A program made the position numbers and the translations under genes. Shown here piece after piece: positions 1 through 64,000 of a stretch of DNA of 64,000 nt. Each line of letters opens with the position of its first letter. Position 1 is the stretch's first letter. The notes under the pieces were generated by a model, which ran no database searches, had not been told where the DNA came from, and was given only the letters and a program-made list of their open reading frames with translations. Origin of the DNA: a bacterium (lineage in GTDB: Bacteria > Bacillota_I > Bacilli_A > RF39 > UBA660); the NCBI GenBank assembly GCA_029099845.1, contig JAQXOT010000006.1, positions 230-64,229 on the forward strand. Reading direction: 5' to 3'.

Positions 1-21
1 TATTAAATAATAAAAATATAC

Positions 22-1287
22 TTACTTTTTAGCAATCGCAAAATTACAAATATTCTTATAATTATAGTTTAATTCATTATTTTCAAGAATTGGTAACAAA
101 CCTAAATCATCATTATAAAAATACATCATATTTTTAGAAACAATCATAACATTACCATCTTTTACAATCCATTCTGAAATATCATCAAAATTAAACAATA
201 AAATAGGCTTTTTTATATCAATAATATTAACTTTATAAAAGTCGCCACTATTTGTCCAAAAATAATATATATTATTATCCTTTTTTATTTCTGTAGCACC
301 ATACAATTCTTCTAACTTAGTATTTTTTACTTGCTTTTCAAAATATACTTTTTCATCTAAAAAATCTTTAGCCTCTACAGTCACTAACGCCTTACCTTCT
401 ACTTTTTTAAAACCAATATCAACATTACCGACTTCTTTTAAAACTTCATACTCAGGATCTATTGAATACTGTTTCTTTTTATCAAGATCAGTATAATATA
501 GTTTTCCTTTATAAGCTCCATTAAAATACATATTTTTTGATAATTGTTCATCAAAATCCATTTTCTTTTTGCCACCATTAACAATATCAAAAATATAAAA
601 ATCCATATAAGCATTTGTTCCATTGTCATCAGTATTAATTGACACTAAAAAATTATCTATCAAATAAGAACGATTATTTTCATAACAATCATCATTTAAA
701 TAATTTTTTTCCTCTATTTTATCTTTACTAATACGATAAAATCCATGATAAAACCACATTGTAAAAACTATATTATCAGGAATATTTTCCTTATATATTT
801 TATAACCATATTCTTCACTAGGCTTTACATCTTTTTTCCAAGTATCGGCCATATAATCATCTTTTTTTAAAGAAGAGATAAACTTTTCTACTCCCGTATT
901 ACCTATTTGTTTCAAATATGAATAACTAGTTTGAATTCCTTTATAATTACAAACAATATCTTTACTTAATTTCTTTTTATAAATTGGAAATAAACACACT
1001 AAATCTTCATATTGATAAAACTTAATATCTCTAATAATATTATCTTGCTTATTATAATTATGTGAAAAATCAAACTGAAAAGTTTCTTTTGTTTTATCAT
1101 CAACTACCTTAAATGAATAAACATTCTTTCCATCCTTAACATTTAATTTTTCATTAATCATGTATTCATTATCTGACGTAATAATTGAATAATCAACTTC
1201 ATGATATTTAATAAATGATTGCACAAAAAATTGTATTATTAAACCAAAAGCTCCTAATACAAAAATAACTGGTAGCATCTTTTTCAT
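22..1287 (-). CDS. membrane-anchored hypothetical protein (N-terminal TM helix, large extracytoplasmic domain)
   Basis: ORF 22..1356. An internal ATG at 1287 preceded by a GGTGA RBS gives the signal-anchor MKKMLPVIFVLGAFGLIIQ. No family recognised. Confidence 0.5.
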   Translation of the reverse strand: MKKMLPVIFVLGAFGLIIQFFVQSFIKYHEVDYSIITSDNEYMINEKLNVKDGKNVYSFKVVDDKTKETFQFDFSHNYNKQDNIIRDIKFYQYEDLVCLFPIYKKKLSKDIVCNYKGIQTSYSYLKQIGNTGVEKFISSLKKDDYMADTWKKDVKPSEEYGYKIYKENIPDNIVFTMWFYHGFYRISKDKIEEKNYLNDDCYENNRSYLIDNFLVSINTDDNGTNAYMDFYIFDIVNGGKKKMDFDEQLSKNMYFNGAYKGKLYYTDLDKKKQYSIDPEYEVLKEVGNVDIGFKKVEGKALVTVEAKDFLDEKVYFEKQVKNTKLEELYGATEIKKDNNIYYFWTNSGDFYKVNIIDIKKPILLFNFDDISEWIVKDGNVMIVSKNMMYFYNDDLGLLPILENNELNYNYKNICNFAIAKK

Positions 1288-1339
1288 ATTATCACCAATA
1301 TCATTATAACAAAAAAAAAGACTTAAATAAAGTCTACTT

Positions 1340-1783
1340 TTAATCACGATATTCATCTTTTCTTTTATTCTTATTCATTTCAATCATATATGTAGATAAT
1401 TCCGTTTCAATTTCTGGCAATGCCCCATTAGCAATATTTGATAATACTACAAGTTCATTGATAGTATCAACATAAACTTTTCCCCAAAAAATACCGCCTC
1501 TTACCTTTAAATCATTAAACATATCAGGAGTAATTGAATCTAAAAAGTAACCAAAAACAACTCTTTTTCTTCCAATTAAAATTCGCTTATTAGTAAGTGC
1601 TATTACAGCTGTTCCAACTATATCAAAAGGATTATCATTTTTTTGAGCTACAAAAACATAAATAACTTCCTCATCTGGATTAAGGTGTTTTTCAATTACT
1701 GAAGCATTCTGTTTTATTCTCCACCCTATCGTCATTGGATATTTGTTTTTAAATCTCATTGCCATTTTATAAACTTTTCCCAC
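1340..1783 (-). CDS. small hypothetical protein (possibly bacterial PH-like fold)
   Basis: 147-aa ORF with a GTG start at 1783, 8 nt after GGGAGG. The functional guess is only a weak impression. Confidence 0.45.
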   Translation of the reverse strand: MGKVYKMAMRFKNKYPMTIGWRIKQNASVIEKHLNPDEEVIYVFVAQKNDNPFDIVGTAVIALTNKRILIGRKRVVFGYFLDSITPDMFNDLKVRGGIFWGKVYVDTINELVVLSNIANGALPEIETELSTYMIEMNKNKRKDEYRD

Positions 1784-1919
1784 TACTACTACCTCCCTAA
1801 ATAAAACTTATAAAAAAATTATAACACACATTAAAATATTTGTAATTATAAATTTGTCGATAAAAAAAAGAGCTAAAAATTAAAAAAATTCATATTATCT
1901 ACTAAAAGGACGTGATAAT

Positions 1920-2846
1920 ATTAAAAAAACAATTGGAATACCTCGTGCACTACTTTACTACTATGATAGCGATATGTGGCTTAACTTTTTTAAATATTTA
2001 GGCTATAAAACAATTATTAGCCCCATAAGTAATAAAAAGATTTTAGAAAATGGTACAAAAATAGCTAATGACGAAGCCTGCCTAGCCCTAAAAATGTATT
2101 TAGGTCACGTTTTAGAACTAAAAAATCGTTGTGATTATATCCTTGTCCCTAGATTATATTCCATTAAAAAGAATGAACAAGTATGTACAAATTTTAACTG
2201 TTTATATGATTTAACTAAAAACTTAATTGATGCAAATATTATTAATTATAATATTGATCTTAATACTAGAAAAAATTCATTACTAGCCTATTTAAATCTT
2301 GGCGAAATTTTAGGTGAATCTTATATAAAAAGTTATAGAGCCTACAACTATGCTAAAAATAAAAGTCTAAGCAATAGAAAACAAAAAGAAATAATACAAT
2401 TAGCAAATCTAAAAACCAATAACATTAAAATACTTCTTGCAGGTCATCCTTATAACCTTTATGATGATCTAATTGGTAAAACAATTATCAAATACTTAAA
2501 TGAAAATAATATCTCTATAATCTATAGTGACGGTATTGATCACACTATAATTGATTCAGAATGTGAAAAATTATCTACAGATATTCATTGGACTCATAGT
2601 AAAGAAGTCATGGCTAGTATTAATTATTACCATGACAAAGTTGATGGAATAATTATCATTTCCTCATTTCCTTGTGGACCTGATTCTTTAAGCATTGAAT
2701 TAGTTAACCATAAAATTAAAGACATTCCACTTATTACTTTAATTTTTGAAGATCTAAACAGTGAAACTGGTATTATTACTAGGCTCGAAAGTTTTATTGA
2801 TATTCTAAGAAATATAAAGGAGCAACAAAATGTCCAAAATAATTAG
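1920..2846 (+). CDS. acyl-CoA dehydratase activase-related protein (DUF2229-type domain), probable non-ATG start
   Basis: The frame is open from 1884. In-frame upstream codons read KKTIGIPRALLYYYDSDMW, the conserved N-terminus of this family, so the start is probably ATT/ATA near 1920, after an AAAGGA RBS at 1905-1910. The listed ATG at 1974 is probably internal. Confidence 0.65.
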   Translation: MKKTIGIPRALLYYYDSDMWLNFFKYLGYKTIISPISNKKILENGTKIANDEACLALKMYLGHVLELKNRCDYILVPRLYSIKKNEQVCTNFNCLYDLTKNLIDANIINYNIDLNTRKNSLLAYLNLGEILGESYIKSYRAYNYAKNKSLSNRKQKEIIQLANLKTNNIKILLAGHPYNLYDDLIGKTIIKYLNENNISIIYSDGIDHTIIDSECEKLSTDIHWTHSKEVMASINYYHDKVDGIIIISSFPCGPDSLSIELVNHKIKDIPLITLIFEDLNSETGIITRLESFIDILRNIKEQQNVQNN

Positions 2847-3897
2847 TTTTCCCCATTTAGGAGATTATTATATTCCCATATCAGAGTTTTTAAAAAGAAC
2901 AACCAAAGCCACCATTAAACCATCACCACCAATAACTAAAAAAACAATTGCCCTTGGTGCAAAATATGCCCCAGACACCGTTTGCTTACCATTCAAATAT
3001 AATTTAGGTAACTTTTTGGAAAGTCTAGAAGGTGGAGCCAATATCCTCTTTACGGCTGGTGGCGGGTGCCGGTATCGCTACTACGCCGAAGTAACGGAAA
3101 CTATTTTAAGAGATCTCGGTTATAACTTTGAATTTCACTCTTTAGTAACAAAAGGAAAAATAAACTTTAAAAATATATATCAAGATTTTAAAAAAATAAA
3201 TCCAAATCTAAAACTGACAACATTCATTCATTCTGGCTTATACACCCTAATCTTTATATGGGATATGGATAAAATCGATACTATAATCCGTAAAAATATT
3301 GGTTTTGAACAAACACCAAATACTCATATCAACTTAAAAAAGAAAATGTTAAATGCTTTTAAAAATACCAATTCGATATTTAAACTAACATTTCTTTATT
3401 TTAGATACAAACATCTTTTCAAAAAAATCCCTATAAATAAACCAAATAATTGCTTAAAAGTAGCTATAATTGGTGAATTATATACCGCAATGGAACCTTT
3501 TTCTACCTATTTTCTAGAAAAAGAATTAGCTAGTATGAATATTGAAATAAAACGTTACACTAATTTGTCCTATTTGTTATGGCAAAAAAAGTTCAAAACT
3601 AAACATATGTTAAAAAAAACAAAAAAATATTGTAAGTATACACTTGGTGCTGATGGTCTTGATAATGTCTATCGAACTTTAGATTTAATTAATAAAAAAT
3701 ATGATGGCATAATTCATACTAAACCATTTGGCTGTACTCCAGAAGTTGGCGCAATTCCAATTATTCAAAAAATATGTAAGGAATATGAAATGCCAATAAT
3801 ATTTTTATCATATGACACAGAAACATCAAATGAAGGAATAAAAACTCGTCTAGAAGCTTTCTATGATTTATTAAATATAAGGAGGAATAAAAAATGA
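2830..3897 (+). CDS. acyl-CoA dehydratase activase-related protein, second DUF2229 / HgdB-like domain protein
   Basis: AAGGAG RBS before the ATG at 2830 and a 17-nt overlap with the upstream gene. Contains the GGGCRYRY Cys motif and the KPFGCTPE motif typical of the family. Confidence 0.7.
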   Translation: MSKIISFPHLGDYYIPISEFLKRTTKATIKPSPPITKKTIALGAKYAPDTVCLPFKYNLGNFLESLEGGANILFTAGGGCRYRYYAEVTETILRDLGYNFEFHSLVTKGKINFKNIYQDFKKINPNLKLTTFIHSGLYTLIFIWDMDKIDTIIRKNIGFEQTPNTHINLKKKMLNAFKNTNSIFKLTFLYFRYKHLFKKIPINKPNNCLKVAIIGELYTAMEPFSTYFLEKELASMNIEIKRYTNLSYLLWQKKFKTKHMLKKTKKYCKYTLGADGLDNVYRTLDLINKKYDGIIHTKPFGCTPEVGAIPIIQKICKEYEMPIIFLSYDTETSNEGIKTRLEAFYDLLNIRRNKK

Positions 3898-4856
3898 TTA
3901 AAGGTTATTTAGGAATAGATATAGGTTCAATATCAACCAAAGGCGTCATCATAGATAAAAATAATCATATTTTAGCAACATCATATTTATGGACTAAAGG
4001 AAATCCCATAGAAGCAGTTAAAGAAGTCTTAAAAGAATTAAACAACCAAATAAAAAATGAAGATATAAAAATTGTATCAGTTGGCACCACGGGATCAGCA
4101 AGAAAACTAATTGGAACAATATTAAATGCTGGCATAATAAAAAATGAAATAACCGCCCATGCCATTGGAACTCTATCACGCCATCCCGACGTTAAAACCA
4201 TTATTGAAATTGGAGGCCAAGATTCCAAAATAATTCTTTTAAAAAATGGTATCGTTACCGATTATGCTATGAATACTTTATGTGCCGCTGGTACTGGCTC
4301 GTTTTTATCCAGTCAAGCCAAACGCTTAGACGTAGATGTTGAAGACTTTGGAAAAATGGCTCTAACCAGCAAAAATCCGGCTCTAATTGCCGCCCGTTGT
4401 ACAGTTTTTGCCGAAAGCGATCTTGTTCATAAAATCCAAGTAGGCTATAAAAAAAATGATATAATTGCTGGGTTATGTAAAAGTGTTGCCCTAAACTATC
4501 TAAATAATGTTGGTAAAGGTAAAAAAATTGAAGAACCTATTATTTTTCAAGGTGGCGTTTCAAAAAATATTGGCGTTAAAAAAGCTTTTGAAGATATTTT
4601 AAACACCAAAATAATTACTGATGATTGTGGACATTTAATGGGAGCCTTAGGGGTTGCCATTCTAGCCCAAAAAGAAAAAGAAATAAACTTTTCATTTGAT
4701 ATTATTGAAGAAAACTTTAAAACAACAAGCCTAAACTGTTCATCATGCCCAAATAATTGTGAAATAATTTGCGTACAAAAAGAAGGAAAACTGCTAGATT
4801 CTTGGGGTAATCGTTGTGAAGCCGGTAAAAAAACAGTAGATAAAGTTTACAACTAA
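3894..4856 (+). CDS. BadF/BadG/BcrA/BcrD-type ATPase (CoA-substrate-specific enzyme activase, HgdC-like)
   Basis: GIDIGSISTKGV actin-like ATPase phosphate-1 motif, EIGGQDSK, AAGTGSF, and a C-terminal Cys cluster CSSCPNNCEIICV. AGGAGG RBS; 4-nt overlap with the previous gene. Confidence 0.85.
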   Translation: MIKGYLGIDIGSISTKGVIIDKNNHILATSYLWTKGNPIEAVKEVLKELNNQIKNEDIKIVSVGTTGSARKLIGTILNAGIIKNEITAHAIGTLSRHPDVKTIIEIGGQDSKIILLKNGIVTDYAMNTLCAAGTGSFLSSQAKRLDVDVEDFGKMALTSKNPALIAARCTVFAESDLVHKIQVGYKKNDIIAGLCKSVALNYLNNVGKGKKIEEPIIFQGGVSKNIGVKKAFEDILNTKIITDDCGHLMGALGVAILAQKEKEINFSFDIIEENFKTTSLNCSSCPNNCEIICVQKEGKLLDSWGNRCEAGKKTVDKVYN

Positions 4857-4857
4857 T

Positions 4858-6447
4858 CTACTGTTTTAATTTATCTAAATATTCTTCATAAGAAACACGT
4901 CTATCAATAATTTTACCATTATCCAATATTTCAATTACTCGATTGGCCAATGTATTATTAAGCTCATAATCTCTAGAAGTAAATAATACTTCACCTTGAA
5001 AATTAATTAATCCCTTATTTAAAGACGTAATACTTTCCAAATCCAAATGGTTTGTAGGCTCGTCTAAAACAAGCAAATTAGGAGATTCCAACATAATTTT
5101 TGATAGCATACATCTTGCTTTTTCTCCACCAGATAAAACATTAACTTTTTTAAAAACATCATCACCAGAGAATAACATTCTTCCTAAAAAGCCCCGAAGT
5201 ACTGTTTCATCTTTAATATTATAGTACTGCCCAATCCATTCCATAATATTTTTATCCGTTTTAAAATAGTCCGTATTATCTTGTGGTAAATATCCCGGTA
5301 CAATTGTCTTTCCCCATTCTATAGAACCTTTATCATATTTTTCAATTCCTAATAAAATATTAAATAAAGTTGTCTTTACCATATCATTTTGTGCAATAAA
5401 AGCTACTTTATCACCTTTTAAAATAGTAAATGAAACTTTATCCAAAATTTTCTTACCATCCACTTCTTTTGTTAGATTCTCAACCTTTAAGATTTCCTTA
5501 CCAGCTGGTTTTTCAATTTTAAAATCAATATATGGGTATTTTCTTGATGATGGAATAATTTCATCTAATTGAATTTTCTCTAACATTTTTTTTCGTGATG
5601 TAGCTTGCTTTGACTTTGATGCATTAGCACTAAATCTCGCTATAAAAGACTGTAACTCTTTAATTTTTTCTTCCTTTTTCTTATTAGAATCACGCATTTG
5701 TTTTTGTAATAATTCTGAAGATTCATACCAAAAATCATAGTTACCCACATATAATTTAATTTTTCCATAATCAATATCAGCAATATGAGTACATACTTTA
5801 TTTAAAAAATGTCTATCATGAGAAACAATAATAACCGTATTATTAAAATTAATTAAAAACTCTTCTAACCATCTAATCGCTTCTAAATCTAAACTATTAG
5901 TTGGTTCATCTAATAATAAAATATCTGGATTACCAAATAGTGCTTGAGCTAATAAAACTTTTACTCTCTCTTTAACCGGTAATTCCCTCATTAATGAATA
6001 ATGATGCTTCTCTGGAATTCCTAAATTGCTAAGTAAAGTAGCAGCTGAAGCCTCCGCATTCCAACCATCTAAATCCATAAACTCAGCTTCTAAATTGGCA
6101 AGACGCATCCCATCTTCATCACTAAATTCCGTCTGCTGATACATCTTCTCTTTTTCTTCCATTATTTTATATAATTTATCATTACCCATAATTACAACAT
6201 CAATAACACTTTTTTCATCATATTGATAATGATCTTGTTTTAAAAAAGAAACTCTTTCATTTTTACTAACTACAACTTCTCCCGTTGTAGTTTCAATTTC
6301 TCCAGATAAAATTTTCAAAAAAGTTGACTTTCCAGACCCATTAGCTCCAATTAATCCATAACAATTACCATTAGTAAACTTAATATTAACATCTTCAAAT
6401 AAAGTTCTTTTTCCAAACTTTAAACTCACATTATTTACTTGTATCAT
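4858..6447 (-). CDS. ABC-F family ATPase (two ABC cassettes, no TM domain; translation-factor type)
   Basis: First cassette has Walker A GANGSGKST and Walker B LLLDEPTN; the second cassette has the signature LSGGEK. A K/E-rich inter-domain linker is present. The likely start is MIQVNNVSLKFG at 6447, after a GGGGTGA RBS. Confidence 0.9.
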   Translation of the reverse strand: MIQVNNVSLKFGKRTLFEDVNIKFTNGNCYGLIGANGSGKSTFLKILSGEIETTTGEVVVSKNERVSFLKQDHYQYDEKSVIDVVIMGNDKLYKIMEEKEKMYQQTEFSDEDGMRLANLEAEFMDLDGWNAEASAATLLSNLGIPEKHHYSLMRELPVKERVKVLLAQALFGNPDILLLDEPTNSLDLEAIRWLEEFLINFNNTVIIVSHDRHFLNKVCTHIADIDYGKIKLYVGNYDFWYESSELLQKQMRDSNKKKEEKIKELQSFIARFSANASKSKQATSRKKMLEKIQLDEIIPSSRKYPYIDFKIEKPAGKEILKVENLTKEVDGKKILDKVSFTILKGDKVAFIAQNDMVKTTLFNILLGIEKYDKGSIEWGKTIVPGYLPQDNTDYFKTDKNIMEWIGQYYNIKDETVLRGFLGRMLFSGDDVFKKVNVLSGGEKARCMLSKIMLESPNLLVLDEPTNHLDLESITSLNKGLINFQGEVLFTSRDYELNNTLANRVIEILDNGKIIDRRVSYEEYLDKLKQ

Positions 6448-6504
6448 TATATCACCCCAAACTTCCCCTATTTTACTATAAGTAACAAAAAAAGACAAGT
6501 ATCT

Positions 6505-7179
6505 CTATCTTGTCATTCTTTTTACATATTGCCTTACTGATTCATTCTCAATAGCTGTCTCTTTCATTACATCACTGATAGAATCATAATCAGAAAAAAC
6601 ATCATCAAGAATAGTTTTTTCTTTTTTCGTTAATTTTGCCATAGCAAACAACTCATTTTTAACATATGTATTTAAACTAAATGAATTATTGCTTCTAACA
6701 AATCGCATTAAACTAGGTACAGTTCTAATTCTATAACTTCCTGGATCAACTAGATATATTTTACCATTATAAATGGTATTATCAACTCCAAAGTCAGCAA
6801 CCTCAACATAATTATTCGTAAGAGTCATAATATCATTTTGAATAATATCCATTTCATCAATGAAATTAATCATTTTCATTCGAATAATTCCCGTAGTTGT
6901 TGCCTTTGTAATAAAAGGTGTTGTATATCCGATAAACTCACCACTATCAGCATCTCTAATCAATTTTCTAGGTAATAATAATCTATTTGTATCAATACCC
7001 ATTAATTTCTTAGCTTCTTCTTCTGATAATCTAAGTTTATCACAACTACCTGGTTTATAAATTTTTAAGGCCTCATCACGATATTGATAAACTTCAGCTT
7101 CATCGCCTTGATCAATATACATCCAAGCCAAATTATCATCACTAAACTCCAATAACTTATCATCAACTAATATTCGCAT
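6505..7179 (-). CDS. small protein-kinase-like fold protein (paralog A)
   Basis: 224 aa. GDEAEVYQY (Gly-loop-like), ALKIYKP (VAIK-like Lys), ADFGVDN (D-x4-N catalytic-loop-like) and LVDPGSY (DFG-like). Confidence 0.55.
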   Translation of the reverse strand: MRILVDDKLLEFSDDNLAWMYIDQGDEAEVYQYRDEALKIYKPGSCDKLRLSEEEAKKLMGIDTNRLLLPRKLIRDADSGEFIGYTTPFITKATTTGIIRMKMINFIDEMDIIQNDIMTLTNNYVEVADFGVDNTIYNGKIYLVDPGSYRIRTVPSLMRFVRSNNSFSLNTYVKNELFAMAKLTKKEKTILDDVFSDYDSISDVMKETAIENESVRQYVKRMTR

Positions 7180-7238
7180 ACTAACCCCCTAAATTAGTAA
7201 GCTATTATATCATAAAAAGCTTATAATGTAAAATAATT

Positions 7239-7922
7239 TTATAATCTCTTTATATATTGTTTTACCGGGTCCTTTAAAGTATCAGTATCAAGATTTAAAT
7301 CTAAATTAGCAAAATCAGTCCTTGTTGTTCCCAATAAAGAACCAATCATTTCTCTTTGAGCACCATTTAAACCTAAAGCTCTAAATAAATCATATTCGAT
7401 ATATTCATTCAAAGTAGAAACATTTCTATCTCTAACAAAATTTCTAAAGCCTAAAGAATAATTACTATTAACAGATTTATAACTTCCTGGATCAACCAAA
7501 TATATTCCATTATTAAAAATAGTATTATTTATATTAAAATCAGTAATTATAACTCCACTATCAGCTAATTTTACTGCCTCACTTCTAAGTAAATTAACTT
7601 CACTAACTAAATTTCCTATTTCCATATCAAAAATACTAGCTATTTTTGTCTTATAAATAAACCTCGTAGTATACCCAATAAATGCCCCAGTATCACAATC
7701 ATAAATAAGTTTTCTAGGCAGCAATATTCTTTCAGTATCAATTCTTGTTAACTCCAAAGCACTATCTTCCTCCAACCGAAGTTTTATACAATGCGGTCTA
7801 TAAATTTTTAATGCTTCATCTTTATATTTATATACTTTAGCTTCACATCCACGTCCTAAATACATTTTTGCTAAATTAATATAAGAAAGATTTAAAATCT
7901 CATCTCCAACCAAAATTCTCAT
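7239..7922 (-). CDS. small protein-kinase-like fold protein (paralog B)
   Basis: 227 aa, collinear with 6505..7179: MRILVGD, EALKIYRP, LLLPRKLI, FIGYTT, TDFNINN, IYLVDPGSY, QYIKR. Confidence 0.55.
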   Translation of the reverse strand: MRILVGDEILNLSYINLAKMYLGRGCEAKVYKYKDEALKIYRPHCIKLRLEEDSALELTRIDTERILLPRKLIYDCDTGAFIGYTTRFIYKTKIASIFDMEIGNLVSEVNLLRSEAVKLADSGVIITDFNINNTIFNNGIYLVDPGSYKSVNSNYSLGFRNFVRDRNVSTLNEYIEYDLFRALGLNGAQREMIGSLLGTTRTDFANLDLNLDTDTLKDPVKQYIKRL

Positions 7923-7945
7923 AAATTAATCCCCCACTATTTAAT

Positions 7946-8545
7946 TTAACCTTTATAAAATATAGAAATAAATTTAGCAAATTCATATAAAATAATATCA
8001 CTTTTATTCATAGCAAAACTTTTTCCCATCGCCTTACCACCAATTGTAAGAGAAGCAACAATCGCAGCTACAGTCAAATTAACAAATAACAAATCAATAC
8101 CAAACTTACTGGCAATTCCAACTGCAATAGTTGTAGCGGCTGCACCTGAAATAATACCACAAATATCACCAATAACATCATTGCAAAAACTTGCTACTTT
8201 ATCAGCATTCTTTTTAAATTTAACAGCCACTTTTGCTCCCTTTACTTGCCTAGAGTTCATTGAATGAAATACCTTAGAATCAGCACTAGTAACCGCAACA
8301 CCAATAACATCAAATATAATACCAATAAAAATAAATAATAATGTAATAAGTACTCCCCAAAAGATTGACAAATTAGGAATTGTCATTTGTGATACAAATG
8401 ATAATGAAAAAGATATTAAAAATGCCATAATAACAATTTTAACTACCCATTTAACATCAACCTGCTCTTTTTTATTTTTTTCTTTCTTTTCTGTTTGCAC
8501 TAACAAATTTTCAAACTCTGAATTTTTATTCTTTTTAAATAACAT
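7946..8545 (-). CDS. oapA: four-TM membrane protein, OapA-like (OLE-associated protein A candidate)
   Basis: 199 aa with four predicted TM helices and a DVIGD (DxxxD) motif in TM3. It lies immediately downstream of, and co-oriented with, the large structured RNA. RBS AGGGTGAAGGA. Confidence 0.5.
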   Translation of the reverse strand: MLFKKNKNSEFENLLVQTEKKEKNKKEQVDVKWVVKIVIMAFLISFSLSFVSQMTIPNLSIFWGVLITLLFIFIGIIFDVIGVAVTSADSKVFHSMNSRQVKGAKVAVKFKKNADKVASFCNDVIGDICGIISGAAATTIAVGIASKFGIDLLFVNLTVAAIVASLTIGGKAMGKSFAMNKSDIILYEFAKFISIFYKG

Positions 8546-8570
8546 AAATCCTTCACCCTAATAATAATAT

Positions 8571-8596
8571 AAAAAAAATAGTATAAACATACTATT
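8571..8596 (-). terminator. rho-independent terminator-like hairpin between the large ncRNA and the oapA-like gene
   Basis: On the minus strand: AATAGTAT-gttt-ATACTATT followed by T8. Confidence 0.55.
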
Positions 8597-9190
8597 ATTT
8601 TAATAATTAATGGCTCTTAATATAGTAAACTCTGAACCTTAGGTCAAGTAGGATTTCCCTAGTTTCTGCACCTTCGTTACCAAAAATGCGGTTCCCCATT
8701 ATAGAAACTAATGTGATGTCACCACGCACACGACTTGATTGCCACTTAGTGTCCACTGCAATCCTATACTAATAGCACCCTAGGAGATTTCCTCCCCAAC
8801 ACTTTATTATTAATTCTTTTTTGCAAAAATAATTTCAAAAAGCAATACTTATTAAGGTGGCCAACTATAATAAGCAAGATCTTTTATCCCGATATCTTCA
8901 CTCAAGACAAGCTACACTACACATAACTTTCGCCACAATGTAGGTTCTTCCTACCACGTAACTAGACCATCAGCAATCGCGTATAGGCTATCTACGACCG
9001 GTAAGTCTCCACAAACAATGGGTCGTTTGTCGTATGCCATTACGAGCGCCCATTATTTTCATCTTCAGCATTCACCCCCCACTGGGCGTAAGAAGCAAAC
9101 ACCAAAGGTTTCACAGATATGCTCTTATAACGGTTGTTTAATCCCGTCTTCCTAATAAAGTAATTGACTAGAATAATGTGCCATCAACTA
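8597..9190 (-). ncRNA. ole: large structured non-coding RNA, proposed OLE (ornate, large, extremophilic) RNA
   Basis: About 594 nt with no ORF and visibly higher GC than the flanks. It is bounded by a consensus sigma-A promoter and a terminator hairpin. The length matches OLE (about 600 nt) and a 4-TM OapA-like gene follows it. Not verified with a covariance model. Confidence 0.6.
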
Positions 9191-9197
9191 CATTTAC

Positions 9198-9226
9198 ATT
9201 ATATCATATGCACCTCATTTTGTCAA
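9198..9226 (-). promoter_or_regulatory. consensus sigma-A promoter of the large ncRNA
   Basis: On the minus strand: TTGACA (9226-9221), a 17-nt spacer containing TGA, then TATAAT (9203-9198), giving an extended -10 of TGaTATAAT. Confidence 0.75.
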
Positions 9227-9302
9227 ATTTACACAAATTAATTATAAAAGAGGATTTATATCATCCTCTTAAATTTATTAAAAAAATTTCTTTCCTACTT
9301 AA

Positions 9303-9977
9303 CTAATTATTTTTAATCTTATTAACAAAGTAATTAATTTTACTAGCCCAAGTCGTTCCTTCACAATATTTAGGAGCAATTGTCTCAACTGTAGTTCTAC
9401 CTACTGAAAAGTAATTCTTTTGCAAATTATTAATAAAGCCCTCTATTCCTGCATCCAAAGTATCAAACTTTTTAAAACTGCCACCATTACATCCAGGAGA
9501 TCCTTTTTGCCCACCAACATTATTACAATAACGTGCTAAATTTGAACACTTAGTACCACATCCTGTTTCATGTAATATAATAGCAACTGCAATATAAGGA
9601 TCAACTCCTTTTTCCAAGCATAACTTAGCAATCAACTCACCCTTACCAGCAATATAATCATTTCCTAAATTACGATTAAGTTTTGCACTAAGTTCTTCAA
9701 ACGTTAACCCATCATAAACTTCAACTCTTGGTGGAATATAAATAGATACTGGTCGAGCTTCCATATCAACTGCCGTTAATGCTGAACTATCAATTCGATA
9801 ATTTAAATCCCCTTTAGTTAAAACACTGTTAGACATAGCCATACTTAAATTACTACTATCTACACCATAACTTTTTATCTTTGCTGATGAATCATTATAT
9901 GTAAGCATAGCACCAATACTAACAAGGCTAACAGCTAAAACCAATAAAAATAATCCTATAATCTTAACTTTTCTCAA
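9303..9977 (-). CDS. membrane-anchored peptidoglycan hydrolase, glucosaminidase (mannosyl-glycoprotein endo-beta-N-acetylglucosaminidase) domain
   Basis: N-terminal TM anchor. GVDPYIAVAIILHETGCGT...NNVGGQKG is characteristic of the glucosaminidase family. Confidence 0.7.
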   Translation of the reverse strand: MRKVKIIGLFLLVLAVSLVSIGAMLTYNDSSAKIKSYGVDSSNLSMAMSNSVLTKGDLNYRIDSSALTAVDMEARPVSIYIPPRVEVYDGLTFEELSAKLNRNLGNDYIAGKGELIAKLCLEKGVDPYIAVAIILHETGCGTKCSNLARYCNNVGGQKGSPGCNGGSFKKFDTLDAGIEGFINNLQKNYFSVGRTTVETIAPKYCEGTTWASKINYFVNKIKNN

Positions 9978-10079
9978 AGTAATTCACCTCTGATAATAAT
10001 TACATACTAATTTTAACACTTTAAAAATATACTGTCAAATAAACTGCTATACTACTATAAAATATACAAATTATACTAA

Positions 10080-11648
10080 CTAATTATTAATTTTAAAAGT
10101 TTTAGGTGCAAACTTATAAACTAAAATCAGAGAAATAACAATATATAAAATTGTAAATATTAAACCACTTATTGAAAAAATCAAAGAAGATACTTTAACA
10201 TCAGTAAGTATATAAGCTATAAAATAAGTAAGACCTGATACCAAAGAATATACTGGTTTTTTCATTTCTAAATCTTTATTAAAAGGTTGCAATAAATAAT
10301 AAATTACTAAATAATGAACAGAGAAAAATACACTCAATAAAATAATAAATAATGGTATAGTTATATAATTAATTAATCCTGCTCCAGAAGAAAAATATAA
10401 AAGAAAAATTATCCCTATCGCAATAACTAAAGCCGGTATTAAATTAATTTTAACAACCATCCAAAGTCTTTTCTCAAATAATTTTAATAATACTCGTGGT
10501 TCTCTATAAAAATTATATGTAAGCATAGCATGATCACAATTATAAAACATAGCCTGTGTAACTATAGATCCTCGATTAATAAAATACATAATAATTACCA
10601 AATAACCAAGATTATTCTCTAACATATTACTTATCATTAAAGAAACATCCTTATTTACTATCGTTAATATAATTAAAACACCAATAACTAAAAAACTAAC
10701 TAAACCAAAATTTTTAGCACTTCTAAGTAATATTTCCTTATGTCTTTCAAAGAAAATAGTATTAAATAAATCATACCCACTTTTACCTATTAATTTCTTA
10801 TTATCAATAGTTTTATCTTTATCCTTAATATCAACCATAGCTTGCCTATTATAAGCACTAGCATTTTTTTCATTCATAGCCTGACGCATTGTATTTATTT
10901 TTTTATAAATAAGCTTATAATCTTTAATACTAAAAATATAACCTAAAAAACCTAAAGCCAAAATAGCCATTACTACAAATAATATTTCAAATATCAAAAC
11001 TGGTATATTAACTAAAAACCTAGGTAAAAAAACACTTACCAACATTACAATAAGATAACCATAAAGAAAAGTTGAATTACTAGTTAATAAATATCCCTTC
11101 TTTTTATAAAAAGCTATACTAATACCTTCCCCAACTATCCGGCATAAACAACTAAATATAGCCAAAACTAAAGCTAATAAAACAGGAATATTAATAAATA
11201 AAGATATAAAGAAAAATCCCACTAAATTAAGAATAAAAGAAACTAATAAGCCAAAAATAAAATCACAACGCATATATTCTTTAGCATCCATTTGAAATAA
11301 TACTATCGAAAAATATTTTTTACTACTAACATTAAGTAAATTATTATTAATAATAAGTCCAATAACAGCAAATACGACATATACATAAGAAAATGAAAAT
11401 ACCATATCATTACTAATGAATGCTGCTAAAAAATAAATAACAAAGAAATATAATAACCTAGACAAAATTAATCTAGCACTTGTTAAAAATATACCAAGGA
11501 ATCTAACAAAGGCCTTAAAAGAAGAACTATTATATAAATTATCACTAATTAAATCCCTTAAAATAGGTAATTTTTTAATATTATAAATAAACGCATTAGT
11601 TGCATAAGCAACATCTATTTTAAACGTAGTTTTTAATATATTAAACAT
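10080..11648 (-). CDS. polytopic membrane protein, putative ABC transporter permease partner
   Basis: 522 aa with many hydrophobic helices. Its start overlaps the upstream ABC ATPase gene by 8 nt, suggesting translational coupling. Confidence 0.55.
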   Translation of the reverse strand: MFNILKTTFKIDVAYATNAFIYNIKKLPILRDLISDNLYNSSSFKAFVRFLGIFLTSARLILSRLLYFFVIYFLAAFISNDMVFSFSYVYVVFAVIGLIINNNLLNVSSKKYFSIVLFQMDAKEYMRCDFIFGLLVSFILNLVGFFFISLFINIPVLLALVLAIFSCLCRIVGEGISIAFYKKKGYLLTSNSTFLYGYLIVMLVSVFLPRFLVNIPVLIFEILFVVMAILALGFLGYIFSIKDYKLIYKKINTMRQAMNEKNASAYNRQAMVDIKDKDKTIDNKKLIGKSGYDLFNTIFFERHKEILLRSAKNFGLVSFLVIGVLIILTIVNKDVSLMISNMLENNLGYLVIIMYFINRGSIVTQAMFYNCDHAMLTYNFYREPRVLLKLFEKRLWMVVKINLIPALVIAIGIIFLLYFSSGAGLINYITIPLFIILLSVFFSVHYLVIYYLLQPFNKDLEMKKPVYSLVSGLTYFIAYILTDVKVSSLIFSISGLIFTILYIVISLILVYKFAPKTFKINN

Positions 11649-12357
11649 TTTTTTGTTCCTTCAAACTATTAATAATTTTATCCTTATATTTCTTTGCATT
11701 TAAATTATTCTTCTCTACTAATTCCAATTGCTTATTATTCAATATAACAATACAATCACATAAATCAAGAGCAAGCTCTAAAATATGTGTAGAAAAAATA
11801 ATTATATGATCCTTTTTTAAATTCTTAAATAATTTTTTCATTTCTTCTTGAACAACTATATCTAAAGAAGTAAGTGGTTCATCTAATAAAATAACCTTAG
11901 TATCAGCAATTATATTAATAAGTATTTGCATTTTATTTTTCATACCATGCGAATAATCTCTTAATAATTTATTTTGATCAGCCTCATCTATTTGTACCAT
12001 TTTAAAATATTCTTCTAGGCTTTTTTCTTCTTTAATTTTTCCTTTATTAATATCCAAAAAAAACTGTAAAAACTCTTTAGCCGTTAAAAATTCTGGAACT
12101 ATTGGTGTAGAAACAACATAGCCAATATCACTAGTTTTAAGCGAAGAAGCTCCATTATCATCATCAATTAAAAATTCACCTGAGTCAATATCAACATCCC
12201 CATTTAAACAATTAAAAAATGTTGTTTTCCCAACTCCATTTCTACCAATAAGTCCATATATTTTACCACTTTCAAAAGAAAAACTAATATCTTTTAATAC
12301 TTGATTATTACCATAACTTTTACTTAAACTATTTATTTGTAATTTCAAAAACCTCAC
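11641..12357 (-). CDS. ABC transporter ATP-binding protein
   Basis: Walker A GRNGVGKTT, signature-like YSHGMKNK, Walker B ILLDEP. Confidence 0.88.
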   Translation of the reverse strand: MRFLKLQINSLSKSYGNNQVLKDISFSFESGKIYGLIGRNGVGKTTFFNCLNGDVDIDSGEFLIDDDNGASSLKTSDIGYVVSTPIVPEFLTAKEFLQFFLDINKGKIKEEKSLEEYFKMVQIDEADQNKLLRDYSHGMKNKMQILINIIADTKVILLDEPLTSLDIVVQEEMKKLFKNLKKDHIIIFSTHILELALDLCDCIVILNNKQLELVEKNNLNAKKYKDKIINSLKEQKNV

Positions 12358-12383
12358 CTCTACAAATATTATATCACAAACTA

Positions 12384-12417
12384 AAAAAGAAAAAATACTA
12401 GTCTATAAACTAGTATT
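12384..12417 (-). terminator. rho-independent terminator after galE
   Basis: On the minus strand: AATACTAGT-ttatag-ACTAGTATT followed by a T-rich run. The hairpin overlaps the galE stop codon. Confidence 0.55.
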
Positions 12418-13474
12418 AAAATATCTCCCCATGCTCCTTTATATAATTTTTCTGATATAAATAACTATCTCTACACATATCATCAATCCCATATAAAGCC
12501 TTAAATCCCAATTCTTTAAAAGCTTTATTGGTATCAGCATAGCAAGCCGCTATATCGCCATCTCTTTTTGCTACTATTTTATATGGTACTTTCACATTAT
12601 TAACCTTCTCATAAGTATTAATTAAATCTAAAACACTGTACCCCTTACCTGTACCTAAATTATAAAAATCAATTCCTAAAGAATTAAAGCACTTCTCCAT
12701 CGCCAATAAATGCCCTCGAGCCAAATCAACAACATGAATATAATCTCTAACCCCAGTACCATCTAAAGTATCATAAGAATCCCCAAAAACTTTTACATAT
12801 TTATATTCTGCTACCTGTTCTTTTTCTTCTCTTTCATTATTAGCCGCAACTCTCATAATATAAGGCATTAAATTATTAGGTATTCCCTTTGGATTTTCTC
12901 CCAGTAACCCACTTTTATGAGCTCCGATAGGATTAAAATATCGTAAAACAACTACTGAAAAATTAGGATTAGCCTTACAAATATCAGCTAATATTTCTTC
13001 ATTCATTAACTTTGTTGTTCCATAAGGATTAGTTGTTGATAATGGTGCATCTTCCTTTATCGGTAAAGACCTAACCTTACCATAAACGGTGGCACTTGAT
13101 GAAAAAATTAATCTTTGGCAATTATACTTCAACATAACTTTACATAGATTTAATGTTGCTAAAAGATTATTCTGATAATACTTTATAGGTTCTTTTACTG
13201 ATTCTCCTACTGCTTTATATGCTGCAAAATGAATTACTGCCTCTATCTTATTTTCCGAAAAAACAGTATCCATAGCCTCATAACTGCAGACATCAAAATC
13301 ATAAAAATCTACTTTTTTACCAGTTATTTTCTCAATTCTTTGCAAAACATCTATCGTTGAATTATACAAATTATCAACTATAACTACCTCATATCCATTA
13401 TTTAAAAGTTCAACACACGTATGACTTCCGATATAACCAAGCCCACCAGTAACTAAAACTTTAATATAAATCAC
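12416..13474 (-). CDS. galE: UDP-glucose 4-epimerase
   Basis: VLVTGGLGYIGSH Rossmann motif, PYGTTKLM (YxxxK), and full-length collinearity with GalE. Confidence 0.9.
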   Translation of the reverse strand: MIYIKVLVTGGLGYIGSHTCVELLNNGYEVVIVDNLYNSTIDVLQRIEKITGKKVDFYDFDVCSYEAMDTVFSENKIEAVIHFAAYKAVGESVKEPIKYYQNNLLATLNLCKVMLKYNCQRLIFSSSATVYGKVRSLPIKEDAPLSTTNPYGTTKLMNEEILADICKANPNFSVVVLRYFNPIGAHKSGLLGENPKGIPNNLMPYIMRVAANNEREEKEQVAEYKYVKVFGDSYDTLDGTGVRDYIHVVDLARGHLLAMEKCFNSLGIDFYNLGTGKGYSVLDLINTYEKVNNVKVPYKIVAKRDGDIAACYADTNKAFKELGFKALYGIDDMCRDSYLYQKNYIKEHGEIF

Positions 13475-13986
13475 TCTCCATATAATTTATTATACTCATC
13501 AAACACTAATAATAATTCTCTACCAATATTCTCATCGATAGTCTTATCTTTTATACCATCCCTTAAAAATCTTTTAAAATCTTCTAACTTAACATAAAAT
13601 AAACCAAAATCAGTTTGACTTTCTAATTCATCATAATTAGTTTCTAATAAATTAGGTAAATCATTAGAAACAATTCGATAATAATAAATTTTATTACAAA
13701 CATTCTTACCACTATTAAAATAATTTTTAGCGTAAGTCATAATTTGCATAAATGGTCCACTAACACTATCAACATCTATTCCCGTTTCTTCTTTTACTTC
13801 CCTAAGTAAAGCTTCCTCCATATCTTCACCATCTTCTACATGGCCTCCAATCAATTGATATGTGTTATTATTATGAGCCACTAATACTTCGTTATTATTA
13901 TTGATAATAACTCCCTTTACCCTAATAACTTCATAGTCCAAATCATCAATCTCTAAATTATTATCATTAATAAATATCATTTTCAT
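13471..13986 (-). CDS. NUDIX hydrolase
   Basis: Nudix box GGHVEDGEDMEEALLREVKEETGI. 4-nt overlap with galE. Confidence 0.8.
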   Translation of the reverse strand: MKMIFINDNNLEIDDLDYEVIRVKGVIINNNNEVLVAHNNNTYQLIGGHVEDGEDMEEALLREVKEETGIDVDSVSGPFMQIMTYAKNYFNSGKNVCNKIYYYRIVSNDLPNLLETNYDELESQTDFGLFYVKLEDFKRFLRDGIKDKTIDENIGRELLLVFDEYNKLYGE

Positions 13987-13995
13987 ATAAACTCC

Positions 13996-15072
13996 TTAAT
14001 AAATAAATCTCTCCCAATAATCAACAACATCAGAATTAACTGTATCAAAATAAGTATCAATCATAAGTGACATATAAGATGATTTCTTCCATATTGGGTA
14101 CTCTATTGAAGTAAAACAAGAAGCCTTACTAGTCGCCGTCATATATTCAAACGTTGAAGCTCGATCTTCATCTTCATTAGTTTGAGCATAATTATTTACA
14201 AAAAAGGCTGAAGGAATACCCGTTTTACTATAAGAATAATTAGAATTAGCTTCTTGACCATAAACAAAATCTACCGGATTATAAGTATTCCAAATACTAA
14301 ATTCCCCATGTTTTTTTTCGATAAAATGTTCAATATAATGATATACCTCATGATTAAAACTTTCACTAAATGGATAATCCATTGCAATTGAAATAATAAC
14401 ATCATTTTCCTTACGATCCGTAACACCAGTAACATTAGGTGTTGTATATCGTTGCACCAAAAATATTTCTAAATTTAAATTAGCACTAGCAAATTCCTTA
14501 AAAAAACCTTGTGGATATAAAGCCAAAGCTGTATTTAAATCATTTAATCCTTTTTTTATAATTTCTTTAGAGGAAATTGAAACAATTCCTAGTGAGCCGG
14601 CTGCATAAGTATCAGTTTCCAAACCATATTTAACTTTAATTCCATAAGTAGCTTCTATTGTCTTTCGTAATATATCATTATCGTCTACTTCTTCTATAGA
14701 AGGAGATATCTCTACCGTAGGTGTATCATCAACCACTGGCGGAGTATAACTAGTAGAATTATCTGGTACTACATTTTCTATTGCTGGGGTATCATTCGGA
14801 GTACTAACCTCTTCTTCTGGAATACTTACCTCAGTTGAACCATTTCCTGTTGCCATATTTCCAGTATCACTACTAGATTCTTCTTCAAAACCAGTATCGT
14901 TAGTAGTTGACACAATTATCTTATCATCATCACCTTGAGCAATAATTATATCTTTAACAGGATCATTAAAAGCATCCTTTTCTAAAAAATCCAAATAAAG
15001 ACCAGAAAAAATAAACAAAAATGACAACGAAAACAAAACTTTTCCAAGTGCTAATAATCGTCTATTACTCAT
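13996..15072 (-). CDS. membrane-anchored protein with a putative zinc-metalloprotease HExxH motif
   Basis: N-terminal TM helix, an S/T/P/E-rich linker, and a globular domain containing FNHEVYHYIEH (HExxH). Confidence 0.45.
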   Translation of the reverse strand: MSNRRLLALGKVLFSLSFLFIFSGLYLDFLEKDAFNDPVKDIIIAQGDDDKIIVSTTNDTGFEEESSSDTGNMATGNGSTEVSIPEEEVSTPNDTPAIENVVPDNSTSYTPPVVDDTPTVEISPSIEEVDDNDILRKTIEATYGIKVKYGLETDTYAAGSLGIVSISSKEIIKKGLNDLNTALALYPQGFFKEFASANLNLEIFLVQRYTTPNVTGVTDRKENDVIISIAMDYPFSESFNHEVYHYIEHFIEKKHGEFSIWNTYNPVDFVYGQEANSNYSYSKTGIPSAFFVNNYAQTNEDEDRASTFEYMTATSKASCFTSIEYPIWKKSSYMSLMIDTYFDTVNSDVVDYWERFIY

Positions 15073-15160
15073 ACATTCATCCCCTAGTCTAATACGATTA
15101 TATCAAACAAAAAAAGAAAATACTACCAAAAAGAAAAAGAAGTAATTAAACTTCTAATTA

Positions 15161-16069
15161 TTAAGCAGCCTTTTTAATTAATACGTTAGATTTTTCTCCT
15201 TGTTCCTTAAGAGCTTTATTCATCGAACTAATTTCCGCATATAAGGCCTGAGCTTCCTTCACCTTTCCCTCACGATATAAAGCACTAGCCTTTTTCATCA
15301 GTTCCTCTATTTTTTCTTTAGAAACATTAGAATTTTTAGCAACTACCCCAAAATCTAAAGAACGTGCTTGTGTTACAAATGAAGCTTTTAACTTATTATA
15401 TTGTCTTTCATTAACTAAAATAGCTTTTACTTTACTATCACTGTTTTTAATAAATTTAAAGCTAGCCTTTTTCAAAGCTCCACCAGCATTAGGTGCTAAT
15501 ACTTGATTATTAACAGCATTTGGTAAAGAATTATCAGAAACTGTACTAACTGGAGCTACAACATTACCACTAGGTGGTGCAACAGAAGTTGCACTAGGAG
15601 AAACCGTATTAACTACCTTAAGTGGTGCTGGAGTTGAATTATTTGGAAAAGAATTACCTCCAGAGTTACTTGTTACTGTCTGTTGAGGCATTGCTTTATT
15701 AGCATCTACTGCTGGACTTACAGGCATCTTAGCTTGAGGAACCATTTTTTCTTGTTGTGGTGCTTGTTCAACCGGTTTTGCTACATTTGAAGCAACAACA
15801 GGGGCACTCTTTTGCTTAACATTTCCACCTAAATCAATACCCTTAACTGAGTTAAGGTTATTAACATCAACCATAAGTGATTTAACATTACCTGCTGCTT
15901 TATTTAATAAAATAATCCTCTGAAAAATATCTGACTCCATCTTAATAACATCTTGAGCCTGATTATTCGCAATAATTTCAATCATTTGAGCTAGTTCACT
16001 AACATGATCAGCAAAAACATCAAAAAAAGTAGCCTTTAAATCTTTAATAGTACTATTAAATTGTGCCAT
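15161..16069 (-). CDS. hypothetical protein with a central P/Q/V/S-rich low-complexity region
   Basis: 302-aa ORF with helical N- and C-terminal parts. No family recognised. Confidence 0.45.
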   Translation of the reverse strand: MAQFNSTIKDLKATFFDVFADHVSELAQMIEIIANNQAQDVIKMESDIFQRIILLNKAAGNVKSLMVDVNNLNSVKGIDLGGNVKQKSAPVVASNVAKPVEQAPQQEKMVPQAKMPVSPAVDANKAMPQQTVTSNSGGNSFPNNSTPAPLKVVNTVSPSATSVAPPSGNVVAPVSTVSDNSLPNAVNNQVLAPNAGGALKKASFKFIKNSDSKVKAILVNERQYNKLKASFVTQARSLDFGVVAKNSNVSKEKIEELMKKASALYREGKVKEAQALYAEISSMNKALKEQGEKSNVLIKKAA

Positions 16070-16082
16070 TTGATTTCACCAC

Positions 16083-16349
16083 CTAATCTGCATTAGCGAT
16101 TTGCTTCAAAAGACGTTGAACATCACTCCACTCAGCATCACTAGTAATTTCTTCAATCCTAAAATTTGGAGCATCTTTATATATTTTAGAAACATAAATT
16201 ACTCTATTTTTTGCTTCCCCACGCCTTTCCCCTTTAGTATAAACAACATAATGTCTTAACTTATCGGGTGAAGTCAAATAAGTAACAACTTCAATTTCTT
16301 TTTTATTCCCCAAAGAATCTACAAGTTCAACAATTTCATTTTCTTCCAT
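16083..16349 (-). CDS. DUF1292-family small acidic protein
   Basis: 88 aa. The pattern IVELVDSLGNKKEIEVVTYL...YVVY is typical of DUF1292/UPF0473. Confidence 0.65.
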   Translation of the reverse strand: MEENEIVELVDSLGNKKEIEVVTYLTSPDKLRHYVVYTKGERRGEAKNRVIYVSKIYKDAPNFRIEEITSDAEWSDVQRLLKQIANAD

Positions 16350-16422
16350 AGCAAACTCCCTCTATTCTAAATACTATTATACATTCTATTTTAAAATAAG
16401 TAAACTAGGGAAATTCTAAAAA

Positions 16423-17544
16423 TTATTTTTCAAAGTTAAGATGTTCAATATTTTTCTGAAGAGAAATTATAAACTTATCTATCTCTTCTTTTGTTGTTAA
16501 ATAACTAATACTAATACGCATACTATGCATAGCCTTATCCATATCTCCACTAACAGAAAATACCGATCTTGAATAATTTCCTAACGAACAAGCTGTCTGT
16601 GTAGATATATAAATATCATCCTGTTCTAAAGCATGAAGCATTGTCTCTGACTTTATTCCATGCAAACTAATATTAACAATATGTGGTACACAATAACTAT
16701 TACTATTAATTGTAACATCCAACTTTTTTAATTTTGAAATTAAATATTTATTTAAATAAGAAACTCTTGCATATTTTGCCGAAAAATCATTATAAGCCAA
16801 GCGTAATGCTTTAGCTAAAGATACAATTAGTGCTAAAGCCGGAGTACCACTACGATAACTAGTTGTTGATTTACCTCCATGAATTAATGGTTCAATAACA
16901 ATATTTTCTTTTTTTAATAAACAGCCAATTCCTTTCATACCATAAAATTTTTGCCCAGAAAAAGAAGCCAAATCTAGTAATGATAAATCAACTTCTATTT
17001 TTCCAATACACTGCGTTATATCACTATGAAGATAGCATTTAGGATATTCTCTTACTATTTTACTAATCTCAGCAAGCGACTGAATAACACCAACCTCACT
17101 ATTAACACAAGCAATTGATACCAAAATAGTATCATTTCTCATTAATCTTTTTAAATCATCTAAATCAACTAAACCATTGCTGTCTAATTTTACATAAGAA
17201 ATTTCAAAGCCTAAACTTTCTAAATACTTAATTGGTTCTAAAACCGAAGAATGTTCAAGTTCTGTTGTAATAATATGTTTTCCTCTATTTTGATATTTTA
17301 AAGCAATCCCCTTAACAGCCAAATTATTTGCCTCACTTGCTCCACTAGTATAAATAACTTCCATATTTTGAGCTTTTAAAATATCTTTAATTTGTGCTGT
17401 AGATGCATCTATAAGGTTTTTAGCTTCAATTCCCAATTTATGCAATGAATTAGGATTACCAATATATTTATTAACTACTTTAACATAAGTATCTAATACT
17501 TCCTCATTTACTGGCGTAGTTGCACTATAATCCAAATATACCAT
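16423..17544 (-). CDS. cysteine desulfurase (class V aminotransferase, NifS/IscS-like)
   Basis: MVYLDYSATTPV N-terminus, HSDITQ, the PLP-Lys region SGQKFYG, and the catalytic Cys loop TQTACSLG. Confidence 0.85.
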   Translation of the reverse strand: MVYLDYSATTPVNEEVLDTYVKVVNKYIGNPNSLHKLGIEAKNLIDASTAQIKDILKAQNMEVIYTSGASEANNLAVKGIALKYQNRGKHIITTELEHSSVLEPIKYLESLGFEISYVKLDSNGLVDLDDLKRLMRNDTILVSIACVNSEVGVIQSLAEISKIVREYPKCYLHSDITQCIGKIEVDLSLLDLASFSGQKFYGMKGIGCLLKKENIVIEPLIHGGKSTTSYRSGTPALALIVSLAKALRLAYNDFSAKYARVSYLNKYLISKLKKLDVTINSNSYCVPHIVNISLHGIKSETMLHALEQDDIYISTQTACSLGNYSRSVFSVSGDMDKAMHSMRISISYLTTKEEIDKFIISLQKNIEHLNFEK

Positions 17545-17570
17545 TATCTCACCTCAAATAAATCAAACAA

Positions 17571-17753
17571 TTAATCTCCGCTAATATTATAAAGATCATA
17601 ATTAAGCTGAGCAACAGCCAACTCAATCGCCATCAATTTTTCACTATTAGTAAGATTATCATTCTTTTTTAACATTGAAACTATTTCCTCTGCCGCCTTA
17701 ATAATTTCTTCTTTATTATCCAACAAATTAATTTTCTCTAACATATAATTCAT
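17571..17753 (-). CDS. small hypothetical protein
   Basis: 60-aa ORF lying between two co-oriented genes. No family recognised. Confidence 0.35.
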   Translation of the reverse strand: MNYMLEKINLLDNKEEIIKAAEEIVSMLKKNDNLTNSEKLMAIELAVAQLNYDLYNISGD

Positions 17754-17771
17754 TTTATCACCTCAAAATAC

Positions 17772-18389
17772 TTAACTATTATATTCCCTTAACGTATCAT
17801 GCAAAGACTGCATCTTCAAATCTAACTCATTAATATCTTTTGAACATTCCGATAACCCTATTTGAATTTCCTTCGGTATTTTCTTAGGAAACTTATATCG
17901 TAATTTATGATCTAAGCTAGCCCAACAATCCATCGCAACAGTTCTAATTTGAATTTCCGTTTCAATATATTCCGTTCTTTTTTCTAAATGAATAGGAACT
18001 AATACAATTAAATGATAGCTTCTATAACCACTATCTTTAGGATTAGAAATATAATCATTTTCTCTTTTTATAATAAATTGATCTGTTCCTTTAATTAGAT
18101 CAACAATATCATAAACATCTGATAAAAAAGAACATACTATTCTAATTCCAATCATATCATAAACTTTTCTAATTAAATTATCGACTGTAATCTCACAATT
18201 TTTATCTTTTAACTTATTAATAGCACTATCTAAAGACTTCATTCGCGTTTTAATATGTTCAACAGGATTATACCCTTTTTTATATTCATACTCCTTAAGT
18301 AATATATTTAATTCCGTTTCTAATCTTTGCATTGCAAAATTATACTTAAGCATCATCTCTTTATATGCTTCATCTTCAGTAATGTTCAT
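17772..18389 (-). CDS. small alarmone synthetase, GTP pyrophosphokinase (RelP/RelQ, YwaC/YjbM family)
   Basis: NPVEHIKTRMKS, GIRIVCSF, GYRSYHLIV, EIQIRTVAMDCWASLDHK. Collinear with housekeeping RelP/RelQ. Confidence 0.85.
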   Translation of the reverse strand: MNITEDEAYKEMMLKYNFAMQRLETELNILLKEYEYKKGYNPVEHIKTRMKSLDSAINKLKDKNCEITVDNLIRKVYDMIGIRIVCSFLSDVYDIVDLIKGTDQFIIKRENDYISNPKDSGYRSYHLIVLVPIHLEKRTEYIETEIQIRTVAMDCWASLDHKLRYKFPKKIPKEIQIGLSECSKDINELDLKMQSLHDTLREYNS

Positions 18390-18398
18390 TTATCCTCC

Positions 18399-18665
18399 CT
18401 ATTTATTTGTATTTTCATAATAATCTCTTTCCGCAATAGTTAATGATATCGCATCCAAATCATCTAATAACTCCAAATCTTCATTATAAAAAACATCTTC
18501 TATTCTCATCAAAACATCTTTCAAATTACTACAAGACTTATAATCAATTTTATATCGTTCTAATACCTCTATTTCTCTATTAGTAAGCATTACATTACCA
18601 CAATCAACTAAACTATCACTAAAAAAATCCATATCATTTACTATCTTCTCTACATCATATTCCAT
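18399..18665 (-). CDS. small acidic hypothetical protein
   Basis: The ORF runs to 18701. The ATG at 18665 (MEYDVEKIV) follows an AGGAAG RBS. Confidence 0.4.
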   Translation of the reverse strand: MEYDVEKIVNDMDFFSDSLVDCGNVMLTNREIEVLERYKIDYKSCSNLKDVLMRIEDVFYNEDLELLDDLDAISLTIAERDYYENTNK

Positions 18666-18704
18666 AACATTTCTTCCTAAGACGAAAATAGAACCCAACA
18701 AGTC

Positions 18705-19229
18705 CTATTTACACGTATACCCACCTTTTTTCATTCTTGTCATAGCTTCTCCCTCAGTATACTTATCTTTAATTTTTAAAGTAATTACTTCGCTACTTTT
18801 GGTATTTGGATTAATCTTTATTTTTAATCCATCCTCATCAACAAAACTAATATTATTTAAAATAAGAGTTTCATCAGTTTCTACTTCTATTTCTACAATA
18901 ACGTAATCTAATCCCTTAGATACCCTAACAACATCTTGATCTAAATAAGCATATGAATCTACAAGTTTTTCTCTTATCTCTTCTAAATATTTATCATCAT
19001 TTAAATACTTATCAGGTAAGATAATTTTCTTAGTAAGTGACATTTTACTTATTTTATTATTGCCAAGTTCTGCAACTAAATCTTCTAAAACAATAATTCC
19101 TAAATCATCAGTTGTCTTTTTACTACATTCTATATAAGGTTGTTTAACTGTAACAAATAAATAAATTATTACTAACAATACTGCAATCGTAATAATAGAT
19201 GGTATAATCCGATATTTTTTAAAAGCCAC
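18705..19229 (-). CDS. membrane-anchored hypothetical protein
   Basis: 174 aa with an N-terminal TM helix (IIPSIITIAVLLVIIYLFV). Confidence 0.45.
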   Translation of the reverse strand: MAFKKYRIIPSIITIAVLLVIIYLFVTVKQPYIECSKKTTDDLGIIVLEDLVAELGNNKISKMSLTKKIILPDKYLNDDKYLEEIREKLVDSYAYLDQDVVRVSKGLDYVIVEIEVETDETLILNNISFVDEDGLKIKINPNTKSSEVITLKIKDKYTEGEAMTRMKKGGYTCK

Positions 19230-19312
19230 AAGCTATCACCTCTGAATTCATTATACCACGTTCACTTTCATAGAAAAAGTACTAAAAACTGACAAATAAA
19301 CTAAATTTAAAA

Positions 19313-19351
19313 GAAATAAAAAACTTGCAAGCCTAACTAAAGCTTACAAGT
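19313..19351 (-). terminator. rho-independent terminator after hsp20
   Basis: On the minus strand: ACTTGTAAGC-loop-GCTTGCAAGT followed by a T-run. Confidence 0.55.
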
Positions 19352-19397
19352 TCAAATTCAATGTAAGAAACATATAATCATATTCTTACTATATAAT

Positions 19398-19787
19398 CTA
19401 TTTAATTTCGATAGTCTTTTTATTTTCTACTTTTTCTTTTTTAGGTATTGTAATACTTAATAGTCCATTGTTAAATGAAGCTTCTATTCTATCCTCATCC
19501 AAATCACCTAGATAAAATGATCTCTCATATTTACCATAAACTCTTTCACGACGAATATAGTTTTTACCCTCTTCATCTACAGGTGCTTCCTTTGTAGCTG
19601 TAATAACAAGGTACCCTTCCTTTACCTCCATTGAAATATCTTTCTTTTCAAAACCGGGAGCTTCCATATCAATGTGATAAACATCATCTTTTTCATAAAT
19701 ATCGCATTTTAAACCTTGCTCTCTTTTTGTAGAAATAAAATCATCAAAAATATCATCTAAATAAATTTTTCTTGGAATCATATCCAT
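19398..19787 (-). CDS. small heat-shock protein, Hsp20/alpha-crystallin family
   Basis: Alpha-crystallin domain (DIYEKDDVYHIDMEAPGFEKKDI...NGLLSITIPKK). The ORF extends to 19796 but the GGAAG RBS favours the ATG at 19787. Confidence 0.88.
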   Translation of the reverse strand: MDMIPRKIYLDDIFDDFISTKREQGLKCDIYEKDDVYHIDMEAPGFEKKDISMEVKEGYLVITATKEAPVDEEGKNYIRRERVYGKYERSFYLGDLDEDRIEASFNNGLLSITIPKKEKVENKKTIEIK

Positions 19788-19830
19788 ATCTATCATCTTC
19801 CTCTCGTATATTTAAGTTATACCACTATTT

Positions 19831-19857
19831 TTAGCACTTGTCAAGTTAAAGTGCTAA
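19831..19857 (-). promoter_or_regulatory. CIRCE (HrcA operator) overlapping the hsp20 promoter
   Basis: TTAGCACTT-N9-AAGTGCTAA. On the minus strand the spacer contains TTGACA, and TATAAC lies 17 nt downstream. Confidence 0.8.
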
Positions 19858-19912
19858 AAATGTTTATTCTACACTATATATAATATACAATTAATGGAAA
19901 ATAATACTAAAA

Positions 19913-22246
19913 TTAATTATTATCCCATTTCCAATTCTTAATATATGGCATATCTTCTCCATATTCTCGAATATATTGTTTATGTTTTTCCAACATATCA
20001 TAACACCAATCAATTAAAGCTATAGACGTATCAGCATATCTTGGTATTTCTTTTATAGCAGCTATCACTAAATGAAAACGATCAATTTCATTTTGTACTC
20101 GTATGTCAAAAGTAGTCGTAATAGTTCCTTCTTCTTGATAACCATGAACATGTAAATCTTTATTATAGCGCTTATAAGTTAATTGATGAATCAAAGATGG
20201 ATACCCATGAAAATTAAAGATAATTGGTTTATTTTTTGTAAATATCGCATCATATTCTTGATCACTCATACCATGAGGATGTGTTTCTGGAGATTGCAAT
20301 TTCATCAAATCAACTACATTAACCACTCTAATTTTTATTCCACGAACTGATTTTCTCAAAATATCAACAGCTGCCATTACTTCCAACGTTGGTGTTTCCC
20401 CACAGCAAGCAAGAACTACATCAGGATTACCATTATCATTACTTGCAAAATCAAAAATTCCAATTCCTTTTGCACAATGTTTTTTTGCCTCTTCCATCGT
20501 TAACCATTGTGGTCTTGGATGTTTTGAAGCTACAATTACATTTATATAATTTTTAGTCTTAATACAATGATCAAAACAAGAAAGTAAACAATTAGTATCC
20601 GGTGGCAAATACATTCTAACAACATCAGCCTTTTTAGTAACCAAATGATTTAAAAATCCCGGGTCTTGATGAGTATAGCCATTATGATCCTGCTGGAATA
20701 CATGAGAAACTAATAAATAGTTAAGAGACGCAATTGGTGCTCGCCAAGGAATCTGATTACAAACCTTTAACCATTTAGCATGCTGGCTTGCCATGGAATC
20801 AACAATTCTAACAAAAGCTTCATAACTATGAATAAAACCATATCTACCAGTCAATAAATACCCCTCAAGCATTCCCTGACATAAATGTTCTGATAAATAA
20901 GAGTCCATAACCCGACCATTATTTGCTAAAAATTCATCATCACTTTTTTCTCTATAATTCCAAGTTCTATTTTCTGCCTCAAAAATATGATTAAAACGAT
21001 TAGATAATGCCTCATCTGGGCCAAAAATTCGGAAATTTTTATTATCTTTATTAAGTAAAAACAAATCACGCACATAATTACCAAGTTCCATTGTATCCTG
21101 AGCTACTATACTACCAGGAGATGCAATCTTTAAAGCATAATCTTCCCAATTAGGAGTAACTATTTCTTTTAATAACAATCCCCCATTAGAGCAAGGATTA
21201 TTTCCCATACATTTATTTAAAGGCGGACATAAATCACGTAATTCCTTATTTAATCGACCCTTTTCATCAAATAATTCTTCTGGATGATAACTCATTAGCC
21301 ATTTTTCCAATAACTTCAAATTTTCTGGATGTTCTCTACTAATAGCAATTGGCACTTGATGGGCTCTAAAACTACCTTCAATTTTCTTCCCATCAACATC
21401 TTTTGGTCCTGTCCACCCTTTTGGAGTCGTAAGAACTATTACCGGCAATGAACCTTTCCCACTTTTTTTATAACGTGAAATATCCTGCAACACCTTATCC
21501 ATAACAGTAGCCATTTTCTCATGCATTCGCATTGGATCACTACCAGTAACAAAATAAGGTTTCCAACCATAACCATAGAAAAAGTCTTCAATTTCTTCTT
21601 CACTCATTCTTCCAAATATTGTTGGATTGGCAATCTTATACCCATTGCGATGTAAAATTGGTAATACCACACCATCTGTTTTATAATTTAAAAACTTGTT
21701 AATATGCCAACTACATGCTAATGGTCCAGTTTCAGCCTCCCCATCTCCAACAACGCAAGCTGCGATTAAATCACTATTATCTAAAACTGCTCCAGCGGCA
21801 TGAGCTAAACTGTAGCCAAGCTCGCCTCCCTCATGAATAGATCCTGGGGTTTCTGGAGCTACATGTGAAGAAACACCACCAGGAAAACTAAACTGCTTAA
21901 ACAACTTTTTAAGTCCAGCCTCATCTTCCGTAATTTCAGGATAAAATTTCGAATAAACACCCTCTAAATAATTATTAGCAATCATTGCCTGACCACCATG
22001 ACCAGGACCAGAAATATAAAGCATCTTCAAATTATTTTTCTTAATAATTCGATTTAAATGCATATAAATAAAATTTTGTCCCGGTGCTGTTCCCCAATGC
22101 CCAACTACATTAGGTTTTATATCTGTAATAACTAAGCCACGTCTAAGCAAAGGATTATCCAATAAATAAAGTTGGGCAACAGACAAATAATTAAGTGCCC
22201 TAAAATATTTATTCATTTTAACTAATTCTTTTTTTGTTAACGTCAT
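19913..22246 (-). CDS. xfp: xylulose-5-phosphate/fructose-6-phosphate phosphoketolase
   Basis: 777 aa. GHWGTAPG, EGGELGYS, GDGEAETG and full-length XFP architecture. Confidence 0.92.
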   Translation of the reverse strand: MTLTKKELVKMNKYFRALNYLSVAQLYLLDNPLLRRGLVITDIKPNVVGHWGTAPGQNFIYMHLNRIIKKNNLKMLYISGPGHGGQAMIANNYLEGVYSKFYPEITEDEAGLKKLFKQFSFPGGVSSHVAPETPGSIHEGGELGYSLAHAAGAVLDNSDLIAACVVGDGEAETGPLACSWHINKFLNYKTDGVVLPILHRNGYKIANPTIFGRMSEEEIEDFFYGYGWKPYFVTGSDPMRMHEKMATVMDKVLQDISRYKKSGKGSLPVIVLTTPKGWTGPKDVDGKKIEGSFRAHQVPIAISREHPENLKLLEKWLMSYHPEELFDEKGRLNKELRDLCPPLNKCMGNNPCSNGGLLLKEIVTPNWEDYALKIASPGSIVAQDTMELGNYVRDLFLLNKDNKNFRIFGPDEALSNRFNHIFEAENRTWNYREKSDDEFLANNGRVMDSYLSEHLCQGMLEGYLLTGRYGFIHSYEAFVRIVDSMASQHAKWLKVCNQIPWRAPIASLNYLLVSHVFQQDHNGYTHQDPGFLNHLVTKKADVVRMYLPPDTNCLLSCFDHCIKTKNYINVIVASKHPRPQWLTMEEAKKHCAKGIGIFDFASNDNGNPDVVLACCGETPTLEVMAAVDILRKSVRGIKIRVVNVVDLMKLQSPETHPHGMSDQEYDAIFTKNKPIIFNFHGYPSLIHQLTYKRYNKDLHVHGYQEEGTITTTFDIRVQNEIDRFHLVIAAIKEIPRYADTSIALIDWCYDMLEKHKQYIREYGEDMPYIKNWKWDNN

Positions 22247-22338
22247 AATAAAGCCTCCCTACTTTATCAATTATACCCCAATTTACAAAATAAAGCTACT
22301 TTAATATTGATCAAAAAAAAGAGATTTCTCTCCTTTTT

Positions 22339-24225
22339 CTACTTAGAAATAACTTCACAAACCAAAGTGGAAATTTCCGTTGGATTATCTACAGGAAGCC
22401 CAGCAATCATTCTTGCCTCTGCATATAAAATCTTTGTATATTTAATAAATTCATCTTTATCCCCAGCATACAAATCTTTTAATTTTTGAGCAATAGGATG
22501 TTTTTCATTAATTTCAAGAATCATTTGTGCCTTAATTCCCATATCATTAGGCATAGCATCAAATACTTTTTGCATCTCAATTGACACATCGCCCTTACTA
22601 GTTAAACATACAGGATGATTCTTTAATTTATTAGTAAACTTAACTTCACTAACTTCTTTAATTTCATCCTTCATAGCAGTTAACAAATCAGAATTATCTT
22701 CATTAACCTTCTTAGTAGACTCTTTTTCTTCTTCACTTTCTAAGTTTAAATCTTCACTTTCAACATTTATAAATTTCTTGCCTTCATACTCTTGAATCGC
22801 AGTAATTGCAAACTGATCAACATATTCTGTTAAATACAAAATATCATAATCTTTATCTTTTACTTGTTCAACTTGTGGCAATGAATCAATTTTAGCAATT
22901 GAAGAACCTGATGCATAATAAATTGTATCCTGTCCTTCTTTCATATTTTCAACATATTCTTTTAAAGTAATAAGTTTTTGTTTCTTAGAAGAATAGAACA
23001 TAATTAAGTTTTCTAATTTTTCTTTATCAGCACCATAATTATTATAAACACCATACTTCAATTGAACACTGAAAGTCTTAAAGAATGATTCATAATTTTC
23101 TCGATCATTTAAAAGCATATCTTCTAATTCTTTACGAATCTTACTTTCAATATTTTTAGCAATTAATTTTAAGCTATGAGATTCTTGCAATATTTCCCTA
23201 GAAATATTTAATGATAAATCCTCTGTATCTACAACACCTTTAACAAAGCTAAAGTAATCTGGTAACAAATCACCACAACGCTCCATTATCAAAACCCCAT
23301 TAGCATACAAACTAAGACCTTTTTCATAATCTTGTGTATAGTAATCATATGGAGCATGACTAGGTATAAACAATAATGCCTTATATGAGCACATTCCTTC
23401 AACAGAAGAAGAAATTACTTTTATTGGCTTATCATAATCATTAAACTTGTCCATATAAAAGTTTTCATAATCACTATCTTCTACATCTTTTTTATCTTTT
23501 CTCCAAATAGGAATCATACTATTCAATGTTTCTACGCACTTATGATCCTCATATTCATGTTTTTCCTCATCTTTTAATTCATGATGTGTACATTCCATCT
23601 TTATTGGAAAACTAATATAATCAGAATATTTTTTAACCAAACTCTTTAGTTCATATTCATTTAAATACTTACTATAATCCTCTTCATCAGTATCTGCTTT
23701 TATATGTAAAACTATTTCAGTACCAACACCAACATTCTTCTTTTTAGACTTTTCAATAGTATATCCGTCAGCCCCTTCACTTTCCCAAACATAAGCCTCA
23801 TCACTATCAATACTTCTAGAAGTAACAGTAATTTTATCACTTACCATAAAAGCTGAATAAAAACCAACACCAAACTGACCAATAATATTAACTTTCTCTT
23901 CCTTATTCATGTTTTCTTTAAAATTTAAAGAACCACTTTTAGCAATAGTACCTAAATTATTTTCAAGTTCTTCTTTAGTCATTCCACAACCAGTATCAGA
24001 TATAGTTATTGTACGTTTCTTTTCATCAAATGCTAAGTTAATCATCAAATCATCTTTATTTACTTTAACATTTTCATCCGTTAAAGAACGATAATATAAT
24101 TTATCTAACGCATCAGATGCATTTGATATTAACTCCCTTAAAAATATATCTTTATTAGTATAAATAGAATTAATCATTAAGTCTAATAATCGCTTAGACT
24201 CTGACTTAAATTCTTTCTTTGCCAA
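22339..24225 (-). CDS. htpG: molecular chaperone HtpG (Hsp90)
   Basis: ELISNASDALDK, GQFGVGFYS. The AAGGAG RBS abuts the ATG at 24234, so the TTG at 24225 (MAKKEFKSE) is the likely start. Confidence 0.92.
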   Translation of the reverse strand: MAKKEFKSESKRLLDLMINSIYTNKDIFLRELISNASDALDKLYYRSLTDENVKVNKDDLMINLAFDEKKRTITISDTGCGMTKEELENNLGTIAKSGSLNFKENMNKEEKVNIIGQFGVGFYSAFMVSDKITVTSRSIDSDEAYVWESEGADGYTIEKSKKKNVGVGTEIVLHIKADTDEEDYSKYLNEYELKSLVKKYSDYISFPIKMECTHHELKDEEKHEYEDHKCVETLNSMIPIWRKDKKDVEDSDYENFYMDKFNDYDKPIKVISSSVEGMCSYKALLFIPSHAPYDYYTQDYEKGLSLYANGVLIMERCGDLLPDYFSFVKGVVDTEDLSLNISREILQESHSLKLIAKNIESKIRKELEDMLLNDRENYESFFKTFSVQLKYGVYNNYGADKEKLENLIMFYSSKKQKLITLKEYVENMKEGQDTIYYASGSSIAKIDSLPQVEQVKDKDYDILYLTEYVDQFAITAIQEYEGKKFINVESEDLNLESEEEKESTKKVNEDNSDLLTAMKDEIKEVSEVKFTNKLKNHPVCLTSKGDVSIEMQKVFDAMPNDMGIKAQMILEINEKHPIAQKLKDLYAGDKDEFIKYTKILYAEARMIAGLPVDNPTEISTLVCEVISK

Positions 24226-24274
24226 ACAAATCATCTCCTTAATTTTTGTTCACAACTAATATATAACACTTCCT

Positions 24275-24301
24275 TTAGCAGATGTCAAGTAAGAGTGCTA
24301 A
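24275..24301 (-). promoter_or_regulatory. CIRCE-like operator overlapping the htpG promoter
   Basis: TTAGCAGAT-N9-GAGTGCTAA, with one half-site imperfect. On the minus strand TTGACA sits in the spacer and TATATA lies 17 nt downstream. Confidence 0.7.
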
Positions 24302-24318
24302 AAAAGTAAAATTTTTCT

Positions 24319-25281
24319 TTACCCTTTCTTAATTATTTCTTCAAGTTTTTCCTTATTTTTCCCAACAATTTTAACTAAACCATCATAATACTTAGTAATT
24401 GGTAATAAACCTTTATCGGAGCCTTCAATAATTTTGAAGCACTTATTTTTTACTCCATAACACAAATAATATTTAATTGTAGCATGCTTCTTATCAAAAT
24501 CCTTTATATCATCAACTACCATTAATTTATAAAATTCTTTATTAACATTAGTTCTAACTGCCCATAAAAAACTATAAAAATACTTACTACAATCATCATT
24601 AGTACAATATAAATTTAAAACTGTACTACCACTATCATACTGAGCAATAACTAATTCCTCATCAATAATAGCAAAATACAAATTATTAACCTTCTCCAAA
24701 TATTCTACACTAAGTAATTCAAAGCAACCAAACTCCTTTTTTATATCCCCATAAAACAAATTAAACTCAAGAGATTTTTGATACAAAATAATATCCTTTC
24801 TGTCATCCAAAACAGCCAATATTTCACAACATAATTCATTCATAACACGTGGAACATGTTCAAATAATATCAATAATACCTCATAAAAAAATACCCATTC
24901 CTTAGGCAAATATTTTGTAGTTTTAAAAGTATAACTATCTTTACCAATATATGTATTAATTTCAATATAATAAGAAGAAATATTAGGATTAAGCTTATTC
25001 CTAATAGTATCATCCTTATATCTCTCTTTATCATTATGCAAAACTTCTAATATATAATTAACCAAATTAACATTAATAAACTGATAACAAACATATTCTT
25101 CAATACTATTAGAAACAACATCAATTGGTATAAATAATACTTTAAATTTTTCTATCTTAGAATTAAATACTAAAGCTATATAAAAATTAGCTTTATTATA
25201 ATCTTTGATTATTAAATCGAGTATTACTTTTTCTTTTTTCTTCTTTAGATATTTAACTATCATCAATCTTACTCTATCCAT
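24319..25281 (-). CDS. hypothetical protein
   Basis: The ORF runs to 25362 and overlaps the rhodanese gene. The ATG at 25281 (MDRVRLMIVKYL) leaves a 16-nt gap. No family recognised. Confidence 0.45.
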   Translation of the reverse strand: MDRVRLMIVKYLKKKKEKVILDLIIKDYNKANFYIALVFNSKIEKFKVLFIPIDVVSNSIEEYVCYQFINVNLVNYILEVLHNDKERYKDDTIRNKLNPNISSYYIEINTYIGKDSYTFKTTKYLPKEWVFFYEVLLILFEHVPRVMNELCCEILAVLDDRKDIILYQKSLEFNLFYGDIKKEFGCFELLSVEYLEKVNNLYFAIIDEELVIAQYDSGSTVLNLYCTNDDCSKYFYSFLWAVRTNVNKEFYKLMVVDDIKDFDKKHATIKYYLCYGVKNKCFKIIEGSDKGLLPITKYYDGLVKIVGKNKEKLEEIIKKG

Positions 25282-25297
25282 CGTAATATCACATTCC

Positions 25298-25699
25298 CTA
25301 CTGTTCCCTCTCATATGGCCAATCCCCAATTCCCCCCATATCATAAACATTCTCATAACCAAGAGAAATCAATTTAACAGCAGCCTCATGACTTCTTCTT
25401 CCTGACTGACAATAAACAATTAATTGCGAATTTTTAGATAAATTTATATTTTCAATAGACTCTAAAGGTAAATTAACCGCCGTCTTTAAATGACCACTAT
25501 TATATTCATTACTACTCCTAACATCTATAATTACTACATCTGGATTATTATTAGTATCAATAATTTCTTTTACTTCTAAATAAGAAATCGATTTAACTGA
25601 AATATCAACATCATGAACTATAATTTCCTGTTTGTCATTCTTTAAACAACCAGTAATAAAAAACATTACTAAAAAACTTATCATTAAAAATTTCTTCAT
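25298..25699 (-). CDS. rhodanese-domain lipoprotein
   Basis: Lipobox FFITGC and rhodanese active-site loop VYCQSGRRS. Confidence 0.8.
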   Translation of the reverse strand: MKKFLMISFLVMFFITGCLKNDKQEIIVHDVDISVKSISYLEVKEIIDTNNNPDVVIIDVRSSNEYNSGHLKTAVNLPLESIENINLSKNSQLIVYCQSGRRSHEAAVKLISLGYENVYDMGGIGDWPYEREQ

Positions 25700-25766
25700 A
25701 TAATCTCTCCTATCTAAAATATATTATACAAAAATTAAAAGGCTAATTCTAGCCTTATATTTTTCT

Positions 25767-27110
25767 TTACACTTCCTTCGAAAGTTCAACTATTTTATAC
25801 CAAGTAGCTGGGCCAACAACCCCATTTTCTTCTAAGTTATAACGTTTCTGAATACTTAACACTGATTGCTTTGTTAAATTATCAAATATTCCGTTAACAA
25901 CAACTCCAGGAATACTTTTTGTTTTTTCACAAATTATATATAAAAAGTTTTGTAAATTACTAATATCATCCCCCGTCATTCCTAAAGACAAAAATCTTCC
26001 TGGGTAAAATTCATTAAGTGCCCGTAAGTATTCCCTTGGAATATTTCTAAGTGTCTGCCGGTAAGCTTCCTTTAAATCTCGCCAAGTAATTTTATCAACA
26101 ATACCTGTTACTGGCAAATTATATTTACTCTGGAAAGCCATTACAACCTGCTTAGTATCATTATTAAAAACTTCCCCTGACAATCTTAAAAATGGAATAG
26201 ATGAATCAAAATAGGCAATAACATTCAGCAAGTAATTAAGTGTAATAATATACTGCCCCTCATCACCTACTTCTAACTGTTCTTTAAATAAAAGGGTTGA
26301 CTCATCTATTGATATCCCTTCAGAATACAAATCAGCGATATTTTTTACTGCATTATAAACATATTTAATTTTATACCAAGTAGCTTTATCAACAACACCA
26401 TTAACGTCCAAATCAAAAATCTCTTGAAATTTTTTTACTGCTTGCTCAGTTTCCACTGTAAAATATGGAGTATTATTAGTAATTATTGGAATAGCCGGGT
26501 AGTTTTGACCAATTCGATTAAGTTGAATATTTAACATCCTAACAAAATCCCCAGCCATACCAAGTCTCACTACAAAGCCAGGATAAGTTCTTATATTATT
26601 GCTAAGCGGAGCATTATAAATAAGTTTAATATCCCCATAATAATTCTTTAATATTTCAAGTGGACCCATGCCCTGATTTGCTAAAGTAACAGTCCCCCAC
26701 TGTGACAAACCATCACAAGTAACATTTTTACCATCACAATACATCGCAAAAAATGGTTGAACTTGCTCATCTTTTACAATATAGTTATTAAATAAATCAT
26801 CAACCACATGTGATATTTTTTCAAAAAATTGTCGATTCTCCACAAAACTTTGATCATATACTGGACTACTAGTAATATCAAAGTCATATCCCTTCGATGG
26901 ATACCACTCATTATAAATCCGATTCAGTGCAAAAGAAATTTGAGCTAACACATTAGCCTTAATAGCATCAATTGGCCAATTTGGATAAATTTCACCTGTT
27001 GCGACATTTTTAATATATTCAACAAAAGGAACTGATATATTTCTAGCTGCCTCATCAGGTGCACCTAAATGTACAATTATCTCAGTTGGTATTACCGGTG
27101 TCCTAATCAA
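25767..27110 (-). CDS. SpoIID-like domain protein with three PG_binding_1 peptidoglycan-binding repeats
   Basis: FVEYIKNVATGEIYPNWPIDAIKANVLAQISFALNRIY resembles the SpoIID/LytB motif. Three repeats of the NGVVDKATWYKI type are present. The TTG start at 27110 follows a GGTGGAGG RBS. Confidence 0.55.
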   Translation of the reverse strand: MIRTPVIPTEIIVHLGAPDEAARNISVPFVEYIKNVATGEIYPNWPIDAIKANVLAQISFALNRIYNEWYPSKGYDFDITSSPVYDQSFVENRQFFEKISHVVDDLFNNYIVKDEQVQPFFAMYCDGKNVTCDGLSQWGTVTLANQGMGPLEILKNYYGDIKLIYNAPLSNNIRTYPGFVVRLGMAGDFVRMLNIQLNRIGQNYPAIPIITNNTPYFTVETEQAVKKFQEIFDLDVNGVVDKATWYKIKYVYNAVKNIADLYSEGISIDESTLLFKEQLEVGDEGQYIITLNYLLNVIAYFDSSIPFLRLSGEVFNNDTKQVVMAFQSKYNLPVTGIVDKITWRDLKEAYRQTLRNIPREYLRALNEFYPGRFLSLGMTGDDISNLQNFLYIICEKTKSIPGVVVNGIFDNLTKQSVLSIQKRYNLEENGVVGPATWYKIVELSKEV

Positions 27111-27522
27111 TATTATTACCTCCACCATCAAGCTCTATTTCCGGAGCCATTTTAATATATTGAATAATTCCAATTCCCCCAAACATAGCAATTGAATATG
27201 TCTTTAAGCTTTCATATCCCTCATGTATAGCTGTTAAATCGTATAAAGTATATTGTGGTGGTATTTCTGGATTAGGAATATCATCAAATTGCGGAGCCGG
27301 TAAAGAAATATCACTAATTATTCCACTAGAGTCAGTTCTTCCTCTAAAAAATACCACTTTATATTCCCCAATATCTTTAGTAATTAAAATATCCGTATCA
27401 GCTATAGGAATAGCACCATAAGCAGTAAAAACTTGTACTCTTAATAATCCAAAATCAGGATTTTCTTTAATAAAAGTCTGATACTCATCCATTTTTTTAA
27501 AATCTTCCAAACTAATAATCAT
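27103..27522 (-). CDS. hypothetical protein
   Basis: 139-aa ORF, translationally coupled to both neighbours. Confidence 0.45.
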   Translation of the reverse strand: MIISLEDFKKMDEYQTFIKENPDFGLLRVQVFTAYGAIPIADTDILITKDIGEYKVVFFRGRTDSSGIISDISLPAPQFDDIPNPEIPPQYTLYDLTAIHEGYESLKTYSIAMFGGIGIIQYIKMAPEIELDGGGNNID

Positions 27523-27525
27523 ACT

Positions 27526-28356
27526 CTATACCTCCTTTATCTTTAATATCTGACCAACTGCTAAATTAGTACTATCAAGATTATTTAACTTCATTAAATT
27601 ATCAACACTAGTACTATACTTTCTAGCAATAGTATACAAATTATCTCCAGTCTTCACTATATAAGTTAAATAATTAGGCTCCTGATACCCAGTACCATAG
27701 CATTTAGAACCCATAGGAATATTAGAATAATAATTTTCCTTCACTTTAAGTACCTGTCCTACTTTTAAATTAATACTACTTAAATTATTTAAACTCATTA
27801 ATTCATCTACACTCATCCTATAATTACTAGCAATACTATATAGGGTATCACCAGATTTTACTATATAACTTTTATAATTATCTAAATCATTATTATTAGA
27901 TATAGGTATTTTTAACTGTTGACCAATCGATAATAAGTCAGACTGCAATTTATTTAACTCTTTAATTTCTGCCACTGATACATTACTATTTTTGGCAATC
28001 TTATATAAAGTATCACCAACTTTAACTGAATATAAAATATAATCTGTAGTACTTGTATCAACATTAATTGGAATTCTTAATTGCTGACCTATCGACAATA
28101 TTTTCGAAGTTAAATTATTAAGTCTCATAATTTCATCAACCGTAGTAGAATACTTTCTAGCAATAGAATAAAGTGTATCCTGTGCTTTTACTACATACAA
28201 AGCCGTGGTAGAAGAACTAGGAATTTTAAGTATTTGTCCTACAAAAACTACACTAGAAGATAAATTATTTGAAAACATTATATCCTCTACACTAACACCA
28301 AATTGTCCACTTATTCCATATAGTGTATCACCAGGTTGTACAACATATGTCTGCAT
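27526..28356 (-). CDS. LysM-repeat peptidoglycan-binding protein (five LysM domains)
   Basis: Five repeats of Y.V..GDTLY.IA......V.....NNL.S..L..GQ.L.IP. The likely start is MQTYVVQPGD. Confidence 0.85.
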   Translation of the reverse strand: MQTYVVQPGDTLYGISGQFGVSVEDIMFSNNLSSSVVFVGQILKIPSSSTTALYVVKAQDTLYSIARKYSTTVDEIMRLNNLTSKILSIGQQLRIPINVDTSTTDYILYSVKVGDTLYKIAKNSNVSVAEIKELNKLQSDLLSIGQQLKIPISNNNDLDNYKSYIVKSGDTLYSIASNYRMSVDELMSLNNLSSINLKVGQVLKVKENYYSNIPMGSKCYGTGYQEPNYLTYIVKTGDNLYTIARKYSTSVDNLMKLNNLDSTNLAVGQILKIKEV

Positions 28357-28416
28357 AAACCACCTCACAAGATTATATGCAAAAAAAAAATTAGTATTAA
28401 AAATACTAACAAAATA

Positions 28417-28674
28417 TTAAATTAACACTCTTATTATCAAAGCTGCTAATATAAAGCTCATCGCTACTATTATTAAAATAACTCCCAAAACACTACCATA
28501 ACCACTATCATTTATTTTAGAAGTCCCATAAGAAACATTACCAGATTTTACTAATACTTTATCATCTTTCTTTTCATCTAAATTATGAGAATCTTGAGAT
28601 TTACTATTTTCATCATTTGAAAACATTGCCATCAATTCATCGCTCTTTTTATTATCAATAATTTTATCTTCCAT
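28417..28674 (-). CDS. small C-terminally membrane-anchored protein
   Basis: 85 aa with a C-terminal TM helix (VLGVILIIVAMSFILAALIIRVLI). Confidence 0.4.
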   Translation of the reverse strand: MEDKIIDNKKSDELMAMFSNDENSKSQDSHNLDEKKDDKVLVKSGNVSYGTSKINDSGYGSVLGVILIIVAMSFILAALIIRVLI

Positions 28675-28807
28675 TAATTATCTTCCTTTCATAATAAATT
28701 AATTATTAATACCTACTATCATATTACACATCAAGTATATCATAAAAAAAATAAATAATAAACAAACAATTTAGCTAGTTTATTATAATTACTTATCAAA
28801 AAATTAA

Positions 28808-29818
<1,011 letters not shown>

Positions 29819-29861
29819 ATTATTCTTTAAACCCACTTTTTTTAAACAAAAACAATACTAA

Positions 29862-29894
29862 CCCCGTTTCTTAGACATAGAAGCGAGGTTTTTA
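29862..29894 (+). terminator. terminator-like hairpin after the collagen-like gene
   Basis: CCCCGTTTC-loop-GAAGCGAGG (imperfect) followed by TTTTTA. Confidence 0.45.
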
Positions 29895-30105
29895 TATGAA
29901 CAATTAAAACTTATTTTATTAATATCGCTACACCATTAAAAAAAATTCATATTAATACTTACATATTTATAATAAAATAAATATTTTACTTTATCTTTTA
30001 ATATTTTATATAAATTACATTTATTAAATATAAAAAGTTCATAACTTCTTTTTATATTCTAAAAAAAATGATAGTATATAGTTAAGAATATAAAGGAGTA
30101 CAAAA

Positions 30106-31194
30106 ATGAAAAAATATAAAATATGTGTCTATGCTATTTCTAAAAACGAAGAAAAATACGCTCTAAAATGGTATAATTCCATGAAAGAAGCCGATGAAAT
30201 ATATGTCCTTGATACTGGTTCAACCGATAATACTGTGCCAATTTTAAAAAGCCTAGGTGTTCATGTCACTACTAAAGTAATCAATCCTTGGCGCTTTGAT
30301 GTTGCGAGAAATGAATCACTAAAATTACTACCAAAAGACACTGATATTTATGTTTGTACTGATCTCGATGAAATATTTTTACCTGGCTGGCGTCAAGAAC
30401 TAGAAAAATCTTGGGATAACGATACCGTTCAAGCTAAATATCGTTATAACTGGCTACTAGATAAGAATAATAAACCTAAATTGAGTTTCTTGTATGATAA
30501 AATTCACAATGCCAACTTCGAATGGAAATATCCCATTCATGAAATACTAAAATATAACTCGGCTGCACCAAGAAAAACAATCATTTTAAAAAATGTAACC
30601 CTAAATCATTATCAAGATAAATCCAAAAACAGAACTTCTTACAACCCTCTTTTAGAATTAGCTCTAAAAGAAAATCCCACTGATCTTCGGTGCATTTATC
30701 TTTTAGCACGCCAAGAAATTTACAATAAAAATTGGGATAAATGTTTAGAACTAGTAAAAAAATATTTAGAAGTTAATCCCCATAGTTACTATATACAACG
30801 AGCAACAATGCTCCGCTACGCTGGAAGATCATATAGAAACTTAGACAATTATAATGAAGCTAAAAAATGGTACGAAAAAGCAATAAAAACTGCCCCTAAT
30901 ATTCGCGATGGTTACGTCGAACTAGCCATGCTTGAATTTTCTCAATATAACTATGGAAATACTATTAGTCTTTTAGAAAAAGCTCTAACCATTACAGAAA
31001 ATTCTCTTAATGTTATCAATGAAATATTTGCTTGGGATGACACTTTATACTGCTTATTAAGTGAATCATATATCTACGCTAAAAATCCAACTAAAGCCCT
31101 AGAATATATCAATATTGCTTTAACTATGAATCCTGATAATAAAAAAAGTCAACAAATAAAACAAGATATAGAACTAATTATTAAATCAATATAA
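30106..31194 (+). CDS. GT2-like glycosyltransferase with C-terminal TPR repeats (paralog 1)
   Basis: The N-terminus ICVYAISKNEEKYALKWYNSMKEADEIYVLDTGSTDNT plus DLDE is GT2-like. The C-terminal half is TPR-like. Confidence 0.7.
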   Translation: MKKYKICVYAISKNEEKYALKWYNSMKEADEIYVLDTGSTDNTVPILKSLGVHVTTKVINPWRFDVARNESLKLLPKDTDIYVCTDLDEIFLPGWRQELEKSWDNDTVQAKYRYNWLLDKNNKPKLSFLYDKIHNANFEWKYPIHEILKYNSAAPRKTIILKNVTLNHYQDKSKNRTSYNPLLELALKENPTDLRCIYLLARQEIYNKNWDKCLELVKKYLEVNPHSYYIQRATMLRYAGRSYRNLDNYNEAKKWYEKAIKTAPNIRDGYVELAMLEFSQYNYGNTISLLEKALTITENSLNVINEIFAWDDTLYCLLSESYIYAKNPTKALEYINIALTMNPDNKKSQQIKQDIELIIKSI

Positions 31195-31195
31195 A

Positions 31196-31224
31196 ACTAC
31201 ATTAATAACATTAATGTAGTTTTT
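31196..31224. terminator. bidirectional terminator hairpin between convergent genes
   Basis: ACTACATTAAT-aac-ATTAATGTAGT, flanked by an A-run and a T-run. Confidence 0.6.
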
Positions 31225-31240
31225 CTATAAAATTAATTCT

Positions 31241-32017
31241 TTAAGCAATCTTTTCAATACTAGTATAACTATACATATTATCATCACCCAATACAAAGGT
31301 ATAAAGATATTTACTCTGATTTTCAAGAGAACCAGTAGCAGTTCTTTCTACGGTTAATTCCTCATATATCCTAACTGTATCGCCCTCTTTTTCAGCTTGA
31401 TAAATATTATAATTATATTTAAAAGCCTTAGAAAACTTTTGTTCACTACTATCCGTTGCTGATGAATATAAAACATAGGCATCTTGATCAGAATTATAAA
31501 TATAAATTTCTGAATCAGGATTAACTCGCATATTAATCGCCGTATTTAATGCTGCTTTATCACCAAATACTTCTTTATAAGATCTTTCAACATCTTCCCT
31601 CTTAACAAGCGTCTTATCACTACAAACAAGTTTTCCATAATAATTCTCTTGTGGTAATAATTCACAACTATCAGGTGCTAAAAAATCTGAAGCTTTTAAA
31701 TTTAAATAAGCCAACACTAATTTATTACTTTCAGTCATGTTTACGATTAAAGAACTATTCTCTCCCTCATACATCCAATAAGGAGAAGTAGACTTAAAAT
31801 CATGAACGCTTGTATATAAACTTTGAACTAAACGACTATTAGAATCAAGTTCTTCTAATTTGCCTTTACTATTACTAGACATAACACTATAAATAATAAG
31901 AATTACTACTAATACAATAACTCCAATTAAAACCCATAGAAAAAGGGAATTCTTCTTATTATTACCTCCAGGACTATTTGTTGCTGGAATATCATCAAAT
32001 TTCACTCTAATCACCAA
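31241..32017 (-). CDS. membrane-anchored hypothetical protein
   Basis: 258 aa with a single TM helix (LFLWVLIGVIVLVVILIIYSV), located between the two GT paralogs. Confidence 0.45.
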   Translation of the reverse strand: MVIRVKFDDIPATNSPGGNNKKNSLFLWVLIGVIVLVVILIIYSVMSSNSKGKLEELDSNSRLVQSLYTSVHDFKSTSPYWMYEGENSSLIVNMTESNKLVLAYLNLKASDFLAPDSCELLPQENYYGKLVCSDKTLVKREDVERSYKEVFGDKAALNTAINMRVNPDSEIYIYNSDQDAYVLYSSATDSSEQKFSKAFKYNYNIYQAEKEGDTVRIYEELTVERTATGSLENQSKYLYTFVLGDDNMYSYTSIEKIA

Positions 32018-32132
32018 CTATCATCATATATTAATATTATAAATCATCTAATATAATAATAACATATTATATCAAAAATAAAATGTTTTTATTAATAATA
32101 TTTTTATTTTTTTAAAAAAAGGAGATAAAAAA

Positions 32133-33209
32133 ATGAAAATTTGTGTTTATGCCATTTCTAAAAATGAAGAAAAATTTGCTCTTAGATGGATAAATTCTAT
32201 GAAAGAAGCAGATGAAATTTATGTTCTCGATACAGGAAGTACAGATAATACTGTAGAAATCCTTCGTAAAGAAAATGTTAATGTCACTATTATGCCAATA
32301 ACGCCTTGGCGCTTTGATATAGCTAGAAATGAATCTTTAAAATTAGTTCCAAAAGATGCAGATATTTGTGTCTGTACAGATTTAGATGAAGTTTTTGAAC
32401 CAGGTTGGCGAAAAAAATTAGAAGAAGCCTGGCAAGAAAATACAACCAAAGCCAGATATAACTATAATTGGAGTCTTGATGCTAATAATAATCCCAAAGT
32501 AAACTTCTACATAGAAAAAATTCACCAAAGGCAAGGCTATAAATGGATTCATCCAGTTCATGAAATATTAACAACAGAAATTTCCGAAAATATAATTACT
32601 TTAGATAATGTCACACTAAACCATTACCCAGATCTCAATAAATCAAGAAGTTCCTATTTACCATTATTAGAATTATCTATAAAAGAAAATCCAGCAGATG
32701 ATCGTAACATGCATTATTTAGGCCGCGAATATATGTATTATAACAAGTGGGAAAAAAGCATTGAAACCCTAAAAAAACATCTTCTACTCCCAACTGCTAC
32801 TTGGAAAGAAGAACGTAGTGCTTCTATGCGCTTCATTGCTAGATGTTACAAAAACTTAAAAAATTACAGTGAAGCTGAAGAATGGCTAAATAAAGCTATC
32901 AACGAAACACCCCATTTAAGAGATCCTTATGTAGAAAAAGCCCTTTTTACCTATCAATTAAAAAACTATCTTGAAACAGAAAAATATTGCCTAAAAGCGC
33001 TCACTATAAAACATCATCCCAAAACATATATAAATGAACAATTTAGTTGGGACGAAACCATCTATGATCTTCTAGCCCTATCTAACTACTATCAAAAAAA
33101 ATATAACTATGCTCTCTACTTTAATACCCTAGCACTAGAAATAAATCCTAATAACGAAAGGCTTTTAAATAATCAAAAAATCTACGAGCAAAAAGAAAAA
33201 GAAGATTAA
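32133..33209 (+). CDS. GT2-like glycosyltransferase with C-terminal TPR repeats (paralog 2)
   Basis: Collinear with 30106..31194. The N-terminal ~100 codons look about 80% identical at the DNA level by eye. Confidence 0.7.
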   Translation: MKICVYAISKNEEKFALRWINSMKEADEIYVLDTGSTDNTVEILRKENVNVTIMPITPWRFDIARNESLKLVPKDADICVCTDLDEVFEPGWRKKLEEAWQENTTKARYNYNWSLDANNNPKVNFYIEKIHQRQGYKWIHPVHEILTTEISENIITLDNVTLNHYPDLNKSRSSYLPLLELSIKENPADDRNMHYLGREYMYYNKWEKSIETLKKHLLLPTATWKEERSASMRFIARCYKNLKNYSEAEEWLNKAINETPHLRDPYVEKALFTYQLKNYLETEKYCLKALTIKHHPKTYINEQFSWDETIYDLLALSNYYQKKYNYALYFNTLALEINPNNERLLNNQKIYEQKEKED

Positions 33210-33274
33210 ACCAATTTAAAATAGTATTTCTTTTAACTAACATAATATAATAACCTCATTAAAGAGGTATTTTT

Positions 33275-33955
33275 ATGTATTTTATTCAAAAAAACTTAAC
33301 TAAACTTAATAATAATCAACATACTTTTTTCCTAGATCCCAAAGAACTAAAAGAAATTCAAAAAAAACTAAAATCAACTGAATATCATATATATTATCCA
33401 TATAAAGATAGTGAAAAAAATATTATATATAAAAATAAAGAACCTCAAATACTACTTTATGAAATAAAATCCAAGATCCCTCTTCGTCATCAAGATATCC
33501 TAGGAAGCCTTTATTCCTTAAATATTTCCAGTGAATTATTCGGTGATATTATTATTAATCAAAATAGATATTTTATTTATATTTTACCATTAATTTCATC
33601 ATACTTTGAAGCCAATTTTTTAACCATTAAAAATTTCCATATTACTTTAGAATTATTAGATATTAATTATTTAAAAGACTATGAAAGAAATTATGAAAAA
33701 ATAGAATTAATTGTATCCAGTACTAGAATTGATACTATTATTTCAAATATCTGTCACATAAGTAGAAGTAATATAAATAATATGATAAAGAAAAAGGAAA
33801 TCATTATAAACTATGATTTCCTAACATCAACATCTTATAAACTTAAAGAACATGATGTTTTTAGTATCAAAAAAGTTGGTAAATTTAAATATAATGGTAT
33901 ATTAAAAAGTACAAAAAGTAATAATTTAATTATAGAAATATTAAAATATATTTAA
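33275..33955 (+). CDS. YlmH-like RNA-binding protein with C-terminal S4 domain
   Basis: 226 aa. RIDTIISNICHISRSNINNMIKKKEIIINY is S4-like, and the overall layout matches YlmH. Confidence 0.6.
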   Translation: MYFIQKNLTKLNNNQHTFFLDPKELKEIQKKLKSTEYHIYYPYKDSEKNIIYKNKEPQILLYEIKSKIPLRHQDILGSLYSLNISSELFGDIIINQNRYFIYILPLISSYFEANFLTIKNFHITLELLDINYLKDYERNYEKIELIVSSTRIDTIISNICHISRSNINNMIKKKEIIINYDFLTSTSYKLKEHDVFSIKKVGKFKYNGILKSTKSNNLIIEILKYI

Positions 33956-35149
33956 TTATTCATATCTAATATCTATATCTACTAAATTATCATCAATACC
34001 AGAAACTTTTCCGTTATTACAAATCTGCCATACTTTATATTTTCCTTCATAATCAGTTTTTTTAGTATAATGAGCTAAAAAAATAGGATGAGAAATAGGA
34101 TACCAAATATTTTCTAAATAATTTTTTGAACTATAAAGCATTCCTTCGTAACCATTACTTTCTACTTCTAAAATAAAAGACTCAGCCATTTTTGTTAAAT
34201 TATAAAAACTCAAATCAAAATCTTGAAATAAAGACCAATTTTCCCAATCAAATACAATTTCTAATTGAACATCATATTTTTTTATTTGCTTTAAAACCCA
34301 CTTTGCCTCATTAATCGCATCAGAATAACTATTAGCATAAGAATAAAAATACACTCCAACAGGAATATCTACCGCATTAAAACCCTCTATATTTTGAATA
34401 AATTTTGAATCAAGAACATACCCGCCACCTATGCCGTTACCACGACCAACTCGAATATAAGCAAACTCAACCCCGGCTTTTTTTACTTCATTAAAATCAA
34501 TATCTCCTTGCCAATGTGAAATATCTATCCCAATTTTAGTATTAGCATTTTTATAATTATCAACAACAGAAGAAAAATCTGTTGTAGAAGTCTTACTAGC
34601 TATTCCTTTAGACTTTTCTTGCACATTTAAAATAAAATCATGACTTGCTATATTATGAGAAGAATCTTCAGCAACAAAACTAACATTATACTTTCCTACT
34701 TTATTTAAATCATAATTTCCAACAACTCTACATACCGGATTAGGATCATAATTATCCCCACAAAATAATTTTTTAGAAAGATCACCTTCATAAAATAAAT
34801 CAACATTATATACTTCAATTTGACTAATAATAGGCGGAGTCTTATCAACAATATCTATAGAAAAAGTATAATCTACTTTAATATTATCATCATTAATATA
34901 TGAAAAATTTATTGCTTTTTGTCCTAATTTAGATGTATCAATTCGAGGATTATCAATTAGCTTTCCATTTAAGCTTTCTATTAAATCAGCTAATCTAATA
35001 TCACTATAAACATCAACTTCCTTCGTCTTAATTTTAACAATTTTTAAAGCATTTTTTACTTGATAATGCCTATATCCCAAATATCCACCTATAAAAAGAC
35101 CACAAATAACTACTATAATAGCAAATACTATAAATAATTTTTTCTTCAT
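33956..35149 (-). CDS. membrane-anchored GH25 muramidase (lysozyme) with an Ig-like domain
   Basis: GIDISHWQGDIDFNEVKKAGVEFAYIRVG and FDWE motifs of GH25. N-terminal TM helix and a DKTPPII Ig-like segment. Confidence 0.82.
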   Translation of the reverse strand: MKKKLFIVFAIIVVICGLFIGGYLGYRHYQVKNALKIVKIKTKEVDVYSDIRLADLIESLNGKLIDNPRIDTSKLGQKAINFSYINDDNIKVDYTFSIDIVDKTPPIISQIEVYNVDLFYEGDLSKKLFCGDNYDPNPVCRVVGNYDLNKVGKYNVSFVAEDSSHNIASHDFILNVQEKSKGIASKTSTTDFSSVVDNYKNANTKIGIDISHWQGDIDFNEVKKAGVEFAYIRVGRGNGIGGGYVLDSKFIQNIEGFNAVDIPVGVYFYSYANSYSDAINEAKWVLKQIKKYDVQLEIVFDWENWSLFQDFDLSFYNLTKMAESFILEVESNGYEGMLYSSKNYLENIWYPISHPIFLAHYTKKTDYEGKYKVWQICNNGKVSGIDDNLVDIDIRYE

Positions 35150-35213
35150 CTAAAGCCCTCTTTCTTTATTAATTATAACATGTAAAAATATCAAAAAGAA
35201 ACATCTCAATAAA

Positions 35214-35240
35214 CAAAAAAATAGATCCGTTTGGATCTAT
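35214..35240 (-). terminator. rho-independent terminator after clpB
   Basis: On the minus strand: ATAGATCC-aaac-GGATCTAT followed by T7. The hairpin overlaps the stop codon. Confidence 0.6.
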
Positions 35241-37345
35241 TTTTCTTTCTTCATTATTACAAAGTCATCATCTATAACATCAACTAAAACAACATCACCA
35301 GGTTTAATTTTATTTTCAATAATTAACTTAGCTAAATCTGTCTCTATTGTCCTACTGACTAATCTTTTTAATGGCCTAGCTCCATAATTAGAATCAAATC
35401 CCTCATCAACTAGTTTTTTCTTAGCCTTAGAAGTAAGCTCAATTTTTAAATTCATGTCTGATAATCTATCTTCAATATTTCTAACTATTTTATCCAAAAT
35501 TTGCATAATGGCATCTTTATTTAAAGGTTTAAAGATAATTATTTCATCAATTCTATTAATAAACTCTGGTCTAAAATAATTTTTAACATCATCCATTACT
35601 TTTTTACTATCATCATTTAATATATGTTCACTTCCTAAATTAGAAGTCATAATAATAATAGTATTTTTAAAATCAACTGTACGTCCATTAGAATCAGTAA
35701 TTCTACCATCATCTAAGATTTGCAATAACAAATTTAATACTTCGGGATGAGCCTTTTCTATTTCATCAAATAAAACTATACTATATGGATTTCTCCTAAC
35801 AGCTTCTGTTAATTGACCACCCTCTTCATAACCAACATATCCTGGAGGCGAACCAATTAATCTTGAAACACTAAATTTTTCCATATATTCGCTCATGTCA
35901 ATTCGAATCATATGCTTTTCATCATCAAATAACTCATAAGCTAAAGTCCTAGCAACTTCTGTCTTACCAACACCAGTAGGTCCTAAAAACATAAATGATG
36001 CAATTGGTTTATTAGGATCTTTAATACCACTACGAGATCTAATTATCGCATCACTAACTAATTTTAATGCTTCATCTTGTCCCATAACTCTCTTACGCAT
36101 ATTATCCTCTAAATGTAATAGTTTTTCCCTTTCACTACTAAGTAATTTAGAAACAGGGATATTAGTCCATTTAGCAATAATTTTTGCAATATCATCACTA
36201 GTGACAGTATCACTTAAAATCTTATTTTTTTCAATATTATTTAAAGCCTCAAGTTCTTTTTCAAGTCTAGGAATTTCACCATGGCGAAGTATTGCAGCTC
36301 GCTCTAGGTCATACTTATTTTCAGCTTGGTCAAGTTCAAACTTAGCTTTTTCTATTTCCTTTTTCTTGACTTTAATATCTTCATTTAAACTTTTTTCTTT
36401 ATTCCAAGCCTCTGTAAGCTCTTTTTCTTTAACTTTCAAATCATCAAGTTGACTATCAATATCTTCTACTCTTTTTTTAGACATATCATCTTTTTCTTTG
36501 CGAAGTGCTTGTCGTTCTATTTCTAGACGCATAATTTTATGAGTCAAAGTATCAAGTTCAAATGGTACTGAATCCATTTGCACTCTAATTGTAGCACAAG
36601 CTTCATCCACTAAATCAATTGCTTTATCTGGCAAATAACGATCTGTTATATATCTATCAGCCAAAGTTGCTGCGCTAATAAGTGCCTTATCTTGAATACT
36701 AACACCATGATGAATTTCAAAACGTTCTTTTAAACCACGCAATATTGTAATTGTGTCTTCAACATTTGGCTCTGAAACTTTAATTTTTTGAAAACGTCGT
36801 TCTAGCGCACCATCTTTTTCAATATATTGACGATATTCATTTAATGTTGTTGCACCAATAACATGAATTTCTCCTCTTGCAAGCATTGGTTTTAAAATAT
36901 TAGATGTATCCATAGCACCTTCTGTTCGACCAGTACCAACAATCGTATGAATTTCATCAATAAACATTATAATTTGGCCTTCACTTTTCTTTACTTCGTT
37001 CAAGACATTTTTTAAACGTTCCTCAAATTCACCACGATATTTAGCTCCAGCAACTAATGCTGCCATATCAAGTTCCCAAATAATTTTATCTTTTAAACTA
37101 CTAGGAACATCACCTTTTACAATCCTAAGTGCAAGTCCCTCAACAATAGCAGTTTTACCAACACCAGGTTCACCAATTAATACGGGATTATTTTTAGTTT
37201 TTCTAGATAAAACACGCGTAATACTACGAATTTCTTCATCTCTACCAATAACAGGATCTATCTTGCCATTTTTGGCATCTTCAATAATATTACGACCATA
37301 TTTTTCTAAAACATTTTCTTCTTTTTCTTCTTGATAACCATACAT
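35237..37345 (-). CDS. clpB: ClpB disaggregase, naturally short form lacking the N-terminal domain
   Basis: 702 aa. Walker A motifs GEPGVGKT and GPTGVGKT and a long coiled-coil M-domain. The protein starts about 20 residues before [10 protein letters not shown]. Confidence 0.9.
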
Positions 37346-37379
37346 ATTATCACCCCTCTACTTACATTATACTCAAAAA

Positions 37380-37406
37380 TTAGCACTTGTCAATAGAGAG
37401 TGCTAA
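37380..37406 (-). promoter_or_regulatory. CIRCE (HrcA operator) overlapping the clpB promoter
   Basis: TTAGCACTT-N9-GAGTGCTAA. On the minus strand TTGACA sits in the spacer and TATAAT lies 16 nt downstream. Confidence 0.8.
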
Positions 37407-37455
37407 ATAATAAAAAAGAAAAAGTAACCCTTATTTAATATATGCGGATTACCTT

Positions 37456-38040
37456 TTACTTATTACAGCTACCTATATATTTTATATATAAATTTTTTAA
37501 ATTTTTCTTATTAATAGTTTTCTTAATACCCTGTTCGCTAACTTCAGTATAAATCTTAGTTAATAAAAAATCTATTTTAGGATTAACTTTAGCAAATTCC
37601 CTATTTTTCAACCAATAATTCAACTGATAACTAGGTGTCCACTTTTTTCCTTGATAGGTTAACCCCGCCGCTAAAGTATCACAAACCATTTCAATTAAAT
37701 ATTTATATGGTATAATTGGCGTTTCATTAGGTGCCGTATAGTCATTCCAATATTCATAATGATGTTTATTTCTGCCCTTATGATGTAGCCAAGCTTCCGA
37801 ATAACCCTTAACCTTTTTACAATTAATAATTGGACTATAGCCTTTACTATAATATCTAGCACTCTCTAAAAATTCTGTCGGTGAATATTTTGATAAATCA
37901 TGAACTAACCCTCTCCAAGGAATTCCCGCTCTCAAGCATAAAACAAAAACTTTAAATCGATGCTTATTAACATTATGTAAATGTGCAAAAAATTTCTTCA
38001 CTGTCAATTTATCATTAAACTTCATTATCTTCACCATCAT
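37456..38040 (-). CDS. hypothetical protein, His-rich helical (DUF5662-like impression)
   Basis: 194 aa with LVHDLSKYSP and WLHHKGRNKHHYEYW. The family assignment is from memory only. Confidence 0.4.
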   Translation of the reverse strand: MMVKIMKFNDKLTVKKFFAHLHNVNKHRFKVFVLCLRAGIPWRGLVHDLSKYSPTEFLESARYYSKGYSPIINCKKVKGYSEAWLHHKGRNKHHYEYWNDYTAPNETPIIPYKYLIEMVCDTLAAGLTYQGKKWTPSYQLNYWLKNREFAKVNPKIDFLLTKIYTEVSEQGIKKTINKKNLKNLYIKYIGSCNK

Positions 38041-38122
38041 AATTATAGCACGTCAAATACTTTTAGTAAATTATCCTAATTTTGTAGCCACTATTTTATT
38101 TTAATAAATAAAACAATTCAAA

Positions 38123-39601
38123 TTAACTACAAGATTTTTCTTCTACACCACCAGTTTTACTATCAGGGTCATATGAATACTCAATACACATTGATCCATC
38201 TTTAGAAAATTGAAATAATACATCACCATCATAATCCAAAGCAAAATTTAATTTTCCTAAACCCAAATCTTCCCCATACTCATAAACAACTTTACCATCT
38301 AACTGAATTAATTTCAAAAGAGAATCTTGTTTAACTAACACATAAGTTCCCCCAGATATGCCATAAACCTTATCATAACCTTCTGTTAAATATTTATTAC
38401 CAGAAAAATCATAAATAACATTATCATCACCAATTGTTGCCCACAAATAATTTCCACTTCTAAGTAATGAATCATTAGTAATTGGAATAACTTCTTTACC
38501 CGTTGTATAGTTAATAACTCCATACTTGTCACTCTTCCAAACAACAATATTACTACCCTTTAGTGTCTCAATTCTAAGTGGTGGACCTGAGGTACCCATC
38601 GTTAACTTAATAGCAACAGCATCATATCTAGGAGCAACAACTGCCTTAGAAGTTTCTAAATCATATATTCCCCATTTATCTGAAACATTAACAGCAACAT
38701 ACTTTGTATCATAATAATTATCAACATAAAAAGGCAAAACTCCAATATAATTAATTTTCTCTAATACTTTCTTATCAGTTTTAAAATTCTTCATTTGCAC
38801 ATTATAATCACTATCATAATAAAATACATAATCACTATAACCTAATAACGTTGGACTAGAATATTCCCCACCACAATGAACAACATATTCAGCAAAATCT
38901 GAAGTACTAATCGTATTAATTCCAATCTCACCAGTAGTATTATTAACATATACTTTAAACATAACATTAGAATCAAATTCTTCTTTAGGTTCTTGCTTTA
39001 TTCCATAACCATATTCCGTCATTTTACCATTAACAGAACAATTAGTTAAATATATTTTTCCATCATCATAAACTTCATAATCATTACAAACAACATCATC
39101 TTTTAATTTAACTAATTTATTAGCTTCATCAAAAGAAATAATTACTTGATTTTTCTGATAATAGTCACTAATAACTTCTTCTAAAGCTAGACCATAATCC
39201 GTAATCATTTGCTTTTTATCATCCTCACTAAGAACAATATCAGTTGTATCTTTATCTATATGATTCTTTTTCTCATTTTTCCTATTTATATTAAGAACTA
39301 CAATTAAAATAACAAATAAAATAACAACAATACAAATTAAAATAATCGCAACAACTTTCTTCTTATTGCCACCTTTTTTTCCTTCAGAAGTTTTTTCTTC
39401 CTCTACATTATCTTTCTTTTCAGCCTCATCTTCCAATAAATCATTGGCAAGATCACTAATTTCTTCTAATTCCTTAGTTCCATCTAAATCATCATCCAAA
39501 GTAGTCGAAGTAGAAGATAAATCAATTTTTTTAGTATTTTCCTCTACTTCATCACTTATTTCCTTTTTTTTAATATCATTATCGCCACTTTTATGTCCCA
39601 T
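38123..39601 (-). CDS. membrane-anchored protein with an acidic N-terminus and WG-containing repeats
   Basis: TM helix VVAIILICIVVILFVILIVVL. DKWGIYDLETSKAVVAPRYD and DKYGVINYTTGKEVIP resemble KWG/WG repeats. Confidence 0.45.
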   Translation of the reverse strand: MGHKSGDNDIKKKEISDEVEENTKKIDLSSTSTTLDDDLDGTKELEEISDLANDLLEDEAEKKDNVEEEKTSEGKKGGNKKKVVAIILICIVVILFVILIVVLNINRKNEKKNHIDKDTTDIVLSEDDKKQMITDYGLALEEVISDYYQKNQVIISFDEANKLVKLKDDVVCNDYEVYDDGKIYLTNCSVNGKMTEYGYGIKQEPKEEFDSNVMFKVYVNNTTGEIGINTISTSDFAEYVVHCGGEYSSPTLLGYSDYVFYYDSDYNVQMKNFKTDKKVLEKINYIGVLPFYVDNYYDTKYVAVNVSDKWGIYDLETSKAVVAPRYDAVAIKLTMGTSGPPLRIETLKGSNIVVWKSDKYGVINYTTGKEVIPITNDSLLRSGNYLWATIGDDNVIYDFSGNKYLTEGYDKVYGISGGTYVLVKQDSLLKLIQLDGKVVYEYGEDLGLGKLNFALDYDGDVLFQFSKDGSMCIEYSYDPDSKTGGVEEKSCS

Positions 39602-39694
39602 ATAATCACCTCTAATTATAAATTTAGTATATCAAAATCTTCTAATAAATACTACTGTAAAAAAATAAAATGTAGTACTCTACATTTCATTTTT

Positions 39695-40321
39695 TTACAT
39701 TTCATCATAAAATGGTGAATATTTTATACTATTTTGCTTATCCTGTATAATTTTACTATTATCTTTAGTTAATTTTTCTTCATAATAAGAAAACAACTCT
39801 TTAAAACGATTATAATGTACAATTTCCCTCTGTCTTAACCAAAGAAGTGGTCCAATAACATCAGGATCATCAGTTAAATCAATTAAATTTTCATAAGTTG
39901 CTCTTGCTTTTTGTTCTGCTGCCATATCTTCAGATAAATCAGCTAAAGGATCTCCTGTTGTTGCAAAATATGTGACTGTAAAAGGAACACCATTAGCATC
40001 AGTTGGATATAATGCCCTACTATGTTCTGCATAATGACTATCAAGTCCAGCTGCCCGTAATTCTTCTAAAGTAGCATCCTTCATAAGTTGATATATCATA
40101 GTTGAAATCATTTCAATATGACCAAGCTCCTCTGTACCAATATCTGTAAGTAAAGACTTACCTCTATTATCAGGCATTGTATATCTTTGATTTAAATATC
40201 TAAGAGCCGCACCAAGTTCACCATTAGCTCCCCCATATTGCGTAACCAAATATTTAGCCATACGCAAATCCTTTTTCTTTATATTGATTGGATATTGCAA
40301 TCTCTTATTATAACTAAACAT
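39695..40321 (-). CDS. cotJC: spore coat protein CotJC (manganese-catalase-like ferritin fold)
   Basis: MFSYNKRLQYP start; GELGAALRYLNQRY, EELGHIEM. The start overlaps the cotJB stop by 8 nt. Confidence 0.85.
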   Translation of the reverse strand: MFSYNKRLQYPINIKKKDLRMAKYLVTQYGGANGELGAALRYLNQRYTMPDNRGKSLLTDIGTEELGHIEMISTMIYQLMKDATLEELRAAGLDSHYAEHSRALYPTDANGVPFTVTYFATTGDPLADLSEDMAAEQKARATYENLIDLTDDPDVIGPLLWLRQREIVHYNRFKELFSYYEEKLTKDNSKIIQDKQNSIKYSPFYDEM

Positions 40322-40757
40322 AATATCTTTCCTCCCACGGCCAAGGCATCTTCTCCCAAGCAAAAGGTCCCTTTTCTAAACTATCACTATTAATACTTAA
40401 AGGACCATATTTAGCTTCATATTGCCTCATAATAGAATTAGCCTCACGTCTATAATCATTAAATAAAGAAAGCATACTCTCATCATTAGGATATAAATCT
40501 AAATACAAATTTAACTCATGAGCGGCAAAAGCAATCCGAGATAAATCTAAAAGTAGTTGCTCCTTTTCATTACCAGCAGTTAATACTGTTGGCCTATAAT
40601 TTTTATATTGGCTATACAAATTAGAATATAAATTACCATAATTATAGGCATCAGTAGGATTAAAAAGTTTAGAATTAACAATATTATTTATATATGAATT
40701 ATTATTAACATTCATATTTCTAAACCAATCATCATTTATAAAATTATAATTATACAT
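40314..40757 (-). CDS. cotJB: spore coat protein CotJB
   Basis: LLLDLSRIAFAAHELNLYLDLYPND...YEAKYGPL, typical of CotJB, with an N/Y-rich N-terminal extension. Confidence 0.78.
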   Translation of the reverse strand: MYNYNFINDDWFRNMNVNNNSYINNIVNSKLFNPTDAYNYGNLYSNLYSQYKNYRPTVLTAGNEKEQLLLDLSRIAFAAHELNLYLDLYPNDESMLSLFNDYRREANSIMRQYEAKYGPLSINSDSLEKGPFAWEKMPWPWEERYYV

Positions 40758-40912
40758 AATATCTCCCTTCCCTTTAATTTATGAAAAACAAAAAAACAAG
40801 TATAGATAAAAACCTAAAATAATTAAAAGAAAAACAAGACTTATGAAAAATAAATAAAAAAGACTTGCCAAAGACTACATTTATTGATAAAATAAATATG
40901 TATTTTTGACAT

Positions 40913-40989
40913 GGCGTCGTTGGTGAAGTGGTTAACACGCTAGTTTGTGGCACTAGTATGCAAGGGTTCGATTCCCTTACGACGCCCCA
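40913..40989 (+). tRNA. tRNA-His (GTG anticodon) with encoded G-1 and CCA
   Basis: Cloverleaf by hand: G-1, acceptor GCGTCGT/ACGACGC, anticodon stem CTAGT/ACTAG with loop TTGTGGC, T-arm AAGGG-TTCGATT-CCCTT, discriminator C, CCA. Confidence 0.9.
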
Positions 40990-40998
40990 GTTGAAAAC

Positions 40999-41033
40999 AA
41001 CTTACGAATCAAAATGGTTCGTAAGTTTTTTTT
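40999..41033 (+). terminator. rho-independent terminator after tRNA-His
   Basis: AACTTACGAA-loop-TTCGTAAGTT followed by T8. Confidence 0.7.
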
Positions 41034-41107
41034 ATGTCAAAAATTAAATTAATAAAACTAACCTATAATTTTTTATACTTATAATTAAACTATTAATTAA
41101 AAATAAA

Positions 41108-42559
41108 CTACTCTTTATAAGAGATATCATAATTACTTGGGCCTTCTATGCATTTACCATCTATATCAAATCTAGAACCATGGCACGGACAATCCCAAGT
41201 TTTTTCTACTTCATTAAAAACTAAACTACACTTCATATGTGGACACTTATTAAAAACAATATGTTTTCTTTTTTCTGAATCAATATAAATACCTACTTTT
41301 TCCCCTTTTCTAGTCGCAAATTTTACATTTAAAGAATACCAAGCTTTTTGTTTTTTAATCTTTGTTTTCATATAAGAATATAAACTACTTCCCATCACTA
41401 AAAAAGCTCTTCCCACTACTAAAGCATTAGATTTACGCCTAGGATTAAATAATTCTATATACTTATTTTCTCTTTCTAAAATTATATCACTCAAAATCTT
41501 TCCCGCTAAAACTCCATTAGTCATTCCCCAAGTATTATAACCAGTTCCAATTAAAAGTTTATTATTAATCTTACCAATAAAGGGTAAAGAATCAATTGTC
41601 ATGATATCTTTATTAGACCATAAATATTCCACTTTTGTATTCTTTTCATTAACTAATTTTTGAAAATTAGCCTCATCATTATTTTTAATAGCCAAATTAT
41701 GTACCTGACTTAAATATAACTGATAATTTAAATTATGCTTAGAATAATATCGCATTGAAAAAATTGGTTTTTCAATACTTATTGCACTAAAATTATAGCT
41801 TTTATCTACTTTAAAAGCTTCAATATAGGACTTTTCTAAATAAGCTTTAAATATTAACCAAAATGGTTTAAAAAAATAAGGATAATGCGTCGCTAAAACA
41901 ACATATTTAGTTCTAATCCTATTATTTTCAGTATAACAAACATAACCCTCACTATCTTCAGTCATTGAAATTATTTTTGTATTCTCATAAATAGAAATAC
42001 CCTTATCAAAACAAATTTTAGCCAACTTTTGAATATATTTAATAGGATGAAAAACATATGTATCTTTTACATAAAAAGATTTTTCCTTTTTATTTTCATT
42101 AGGTAAACTCTTAGTAGAAAAGGTTTTAATTCCCATACTTTCTAATAATCTTTGATTTTTTCTTAATCTTTCGAACCTAGCGTCTGCAACAAGATATGAA
42201 TTAACCTTCTCCAAATCACAATCTATTTTTTCTTTTTTAATAATTTTTTTAGCTAAATTAATTGCCTCAATTTGTGACTCAATATACATTTTTGTTTTCA
42301 AAAGACCTTGATAAATTTTTATCTTGAATATATCTCCCTGTAAATAAGTAAGTTTTCCAGTTGTTCTACTAGTAACACCACTCCCAAGCAAATTTTTTTC
42401 TACTAAACAAACACTTAAACCACTATCAAGCAAATTATAAGCAACATTTATTCCCGTCATTCCCCCACCAATAATTAATACGTCAACATCAATATCTTCC
42501 TTTAATGATTCATATGTAGTACCACAAATTTCATAAGACCAAATACTCTTATTTTTCAT
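41108..42559 (-). CDS. FAD-dependent oxidoreductase fused to a C-terminal Rieske [2Fe-2S] domain
   Basis: VLIIGGGMTGI dinucleotide-binding motif and the Rieske motifs CPHMKC and CPCHGS. Confidence 0.8.
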   Translation of the reverse strand: MKNKSIWSYEICGTTYESLKEDIDVDVLIIGGGMTGINVAYNLLDSGLSVCLVEKNLLGSGVTSRTTGKLTYLQGDIFKIKIYQGLLKTKMYIESQIEAINLAKKIIKKEKIDCDLEKVNSYLVADARFERLRKNQRLLESMGIKTFSTKSLPNENKKEKSFYVKDTYVFHPIKYIQKLAKICFDKGISIYENTKIISMTEDSEGYVCYTENNRIRTKYVVLATHYPYFFKPFWLIFKAYLEKSYIEAFKVDKSYNFSAISIEKPIFSMRYYSKHNLNYQLYLSQVHNLAIKNNDEANFQKLVNEKNTKVEYLWSNKDIMTIDSLPFIGKINNKLLIGTGYNTWGMTNGVLAGKILSDIILERENKYIELFNPRRKSNALVVGRAFLVMGSSLYSYMKTKIKKQKAWYSLNVKFATRKGEKVGIYIDSEKRKHIVFNKCPHMKCSLVFNEVEKTWDCPCHGSRFDIDGKCIEGPSNYDISYKE

Positions 42560-42634
42560 AAAATCACCATTATTATTATGAATTAAAAAGAAAAAAATAT
42601 AACTAACATAGTTTTTTATTAAATAGTAAAAATA

Positions 42635-42667
42635 AAAGCATACACTTTTTTTGTGTATGCTTTTATC
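42635..42667. terminator. terminator hairpin downstream of the M15 hydrolase gene
   Basis: AAAGCATACAC-ttttttt-GTGTATGCTTT. Confidence 0.6.
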
Positions 42668-42686
42668 TTATTTTTCTTTTATTCTA

Positions 42687-44462
42687 TTACTCGCAAGTAA
42701 TTCTCTGCTTATTAGCCGATGAACAGCCACCTGCTCGAACTTCAAAATGCATAGGGTCAAAATAAGCTGGGCTCCAATTTCCACCCCAACACCAACCATT
42801 GCCTTCAAAATATCTCTTAAAAATAATATAATTAATGTTATATTGACAATCTTCTTGACCATCGCAAACTTCACAAATAAATTTTTTATACTTTGTCCAT
42901 GTCCATGTTCCTTGACCACCATATGGATTATAAACTGTACCATCACTTCCTGTATAAGTCCATAAATCATTAAGATCTATTGCTAAACCTTGTGAATGAT
43001 AATCATGTTCCGTAATCGTTCTGTTTACATAAGCTCCATCATGCTGTAAAGTAGCAATCCAAGGCGTTTTATTAACATAAGTACAAACATTCTTAAATAT
43101 ATTATGTGTCTGATCCGCAATCGCACTATTAAAAGCAATTTTTTTAGCAACATTAACATAGCCACCAGCTGTAATCGTGCATCCTAAATCTGTTGCATCT
43201 ATATATTTAATATCAACTTTAACTGGTTTAGTAATTGTAACCTTATTATCATCATCAACTAAATATTCATCAGGAACAACTGGTACTACACAACTAGCTG
43301 TACCATAATTATTAGCTTTATCATAAAAGCCAACCTCTACCGTTGAATCTTCCTTAAGATATTCCCCTAAAGTAATTGAACTAACATTATACTTTTTATC
43401 CTTATACACATAGCTTTTAATCCCCATATTATCAAGAGCCACAATATCTATAACACTACCACTATCATCATGCCTAATGCTACAACTACCCGTAGGTTTT
43501 TCTTTATCAATATTTTTTACTGCATAAGTATATCTTTTCCCTAAACCAACCGCATTATAAACTTCAAAAGAATAATTGCCATTACTAGTAACTGGATAAG
43601 TATAAGTAGCGGAATTAACCTTTTCCCCGTTAGGTAAAACCATATAACTAAATATATCAGAAGTAACACTAATGGTAAGATTAATATCATCTTTTGTTAT
43701 TGTCGTAACACTTGGCTTAATTGTTGCTGAAATATCAACAACATTAACTTTTCTTGAAACAGAAACACTTCTATTTTTTGAATCTGAAATAGTATATGTT
43801 AATACATACTCTCCAACTTTTGATGTATCAACAGAACCCGTAGTCTTAATATTTTTAGTTATATCTTCCCCACTTTTATTAACCGCACTAGCTCCTAAGT
43901 CTTGATAATTTGCTCCCTTAAGCACATATACCACTGGTGATCCACTTAAATAAATCGTCACAACAGAATCGGGATCCGTGGCCTCAACCTTACCATCCGA
44001 AGAATCACTTCCTAATGATGGAGAAATATCTGTCGTACTACTATTAGAATTTACCTCTTCCTTTTCATCTGAAGCAGTTTTTTTACTTACTACTACTGTT
44101 CTAAATAAAGTAGGCTCTATTCCTTTATAATTTAGCGTATATGCTATTTTATAAGTTCCAACAACGCTAGTATCAACATCACCATCAATTTTAACATAAC
44201 TACTTACATCACCAGCGATATTGCTATCAGCATAATAACCTTCTTCTACATAATCATCATCAATATTTATAACTACTTTCTTTTTACCTTTTAAATTAAA
44301 AGTTACTTTTTCCTCCGCACTAACTTGACTTTCTAATACCTCTTCTTTACTTTTTGTCTTACTATTGATTAAAAAATAGATTGCAAAAACTACAAATAAA
44401 CTACTAAAAACAATTATCCAAATATTTATTAAAGCTTTAACTTTATTATTATCTACCTTCAT
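42687..44462 (-). CDS. membrane-anchored cell-wall protein with Ig-like domains and a C-terminal M15 (VanY/LAS-type) peptidase domain
   Basis: N-terminal TM helix and repeated Ig-like segments (VGTYKIAYT, VGEYVLTYT). HSQGLAIDL and DPMHFEV are metal ligand motifs of LAS peptidases. Confidence 0.68.
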   Translation of the reverse strand: MKVDNNKVKALINIWIIVFSSLFVVFAIYFLINSKTKSKEEVLESQVSAEEKVTFNLKGKKKVVINIDDDYVEEGYYADSNIAGDVSSYVKIDGDVDTSVVGTYKIAYTLNYKGIEPTLFRTVVVSKKTASDEKEEVNSNSSTTDISPSLGSDSSDGKVEATDPDSVVTIYLSGSPVVYVLKGANYQDLGASAVNKSGEDITKNIKTTGSVDTSKVGEYVLTYTISDSKNRSVSVSRKVNVVDISATIKPSVTTITKDDINLTISVTSDIFSYMVLPNGEKVNSATYTYPVTSNGNYSFEVYNAVGLGKRYTYAVKNIDKEKPTGSCSIRHDDSGSVIDIVALDNMGIKSYVYKDKKYNVSSITLGEYLKEDSTVEVGFYDKANNYGTASCVVPVVPDEYLVDDDNKVTITKPVKVDIKYIDATDLGCTITAGGYVNVAKKIAFNSAIADQTHNIFKNVCTYVNKTPWIATLQHDGAYVNRTITEHDYHSQGLAIDLNDLWTYTGSDGTVYNPYGGQGTWTWTKYKKFICEVCDGQEDCQYNINYIIFKRYFEGNGWCWGGNWSPAYFDPMHFEVRAGGCSSANKQRITCE

Positions 44463-44482
44463 CCAATTAACCTCACTTCTCT

Positions 44483-46234
44483 TTATTCAACCGTAACACT
44501 TTTCGCTAAATTTCTCGGTTTATCTACATCACAACCTCTAAGTATTGCGACTTCATAGGCAATAAGTTGCAAACAAGGAACTACTAAAACAGCTTGGAAA
44601 AAGGTACTAACTTTAGGCAATAAAATTTCATCTTGATAACCATCTATTTTTTCATTGCATATAACAATAGGTAATGCTCCACGAGCTTTAACTTCTTCTA
44701 AGTTCGATAAAGTCTTTTCCTTAATATCATCATCTGTAATTATAGCTAAAACAGGCGTATTCTCCTCAATCAAGGAAATAGTTCCATGTTTTAATTCACC
44801 CGCTTGATATGCCTCACTATGAATATAAGAAATTTCTTTTAATTTCAAACTTCCCTCTAATGAAATTGCATAGTCTATTTTTCTTCCAATAAAGAAAATA
44901 TCTTCACTTTTAAAAATCTTTTTAGCTAGTTTTTTATAATCATCTCTTCGGTCAATAACTTCTTTTAATAATCTAGGTAATTTTTCTAAATCATTTTTAA
45001 CTAAATCTAATTTTAAAGCACTCTTACAACTTAATAAAGCCATTACTAAAACCTGTAAAATATAAGCTTTAGTCGTTGCTACCGCAACTTCTCTTCCCGC
45101 TTCAATATATATCTGCTGCTTACTTTCTCTTGCTATAGTAGAACCCTTAACATTAACAATAGCTAAAGTATCAATATTATTAGCCTTAGCTTTTCTAAGT
45201 GCTGCTATAGTATCAGCTGTTTCTCCCGATTGCGATATTACAATTACCAAAGTTTTTCTATTATAAAATACTCTCTTATAACGATACTCACTTGCAACCT
45301 CACAAACTACTTGAATATTAGTATTTTCTTCAATCAATGTTTTACCAATCATTCCCGCATACATAGCAGATCCACAAGCTACAATATGAATTTCTTCATA
45401 ATCATTTAAATTAGGAAACTCATCAATCTTCTCATAAAAGTTCTTAATCGCTCTTTCTACTAAAATAGGCTCCTCATTAATTTCTTTCAACATATAATAC
45501 TTATAGCCACATTTTCCTTTATCTTCATCAACAACACTAGTTTCTAATATATTTTTCTCAACTATTTTTTTTGAATTGTAAATATTTATTCCCTCAAAAC
45601 TTATTTGAGCAATTTCTCCTTCTTCTAGTAACATATATTTATTAGTATAATTAACAATTGCTGCTATATCACTAGCCATAAAATATTCATCTACTCCAAC
45701 CCCCAAAATAAGCGGTGAATCTTTTCTTATCGCATATAAATAATCTTCATCATCAAACATAATCCCTAAAGCATAGGAACCAACTACTAAATCAGTTGCC
45801 TTCCTTATGGCATCACAAGCATCACCATCATAATACTTATTAATTAAAGCTGCTATTACTTCTGTATCAGTATCCGTTTTAAAAGAAACTCCCTCTTGCT
45901 CTAATTTTTCTCTCAATTCAAAAGCATTTTCGATAATCCCATTATGAACAATCGTTACCTTACCAACAACATGAGGATGAGCATTTACTTCACTTGGCTT
46001 GCCATGTGTTGCCCACCTAGTATGTGCCAACCCCATATTAGCCCTAATAACATCTAATGTTTTAAGTTTATCTTCTAACATAGATACCTTACCAACACTC
46101 TTAATTACTTGAATACTTTTATTTTTTAAAGCTATCCCCGCTGAATCATATCCCCTATATTCTAAAGTTTTTAAACCATTAATTAAAACTTTAACCGCAT
46201 CATTTTTTCCCACATAACCAATAATTCCACACAT
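44483..46234 (-). CDS. glmS: glutamine--fructose-6-phosphate aminotransferase
   Basis: MCGIIGY N-terminal nucleophile, two SIS domains, and the C-terminal NLAKSVTVE. Confidence 0.92.
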   Translation of the reverse strand: MCGIIGYVGKNDAVKVLINGLKTLEYRGYDSAGIALKNKSIQVIKSVGKVSMLEDKLKTLDVIRANMGLAHTRWATHGKPSEVNAHPHVVGKVTIVHNGIIENAFELREKLEQEGVSFKTDTDTEVIAALINKYYDGDACDAIRKATDLVVGSYALGIMFDDEDYLYAIRKDSPLILGVGVDEYFMASDIAAIVNYTNKYMLLEEGEIAQISFEGINIYNSKKIVEKNILETSVVDEDKGKCGYKYYMLKEINEEPILVERAIKNFYEKIDEFPNLNDYEEIHIVACGSAMYAGMIGKTLIEENTNIQVVCEVASEYRYKRVFYNRKTLVIVISQSGETADTIAALRKAKANNIDTLAIVNVKGSTIARESKQQIYIEAGREVAVATTKAYILQVLVMALLSCKSALKLDLVKNDLEKLPRLLKEVIDRRDDYKKLAKKIFKSEDIFFIGRKIDYAISLEGSLKLKEISYIHSEAYQAGELKHGTISLIEENTPVLAIITDDDIKEKTLSNLEEVKARGALPIVICNEKIDGYQDEILLPKVSTFFQAVLVVPCLQLIAYEVAILRGCDVDKPRNLAKSVTVE

Positions 46235-46361
46235 AAATATCCTCCTTTAACTATTAAAATTACTATCATTATATTCTAAAAACGGTGCATAATAAACCTA
46301 TCATACTATAAATAGTATATAACAAAAAAAAGAAGTTGACAAATAACTCCTCTTTATAATT

Positions 46362-47318
46362 TTACTCTACCCCTTCACCTAAATTTTCATATATTTCATT
46401 TTGTTCATTATATTCTGCAATTTGATCAGAAAATAAAGTATTAAATGTTGCCATAGATTTTTCTATAACATCAGGATAAATATTTTTACTATTTAAAATG
46501 GCTACTTTAAAATCCATAACTCCAACTTCAGTTCTATTATCAAATAAAGCATTAGAAAAAGCTTCTTGTACTAAAGTAAGTGAAACATCCGGATATCTAG
46601 ACCCAATCTCATAAATTCTCTTATATTCACTTGTAATATCAGTAATAAATTCCATCATTCTTCTTTGAATAAATGGTGTATATTTCATTTTTGCACCTGT
46701 TCTTGCTTCTATTTTAGGTAAAGTTCCCATCAATATTTCAATATTTTCTTCCCTTGTTGGCTCATTTACTAAAACCTTTTGAAATCTTCTAACAAAAGCT
46801 TTATCCCTTAAAATATATCTTTCATATTCATCCGTTGTTGTTGCTCCAATTACTTTAATATCCCCACGATCAAGAGCTGGCTTAAACATATTGGCAAAAT
46901 CCAATGCCTCGCCCTTAGTTCCCATCAAAGTATGAATTTCATCAATAAATAAAATTAACTTACTTTTATCTTTTAACTCTTCAAGAAGCGTTTGAACTTT
47001 AGCCTCACCAGTAACTGGATCAACTCCCAACAAAGCCGAAGTATTAACTCTAATTACTTGATAATCTTTAAGTTTATCTGGTACCAATCCTTTTTGAATA
47101 CGATAAGCAAGACCTTCAACAATTGCTGTTTTACCAACACCAGGTTTACCAATTAAAACGGCCGATTTATCTGGTGTAAGTAGAATCAAAATTAATTCCT
47201 TAATTTGCTCATCTCTTCCTATTGCTGGATTAGTAATATAATCTTTATTTTGAAAATTTTCTCCATAATTATCCAAAATACTTATACGTTTGCTTTTAAG
47301 ATCAAATTCTTCCATCAT
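46362..47318 (-). CDS. orphan single-module Clp/Hsp100 D1-like AAA+ ATPase
   Basis: 318 aa. AIGRDEQIKELILIL, Walker A GKPGVGKT, Walker B ILFIDEIH, RRFQKV. No N-domain, M-domain or D2. Confidence 0.72.
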   Translation of the reverse strand: MMEEFDLKSKRISILDNYGENFQNKDYITNPAIGRDEQIKELILILLTPDKSAVLIGKPGVGKTAIVEGLAYRIQKGLVPDKLKDYQVIRVNTSALLGVDPVTGEAKVQTLLEELKDKSKLILFIDEIHTLMGTKGEALDFANMFKPALDRGDIKVIGATTTDEYERYILRDKAFVRRFQKVLVNEPTREENIEILMGTLPKIEARTGAKMKYTPFIQRRMMEFITDITSEYKRIYEIGSRYPDVSLTLVQEAFSNALFDNRTEVGVMDFKVAILNSKNIYPDVIEKSMATFNTLFSDQIAEYNEQNEIYENLGEGVE

Positions 47319-47377
47319 CCTACACTCCTCTTGCTAATAATATTATACCACAACTAACATAATTAAAATATACTATC

Positions 47378-48253
47378 TTATTTCTTTTTTTCTTCTAGCG
47401 GATTAACATGAATAACTGTCAAATATATTTCTGGAAACTTATTACCTATTTCTTTTTCCAAATCATTAGCAATTTTATGGCTATCAAAAGTAGACATTTT
47501 ACCATCCACAAAAATCGTAAACGATATTTGATATTGATACCCTACTGGAGTAGCATTAAAATGAGTAACTTTTTTAATATCTTTATACTTTTTAATAACT
47601 TTATAAACTTCTTCTCTTGTTTCATTAGAAATTGCTTTATCCATTAAAACATCATAACTATCTATAAATATTTTATAAGCGGTATAAAAAATCCATAAAG
47701 AAATAAGTATTCCTACAACTCCATCGACAAAATAAATCTTCTTTAAACTTAATAAACACGCAACTAAATTTAAAAATGTAATCATACAATCATTTAAGTG
47801 ATCCTTTGAATTAGCAATAAGTAATAAATTATTATGTTTTTTACATAAATAATGAGTATAAATAAAAAGACTTACCTTTACAAATAATGTTATCCCACAC
47901 ACTACTACTAACCATATAGAAAATTCTACTTTATTATTGTTAATTAATGATGAGATTGAACTCTTAATAACTTGATATCCTAAAAATAGCATCGCAATAC
48001 TAATAAGCATTGAATAAATATATTCAGCTTTGCCATGTCCCAAATTATGATCATCATCACTAGGCTTTGAAGCAATTCTATTTCCTATAAAAGTCATAAT
48101 AGAAGAAAAAACATCACTAGCACTATTAAATGCATCAGCAAGCATCGCTTGACTATTAGTAAAAATACCAACAATTGCCTTTATAACTAGTAAAAACAAA
48201 TTACCAATAACTCCTAAAATACTGGCTCTTTTAATAGCTTTAAATTTGTCCAT
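47378..48253 (-). CDS. cation diffusion facilitator (CDF) family metal efflux transporter
   Basis: Six TM helices, LADAFNSASDV (TM2 metal site), DHLND (TM5), and a C-terminal cytoplasmic domain. Confidence 0.85.
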   Translation of the reverse strand: MDKFKAIKRASILGVIGNLFLLVIKAIVGIFTNSQAMLADAFNSASDVFSSIMTFIGNRIASKPSDDDHNLGHGKAEYIYSMLISIAMLFLGYQVIKSSISSLINNNKVEFSIWLVVVCGITLFVKVSLFIYTHYLCKKHNNLLLIANSKDHLNDCMITFLNLVACLLSLKKIYFVDGVVGILISLWIFYTAYKIFIDSYDVLMDKAISNETREEVYKVIKKYKDIKKVTHFNATPVGYQYQISFTIFVDGKMSTFDSHKIANDLEKEIGNKFPEIYLTVIHVNPLEEKKK

Positions 48254-48297
48254 TATATTATCTCCTCACTTATTAATTAAAGAAAAAAGCTTATTTA

Positions 48298-48762
48298 TCA
48301 TAAATCATAAGACTTTTTGTATTGAATAGGTTTCTCCGATATAACAATTCCTGCCCATTCCATATCATCCATAAAAGAATCTAGTTGGCATAATCTTTGT
48401 CTTTCCTTTAAGTATCCATTTCGATCAAAAATAATATCAGCATTTTTTAACTCACTTTTATATGGATAATCAAAAATTCCATTTTGATTATCACTAAATC
48501 TAGCATAAGAAACATTGCCTACTGAAATATTAATTCCTGTTGTATTAATAACCTGTTTTAATTCTTCTACCGAATAATCACCCTTAAATCGATAGTCAAT
48601 ATAAACTAATCTCAAAAAAACATCGGTAAGCTTATCATCTACTGCCCTAAAGCTAACATAAGCTCCCTCTACCATAAAATCATCAATAAATTGTGAAACA
48701 ACTGAAGATACATAATCAGAAATAATATCCAACTTTTTTTCTGCAATACTTATTTTTTTCAT
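48298..48762 (-). CDS. hypothetical protein
   Basis: 154-aa ORF. No family recognised. Confidence 0.4.
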   Translation of the reverse strand: MKKISIAEKKLDIISDYVSSVVSQFIDDFMVEGAYVSFRAVDDKLTDVFLRLVYIDYRFKGDYSVEELKQVINTTGINISVGNVSYARFSDNQNGIFDYPYKSELKNADIIFDRNGYLKERQRLCQLDSFMDDMEWAGIVISEKPIQYKKSYDL

Positions 48763-48771
48763 AAAAAACTC

Positions 48772-49440
48772 CTACTTTCCAACAACGACACACATTGAAA
48801 GACTAAAATCTGGAATCCGATCAGATACCCATTTATCTTTAACTTTTAAACCACACTCTGTAATTTCTTTTAAAAACGAATCCCAATCAACAATCCTACA
48901 ACTAGTAGAGGCAATATCCATCTCTTCATTTGTATTAACATTAATCTTTTTAATATCATCAAAAGCCAAATCTTTATCAGATGAATAACGTTCCTCACCA
49001 TCACCAATAACTGTAATAAAAGCGTATCCTCGATCAGTTAGATGCTCCTTAATAAATTTAAGAAACATTCTACGATGATAATCATCAATCAACGTACTTA
49101 AAACCGAAATAGAATAAATAAAATCAAACTTTTCAGCTAATTTAGCATTAATAATATCAAATTCCTTAAACTTATCTTTATATAAATAATTACTAAGCTC
49201 ATTACACTTCTTAATAGCTTCCTTTGAAGAATCAACACCTAAAACATTATAACCTTGACTTAATAAATAAATAGCATCTCTTCCTTCTCCACAACCAACT
49301 TCTAATATTTTACTATCTTTACTAATATCATACTTATTAATAACATCCATTACTTCTAAAGTGGGTATAAAAGAAAACCATAACGTATTTTTATCATGCA
49401 CCTGTTTATACCTTTTATCATAGGCTTTATAATAATCCAT
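48772..49440 (-). CDS. class I SAM-dependent methyltransferase
   Basis: Motif I ILEVGCGEGRDA. The likely start is MDYYKAYDKRY at 49440. Confidence 0.75.
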   Translation of the reverse strand: MDYYKAYDKRYKQVHDKNTLWFSFIPTLEVMDVINKYDISKDSKILEVGCGEGRDAIYLLSQGYNVLGVDSSKEAIKKCNELSNYLYKDKFKEFDIINAKLAEKFDFIYSISVLSTLIDDYHRRMFLKFIKEHLTDRGYAFITVIGDGEERYSSDKDLAFDDIKKINVNTNEEMDIASTSCRIVDWDSFLKEITECGLKVKDKWVSDRIPDFSLSMCVVVGK

Positions 49441-49497
49441 ATCAATCACCATTTTAAATATATCACAGCATAATTTTAGCAGCAATACTCTCCTATT

Positions 49498-50619
49498 TTA
49501 TTTTTTCTTAATTTTTGAAAAATCAATAATTTTTCTATTATTTGTCTGATTATCAGTATCCTTCTTTGCCCTATCAGGTTCTAAATCATCATAACTATAA
49601 TCAATAACATCACTACTAAACAATCTATTTGTTAAATTTGTAACTTTAGAAAGCAAATTAACTGAAGAAATATCTAAAACTTTATACTTAGAACCATCAT
49701 ATTTTAAATCCACCAAAGTATCATATTTTTTAAAAACATCTGTAACATGAAACTTATTAGTAACATAAGCAAGGACCTCATCAAAAGATAAATCCACCAT
49801 TGGATTATCAAGTAAATATTCACTCAATTCTCTTTCTACTAAATAAACCCTATAAGCATTAAGCTTGTCCATATATGTATCCCAATAACATTTAATTCTA
49901 TCAATATCTTTAAGTGGAGCATCAAAAAATTTAGAAAGCATATCTACTCTATTGGAATCAAATGCATACTCACCCAAAATATAATCATATTCGCTAATAT
50001 AATCATATAAAAAATTCATTGACCCATAATTTTCTAACTCTTCGACACTTTTAAATCTTTTATGAATCAAGTATTCTAAATTATCACATTTTTTTCCATA
50101 AAGTGCTTCATTAATCATTCTTCTTGCTACAAAATCTACAATTATAGGATTTCTTTCATACTGAATTGCTGTAAAAGCAAAACCTTCCCTACTTTGCATC
50201 CTTACATCTTCATCACTAACACTAACACAAGCGCGTATTCTTATTCGCTCCACCTCATAAAAACTCGCTGCTCTAATCGCAAAATCATTGACTGTTTTAC
50301 CTAATAAGTCACTCATTATAATATTTAATTCACTATATTCGTCACCAATTATTTTCTCTCCTTCAGTTAAAGAATCAATATAAGTATTAGCAACTTCAGT
50401 TATAAAATCCAAATCAGAACTAAATAATTTGATAACCCCTCTAACAAAAGCATAATCCTCTTTTACATCATCAGAACATAAATCATACATTTTTTTATCC
50501 ATAGTTCTTTCTAATACTTGCAACATAAAGCTTGGATCATTTTCAAGTTCACAAATATCATAACCTTTTATATCATTACCCCAAATATAATCATAAACAA
50601 CCCCTAAATTATAACCCAT
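49498..50619 (-). CDS. hypothetical helical protein
   Basis: 373-aa ORF. No family recognised. Confidence 0.45.
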   Translation of the reverse strand: MGYNLGVVYDYIWGNDIKGYDICELENDPSFMLQVLERTMDKKMYDLCSDDVKEDYAFVRGVIKLFSSDLDFITEVANTYIDSLTEGEKIIGDEYSELNIIMSDLLGKTVNDFAIRAASFYEVERIRIRACVSVSDEDVRMQSREGFAFTAIQYERNPIIVDFVARRMINEALYGKKCDNLEYLIHKRFKSVEELENYGSMNFLYDYISEYDYILGEYAFDSNRVDMLSKFFDAPLKDIDRIKCYWDTYMDKLNAYRVYLVERELSEYLLDNPMVDLSFDEVLAYVTNKFHVTDVFKKYDTLVDLKYDGSKYKVLDISSVNLLSKVTNLTNRLFSSDVIDYSYDDLEPDRAKKDTDNQTNNRKIIDFSKIKKK

Positions 50620-50665
50620 TCTATCACCTACTAATAACTGTAACTAAAACTAAAAGATCAATATA

Positions 50666-51466
50666 TTATTTTTTATCCTCTCTTTTTACTGTCAAAAACT
50701 TTCCAGCCAACCGATACTTATCATGATTAATAATATATAAATAACCAAAAATACTATAGACAACAGCCCCAACGAAATTTACTAATAAATCTTTCATCGT
50801 ATCATTTAAACCAATATCTAAATACCCATCAAGTTCTGCTAATTTATTATTATTTTTATCATATAAAATTACATGATCTATCCCATTAATTGTAACCACA
50901 TTATTATCTTGTTTTGGATCTAATGTAACCGTATTAATACTATAAACATATTTATCTTTTTGCATATCCTTCTTAAAGATTGTATCCATACCATATTCAA
51001 AAAATTCCCAAACAACACCAACTGTCATTGAAAAGCAAAAAGAAACTAAAACTACAAATATAGGGGATAATTTAAAGGAATGTGAATTCTCATTTAATAA
51101 ATAAACCAGAGAAAAACCAATACTAGCGCAAAGAAAACCATTCAAAGTATGTAGTATAGTATCCCATCCTGGAAAATTACCATAAAAATTATTAATTTCC
51201 CCCAAAATCTCTGCCGCAAATATAAATAAGAAAATTATAATTTCTAAAGCACTTGGTAAATCAATCTTAAACTTTTCTTCAATAAAGCCAGGTAATAAGA
51301 AAAGAAACAAAGATAGTAAACATAGTACTACATTCCAAATATTACCATGAAAAAGTTCCCTAATCATACAAAAAATAATTAATAATCTTAACAAAACATA
51401 AACAAATAATGTCTTTTTATCACTATAAACGTATGCTTTCTTTACCTTTTTAAATTTTTCACTCAT
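50666..51466 (-). CDS. polytopic membrane protein
   Basis: 266 aa with about six hydrophobic helices and one extracytoplasmic insert. Confidence 0.5.
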   Translation of the reverse strand: MSEKFKKVKKAYVYSDKKTLFVYVLLRLLIIFCMIRELFHGNIWNVVLCLLSLFLFLLPGFIEEKFKIDLPSALEIIIFLFIFAAEILGEINNFYGNFPGWDTILHTLNGFLCASIGFSLVYLLNENSHSFKLSPIFVVLVSFCFSMTVGVVWEFFEYGMDTIFKKDMQKDKYVYSINTVTLDPKQDNNVVTINGIDHVILYDKNNNKLAELDGYLDIGLNDTMKDLLVNFVGAVVYSIFGYLYIINHDKYRLAGKFLTVKREDKK

Positions 51467-52094
51467 CTACTCTACCTCTAATCTTCCTAATATCTTTTAT
51501 AAATTGATACTCACCAATATCATCAGCACTAATAGTACCAATTTCTTTAGTACTTTTAATACTTAAAATATTATTTTTTATAATTGACAACATCTCAGCT
51601 TTCTCTTTTCCATTAGTTTGTCCATAATCTTCATCAATAAAAGTAAAAACACTTTTTAAAAAAGCCAAATATTCATCTTTCTTCATACCAGGTCTATAAT
51701 TAAGTAACCCACTCCAACAATCTAAAGTAGCACATAACGCATAAAGCCTTGGATCTCTATTACCATTACAAATAAACGTTACTGCTAAAAAATCATTCTT
51801 CTCATCTATTGCAGCATCAACCAAAGTTCTACCTTTAGAAGTAATCATTAATCCCTTTTTAATTTTTTCAATATCACAAAATTCAATACTTTCTCCACCA
51901 GCAATATACCATTTCAAAATATCATCAAGCAATAAAGGATTAATGCACCCCAAATCCTCAAAATCTTCCATAAAAATTGCCGTCATATAATCACTAGCTA
52001 AACAGTAGTTAAAAGCCACAAGCTCTTCATACGTAGTAGCATCAGGTTCTTCACACGTCTGAGCAAAACCACCTAAACCATTATAATATTTCAT
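51459..52094 (-). CDS. hypothetical protein
   Basis: The ORF runs to 52118. The ATG at 52094 (MKYYNGLGGF) follows a GGAAGAGG RBS. Confidence 0.45.
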   Translation of the reverse strand: MKYYNGLGGFAQTCEEPDATTYEELVAFNYCLASDYMTAIFMEDFEDLGCINPLLLDDILKWYIAGGESIEFCDIEKIKKGLMITSKGRTLVDAAIDEKNDFLAVTFICNGNRDPRLYALCATLDCWSGLLNYRPGMKKDEYLAFLKSVFTFIDEDYGQTNGKEKAEMLSIIKNNILSIKSTKEIGTISADDIGEYQFIKDIRKIRGRVDE

Positions 52095-52158
52095 AATAAA
52101 CAACCTCTTCCATGCCAAGCACCACTAAAATATCAATTATTTGTTAATATTATAACAT

Positions 52159-53217
52159 CTAATCTTTTAAACTACTACTATCATTCACAAGAAGTGTACT
52201 ATATAAAAATAAAACATCAGGTTTTTTTAAATCACCAACTAAATCCATAAAATAATTACTACTAATATATCGATCATCAATAACGATAATCTTCGAATAA
52301 TAAGGAACTAGTAAAGGAACCAAACTACTTCCAAAAGAATCTCTAAAAACCACTAACTCTTTTGAAGAAACACTAGGATTACTTATTTCAATAAAACTGC
52401 TTGCTCCATCTAAATATACCTCATAACTATCTAAGCCATCCAATTTGAAAAGATTATAAATTTCCTTCAAATTACTATTTTCTAAATACTTAACACTAAC
52501 TTGATCAAATATAGAAGTAGTTAAATAAACCAAATTATCAGGCTTTCGATCAACTGCACTTTCCCCATAATAAACTCCATAAAACTTATCATAAATATTT
52601 TCTTTATATAAAATATCATAATATGAAAAGTTCATTACCTCATCCATTTTAATAACTACTTCATTAAGCTTCTCTTGTTTCCAATGTGTATCAGTCTCAT
52701 AATAAGAAGATAAACTAAGAACATCTCTAACATCAATAAAATTACCTATATTTTCGACTTTATTATATATATAATTATAATCAATATTTAAAAAATAATC
52801 ATCATCCAAATAATAGTTTTTATCAGGAATAATCATTGTGTAAATATTACCATCAGGAAATAAACTACTAATCTTTTCTAAATGATTAATAAACTTTGAA
52901 ATAGATTTTTCATTAGTAGGATAATTACTCTTAAAAATATAATTATCTTTTAAATAAATACCATTATTATCTAACTTCCTAAGTACTTTATAATTATAAT
53001 TAGCCTTTATACTTCTAAAACCATCTCTAAAGGGAAACTGATCAAGAAAATATTTATCAACCTTAGTAATATAGTTATTATTAAGCTCTACTTTAGGAAA
53101 ACTAGCTAATTTTCTTCTTTCACTACTACTAATTTCTTTATCTTTTAAAATAAGACCTAAAATAGAAAATAAACCTAAATATCCAACAAATAAAAAGACA
53201 ATTATCTTATTTTTCAT
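52159..53217 (-). CDS. DHHW-family (AlgX/AlgJ-like SGNH) O-acetyltransferase accessory protein
   Basis: N-terminal TM helix, an ETDTHW motif, and adjacency to an MBOAT gene. Confidence 0.68.
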   Translation of the reverse strand: MKNKIIVFLFVGYLGLFSILGLILKDKEISSSERRKLASFPKVELNNNYITKVDKYFLDQFPFRDGFRSIKANYNYKVLRKLDNNGIYLKDNYIFKSNYPTNEKSISKFINHLEKISSLFPDGNIYTMIIPDKNYYLDDDYFLNIDYNYIYNKVENIGNFIDVRDVLSLSSYYETDTHWKQEKLNEVVIKMDEVMNFSYYDILYKENIYDKFYGVYYGESAVDRKPDNLVYLTTSIFDQVSVKYLENSNLKEIYNLFKLDGLDSYEVYLDGASSFIEISNPSVSSKELVVFRDSFGSSLVPLLVPYYSKIIVIDDRYISSNYFMDLVGDLKKPDVLFLYSTLLVNDSSSLKD

Positions 53218-53226
53218 AAATACCTC

Positions 53227-54603
53227 CTAAAATCTAAAATATAAAAATGGATTAAATGATGCATCTATTAAAAATGCTGTACATAAAGTTAATAACGCAA
53301 TATAAATAACTGGTTCTAATATATCAAGCACAATAGAAACTCTCGTCTTTTTTAAACGACAAATAACATTTTTAACTAATGGTGTTGCTGCAACAATCGC
53401 TAAAATAAACAATACTAAATTACTTTTTAAATAATAAATAGTCTCTTTACTAGTAAATGGAATATCACTTATAAAAAACATATTTTTTAACTCAATAATA
53501 ACATCACTTATACTATTACTATTAAATATTAAAAAACCGATAATAATAACTAATAAACTATAAAAATACTTAATTACTTTCGTCTTTTCTAAATACTTAC
53601 CCAAAAACATTTTTTCAATTACTAAAATAACCCCAAAATATAATCCCCAAAGAATAAAATTCCAACTTGCACCATGCCAAAAGCCAGTTAAAAACCAAAC
53701 AATAAAAATATTTCTAATCCACTTAAGCTTACTAACTCTATTTCCCCCTAAAGGAATATATACATAATCCCTAAACCAACTAGATAAAGATATATGCCAT
53801 CTACGCCAAAAATCAGTAATTGAAGAAGAAATTAAAGGATAGTTAAAATTTTCTGGAAATTTAAAACCAAACACAAGACCTAAACCAATTGCCATATCAC
53901 TATAACCACTAAAATCAAAATATATTTGTAATGTAAAAAGTATAGGATTTAACCATGAAGAAAGTACATTAACATCAACTAAACTAGCAATAACTTCTCC
54001 TAACACATTCGCCAGTAAAACTTTCTTCGCCAAACCAATAACAAATCTTCCTACTCCCTCTGCTATCTCATTATAGCTAGTATCTCTTTTATATAAAGAG
54101 GAAGCTACATCACTATACCTAACAATCGGACCAGCTACTAACTGCGGGAACAAACATAAATAAGTCATAAAATAAAGCAAATTATCTGATGGCTCATGTA
54201 CCCCTTTATAAACATCAATAACATAACCTAAACCTTGAAAAGTAAAAAAACTAATCCCTATTGGCATAACAATATTTAAAAAACTAATATTAAGATGAAA
54301 TAAATTATTAATATTATCTATAAAAAAATTAGTATACTTAAAAACAAGTAATTGAAAAATATTATAAAAGCAAGCTAAAACCAAAAATAATTTCTTATTC
54401 CTTCCAGTTACTAACTTACCAAAATAATAATTTAAAACACCAGATAATATTAAAACAAGTATATATTTAGGTTCCCCTAAAAAATAAAATAATAAACTAA
54501 ATATTAATAATACAAAATTCCGATAATTTTTAGGAACAATAAAATAAACAAGTAATAATAAAACTAAAAAATAATATAAAAACGTTATACTAGAAAATAC
54601 CAT
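53227..54603 (-). CDS. MBOAT family O-acyltransferase (AlgI/DltB-like)
   Basis: Polytopic membrane protein with FWRRWHISLS and GFWHGASW conserved-His motifs. Confidence 0.88.
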   Translation of the reverse strand: MVFSSITFLYYFLVLLLLVYFIVPKNYRNFVLLIFSLLFYFLGEPKYILVLILSGVLNYYFGKLVTGRNKKLFLVLACFYNIFQLLVFKYTNFFIDNINNLFHLNISFLNIVMPIGISFFTFQGLGYVIDVYKGVHEPSDNLLYFMTYLCLFPQLVAGPIVRYSDVASSLYKRDTSYNEIAEGVGRFVIGLAKKVLLANVLGEVIASLVDVNVLSSWLNPILFTLQIYFDFSGYSDMAIGLGLVFGFKFPENFNYPLISSSITDFWRRWHISLSSWFRDYVYIPLGGNRVSKLKWIRNIFIVWFLTGFWHGASWNFILWGLYFGVILVIEKMFLGKYLEKTKVIKYFYSLLVIIIGFLIFNSNSISDVIIELKNMFFISDIPFTSKETIYYLKSNLVLFILAIVAATPLVKNVICRLKKTRVSIVLDILEPVIYIALLTLCTAFLIDASFNPFLYFRF

Positions 54604-54638
54604 TTATCCTCCTATGAAAAAAGACCTCAAAATAGGTC

Positions 54639-55112
54639 TTATAGGTTATCAAATCCTTCTTCTAAAGTAGCTCTAGTATCTTCATCAGCTACTATAATCA
54701 GAATGACTAAATTACCCTTATTTTTAATAATTACTTCATCATCTTCAACGCCAACACATACCCATTTCCTTGGATTAACATTGTCTTTAATGGCTGTTTT
54801 AACGTCTTCTACTGATTCACCATCTTTAACCCTTAACAATACAACAGAATGAGCAGTTGAACCAATTCCAGACTCTGAAGCTAAAGCTTCTTCATATGGA
54901 ACATCTTTAGTTCCTATATAATATTCAATATTATCATCATTAAGAGTAATGTTTTCTAACATCATTGGTCGTTTATCTTCTGGTACATCTTGATAAACCT
55001 TAGTCATCAAGTCTTCCAAAGTACCTTCAACGTTTTTATTTCCACAACCAGTAATCATCATAATAGCAATAAACACTAAAACTATAAGACTAATTTTTTT
55101 AATATTTTGCAT
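54639..55112 (-). CDS. lipoprotein (DUF4358-like)
   Basis: TAGGAGG RBS before the ATG at 55112 and lipobox MMITGC. This family commonly accompanies MBOAT/DHHW pairs. Confidence 0.55.
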   Translation of the reverse strand: MQNIKKISLIVLVFIAIMMITGCGNKNVEGTLEDLMTKVYQDVPEDKRPMMLENITLNDDNIEYYIGTKDVPYEEALASESGIGSTAHSVVLLRVKDGESVEDVKTAIKDNVNPRKWVCVGVEDDEVIIKNKGNLVILIIVADEDTRATLEEGFDNL

Positions 55113-55210
55113 TTTTAATCCTCCTATCAATAACTATTGTACCAAATAAATATATTTTTACAAGAAAAACTTTTAAAACTTAAAAAAGAAACTAAAAAAA
55201 GAAAGGAATA

Positions 55211-58200
55211 TTAAAAACCATTCCTATCTTTCCCATCTGATACATATCGTAATATTCGAGCTTTATCAGGTAAATTACTAGCCACAATATCTGCATCCAA
55301 ATTATTTCTATTAAAACGAACTAATCGTCTTTCTATATCAAAATTTCCATCTTTTCTTTCCTTCAATACATAATAGCAAGCAGTATCATTATAATCATCT
55401 TCATATCCCATACCAACAGCCCTTAATGTCATAACTTTTACATCACCAATTTTATCTTCCATATGAAAATGTACATGTCCTTGAATAATAGCATCATAAT
55501 CAGTTACCATTTTTCCATCAAATAAAGGTCTTTCATAAGCCGAGATAACTCCCTTATCCTTTAAATCTTTAGAAGTAGTAGCAATCTCTTCTCTTTTCTT
55601 TTTATCCTGCAAACTATTAGTATACAAAAATTGTTCACTCGCTTTATCAGTACCATATTTTGATCTATAATTATATGTATTATGAGCATCATCAAAATCA
55701 TAACGTACATCATTACAAAAATGTACTAAACCAATCGTTTTATTACCAATCTTTAAATCAATTGATGGTGGTAATTTTTTTAGTTTTTCCACTCTTTCTT
55801 TTCCTAAAAGAAGTTTAGTCCATTTATAGCTATCAACTCTTTCTGATTCTGAAGAAATATAAGGAAAAGGTTCAATACCCAAAGTATTATAATACTCACT
55901 ATTTCCAGCAACAGAAATAACTCCATATTCCTCTAATAAATCAAACACTTCTACTGGATTAGGTCCATTACCAATATTATCTCCCAAAGAATAAATTTCC
56001 GTAATTCCATTTTTCCTAATATCCTCTAAAACTGCCAGTGTTGGCTCATATAATGAATGACTATCAGTAAACAAAGCTACTTCTCTTCCAGTATACATGG
56101 CATTTTCCTTTTCTAACGCTAAACAAGGTTCAAGTACACCAATAATAGCCTCTAGCTTTCTACACTTTTCTAAATCTTCTAAAACAACAGTATCATTATT
56201 ACTAAATACCATTTTAGGATTATCAATAGCCGTACCAATGTTCTGAGTAATAATAAAAGGCAAATTATATTTTTTATGATACAAAAGTTCCATTTCTGAT
56301 GGACACCTACCACCTGGTAACGCTAATCCACAAGGAATAAGTCCTTCAGCAAATAATAATGCTTCTGAATTATTCAAAACAACTGCACTAGTCTCTAAAA
56401 TACCACGTTGTGTTCTCTCAAACTCAGCTACCTCACAAGAATTATTATTAAGCTTATGATTAGTTCCCATATTATAAATAGAACTACAAACAAAACTTCC
56501 CTTAGGGATTTTATCAAACAACAAAATAACTTCAGAACTATCCCAATAATATTTTTGTCCCTTATAACTAATTGGCGTAACAGAAATAAAATTACTCTTA
56601 CCAGAAGTTTTTCCTCTTACACGATCATCAAAACTTTCATTTATACTAAAAACATGACCATATAAGACATAATTCTTATCAGAAAAATCAAAAACCTCTC
56701 CACCATACTTCCTAGATAACTCATGATTAATTACTCCAGGTATATTTCTAACTTTTGCTAAAGAAGTCAAATGATTAATAGAATCAGCTTCATAAAGTCT
56801 TATTACCTCTTTTTCAAACTGAGAAAACAAATTCTGAAATAAAGATAAAACTTCAACATCACTAAAAACAAAATCCAAAACTTCCGTCAATCCTAAAACA
56901 TTATTAGTACAATTAACCATTTCTATAATATTAGAATATAAAAGTAATTCATCTATTAAAGCAGTAATTCCAGAAGAATTAGCATTATCTTTCTTTAAAG
57001 TCTTAAGTGCTTCCGTTCCCCCAATTGATGATAATATTTGATTAGCATCACAAAATACCATCTCATTAAAAATTGCCTTTAATTGTTCTAAATCTAATCC
57101 CCCAGTAATTTTTTCTGTAATACCTTTATAAAATTCCTTCTTATATAAAGATATATCAGCTAATTTATTAGGAACAAAAACATCATTAAAACCTTTTGTA
57201 TTAAATAAAAATTGAATATTTTGCTTATCTTCTCTAGATAACAAAGTATTATTATTAGCAAGATTTAAACATAAATCATGATATTTATTAAAGTTACTAA
57301 GTATTTCCAAAAAATTAGAAATAGTGCTAACTCCATTCTCAGTACTACTATTACCATAATAATTACTAAAGAAATATCTTTTTACTTTAATAAATTCTAA
57401 AACCTTATCTTCACTAATTATATTAGTTAAATCAACTAACCAATTAGAATATCTTTGACTACCAGTACCATATTGTAAAAAAGACTGAAATTCAATACCA
57501 GCTAAATTAATTAATCTCTTAATATCATTATAATTATTTACAAGTAAATCAGCATTATCTAAATTAAGTGTCTCTAAACAATTTTGTAAATCAACCTCAT
57601 AAATACCAAAATGTTCCATAATTCTTCTTTTAACAGAAAGTAATACATTAGGATCTTTTAAATAACCTAAAAGAACATCATTACTTATACCATCTAATTT
57701 ACTAGCTACAATTAAACTAGTAGAATCTAAAATTCTATTTTTTATTTCTCCAGAAAAATTAAGTTTATCTAAAGACAATATATCAACTAAATCCAAACTA
57801 TTAATATAATCATTAAAAATTAAAGGTTTAATATTAAAAACTTTATTAATTATTATACTATTTAAATTATGTTCAGCTAATAAAGTAAAGACATTATTTT
57901 CATTTATTCCAACTTCAATTAATAACTCTAGTAATAATTCTCCACTATTATCATACATAATTTTATTAACAACCTCATCACCAGTTAATTCTTTTATTTC
58001 TCTTATAAAATCTTCTTTATATTCTAAAAATATCTTTTGTTTAACTGCATAAGGTAAATGACTACTATTACTTAAATACCTTTTACTACCATAAAAAATA
58101 TTATGCTTTTTAATTGCTGTATCTAAGACATCTGCTTTGTTTCTAATAATATAATCTTTTATATCATTAGGTAAGTCTGAAAGATTAAGCCAAATTAAAA

Positions 58201-59041
58201 TATTTTGTGAATCTATTTCTGCAATCATTTCAAATAAAGTATCTTTTCTTTTCTTAACAATCATACCAGTTAATGAAGAACTAGTTGGCCTATTCATTAC
58301 CCGAAATAAAGTTTTCTTATCAGCTGCTATAATAGCCTCTAAAATAACATCAGGCCTAAATTTCTTTATATCTTCAGCAAGGGGAAAAATAATATTAGAC
58401 TTAGTAATAACATCAAGAATATTATTACTATCTAAATTACTAATATAATCCTCTATATCCCTACGCTTTAATCCACAAACTAAACTTACTTCACTAGAAG
58501 GTAACTCTTTATTACCAGTAACTTCAAATAAGTTATCCATATCAACTTTTCGAAGAATAATTTTTTCTTTAATAATATCTGAAATATCATTACTTTTTAA
58601 ACTATCAATAATATCACTACTAGATAAAATCCTAGTATCAATAAGATAAAACTTTAAATCAATAGGAATATCTTGCCCTAGTAATTTTAAAGCCTCTTGA
58701 GTACTTAAACGTAAATCAATAATTAATTTTTTTCTTTCTAATGGCACATCTAAATCACAAATAGTTTGAGTAAGATTAGATCCATAGATATCATCAATAA
58801 TAATTTTTTTCAATTCAATAGGGCAAAAATCAGTATCTAACAAAGCCTCATCAAATACACCCCTACGTATAAATGCATTTTTAAGCTTTAATAACCGTTC
58901 CGAATCAAGTGCCCATTTATTAATCTCATCACAAATAAGTGTTTTAACTCCAACCGATAAATCAGTAGAAAATAAATACGAAATAATCATTTCTTCAGAA
59001 AGACTATCTAAAAAACCAGAACTAAAATCATTTTTATCCAT
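55211..59041 (-). CDS. giant helical-repeat protein with a C-terminal calcineurin-like metallophosphoesterase domain
   Basis: The ORF runs to 59134 and the probable start is MDKNDF at 59041. The C-terminal ~320 aa carry MPE motifs: TDSH, LGDNIGNG, AGNSE, LVHF, QGHVHF. The N-terminal ~950 aa are unassigned. Confidence 0.7.
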   Translation of the reverse strand: MDKNDFSSGFLDSLSEEMIISYLFSTDLSVGVKTLICDEINKWALDSERLLKLKNAFIRRGVFDEALLDTDFCPIELKKIIIDDIYGSNLTQTICDLDVPLERKKLIIDLRLSTQEALKLLGQDIPIDLKFYLIDTRILSSSDIIDSLKSNDISDIIKEKIILRKVDMDNLFEVTGNKELPSSEVSLVCGLKRRDIEDYISNLDSNNILDVITKSNIIFPLAEDIKKFRPDVILEAIIAADKKTLFRVMNRPTSSSLTGMIVKKRKDTLFEMIAEIDSQNILIWLNLSDLPNDIKDYIIRNKADVLDTAIKKHNIFYGSKRYLSNSSHLPYAVKQKIFLEYKEDFIREIKELTGDEVVNKIMYDNSGELLLELLIEVGINENNVFTLLAEHNLNSIIINKVFNIKPLIFNDYINSLDLVDILSLDKLNFSGEIKNRILDSTSLIVASKLDGISNDVLLGYLKDPNVLLSVKRRIMEHFGIYEVDLQNCLETLNLDNADLLVNNYNDIKRLINLAGIEFQSFLQYGTGSQRYSNWLVDLTNIISEDKVLEFIKVKRYFFSNYYGNSSTENGVSTISNFLEILSNFNKYHDLCLNLANNNTLLSREDKQNIQFLFNTKGFNDVFVPNKLADISLYKKEFYKGITEKITGGLDLEQLKAIFNEMVFCDANQILSSIGGTEALKTLKKDNANSSGITALIDELLLYSNIIEMVNCTNNVLGLTEVLDFVFSDVEVLSLFQNLFSQFEKEVIRLYEADSINHLTSLAKVRNIPGVINHELSRKYGGEVFDFSDKNYVLYGHVFSINESFDDRVRGKTSGKSNFISVTPISYKGQKYYWDSSEVILLFDKIPKGSFVCSSIYNMGTNHKLNNNSCEVAEFERTQRGILETSAVVLNNSEALLFAEGLIPCGLALPGGRCPSEMELLYHKKYNLPFIITQNIGTAIDNPKMVFSNNDTVVLEDLEKCRKLEAIIGVLEPCLALEKENAMYTGREVALFTDSHSLYEPTLAVLEDIRKNGITEIYSLGDNIGNGPNPVEVFDLLEEYGVISVAGNSEYYNTLGIEPFPYISSESERVDSYKWTKLLLGKERVEKLKKLPPSIDLKIGNKTIGLVHFCNDVRYDFDDAHNTYNYRSKYGTDKASEQFLYTNSLQDKKKREEIATTSKDLKDKGVISAYERPLFDGKMVTDYDAIIQGHVHFHMEDKIGDVKVMTLRAVGMGYEDDYNDTACYYVLKERKDGNFDIERRLVRFNRNNLDADIVASNLPDKARILRYVSDGKDRNGF

Positions 59042-59197
59042 ACTACCCATCCCCATTAGTGCCCATATTATACTACAAAATATCAAAAATGTCAATTTAC
59101 ACCAGTCAAAGATAATATAAAAGTTATGAAACAAATAATCAAAGAAGTTAAATTATTAAACTTGATTTTTTTCTAATTAACAAAATTTATATAATAA

Positions 59198-59983
59198 ACA
59201 TGCCAACTAATATCAAGCACAATAAAAGACACTATTTATTATAAAAATGATATTTATAAATTTCTAAAGTCATTGTTAAATTATGCTACTGATTGGTATG
59301 GTTTCAGTTTCGTACACGTTTATAGAAAAATGCATAACTTTAATAATCCAAATGAATTACCAAAAGAAATGTTATATTTCACTTATGATGAATTTCAAAA
59401 GTTCTTATCTGTTGAAAAAGATATTAAATTTAGATGTGCTTGGCAACTACTCTACTACTGTGGATTAAGAATTGGTGAATTAAAAGGTATCACATGGAAA
59501 GATATAGACTTTGAAAATAGAACTGTTAGTATTAATAAGCAAATAACTCAGCAATCCTGCCGTTCTAAATGGACATTCTCGCCACCAAAAACTGCTAAGA
59601 GTAATAGAGTTCTACCATTAACAAAAGTGCTCTTAAATGACCTAGAAACACTTAAAAAGAGTGATTCTGAATTACTATTTGGATTCAATGATTCATACTT
59701 TGTAATTGGAGATATTGCACCACAAATAAGCAGTACTATTACAGCTAAGAAAAATCGTAATTGTGAACTTGCAGGAGTTAAACAAATAAGGATCCATGAT
59801 TTCAGGCATTCATGTGCTTCCCTACTTATTTATAAAGGTGCTAATATTAATACTGTTTCTAAATTCTTAGGGCATACTAAAATAGAAGAAACTCTTAATA
59901 CATATACACATTTGTATAAGAATGCTCTAACAGATATAACATCACTTATAGATGATATGAATGAAGAATTAGGTAATTCCTAA
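59198..59983 (+). pseudogene. 5'-truncated tyrosine recombinase (phage-type integrase)
   Basis: The catalytic domain is intact (GLRIGE, HDFRHSCAS, GHTKIEETLNTYTHLY), but the frame opens only at 59198, just after a stop. Only about 35 aa of the core-binding domain remain, and there is no canonical start (TTG at 59273). Confidence 0.72.
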
Positions 59984-59997
59984 TCTTTTTTATTGTA

Positions 59998-60021
59998 AGA
60001 AAAAACGGATTCTCATCCGCT
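59998..60021 (-). terminator. terminator-like hairpin after the macro-domain gene
   Basis: On the minus strand: AGCGGAT-gaga-ATCCGTT followed by a T-run. Confidence 0.45.
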
Positions 60022-60028
60022 CTTATAG

Positions 60029-60982
60029 TTATTTTTTTAATATTTTAGCTCTTTCAACAAGTTTAAGCATAGATCCATTTTCTATCATATTATCTATTGA
60101 ACCCTCAGCAATTCTTTCTATATTAAAGATTCTTAAAATCAAGTATGATACTCTTCCAATATCTAAATTATCAAAATCATATTCTTGCCAATCTTCATCA
60201 AAGAATTCAGGATAATTATCACGATTGTAATATTTCTCTTCAATATAATTGTTTTTAACTAAGTATTCTGGAATATCAAAAAATCTCCAATCATAATGTA
60301 ATCCACCCATATAATGAATTTTTTGTCCATCTTCTCCTATAGTATAACTTGGATCAGGAGTAACATATTCTGCTTTTTTATAATCATTTTTTAAATAATC
60401 AACTATTTCATCAATGGAATCAAATCCTCGTTTTTCTTCTCTTTCATATTCTTTATTCATTTTATCTTGTTGTTCAATTGCTTTTTCATATTCATCATCA
60501 GAGTATGCACATAATAAAACATCTATATCATAATCATAATTATCGATTACAAATTTATTATAAGCTTTTATGCAATACTTAGTTGAAATAGCAACAGGAT
60601 CTTCTAAATCTCCACCAAAAATACCAGAACTAATTAAAGGAAATGCTATTGTATGATAATTGTTATTTTTTAACTCAATCAATGAATTATAATATGCATC
60701 ACATAATTCTCCAAAAGCATCAGCTGTTCTTCCAAAATCAGGACCTACGGCATGGATAATAATTTTAGCATTTGTTATATTAAATGCAGGTGTAACTATT
60801 ACTGATCCATCTCTAATTGGTAATTTATATTTATGGCATGCATCATTTAGTTCTGGTCCTGCTTTCATTAAAATTGCACGAGCCACTCCACCACCATGCA
60901 TCATATGACCATTAGCAGCATTAACTATTGCATCAACTTTTTGATTAACACAAGAATCTTTTATTATTTTGAAATTACTCAT
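60029..60982 (-). CDS. MacroD-type macro domain protein fused to an uncharacterised C-terminal domain
   Basis: VDAIVNAANGHMMHGGGVARAI, IIHAVGPDFG and AFPLISSGIFGG are ADP-ribose-binding/hydrolase motifs. The C-terminal ~140 aa are acidic and aromatic and unassigned. Confidence 0.85.
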   Translation of the reverse strand: MSNFKIIKDSCVNQKVDAIVNAANGHMMHGGGVARAILMKAGPELNDACHKYKLPIRDGSVIVTPAFNITNAKIIIHAVGPDFGRTADAFGELCDAYYNSLIELKNNNYHTIAFPLISSGIFGGDLEDPVAISTKYCIKAYNKFVIDNYDYDIDVLLCAYSDDEYEKAIEQQDKMNKEYEREEKRGFDSIDEIVDYLKNDYKKAEYVTPDPSYTIGEDGQKIHYMGGLHYDWRFFDIPEYLVKNNYIEEKYYNRDNYPEFFDEDWQEYDFDNLDIGRVSYLILRIFNIERIAEGSIDNMIENGSMLKLVERAKILKK

Positions 60983-61284
60983 AAATACACCTCTATATTT
61001 ATTATAGCAAAAAAGTATAATATCTCATACAGGCAAGAATCAGAAAAGCGTCCTCTTCTAGGTGATCTTTAAACTTTTTAGCTCACTCTCATTAGAAGAG
61101 AGCAACCTTTTAGATAATTCCCTTTATTTATGCGGATTTCAAGCGATATGAAATTACAACTTTTTAATAATAGATACAAATTACATACGATTTTTATGTC
61201 TTAGACAAAATTATCTTGGTACCAAGCAACTTCCTTTTAATTCCTTATAAAATGGGCAAAAATGTGGGAAAATGCTAAATAAAA

Positions 61285-61306
61285 TTGGACCAAAATTGGA
61301 CCAAAA
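61285..61306. repeat. tandem 11-mer TTGGACCAAAA x2
   Basis: Exact tandem duplication read directly from the sequence, inside a gene-free region. Confidence 0.9.
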
Positions 61307-61350
61307 AATTTTATTTCAAAAATCACAAACCCTTATAAACACTGGCTTTA

Positions 61351-61378
61351 AAACAAAAATGAGAGCCAAATGGCTCTC
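61351..61378 (-). terminator. terminator-like hairpin
   Basis: On the minus strand: GAGAGCC-attt-GGCTCTC followed by ATTTTTGTTTT. Confidence 0.5.
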
Positions 61379-61495
61379 TTCAGGGGGAACTTAAAAAAGG
61401 ACTTTCTGGAACTTTACCGAGAGTTACGCACCCTTATAAATAAAGGGATTTGATGTTGTCGGTATAATTTGAAACTTAGCATTTTTTATACCTTT

Positions 61496-61517
61496 TGTCA
61501 CCCAGATGTCACCCAGA
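61496..61517. repeat. tandem 11-mer TGTCACCCAGA x2 (plus partial third ATGTC)
   Basis: Exact tandem duplication read directly from the sequence, about 25 bp from direct-repeat copy A. Confidence 0.9.
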
Positions 61518-61540
61518 AATGTCGCCTATGCGTCCCAAAC

Positions 61541-61566
61541 AAAAACAAGCAATTACTACTTGTTTA
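61541..61566. repeat. 26-bp direct repeat, copy A (AAAAACAAGCAATTACTACTTGTTTA)
   Basis: 25 of 26 positions identical to 63238..63263. It forms an imperfect hairpin and contains the stop codon of the 4-TM gene. Confidence 0.9.
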
Positions 61567-62307
61567 TTTTATGCTATTATGTATCTCATTCCATTTCAAA
61601 CTTAAACTATCTTTGTTCTTTTCAAAGAAACTAGATGAAAGCATTATATGACAATAGCTCTTTATCGTTTCATAATCCATTACATATTCAATAACCAACG
61701 CTAAATCCTTAGTTTCATTATATTTCTTTGTAACAAACAATTTATAAAAGTCATCATATATCTTACTTACATGAATATAATAATAAATCATCTTAATATA
61801 ATTTAATAATACCTCTGCAGAAAATAACCCTTGTACTAGCGTAATAAACATATTACCTTCTTCTATATTAAAGAAGATTATCAGCCACATTATTAGAATA
61901 AATAATATTTTTAAACCATTATATCTTATCATAGAATGTAAGTTTGCCTTAGTATATAAAGTGCTTTCAAAACTATCAACGCCTAATTTCTTAACCGATG
62001 GACTAAATCTATTATTATAATAGTTCTCAGTCTTATTACTAGTAATATCGACTTGAAATGCATCAGCAATCATTGTTTTTCTTCTTTCCTTTTCAGCATC
62101 GCTTTTTAATATTAAATCTGTATAGAATGAAACTGCTATATAGATAATATTTGATGCAAGTAACAAATAAACTATGACAATCGAGTCACAATATGAATTA
62201 GCTATTGACAATAGAAAGACAGCAACAAATAAAAACGATAATACTTTTTCATTTCTCAGTACATTACGATATAGTGCATCTACATCATTTCTATATTTTT
62301 TATCCAT
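61564..62307 (-). CDS. four-TM membrane protein, S-4TM-like (SMODS-associating 4TM effector candidate)
   Basis: 247 aa. TM pair at about residues 24-64, a soluble linker, a second TM pair at about 131-175, and a helical C-terminus. GGAGG RBS; the start is 10 nt after the upstream stop. Confidence 0.55.
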   Translation of the reverse strand: MDKKYRNDVDALYRNVLRNEKVLSFLFVAVFLLSIANSYCDSIVIVYLLLASNIIYIAVSFYTDLILKSDAEKERRKTMIADAFQVDITSNKTENYYNNRFSPSVKKLGVDSFESTLYTKANLHSMIRYNGLKILFILIMWLIIFFNIEEGNMFITLVQGLFSAEVLLNYIKMIYYYIHVSKIYDDFYKLFVTKKYNETKDLALVIEYVMDYETIKSYCHIMLSSSFFEKNKDSLSLKWNEIHNSIK

Positions 62308-62317
62308 TTGTTCCTCC

Positions 62318-63130
62318 CTATGTCTCTGGTAATATTTTTTTTATAGTTTCAATTGCCTTTTCATGATAACCATATTGATCAAATCTTTTTGCTTCTTCAA
62401 TTAAACTCATAGCCTTGTTAATCCTATCTGTTACATACTCATCTATATAAGTATATTGACTAAGATAAAAGAACATCCAATCCAACATAGCTAACAACGT
62501 TTCACAATGTGCTGATGAAGACATAAACTTATTGGTTAAATATTCTTCAAGTTGATATGATTTGTATTTTTTTAAATTCTTTTTAATATTCCAGTACTTA
62601 ATTATCCTAATAGAATTTTTAAATACATAATTGTATTTTTTATTTACTGTCAGCATATCATTACTTAAATCTTCAATATTGGTAGTCTGCCAAGTCTTAT
62701 CGTCCTTTGGAATGTAAATTCTCCCCATACTATCTATGTATGATGGGACTAATTCAAACTTAATGTTTTGTAATTCAATAACTATAGTTGGTGAAGATTG
62801 TTTTACAATTGATGAAGCATACCAAAATTCAGCGAAGCCTTTTAACCAATTTAAACAGGTTTGAGGTGTATAATTCTTACTATCTTCGAAAACTATTAAG
62901 TAGTCAACATCCGAACCATCATCATACTTTCTTGATATTATAGTATCCCTATCATACGAACCAAAAATTCTCTTTTTTACAACTTTATGTATGCATCTAT
63001 TAGGATTGCCAAAATATAAATCAATTCTATCTGACATAGTACTAATAGAAGTCCTTATACGTTGATTCTCATCACCATTTACATACAAATCTGTACACAT
63101 TTTACTTAAATATCCATTTACTGTTTGCAT
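62318..63130 (-). CDS. SMODS/CD-NTase-like nucleotidyltransferase
   Basis: Pol-beta NTase motifs FGSYDRDT...GSDVDYLIVF and IKFELVPSY, then W.TTN and IRIIKYW segments as in SMODS. The likely start is the ATG at 63130, after GGAGG. Confidence 0.65.
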   Translation of the reverse strand: MQTVNGYLSKMCTDLYVNGDENQRIRTSISTMSDRIDLYFGNPNRCIHKVVKKRIFGSYDRDTIISRKYDDGSDVDYLIVFEDSKNYTPQTCLNWLKGFAEFWYASSIVKQSSPTIVIELQNIKFELVPSYIDSMGRIYIPKDDKTWQTTNIEDLSNDMLTVNKKYNYVFKNSIRIIKYWNIKKNLKKYKSYQLEEYLTNKFMSSSAHCETLLAMLDWMFFYLSQYTYIDEYVTDRINKAMSLIEEAKRFDQYGYHEKAIETIKKILPET

Positions 63131-63150
63131 TTCTTCCTCCAATCAAAAAA

Positions 63151-63173
63151 GATATCATAATTCTAATGATATC
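63151..63173. promoter_or_regulatory. perfect 8-bp inverted repeat in the leader of the NTase operon
   Basis: GATATCAT-N7-ATGATATC lies between a TGaTATAAT extended -10 (minus strand) and the RBS. Confidence 0.4.
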
Positions 63174-63237
63174 TGAGCTATTTTAATTATATCACATATC
63201 TTAATTTTATAATAGTCATTGGATACAATTTCGCGAA

Positions 63238-63263
63238 AAAAACAAGCAATTACTGCTTGTTTA
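63238..63263. repeat. 26-bp direct repeat, copy B (AAAAACAAGCAATTACTGCTTGTTTA); also the terminator hairpin of the integrase fragment
   Basis: Perfect 9-bp stem AAACAAGCA/TGCTTGTTT. On the minus strand it is followed by T7. It contains the integrase stop codon. Confidence 0.9.
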
Positions 63264-63720
63264 AATCGTTTATCAGATTCACTATGTCGTCCAATTTATT
63301 TTTAAACATATGTGAATAAGTATTTAGCGTTTCATCAACTTTAGTATGTCCTAAATACTTAGCAACTAAAGTAATATTAGCACCATTATTGATAAGTAAT
63401 GAAGCACATGAATGTCTAAAATCGTGAATTCTTATTTGTTTAACTCCTGCCTTTTTAGCATTGTCATTCTTTCTTCTTCTAAGAAGATCTGGATGTAATG
63501 GATTGATATCTCCAAATACAAACCATTTATCATTAAACCCATAATAATTATGACATTGTTCCTTTAACTTTAATAAATAATTTACTAACACATCAGGCAT
63601 TGGAACAGTTCTCCTACTTGATTTTGTTTTTGGTGTTGTAATATTCCAATATCCAGAATCTCCTTTAGTAATAGAAATATTTTTATTAGGTGTTTTTCCA
63701 TTACTTCCTGTCCATCCCAT
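63250..63720 (-). pseudogene. chimeric ORF: InlB-B-repeat (Flg_new-like) fragment fused to the C-terminal third of a tyrosine integrase
   Basis: The N-terminal GWTGSNGKTPNKNISITKGDSG matches the surface-protein repeat. From about 63650 downward the sequence is integrase-like (PKTKSSRRTVPMP, HDFRHSCAS, GHTKVDETLNTYSH). The first catalytic Arg region is missing. Confidence 0.72.
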
Positions 63721-63937
63721 AAATATAGTCTTGCTTAGTTGGATTTATCAACTTAAATGTAGGCGATTTAATCATATAGTTTATTGGATTAGGTGTGATA
63801 GTTTCTCCGCCTTGTAAATCATAGGTTATATCGTAAGTGATAAGTTTCCAATGTGCTGTGTAATTTTTATTCCCTGTTGAACCATTAAGAATGGCTACTG
63901 TTTTATTTAAAACATTTCCATTACTTCCTGTCCATCC
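63721..63937 (-). pseudogene. frameshifted fragment of an InlB B-repeat (Listeria-Bacteroides repeat) surface protein gene
   Basis: The minus-strand translation is GWTGSNGNVLNKTVAILNGSTGNKNYTAHWKLITYDITYDLQGGETITPNPINYMIKSPTFKLINPTKQDYI. It is out of frame by one nt with the downstream GWTGSNG. A 23-nt repeat occurs at 63695..63717 and 63915..63937. Confidence 0.6.
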
Positions 63938-64000
63938 AATACATGATTAGACTAATTATATATTGCTTCTAAATATATACTATTGTATACAACAATATTA

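Follow-up and report, generated by a model that had tools for sequence, protein, structure and literature searches.

Organization of the locus

The analysed stretch of bacterial DNA (GCA_029099845.1 JAQXOT010000006.1:230-64229; 64,000 nt, hereafter referred to as the window) harbours on its minus strand a gene for an OLE RNA (Rfam RF01071), followed by oapA, which codes for a small membrane protein. The two genes are preceded by a sigma-70-type promoter and parted by a weak hairpin ending in a run of eight U residues. A glucosaminidase-family gene with a terminator-like hairpin of its own is located upstream, and two paralogous orphan genes for proteins with a predicted protein-kinase-like fold (here termed c3) and a gene for an ABC-F ATPase follow downstream (Table 1). 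Throughout the bacterial family of the host, a conserved gene order is found, comprising the glucosaminidase-family gene, OLE, oapA, optionally one or more c3 genes, the ABC-F ATPase gene, a PedC-like gene and bPH_3.

Table 1 Features of the ole-oapA locus (positions counted from the first nucleotide of the window)
Feature	Position	Strand	Basis or remark
Upstream glucosaminidase-family gene	9977..9303	-	Pfam PF01832, 35.6 bits
Terminator-like hairpin of the upstream glucosaminidase-family gene	9248..9270	-	Terminator scan
Sigma-70-type ole promoter	9198..9226	-	TTGACA 9226..9221, 17-nt spacer, TATAAT 9203..9198
OLE RNA gene (RF01071), full-length architecture	8594..9200	-	Rfam model, pairing, covariation
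P13 hairpin, GUGA (GNRA) tetraloop and single-nucleotide bulge	8711..8731	-	Model alignment
Weak intrinsic-terminator-like element, 8-bp AT-rich hairpin and U8	8571..8596	-	Fold
Shine-Dalgarno-like AGGGUGAAGG of oapA	8550..8559	-	Read from sequence
oapA, 199-aa four-helix membrane protein (predicted)	7946..8545	-	ORF, hydropathy
First c3 paralog, 225-aa orphan, predicted protein-kinase-like fold	7239..7922	-	23 nt after oapA
Second c3 paralog (45 % identity with the first)	6505..7179	-	ORF; promoter-like site 7232..7204 just before

Identity and conservation of the OLE RNA

A preliminary description of this stretch had proposed an OLE RNA within an ORF-free, GC-enriched segment, and both parts of this proposal were confirmed. 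Scanning of the whole window with the Rfam models yielded OLE (360.3 bits, E 3e-102, gathering score 50) and one tRNA only; OLE was the sole large-RNA family detected, with no match to ROOL or GOLLD. The match covers model positions 1–616 without truncation and corresponds to 607 nt, and a model search of the whole genome revealed ole to be present as a single copy. No ORF of at least 60 aa is located between positions 8546 and 9302, and the GC content of the OLE RNA amounts to 39 % (peak 43 %) versus 28.8 % for the genome.

Projection of the model structure onto the sequence resulted in 141 canonical, 14 non-canonical and four deleted pairs out of 159 consensus pairs. The deleted pairs are those of the small hairpin P11, while P7 is enlarged by a clade-specific extension carrying a conserved motif. 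Overall, 62 distinct OLE loci were gathered from the same bacterial family and by OapA-based searches, 60 of which were aligned. Standard pairs were found in 93 % of the cells of this alignment, as compared to 38–47 % (approximately 43 %) with the partners slid, and 108 of the 141 pairs displayed compensatory changes on both sides; none of the shuffles reached the observed values for pairing or covariation. Covarying helices include P7 and P8 (helices 5 and 6), P13 and P14; P13 (helix 17) is paired to 95.9 % across the 60 loci, with seven of its eight pairs covarying. Because of this pairing and covariation, the RNA is, as judged from the alignment, a maintained and essentially full-length OLE RNA.

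The OapA protein

The ORF of oapA starts with an ATG at position 8545, 25 nt past the U8, and purine-rich GG motifs occupy the place of its Shine-Dalgarno-like sequence also in related loci. In agreement with the earlier description as a four-helix protein of 199 aa carrying DVIGD, hydropathy analysis indicated four hydrophobic segments (residues ~33–53, 59–85, 120–142 and 148–170), and DVIGD corresponds to residues 123–127 (codons 8179..8165), matching the DxxxD motif as defined for OapA (PMC11332333). A search of 1.84 billion representatives retrieved 1121 clusters, almost all with lengths of 170–270 aa. Neither 82 aligned representatives of these (31–53 % identity) nor 22 OLE-adjacent proteins show any variation at D123, G126 and D127. 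Moreover, oapA is located directly 3' of OLE and on the same strand in all 36 related loci. One distant representative (36 % identity) is encoded on a metagenome contig where its gene has a 489-bit OLE RNA on one side and dxs on the other, which is the canonical isoprenoid context. BLASTP aligned it with the protein of the window at full length (35 % identity over 182 aa, no gaps, E 3e-44), upholding the proposed assignment: the 199-aa protein is OapA. That the locus as a whole represents an OLE-OapA locus is considered practically certain.

Sequence searches of the PDB revealed no solved OapA structure, the only and best match being CorB (7M1U, E 0.08), and the Pfam CNNM profile (PF01595) scored 24.1 bits against OapA, below its cut-off of 28.4 bits. 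The AlphaFold (AF2) model of OapA is all-helical (pLDDT 80), and a Foldseek search with this model against the PDB returned solely MtCorB (7M1T) and the transmembrane domain of CorC (7CFF), both with a probability of at least 0.96. The modelled transmembrane core thus resembles the CNNM domain of the Mg2+ transporters MpfA, CorB and CorC, and the predicted CNNM-like fold reproduces the published OapA-CNNM relationship (PMC11332333). Unlike these transporters, OapA comprises only 199 aa, lacks CBS and CorC domains and is predicted to possess four rather than three transmembrane helices; its DxxxD motif is absent from CNNM domains (PMC11332333).

Promoter and expression of ole

The textbook promoter claimed for the RNA gene proved to be present and conserved. 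The spacer between its -35 and -10 hexamers ends in TGA, the TG extension being located at 9206..9205, which altogether amounts to a 12/12 match. From shuffles, 0.10 occurrences of this exact pattern would be expected in the 64-kb window, which contains two, and TTGACA-N17-(TG)TATAAT precedes OLE in all of the ~35 related loci with upstream sequence. The start of transcription is predicted near position 9191. Owing to the terminator-like hairpin that belongs to the upstream glucosaminidase-family gene, ole is isolated from upstream transcription and the RNA gene begins a fresh transcription unit.

Expression of the OLE RNA is indicated by six runs of the RNA type (metatranscriptomes of gut and pig gut, RNA from wastewater) that contain assembled contigs matching the window without mismatch, e.g., at 8625–8947, 8739–8947, 8718–8882, 8727–8916 and 9145–9187. 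All of these contigs fall inside 8625..9191, and oapA and the flanking genes without exception have a depth of 0; the contigs stop at the predicted start of transcription with none extending beyond, and none crosses 8546–8624. This restriction to OLE argues for an OLE RNA level far above that of the mRNAs of its neighbours, because contaminating DNA would extend over the flanks to the same degree; being assembled contigs rather than reads, however, these data are supporting evidence and not a measurement, give no 3' ends or ratios, and a depth of 0 is no proof of absence.

A promoter-like sequence inside OLE (TTGACC-17-TATATT, 8647..8619) was considered as the promoter of oapA and rejected, as TTGACC belongs to the invariant motifs of OLE RNA and the sequence is located upstream of the hairpin that parts the two genes.

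The hairpin between ole and oapA

The hairpin AAUAGUAU-GUUU-AUACUAUU extends over 8596..8577 and is followed by U8 at 8578..8571, the first two U's of which close the stem. Hairpin, U-run and their distance to oapA agree with the preliminary description, and the element is conserved among related loci (see below), but its designation as an apparently strong terminator could not be sustained: the 8-bp stem contains a single G-C pair and has a dG of -4.7 kcal/mol. It was not called by a consensus terminator scan, lacking the stable G+C-rich stem of the usual terminator criteria, and ranges on the weak side of the hairpin plus T-run candidates that follow ORFs of this genome (median -6.6). Folding of the region as a whole was no better than that of shuffles (z = +0.6). 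Among terminator candidates of this 29 %-GC genome, AT-rich hairpins are the norm.

A hairpin with a T-run (T6–9) is found at the same place in ~36 of the 62 loci (dG -3 to -9). Its stems comprise at least seven unrelated sequences, namely AAUAGUAU/AUACUAUU (within the genus), AAAGUAG/CUACUUU, AAGGUCC, AGACC, AAGGGAU, GAGAG and CGUC. In more than 20 loci of the family (22–26 of the 62) the hairpin is absent, often with just a short U-run in front of the ribosome-binding site of oapA; it is, therefore, not required for the system. Conservation of a hairpin plus U-run with varied stems is typical of terminators, and the consistently weak stems suggest that incomplete termination has been selected for. 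On balance, a leaky terminator allowing read-through into oapA is somewhat favoured as the function of this element. None of the consulted papers on OLE RNA and oapA describes a terminator between the two genes. Uncoupled levels of OLE RNA and oapA mRNA are not new: in Halalkalibacterium (Bacillus) halodurans, OLE RNA has its own active promoter, appears as a single, very stable band and is induced far more than the oap mRNA, which rises modestly upon OLE induction and is only loosely coupled to the OLE RNA level (PMC3413148).

Two other arrangements have to be considered. Firstly, ole and oapA could be fully co-transcribed, the hairpin serving as an element for 3'-end protection or processing and OLE RNA being cut from a precursor and accumulating in excess due to its greater stability. 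The weakness of the hairpin and its absence from several loci of the family would agree with such a scheme, as would the exceptional stability of OLE RNA in H. halodurans, where some of it is processed from longer transcripts (PMC3413148, PMC12265935). A run of 6–9 U residues directly after differing stems in ~36 loci, however, is the signature of intrinsic termination and not of a nuclease site, and AT-rich hairpins are normal for terminator candidates at 29 % GC, making this scheme an unlikely one. Secondly, and with still lower probability, the two genes could form separate units, with the hairpin efficiently ending ole and oapA being transcribed from its own -35-less (extended -10) promoter just past the U-run. 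Indeed, ~11 related loci possess TGnTAnAAT just a few bases past the U-run and always equally far from the 3' end of OLE. In the present window, however, this place is taken by UAUAUUAUUAUU, which agrees with the -10 consensus at five of six positions and has no TG; the site is so near to the ribosome-binding site that the transcript leader would be almost nil, and words resembling a -10 element arise readily by chance where spacers are AT-rich (22 promoter-like sites versus 19 expected).

Host, distribution of OLE and search for partner proteins

The host is an uncultured gut member of the Bacilli, represented by a metagenome-assembled genome (MAG) of 1.14 Mb in 28 contigs with 91 % completeness and 28.8 % GC. 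Close relatives of its OapA originate from gut MAGs of "uncultured Bacilli/Mollicutes", and the best DNA matches were obtained from pig-gut metagenomes. Of 21 genomes of the genus, 13 carry OLE, and sampling of the family showed it in 24 of 35 genomes; 266 genomes sampled elsewhere in the class had none.

It would be conceivable that the RNA is a decaying OLE relic in a shrinking genome or another large RNA (ROOL, GOLLD, raiA etc.) that was mis-assigned, and the strongly reduced genome, the loss of P11, the score of 360 bits (below the 489 bits of the canonical OLE from the dxs-linked locus) and the lack of OLE in 8 of the 21 genomes of the genus point in that direction; with a match above threshold to OLE as the sole large-RNA family, nearly every helix kept by compensatory changes across 60 species, OLE RNA found in metatranscriptomes and an intact oapA with invariant motifs, however, this is highly improbable.

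In H. halodurans, the ole-oapA locus is complemented by the unlinked genes oapB (ybzG) and oapC (ybxF), neither of which was detected in the present 91 %-complete MAG. For OapC (YbxF, L7Ae family), the PF01248 profile gave no match with E <= 1 in this genome, with a positive Bacillus subtilis control. For OapB (YbzG, KOW/SBB), a KOW HMM retrieved only L24 and NusG from the genome, and searches of the genome with the OapB sequence of PDB entry 7K9B ended at E 1.6 (tblastn) and E 2.2 (phmmer; the match being L24). The same sequence gave no match in any of 41 relatives, in a search run without a positive control, and a regular expression for an OapB motif had no match; the Ribosomal_L14e HMM was uninformative for OapB, as its B. 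subtilis control was negative. A CNNM protein of the MpfA type is likewise missing from this genome and from the majority of the family; among the other sampled members of the class, nearly all possess one. These results agree with the report of Fernando & Breaker 2024 (PMC11332333), according to which reduced-genome clades largely lack OapB and OapC and MpfA anticorrelates with OLE.

In H. halodurans, OapB docks onto the P13 hairpin (PMC7936274). It is an oddity of the present locus that this bulged GNRA hairpin is kept and covaries though no OapB is detectable.

Relation to known OLE systems

The locus is an ordinary member of the well-studied OLE/OapA family, belongs to a clade from which OLE has already been reported and does not constitute a new kind of system. 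Its features of note are local ones, i.e., the self-contained unit, the consensus promoter, the conserved weak hairpin plus U-run, the lack of OapB, OapC and MpfA, the P7 extension and the kinase-fold neighbours.

In common with H. halodurans, the RNA belongs to the same family and retains nearly all helices including the P13 GNRA hairpin, has its own strong promoter directly upstream and oapA immediately downstream, the latter with four (here predicted) transmembrane helices and DxxxD, and is far more visible than the oapA mRNA, here as judged from assembled contigs. Unlike in H. halodurans, OapB and OapC are not detectable, P11 is missing and P7 is extended by the conserved motif specific to the clade. 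The locus is, furthermore, situated outside of an isoprenoid/DNA-repair operon, being isolated by the upstream terminator and neighboured by the glucosaminidase-family gene, the two kinase-fold orphans and the ABC-F ATPase gene, and the weak hairpin plus U8 parts ole from oapA.

[quoted passage not shown] The present bit score falls into the 310–390 bin of variant 1, a bin that was set with those authors' own model (PMC11332333). In contrast to both variants, the RNA has an essentially full-length architecture (607 nt), and other than in many variant 1 RNAs, P9 and the hairpin of the OapB site are kept. Assignment to the P7/P8-less variant 2 of RF39 (PMC11332333) was ruled out by the presence and covariation of P7 and P8.

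Proposed functioning of the locus

Transcription from the housekeeping-type consensus promoter would start a ~620-nt OLE RNA that folds into the conserved ornate structure. Most transcripts would probably end at the weak hairpin plus U8, while a minority may read through to provide the mRNA for oapA, the two kinase-fold paralogs and the ABC-F ATPase, which would yield a large excess of OLE RNA over the oapA message. By analogy with H. halodurans, a dimer of the predicted CNNM-like, four-helix OapA with its DxxxD motif would anchor the OLE RNA at the membrane, and the resulting particle may aid in coping with Mg2+, cold, alcohols and poor carbon sources. RNA-protein binding, membrane localization and physiological role are thus transferred here from that organism. 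As a whole, the reading as a functional ole-oapA locus is held with high confidence.

With no OapB, OapC or MpfA detectable in the 1.14-Mb genome, the particle seems to be reduced in composition. The locus documents a clean, self-contained ole-oapA unit in a genome of 1.1 Mb without detectable OapB, OapC and the anticorrelated transporter MpfA, and natural minimal systems of this kind help to define which parts of the OLE particle are indispensable. In addition, the conserved weak hairpin plus U-run hints at a simple means of keeping the RNA-to-protein ratio high.

Proteins with a predicted kinase fold adjacent to oapA

The preliminary description had regarded the flanking context, with kinase-like paralogs and a peptidoglycan hydrolase in place of isoprenoid or DNA-repair genes, as non-canonical. 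Such a context is indeed present and conserved in the bacterial family, but cell-wall and translation genes have already been listed among the neighbours of ole (PMC12265935).

The label kinase-like for the paralogs was supported at the level of the predicted fold. No Pfam or NCBIfam match was obtained for the c3 proteins, including none to a Pfam kinase family at E <= 5. A Foldseek search of the PDB with the AlphaFold model (pLDDT 85.6) retrieved many protein kinases (probability 1.0, E ~1e-6), at a TM score of just ~0.5 and 12–13 % identity. N133 and D144, the candidates for the catalytic-loop Asn and the metal-binding Asp, are invariant in c3 and K39, the candidate for the beta3 Lys, is nearly so (at least 90 %), while an Asp of the HRD type does not occupy a fixed column.

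A profile search assigned 103 clusters to c3, all of which originate from MAGs of Bacilli. In 14 of 36 loci, oapA is succeeded by c3. Among the 41 relatives, strong matches were confined to three OLE-positive genomes, always beside oapA, and a weak match (24 % identity) occurred in one OLE-negative genome of another genus; within the genus of the host, c3 was found in OLE-positive genomes only. Of the database members checked, five of seven are linked to OLE and two are located elsewhere. Inherited synteny and a functional link account equally well for this pattern, because all c3 cases come from one bacterial family.

The kinase-fold neighbour is a candidate for a functional link to ole-oapA. 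More speculatively, this family of gut Bacilli with genomes of ~1 Mb could possess a natural minimal particle of OLE RNA and OapA that functions without OapB, OapC and MpfA, with the P13 docking hairpin under purifying selection and c3 as a lineage-specific partner or regulator. This combination is considered rather improbable; if true, c3 could phosphorylate OapA or sense a stress signal.

Distribution and structure of OLE RNA

Within the genus of the host bacterium, OLE RNA is patchily distributed (13 of 21 genomes). Since an MpfA-type CNNM transporter is likewise missing from most of the OLE-negative members (genomes G001-G024, same genus and family), most of these appear to lack both members of this supposedly alternative pair of systems. 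In the host's bacterial family, helix P7 is extended and harbours the conserved words GCCUAUACG ... CUGAUGG, while some family members carry a short P7 in its place. These words are missing from the Rfam consensus and also from the OLE RNA of the canonical ole-oapA-dxs locus (L075). Helix P13 retains, with covariation, the GNRA hairpin and single-nucleotide bulge, the structure docking OapB in H. halodurans. Despite this, no OapB gene was detectable in the host genome or 41 relatives.

Genomic context of oapA

An extended -10-like word, TGnTAnAAT, directly follows the terminator U-run in the OLE-oapA spacer of about a dozen related loci (L003, L012, L017, L021, L027, L030, L035, L052, L059, L068, L071 and L074). 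The spacing between the OLE 3' end and this word does not vary, and the arrangement suggests a separate oapA promoter in these species. The word is absent from the window's OLE-oapA spacer. Within L041:3300-4534, a gene for an OapA homologue (57 % identity) is preceded by 600 nt of AT-rich sequence in which neither Rfam nor nhmmer searches detected an OLE RNA; this oapA gene looks like one that lost, or was separated from, its ole.

Both 225-aa orphan paralogs are confidently predicted by modelling to adopt a protein-kinase-like fold. Their family is small (103 clusters, all from gut Bacilli MAGs), with near-invariant Lys, Asn and Asp residues, and usually locates directly 3' of oapA (window, L068, L070, L071, L073 and L074). 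Exceptions are the members of L069, located between ezrA and scpA, and of L072, also found elsewhere. In the window, the promoter-like site between the two paralogous genes may give the downstream one, as well as the ABC-F gene, a separate transcription start. Besides the ole promoter, the window contains only one other perfect TTGACA-N17-TATAAT (59067-59095, minus strand).

Features of the OLE RNA and the region downstream of oapA
Feature	Window position	Strand	Remarks
P7 extension	~8960-9000		OLE positions ~205-245; columns 205-275 of OLE alignment A4
P13	8711-8731		
Predicted kinase-fold orphan protein 1	7239-7922	minus	225 aa; paralog of protein 2
Promoter-like site	7204-7232	minus	TTTACA-17-TATAAT with TG, 11/12; 59-nt gap between paralogs
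Predicted kinase-fold orphan protein 2	6505-7179	minus	225 aa; paralog of protein 1

Follow-up and report, generated by a model that had tools for sequence, protein, structure and literature searches.

A probable type I CBASS operon of a CD-NTase and a 4TM membrane effector, bounded by two copies of one hairpin, in an uncultured low-GC Bacillota chromosome

Among the forms of CBASS, type I with a small membrane effector is the most common. The type I CBASS classification is reportedly that of Millman et al. 2020, and the S_4TM (PF18159) and SLATT effectors are said to go back to Burroughs et al. 2015. Restriction of phages has been shown for type I CBASS operons that carry a 4TM effector, for example EcCdnD12-4TM (bioRxiv 10.1101/2023.05.21.541620). 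The effector Cap14 is a 2',3'-cGAMP-gated chloride channel (PMC10402079). In Panoptes, which consists of the mCpol OptS and the S-2TM-beta effector OptE, the cyclase is a decoy and killing is triggered by loss of the signal (PMC12657218). P2 and P4 are integrase-proximal defence hotspots (PMC9122126).

The stretch of DNA analysed here, called the window, is 64,000 nucleotides long. Towards one end it carries a pair of minus-strand genes enclosed by two copies of one hairpin (Table 1). The intergenic gap is 10 nt (62308-62317) and the TAG stop of the cyclase gene runs straight into GGAGG, which confirmed the close coupling of the two genes reported in the initial annotation. The two genes are the only ORFs between the hairpins, and the neighbours are an integrase pseudogene on one side and the non-coding segment D on the other. 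No accessory genes (Cap2/Cap3, HORMA/Trip13 or others) were found at the locus, as is the case for a type I CBASS operon. Based on the profile matches and structure models described below, the locus is very probably a type I CBASS abortive-infection system comprising a CD-NTase and a 4TM effector.

Table 1. Features of the cassette and its flanks, in window positions.
Feature	Position	Strand	Basis
Predicted CD-NTase (SMODS) cyclase, 270 aa	62318..63130	-	Pfam, PADLOC, structure model, family alignment
Predicted CBASS 4TM membrane effector, 247 aa	61564..62307	-	PADLOC model, AlphaFold model, hydropathy
Extended -10 element of the cassette, TGATATAAT	63186..63194	-	Sequence; no good -35
Leader palindrome, AGATATCAT-TAGAATT-ATGATATCT plus T-run, between promoter and RBS	63145..63174	-	Sequence
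Left hairpin copy, TAAACAAGCAGTAATTGCTTGTTTTT on the minus strand	63238..63263	-	Repeat comparison; terminator-like shape
Right hairpin copy, T variant, TAAACAAGTAGTAATTGCTTGTTTTT	61541..61566	-	Repeat comparison
Truncated tyrosine-integrase pseudogene	63250..63720	-	Pfam Phage_integrase (PF00589); comparison with L001-L003
Backbone segment D	61361..61540	-	Comparison with other contigs

The listed ORF of the first gene begins at a TTG at 63142; the start was placed at ATG 63130, because this agrees with the N-termini of homologs and lies behind a GGAGG at 63136-63140. The resulting protein matched Pfam SMODS (PF18144) at 3.9e-27 with 95.9 bits against a cutoff of 26.5, the alignment covering cyclase residues 3-163 and positions 2-164 of the 164-position model. 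The PADLOC CBASS cyclase model PDLC00769 was matched at 1.6e-67 (protein residues 3-269, model positions 2-260 of 261). The NCBIfam equivalogs CBASS_cyclase_a and CBASS_cyclase_b gave 64.6 and 41 bits, respectively, far under the 200-bit cutoff; by these scores the protein is related to the equivalog families and lies outside their membership.

The AlphaFold model of the cyclase (pLDDT 93.5) has the two-lobed cGAS/DncV-like fold. The best 50 Foldseek matches in the PDB were all CD-NTases, with TM-scores of up to 0.81 (0.79 for 6p82), and this agreement of the full-length fold extends to the helical C-terminal half, in keeping with its initial description as laid out like that of CD-NTases. When the family profile was compared with PDB sequences, P. 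aeruginosa CdnD was the top match at 1.3e-14, followed by other CD-NTases. Together with the fold matches, this profile match suggests a placement of the cyclase in clade D.

The putative catalytic motifs are G57-S58, D74-V75-D76 and F125-E126-L127-V128-P129, all of which are fully or almost fully conserved among family members. The Pol-beta motifs noted initially (GS, DVD and ELVP) are therefore present as stated; the spacing is GS-x15-DVD and not x13. Among the aligned family members, G57, S58, D74 and D76 were invariant, and position 126 was Glu in 149 of 155 and Asp in 6 of 155, an exchange that would be expected for a catalytic carboxylate. In the CD-NTase 9sa4, the residue aligned with E126 is the Asp of 'MDVVP'. 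Glu as the third carboxylate, which had been regarded as an oddity, is thus the norm of the family. The cyclase had also been called short; at 270 aa it is only slightly below the solved CD-NTases, which have about 300 aa (e.g. P. aeruginosa CdnD). It carries no extra sensor domain.

The product of the second gene matched the PADLOC 4TM effector model PDLC00719 at 1.2e-46, with effector residues 9-246 aligned to model positions 7-254 of 256. The full-length matches to the PADLOC cyclase and 4TM models support the initial proposal of a minimal CBASS-like candidate. As both proteins are covered end to end by existing models, the pair is ordinary and no divergent outlier, and the further description of it as a "very compact, divergent representative" was abandoned.

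The AlphaFold model of the effector (pLDDT 81.6) consists of four long helices followed by a two-helix tail. Hydropathy peaks were located at about residues 21-44, 41-59 and 126-149, with a weaker peak at 151-174. Three segments had Kyte-Doolittle means of 1.8-2.1 and the fourth a mean of about 1.1, that is, moderately hydrophobic. The hydropathy peaks support the membrane segments, and the modelled helices fit the 2TM-linker-2TM-tail layout that had been proposed, the fourth helix being only moderately hydrophobic. The effector has two pairs of hydrophobic helices, and both its linker (~65 residues) and its helical tail (~70 residues) are conserved.

The effector family comprises 680 representative relatives, nearly all of about 250 aa. 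An S-4TM/SLATT identity, as had been suggested for the second protein, was not borne out: no match to Pfam S_4TM or SLATT_1-6 at E <= 10 was obtained in any of 16 family members, and hhalign of the effector family against an alignment of 10 S_4TM proteins gave a probability of 2%, which places the effector outside both groups. The effector gave nothing against PDB sequences even at E <= 10, and Foldseek of its model against the PDB gave nothing at E <= 0.001. A recognisable nucleotide-binding domain was not found in the effector (no SAVED, CARF, beta-barrel or Pfam match), so gating by a ligand is taken here as an assumption.

The genomic context of the family was then compared. In 47 of the 80 genomes carrying the cyclase family, the cyclase is adjoined by this 4TM family. 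In most of the remaining loci, a membrane protein with a length of about 288 aa (4 TM) or 170 aa (2 TM) is encoded upstream. The eight partner proteins that were scanned corresponded to Pfam S_4TM, SLATT_4-like/PADLOC 2TM, or the PDLC00719/726 4TM family, and a membrane partner is kept beside the cyclase across phyla. Homologous pairs are also present on the L. lactis plasmid pMRC01 and on a B. cereus plasmid; in two papers citing pMRC01, the pair was not tied to the abortive-infection phenotype of that plasmid. The pN/pS values between cassette copies were 0.14-0.29, from small counts. Matches on E. coli and Salmonella plasmids, for which several hundred records were sampled, were set aside as uninformative on the family, being distant and partial (27% identity, E = 7e-6).

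The initial annotation had named three outcomes that would speak against it, and none of the three was found: the cyclase groups with SMODS/CD-NTases and not with the MNT/KNTase type, the second protein has supported hydrophobic helices, and homologs of the two genes are co-located elsewhere, as the 47 genomes show.

Neither the cyclase protein nor the patterns of the hairpin and of segment D had a match in IMG/VR, and an annotated phage collection yielded only one, distant match (Clostridioides phage, 42% identity). The cassette is therefore not obviously phage-borne. Its GC content (26.7%) is close to that of the window (28.2%), thus giving no compositional sign of recent import.

Together the two genes make up a single operon, which has an extended -10 promoter of its own, a conserved palindrome in the leader and a terminator in the form of a hairpin. 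The arms of the palindrome span 63150-63174 with an N7 spacer, and the T-run occupies 63145-63150. On its own, the stability of the leader hairpin is unremarkable (z = -1.1). The combination of this palindrome with the extended -10 (TGnTATTAT/TATAAT) recurs upstream of 14 of 80 homologous cyclase genes, compared with a chance expectation of 0.0085 per 290 nt. The promoter and palindromic leader described at the outset were thus both recovered, and the palindrome is a candidate for either an operator or an attenuator.

The near-identical 26-bp repeats that had been seen to bracket the pair were confirmed, the two copies being identical at 25 of 26 positions. For the 23-nt core at <=3 mismatches, 0.01 chance occurrences are expected per window. 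Each copy forms a 9-bp stem followed by a T-run; viewed as a site of 25-26 bp, it consists of two inverted arms, each 8-9 bp long, that are separated by an asymmetric 5-7 bp spacer. The left copy encodes the final codons of the integrase fragment (N-K-Q-stop), and the 4TM gene has its stop codon in the first three bases of the right copy. When 58500-64000 was searched against Rfam, nothing matched at E <= 1, so neither segment D nor the hairpins belong to a described RNA family.

Only 63250-63663 of the pseudogene is integrase-derived, corresponding to residues 233-366 of the intact 366-aa integrase that sits upstream of the same cassette in L001-L003. In the window integrase (P0107), the region of the first catalytic Arg is absent and the upstream end is fused to a B-repeat gene fragment. 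Since the gene is a truncated pseudogene, the cassette copy in the window cannot move by means of it. A systematically split integrase of the SSV type was considered as a general claim and dropped, as L091 and L101 are frameshifted full-length genes. Many short integrase fragments occur in the database; the true truncations cluster at residues 219-233.

On the other side, segment D follows the hairpin with or without the cassette. It contains a tandem TCTGGGTGACA x2 at 61496-61517 and an end motif, CCCCCTGAAGAGAG (61374-61387), that leads into a terminator hairpin (61361-61378), inside which the homology to other contigs ends. Segment D probably holds integrase arm sites and an att core. No tRNA was found near the locus, the sole tRNA being a tRNA-His at 40914. 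The operon is cargo placed between the 3' end of a tyrosine integrase and the probable att region of that element.

A direct comparison of occupied and empty states was provided by two metagenomic contigs, L089 and L087. L089 (occupied) and L087 (empty) share 99.7% identity across 7.9 kb of one flank and 99.0% across 6.3 kb of the opposite flank. The only difference between them is the gene pair together with one hairpin copy, with L087 retaining a single hairpin and the cassette junctions being exact to the base. A hairpin copy at either end delimits the cassette, which in this lineage is a discrete insertion/deletion unit of 1.7 kb. In L086, the same hairpin marks the end of another CBASS operon (NucC, CD-NTase, E2), and only these two cassette types were seen at the hairpin site. 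None of the 47 other cyclase-4TM pairs had flanking repeats or an adjoining integrase, so the cassette structure is not a trait of the family. The initial view of a portable cassette is supported by this occupied/empty pair of contigs, and the flanking by repeats is seen in this lineage only.

For the hairpins themselves, we give a little better than an even chance to the simplest explanation, that they are Rho-independent terminators only and that the empty L087 arose by secondary deletion between the repeats (slippage or homologous recombination), with no dedicated machinery. Both hairpins run into a T-run and sit exactly at gene ends. The occupied form is common: for one cyclase variant, read on 24 contigs, each of the 8 distinct places shown had this context, and only one empty contig was found. 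Beside the polymorphic site lies a truncated integrase, the att site of the integrase itself appears to be located elsewhere, where segment D ends, and the other cyclase-4TM pairs bear no flanking repeats. However, terminators alone leave unexplained the identical hairpin on both sides of the cassette, the unrelated CBASS operon of L086 ending at the same hairpin, the three distinct left and three distinct right flanks that join exactly at the hairpin edges, and the cargo ORFs that take their stop codons from the hairpin.

Alternatively, the hairpin, AAACAAG[C/T]AGTAATTGCTTGTTTTT, may be a minimal site-specific recombination site beyond its role as a terminator, at which an integrase family swaps promoter-bearing defence cassettes. 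We hold this to be possible and on the whole unlikely. If it applies, an integrase family of uncultured gut Bacillota may capture cassettes immediately after its own stop codon, two or more distinct CBASS operons may be such cassettes, and the recurring integrase C-terminal stubs and the conserved leader palindrome may belong to the same cassette economy.

Whatever the origin of the hairpins, a course of action for the CBASS pair can be postulated from its family rather than from the window. The 270-aa CD-NTase would stay idle until it meets a phage-derived cue. It would then make a cyclic di- or oligonucleotide, with Glu126 serving as the third metal-binding carboxylate. The nucleotide would bind the effector in its cytoplasmic parts, which are the conserved linker between TM2 and TM3 and the helical tail at the C-terminus. 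The effector would thereupon oligomerise or open, and the membrane would be breached or depolarised. The predicted outcome is death or arrest of the cell before phage release.

As decoy systems (Panoptes) exist, homology would fit a switch in either direction, by gain or by loss of the signal. In a guard of the Panoptes type, the product of a constitutive small cyclase would keep the 4TM effector closed, and depletion of the nucleotides by phage sponges or by nucleases acting on cyclic nucleotides would free the effector and kill the cell. The two-gene layout of a minimal cyclase and a small membrane effector is the same, and such a guard has been shown for mCpol with an S-2TM-beta effector (PMC12657218). 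Type I CBASS cyclases are without an established trigger, some being active in vitro without a ligand, and the lack of an extra sensor domain in the present cyclase points the same way. Against this, the enzyme is a SMODS/CD-NTase and neither an mCpol nor a DAC, the effector is unrelated to S-2TM-beta, and the SMODS-plus-TM type I operons tested to date act as classical CBASS. A guard is accordingly considered very improbable. A non-signalling pair, with a toxin/antitoxin NTase of the MNT/AbiEii/KNTase kind or an antibiotic-modifying NTase beside an unrelated membrane protein, has hardly any probability left and is effectively refuted already, since the weak matches in its favour (Pfam NTP_transf_2 at 0.0094, PADLOC PDC-S09, and one profile match to streptomycin adenylyltransferase at E = 0.028) are outweighed by SMODS and CBASS cyclase models stronger by tens of orders of magnitude, by an NTP_transf_2 score of 16.8 bits under the gathering cutoff of 21, by a full-length fold matching CD-NTases with the helical C-terminal half included, and by the conservation of the membrane partner across phyla.

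As a type I CBASS, the locus adds little novelty as a defence system, and PADLOC would call it. The 4TM effector family has 680 representative clusters and lacks a Pfam model, a solved structure and a recognisable domain for ligand binding, and this compact, apparently intact pair could address how a 4TM effector reads the nucleotide. A cyclase family with a near-universal Glu as third carboxylate swaps between three unrelated membrane-effector families, which makes for a clean effector exchange. The L089/L087 pair and the second CBASS operon at the same hairpin provide a defined site for the movement of small defence cassettes near integrases. If the hairpin were indeed a recombination site, it would represent a small system resembling integrons and lying outside the IntI/attC family.

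An integron has attC sites of at least 57 bp with R''-L''/L'-R' boxes, and a divergently transcribed IntI integrase with attI. Like integron cassettes, phage morons and the cargo of integrase-proximal hotspots, the present cassette is self-contained, with a promoter and a terminator, lies near a tyrosine recombinase and is present or absent in identical backbones, and a palindrome overlaps the stop codon of the cargo. In contrast to an integron, the hairpin has 23-26 bp without RYYYAAC/GTTRRRY boxes, and the integrase is co-directional, of the phage type (PF00589) and truncated. The short inverted arms of the hairpin around an asymmetric spacer resemble the core sites of tyrosine recombinases.

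Panoptes is likewise a two-gene system of a minimal cyclase and a membrane effector; it differs in cyclase fold, effector family and inverted logic, so that the present locus falls outside it. Cap14 and Cap15 are also membrane effectors of type I CBASS and are gated by nucleotides, Cap14 by way of a SAVED sensor and Cap15 with a beta-barrel sensor, whereas the effector here is all-helical and without a recognisable sensor domain. The S_4TM and SLATT effectors have a similar layout of TM pair(s) and helical regions and share the cyclase-family partner; they show no detectable sequence relationship to the effector here, and the gene order is reversed, with those effectors upstream of the cyclase.

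The cyclase resembles P. aeruginosa CdnD (6P82/6P8U) and the clade D CD-NTases in its Pol-beta core and helical C-terminal lobe. CdnD was the best match by profile and by fold, with an identity of only 15-16%, and it comes from a type III CBASS under HORMA/Trip13 control, genes that are absent here. The tested type I operons with 4TM effectors differ from this locus, which is known from the sequence of an uncultured low-GC Bacillota chromosome, has Glu as the third catalytic carboxylate and places the cyclase before the effector. With these type I CBASS systems it shares the two-gene arrangement of a CD-NTase and a small four-helix membrane effector, free of Cap2, Cap3 and HORMA.

The protein encoded by the first gene of the minus-strand pair matched Pfam SMODS over the entire domain (3.9e-27) and, along the full length, PADLOC model PDLC00769 for CBASS cyclases (1.6e-67); the NCBIfam CBASS equivalogs matched only beneath their cutoffs. 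With a profile built from 22 members of the cyclase family, the best match among PDB sequences was P. aeruginosa CdnD (1.3e-14), followed by other CD-NTases. The AlphaFold model was confident (pLDDT 93.5), and its top 50 Foldseek matches were all CD-NTases (6p82, TM-score 0.79). Residues G57, S58, D74 and D76 were invariant in the 155 aligned family members, and the actual motif spacing was GS-x15-DVD, correcting the GS-x13-DVD of the initial annotation. E126 aligned with the catalytic Asp of one solved CD-NTase, and this position was Glu in 149/155 members and Asp in 6/155. Based on this conservation and alignment, Glu126 is the predicted third carboxylate; the Glu reported at the usual third-Asp position is indeed there, as a rule of the family and not a peculiarity of the window copy. 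The Pol-beta motif h[D/E]h accommodates Glu as the third carboxylate. One relative (L039, 797-2767) was called as a 656-aa ORF, in which the cyclase occupied residues 1-244 and the ~400 residues beyond it had no family match. A fusion with a different effector would explain this ORF, as would an artefact of assembly or frameshifting.

The product of the second gene matched the PADLOC '4TM' model PDLC00719 end to end (1.2e-46). No Pfam match was found in it or in any of 15 relatives, and no relatives were found in the PDB by sequence or by fold. Its model (pLDDT 81.6) comprised helices at residues 10-39, 43-84, 105-147 and 153-193 followed by a two-helix tail, and hydropathy indicated three membrane segments strongly and a fourth moderately. 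The likeness to S-4TM effectors first proposed holds for the layout of four helices plus tail but not for the profile, since hhalign found no similarity to Pfam S_4TM proteins (probability 2%). Conservation was highest in the TM2-TM3 linker and the tail; both would be cytoplasmic, forming a putative ligand site. The family comprised 680 representative clusters among 1.84 billion proteins, nearly all of about 250 aa.

Pairing of the two genes was surveyed at 80 loci of GTDB genomes encoding the cyclase family. The effector's 4TM family directly adjoined the cyclase in 47, mostly downstream and sometimes upstream, and nearly all other loci had, upstream of the cyclase, a membrane protein with a length of either ~288 aa or ~170 aa. 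Eight partner proteins were scanned, of which three belonged to Pfam S_4TM (E down to 2e-86), three to the PADLOC '2TM' effectors, weakly resembling SLATT_4, and two, placed upstream, to the window effector's own PDLC00719/726 4TM family. Thus, a small membrane effector accompanies the cyclase family in nearly all loci, and the effector families get exchanged. The PDLC00769 and PDLC00719 pair was also present on L. lactis plasmid pMRC01 and one B. cereus plasmid. On pMRC01, a conjugative plasmid, the pair (L114, 21584-23131) was flanked by genes for an ISS1 transposase and a serine recombinase; its annotation was just 'nucleotidyltransferase domain-containing protein' plus 'hypothetical protein'. 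Differences among copies of the window cassette were mostly synonymous (pN/pS 0.14-0.29, from small counts).

In the window, 10 nt separated the two ORFs, and the GGAGG ribosome-binding site of the effector gene directly adjoined the cyclase gene stop. Upstream of the cyclase gene, the extended -10 element was followed by the inverted repeat with its T-run and then by GGAGG; no convincing -35 was found near the extended -10. The promoter and palindromic leader described initially were both located, and the module of extended -10, (G/A)TATCAT-N7-ATGATA(C/T) and T-run recurred 5' of 14 of the 80 cyclase-family loci (among L005-L048), against a background expectation of 0.0085 per 290 nt. The cyclases at these loci had just 33-55% identity to the window cyclase. 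One arm position of the palindrome covaried with its partner (A-T to G-C), and the stability of the leader hairpin by itself was not unusual (z = -1.1). Its sequence would fit either an operator or an attenuator.

Features of the cassette and its surroundings in the window
Feature	Coordinates	Strand	Remark
26-bp repeat, first copy	63238-63263	-	25/26 positions equal between copies
Extended -10 element TGATATAAT	63186-63194	-	5' of cyclase gene
Leader inverted repeat, 9-bp, AGATATCAT-N7-ATGATATCT	63150-63174	-	5' of cyclase gene
T-run at end of inverted repeat	63145-63150	-	
GGAGG of cyclase gene	63136-63140	-	
Cyclase ORF, 270 aa	ATG 63130 to TAG 62318	-	ORF reading
4TM effector ORF, 247 aa	ATG 62307 to TAA 61564	-	ORF reading
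26-bp repeat, second copy	61541-61566	-	
Segment D tandem TCTGGGTGACA x2	61496-61517		

The near-identical 26-bp direct repeats said to bracket the pair were found in two copies; the chance expectation for the 23-nt repeat core with <=3 mismatches was 0.01 per window. Both copies had the form of a hairpin (9-bp stem, 5-nt loop) with T's behind it. When metagenome contigs were scanned for this hairpin, four loci emerged. Contig L087 contained an integrase stub, one hairpin and segment D (the backbone stretch 3' of the hairpin), with the gene pair absent between them. The pair was present in the same neighbourhood in L089 and in the places listed for the cyclase variant, at least eight (L106-L113). 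Comparison of L089 with L087 gave 99.7% identity across 7.9 kb of one flank and 99.0% across 6.3 kb of the opposite flank; the sole difference was the gene pair plus one hairpin copy, with base-exact junctions. In L086, a contig that begins within the operon, another CBASS operon occupied the same slot (16-2109; NucC-like nuclease, 306-aa CD-NTase and 169-aa E2-like protein); this operon, too, terminated at the hairpin, with segment D behind it. The final codons of its last gene (N-K-Q-stop) were supplied by the hairpin, as for the integrase. In L088 (422-2588), a GmrSD/HEC-06-like DUF262 gene held the position of the CBASS pair; of the 4TM gene, just the 3'-terminal 66 nt remained before the hairpin, so cargo was swapped at the hairpin site. 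For L100, the stretch from the hairpin to the cassette -10 element differed in sequence. In total, three left and three right flanks joined exactly at hairpin edges among the contigs compared. Flanking repeats or a neighbouring integrase were found at 0/47 more distant cyclase-4TM pairs; the repeat-bounded state is limited to the lineage of the window cassette. We lean slightly towards the hairpins being reused terminators, with deletion between them giving the empty form. The precision and reuse of the junctions speak for site-specific recombination sites, a reading that we consider rather unlikely.

An identical cyclase immediately followed an intact tyrosine integrase of 366 aa in L001-L003, where the integrase belongs to an element also carrying resolvase and DnaB-like helicase genes. 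The window had 63663-61373 alone in common with these contigs, namely the last 134 integrase codons, the CBASS pair with a hairpin on either side, and the ~170-nt non-coding segment D. The window integrase was a stub without residues 1-232, joined to a B-repeat surface-protein gene fragment. Counted along the 366-aa integrase, C-terminal stubs began at residue 233 in the window (63250-63663), L087 (6771-7180), L089 (7947-8345), L085 and L106, at residue 225 in L100 (4672-5091) and at residue 219 in L099 (6286-6717). Every stub was joined to unrelated upstream DNA, and four independent contexts broke within about 45 nt of one another. Short fragments in L091 and L101 were rejected as true truncations, being frameshifted full-length genes. 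The B-repeat fragment (63664-64000; Listeria-Bacteroides repeat-like, 'GWTGSNG') had an upstream stop, was frameshifted and contained a direct repeat of 30 nt (63695-63724 / 63915-63944); its in-frame fusion with the integrase stub led to the call of a 156-aa ORF.

The 3' end of segment D (window 61361-61540) consisted of CCCCCTGAAGAGAG and a terminator hairpin, within which contig-to-contig homology stopped. The loop of this hairpin varied among contigs (L002 ~17875; L088 ~4556; L091 ~8522). The CCCCCTGAAGAGAG motif was also present at further island borders and, in L002, 3' of recG; in L101 a related integrase was followed by CTGGGTACCTA x2 and then recG. Rfam gave no match for segment D. 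Judged from these motifs, segment D probably holds the att arm sites and core of this integrase family, and the CBASS pair would then lie between int and att, the classic cargo position.

The rest of the window was chromosomal (ClpB, HtpG, GlmS and phosphoketolase genes), and no composition contrast was found between cassette and window (GC 28%). The opposite strand carried a second integrase fragment (59273-59983; residues ~125-366, 55% identity to the L001 integrase), which formed a 174-nt inverted repeat of 78% identity with the first stub (59750-59923 / 63298-63471). A Macro + DUF6508 protein (60029-60982) lay between this second fragment and segment D. Directly adjoining the island remnants was a 1307-aa ORF (55211-59134), whose sole recognisable domain was a C-terminal metallophosphatase (Pfam Metallophos_2, 2.5e-06). 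Neither protein had a PADLOC match.

The analysis shows the family membership and fold of the proteins, the pairing of their genes and the insertion/deletion polymorphism, and the pair is very probably a classical type I CBASS. By analogy with its family and with other type I operons in the literature (bioRxiv 10.1101/2023.05.21.541620; PMC10402079), which suggest the trigger, product, ligand site and pore, a phage cue would switch on the cyclase, which would synthesise a cyclic oligonucleotide. Binding of this product to those helical regions of the 4TM protein that are predicted to face the cytoplasm would lead to the membrane being breached or depolarised, and the infection would be aborted. 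It appears highly improbable that the gene pair follows an inverted, Panoptes-like logic instead (cf. PMC12657218). An MNT/AbiEii-type nucleotidyltransferase is effectively refuted by the SMODS and CD-NTase fold matches together with a Pfam NTP_transf_2 score under threshold. Classical type I CBASS agrees with the initial annotation of a divergent CBASS-like pair, a real finding with an essentially right interpretation, except that the pair can be recognised as belonging to a class already known. A cyclase with an exchangeable small membrane effector matches type I CBASS as published (bioRxiv 10.1101/2023.05.21.541620). Scope for new knowledge lies in the unstudied family of 4TM effectors and in the cassette site bounded by the hairpins.
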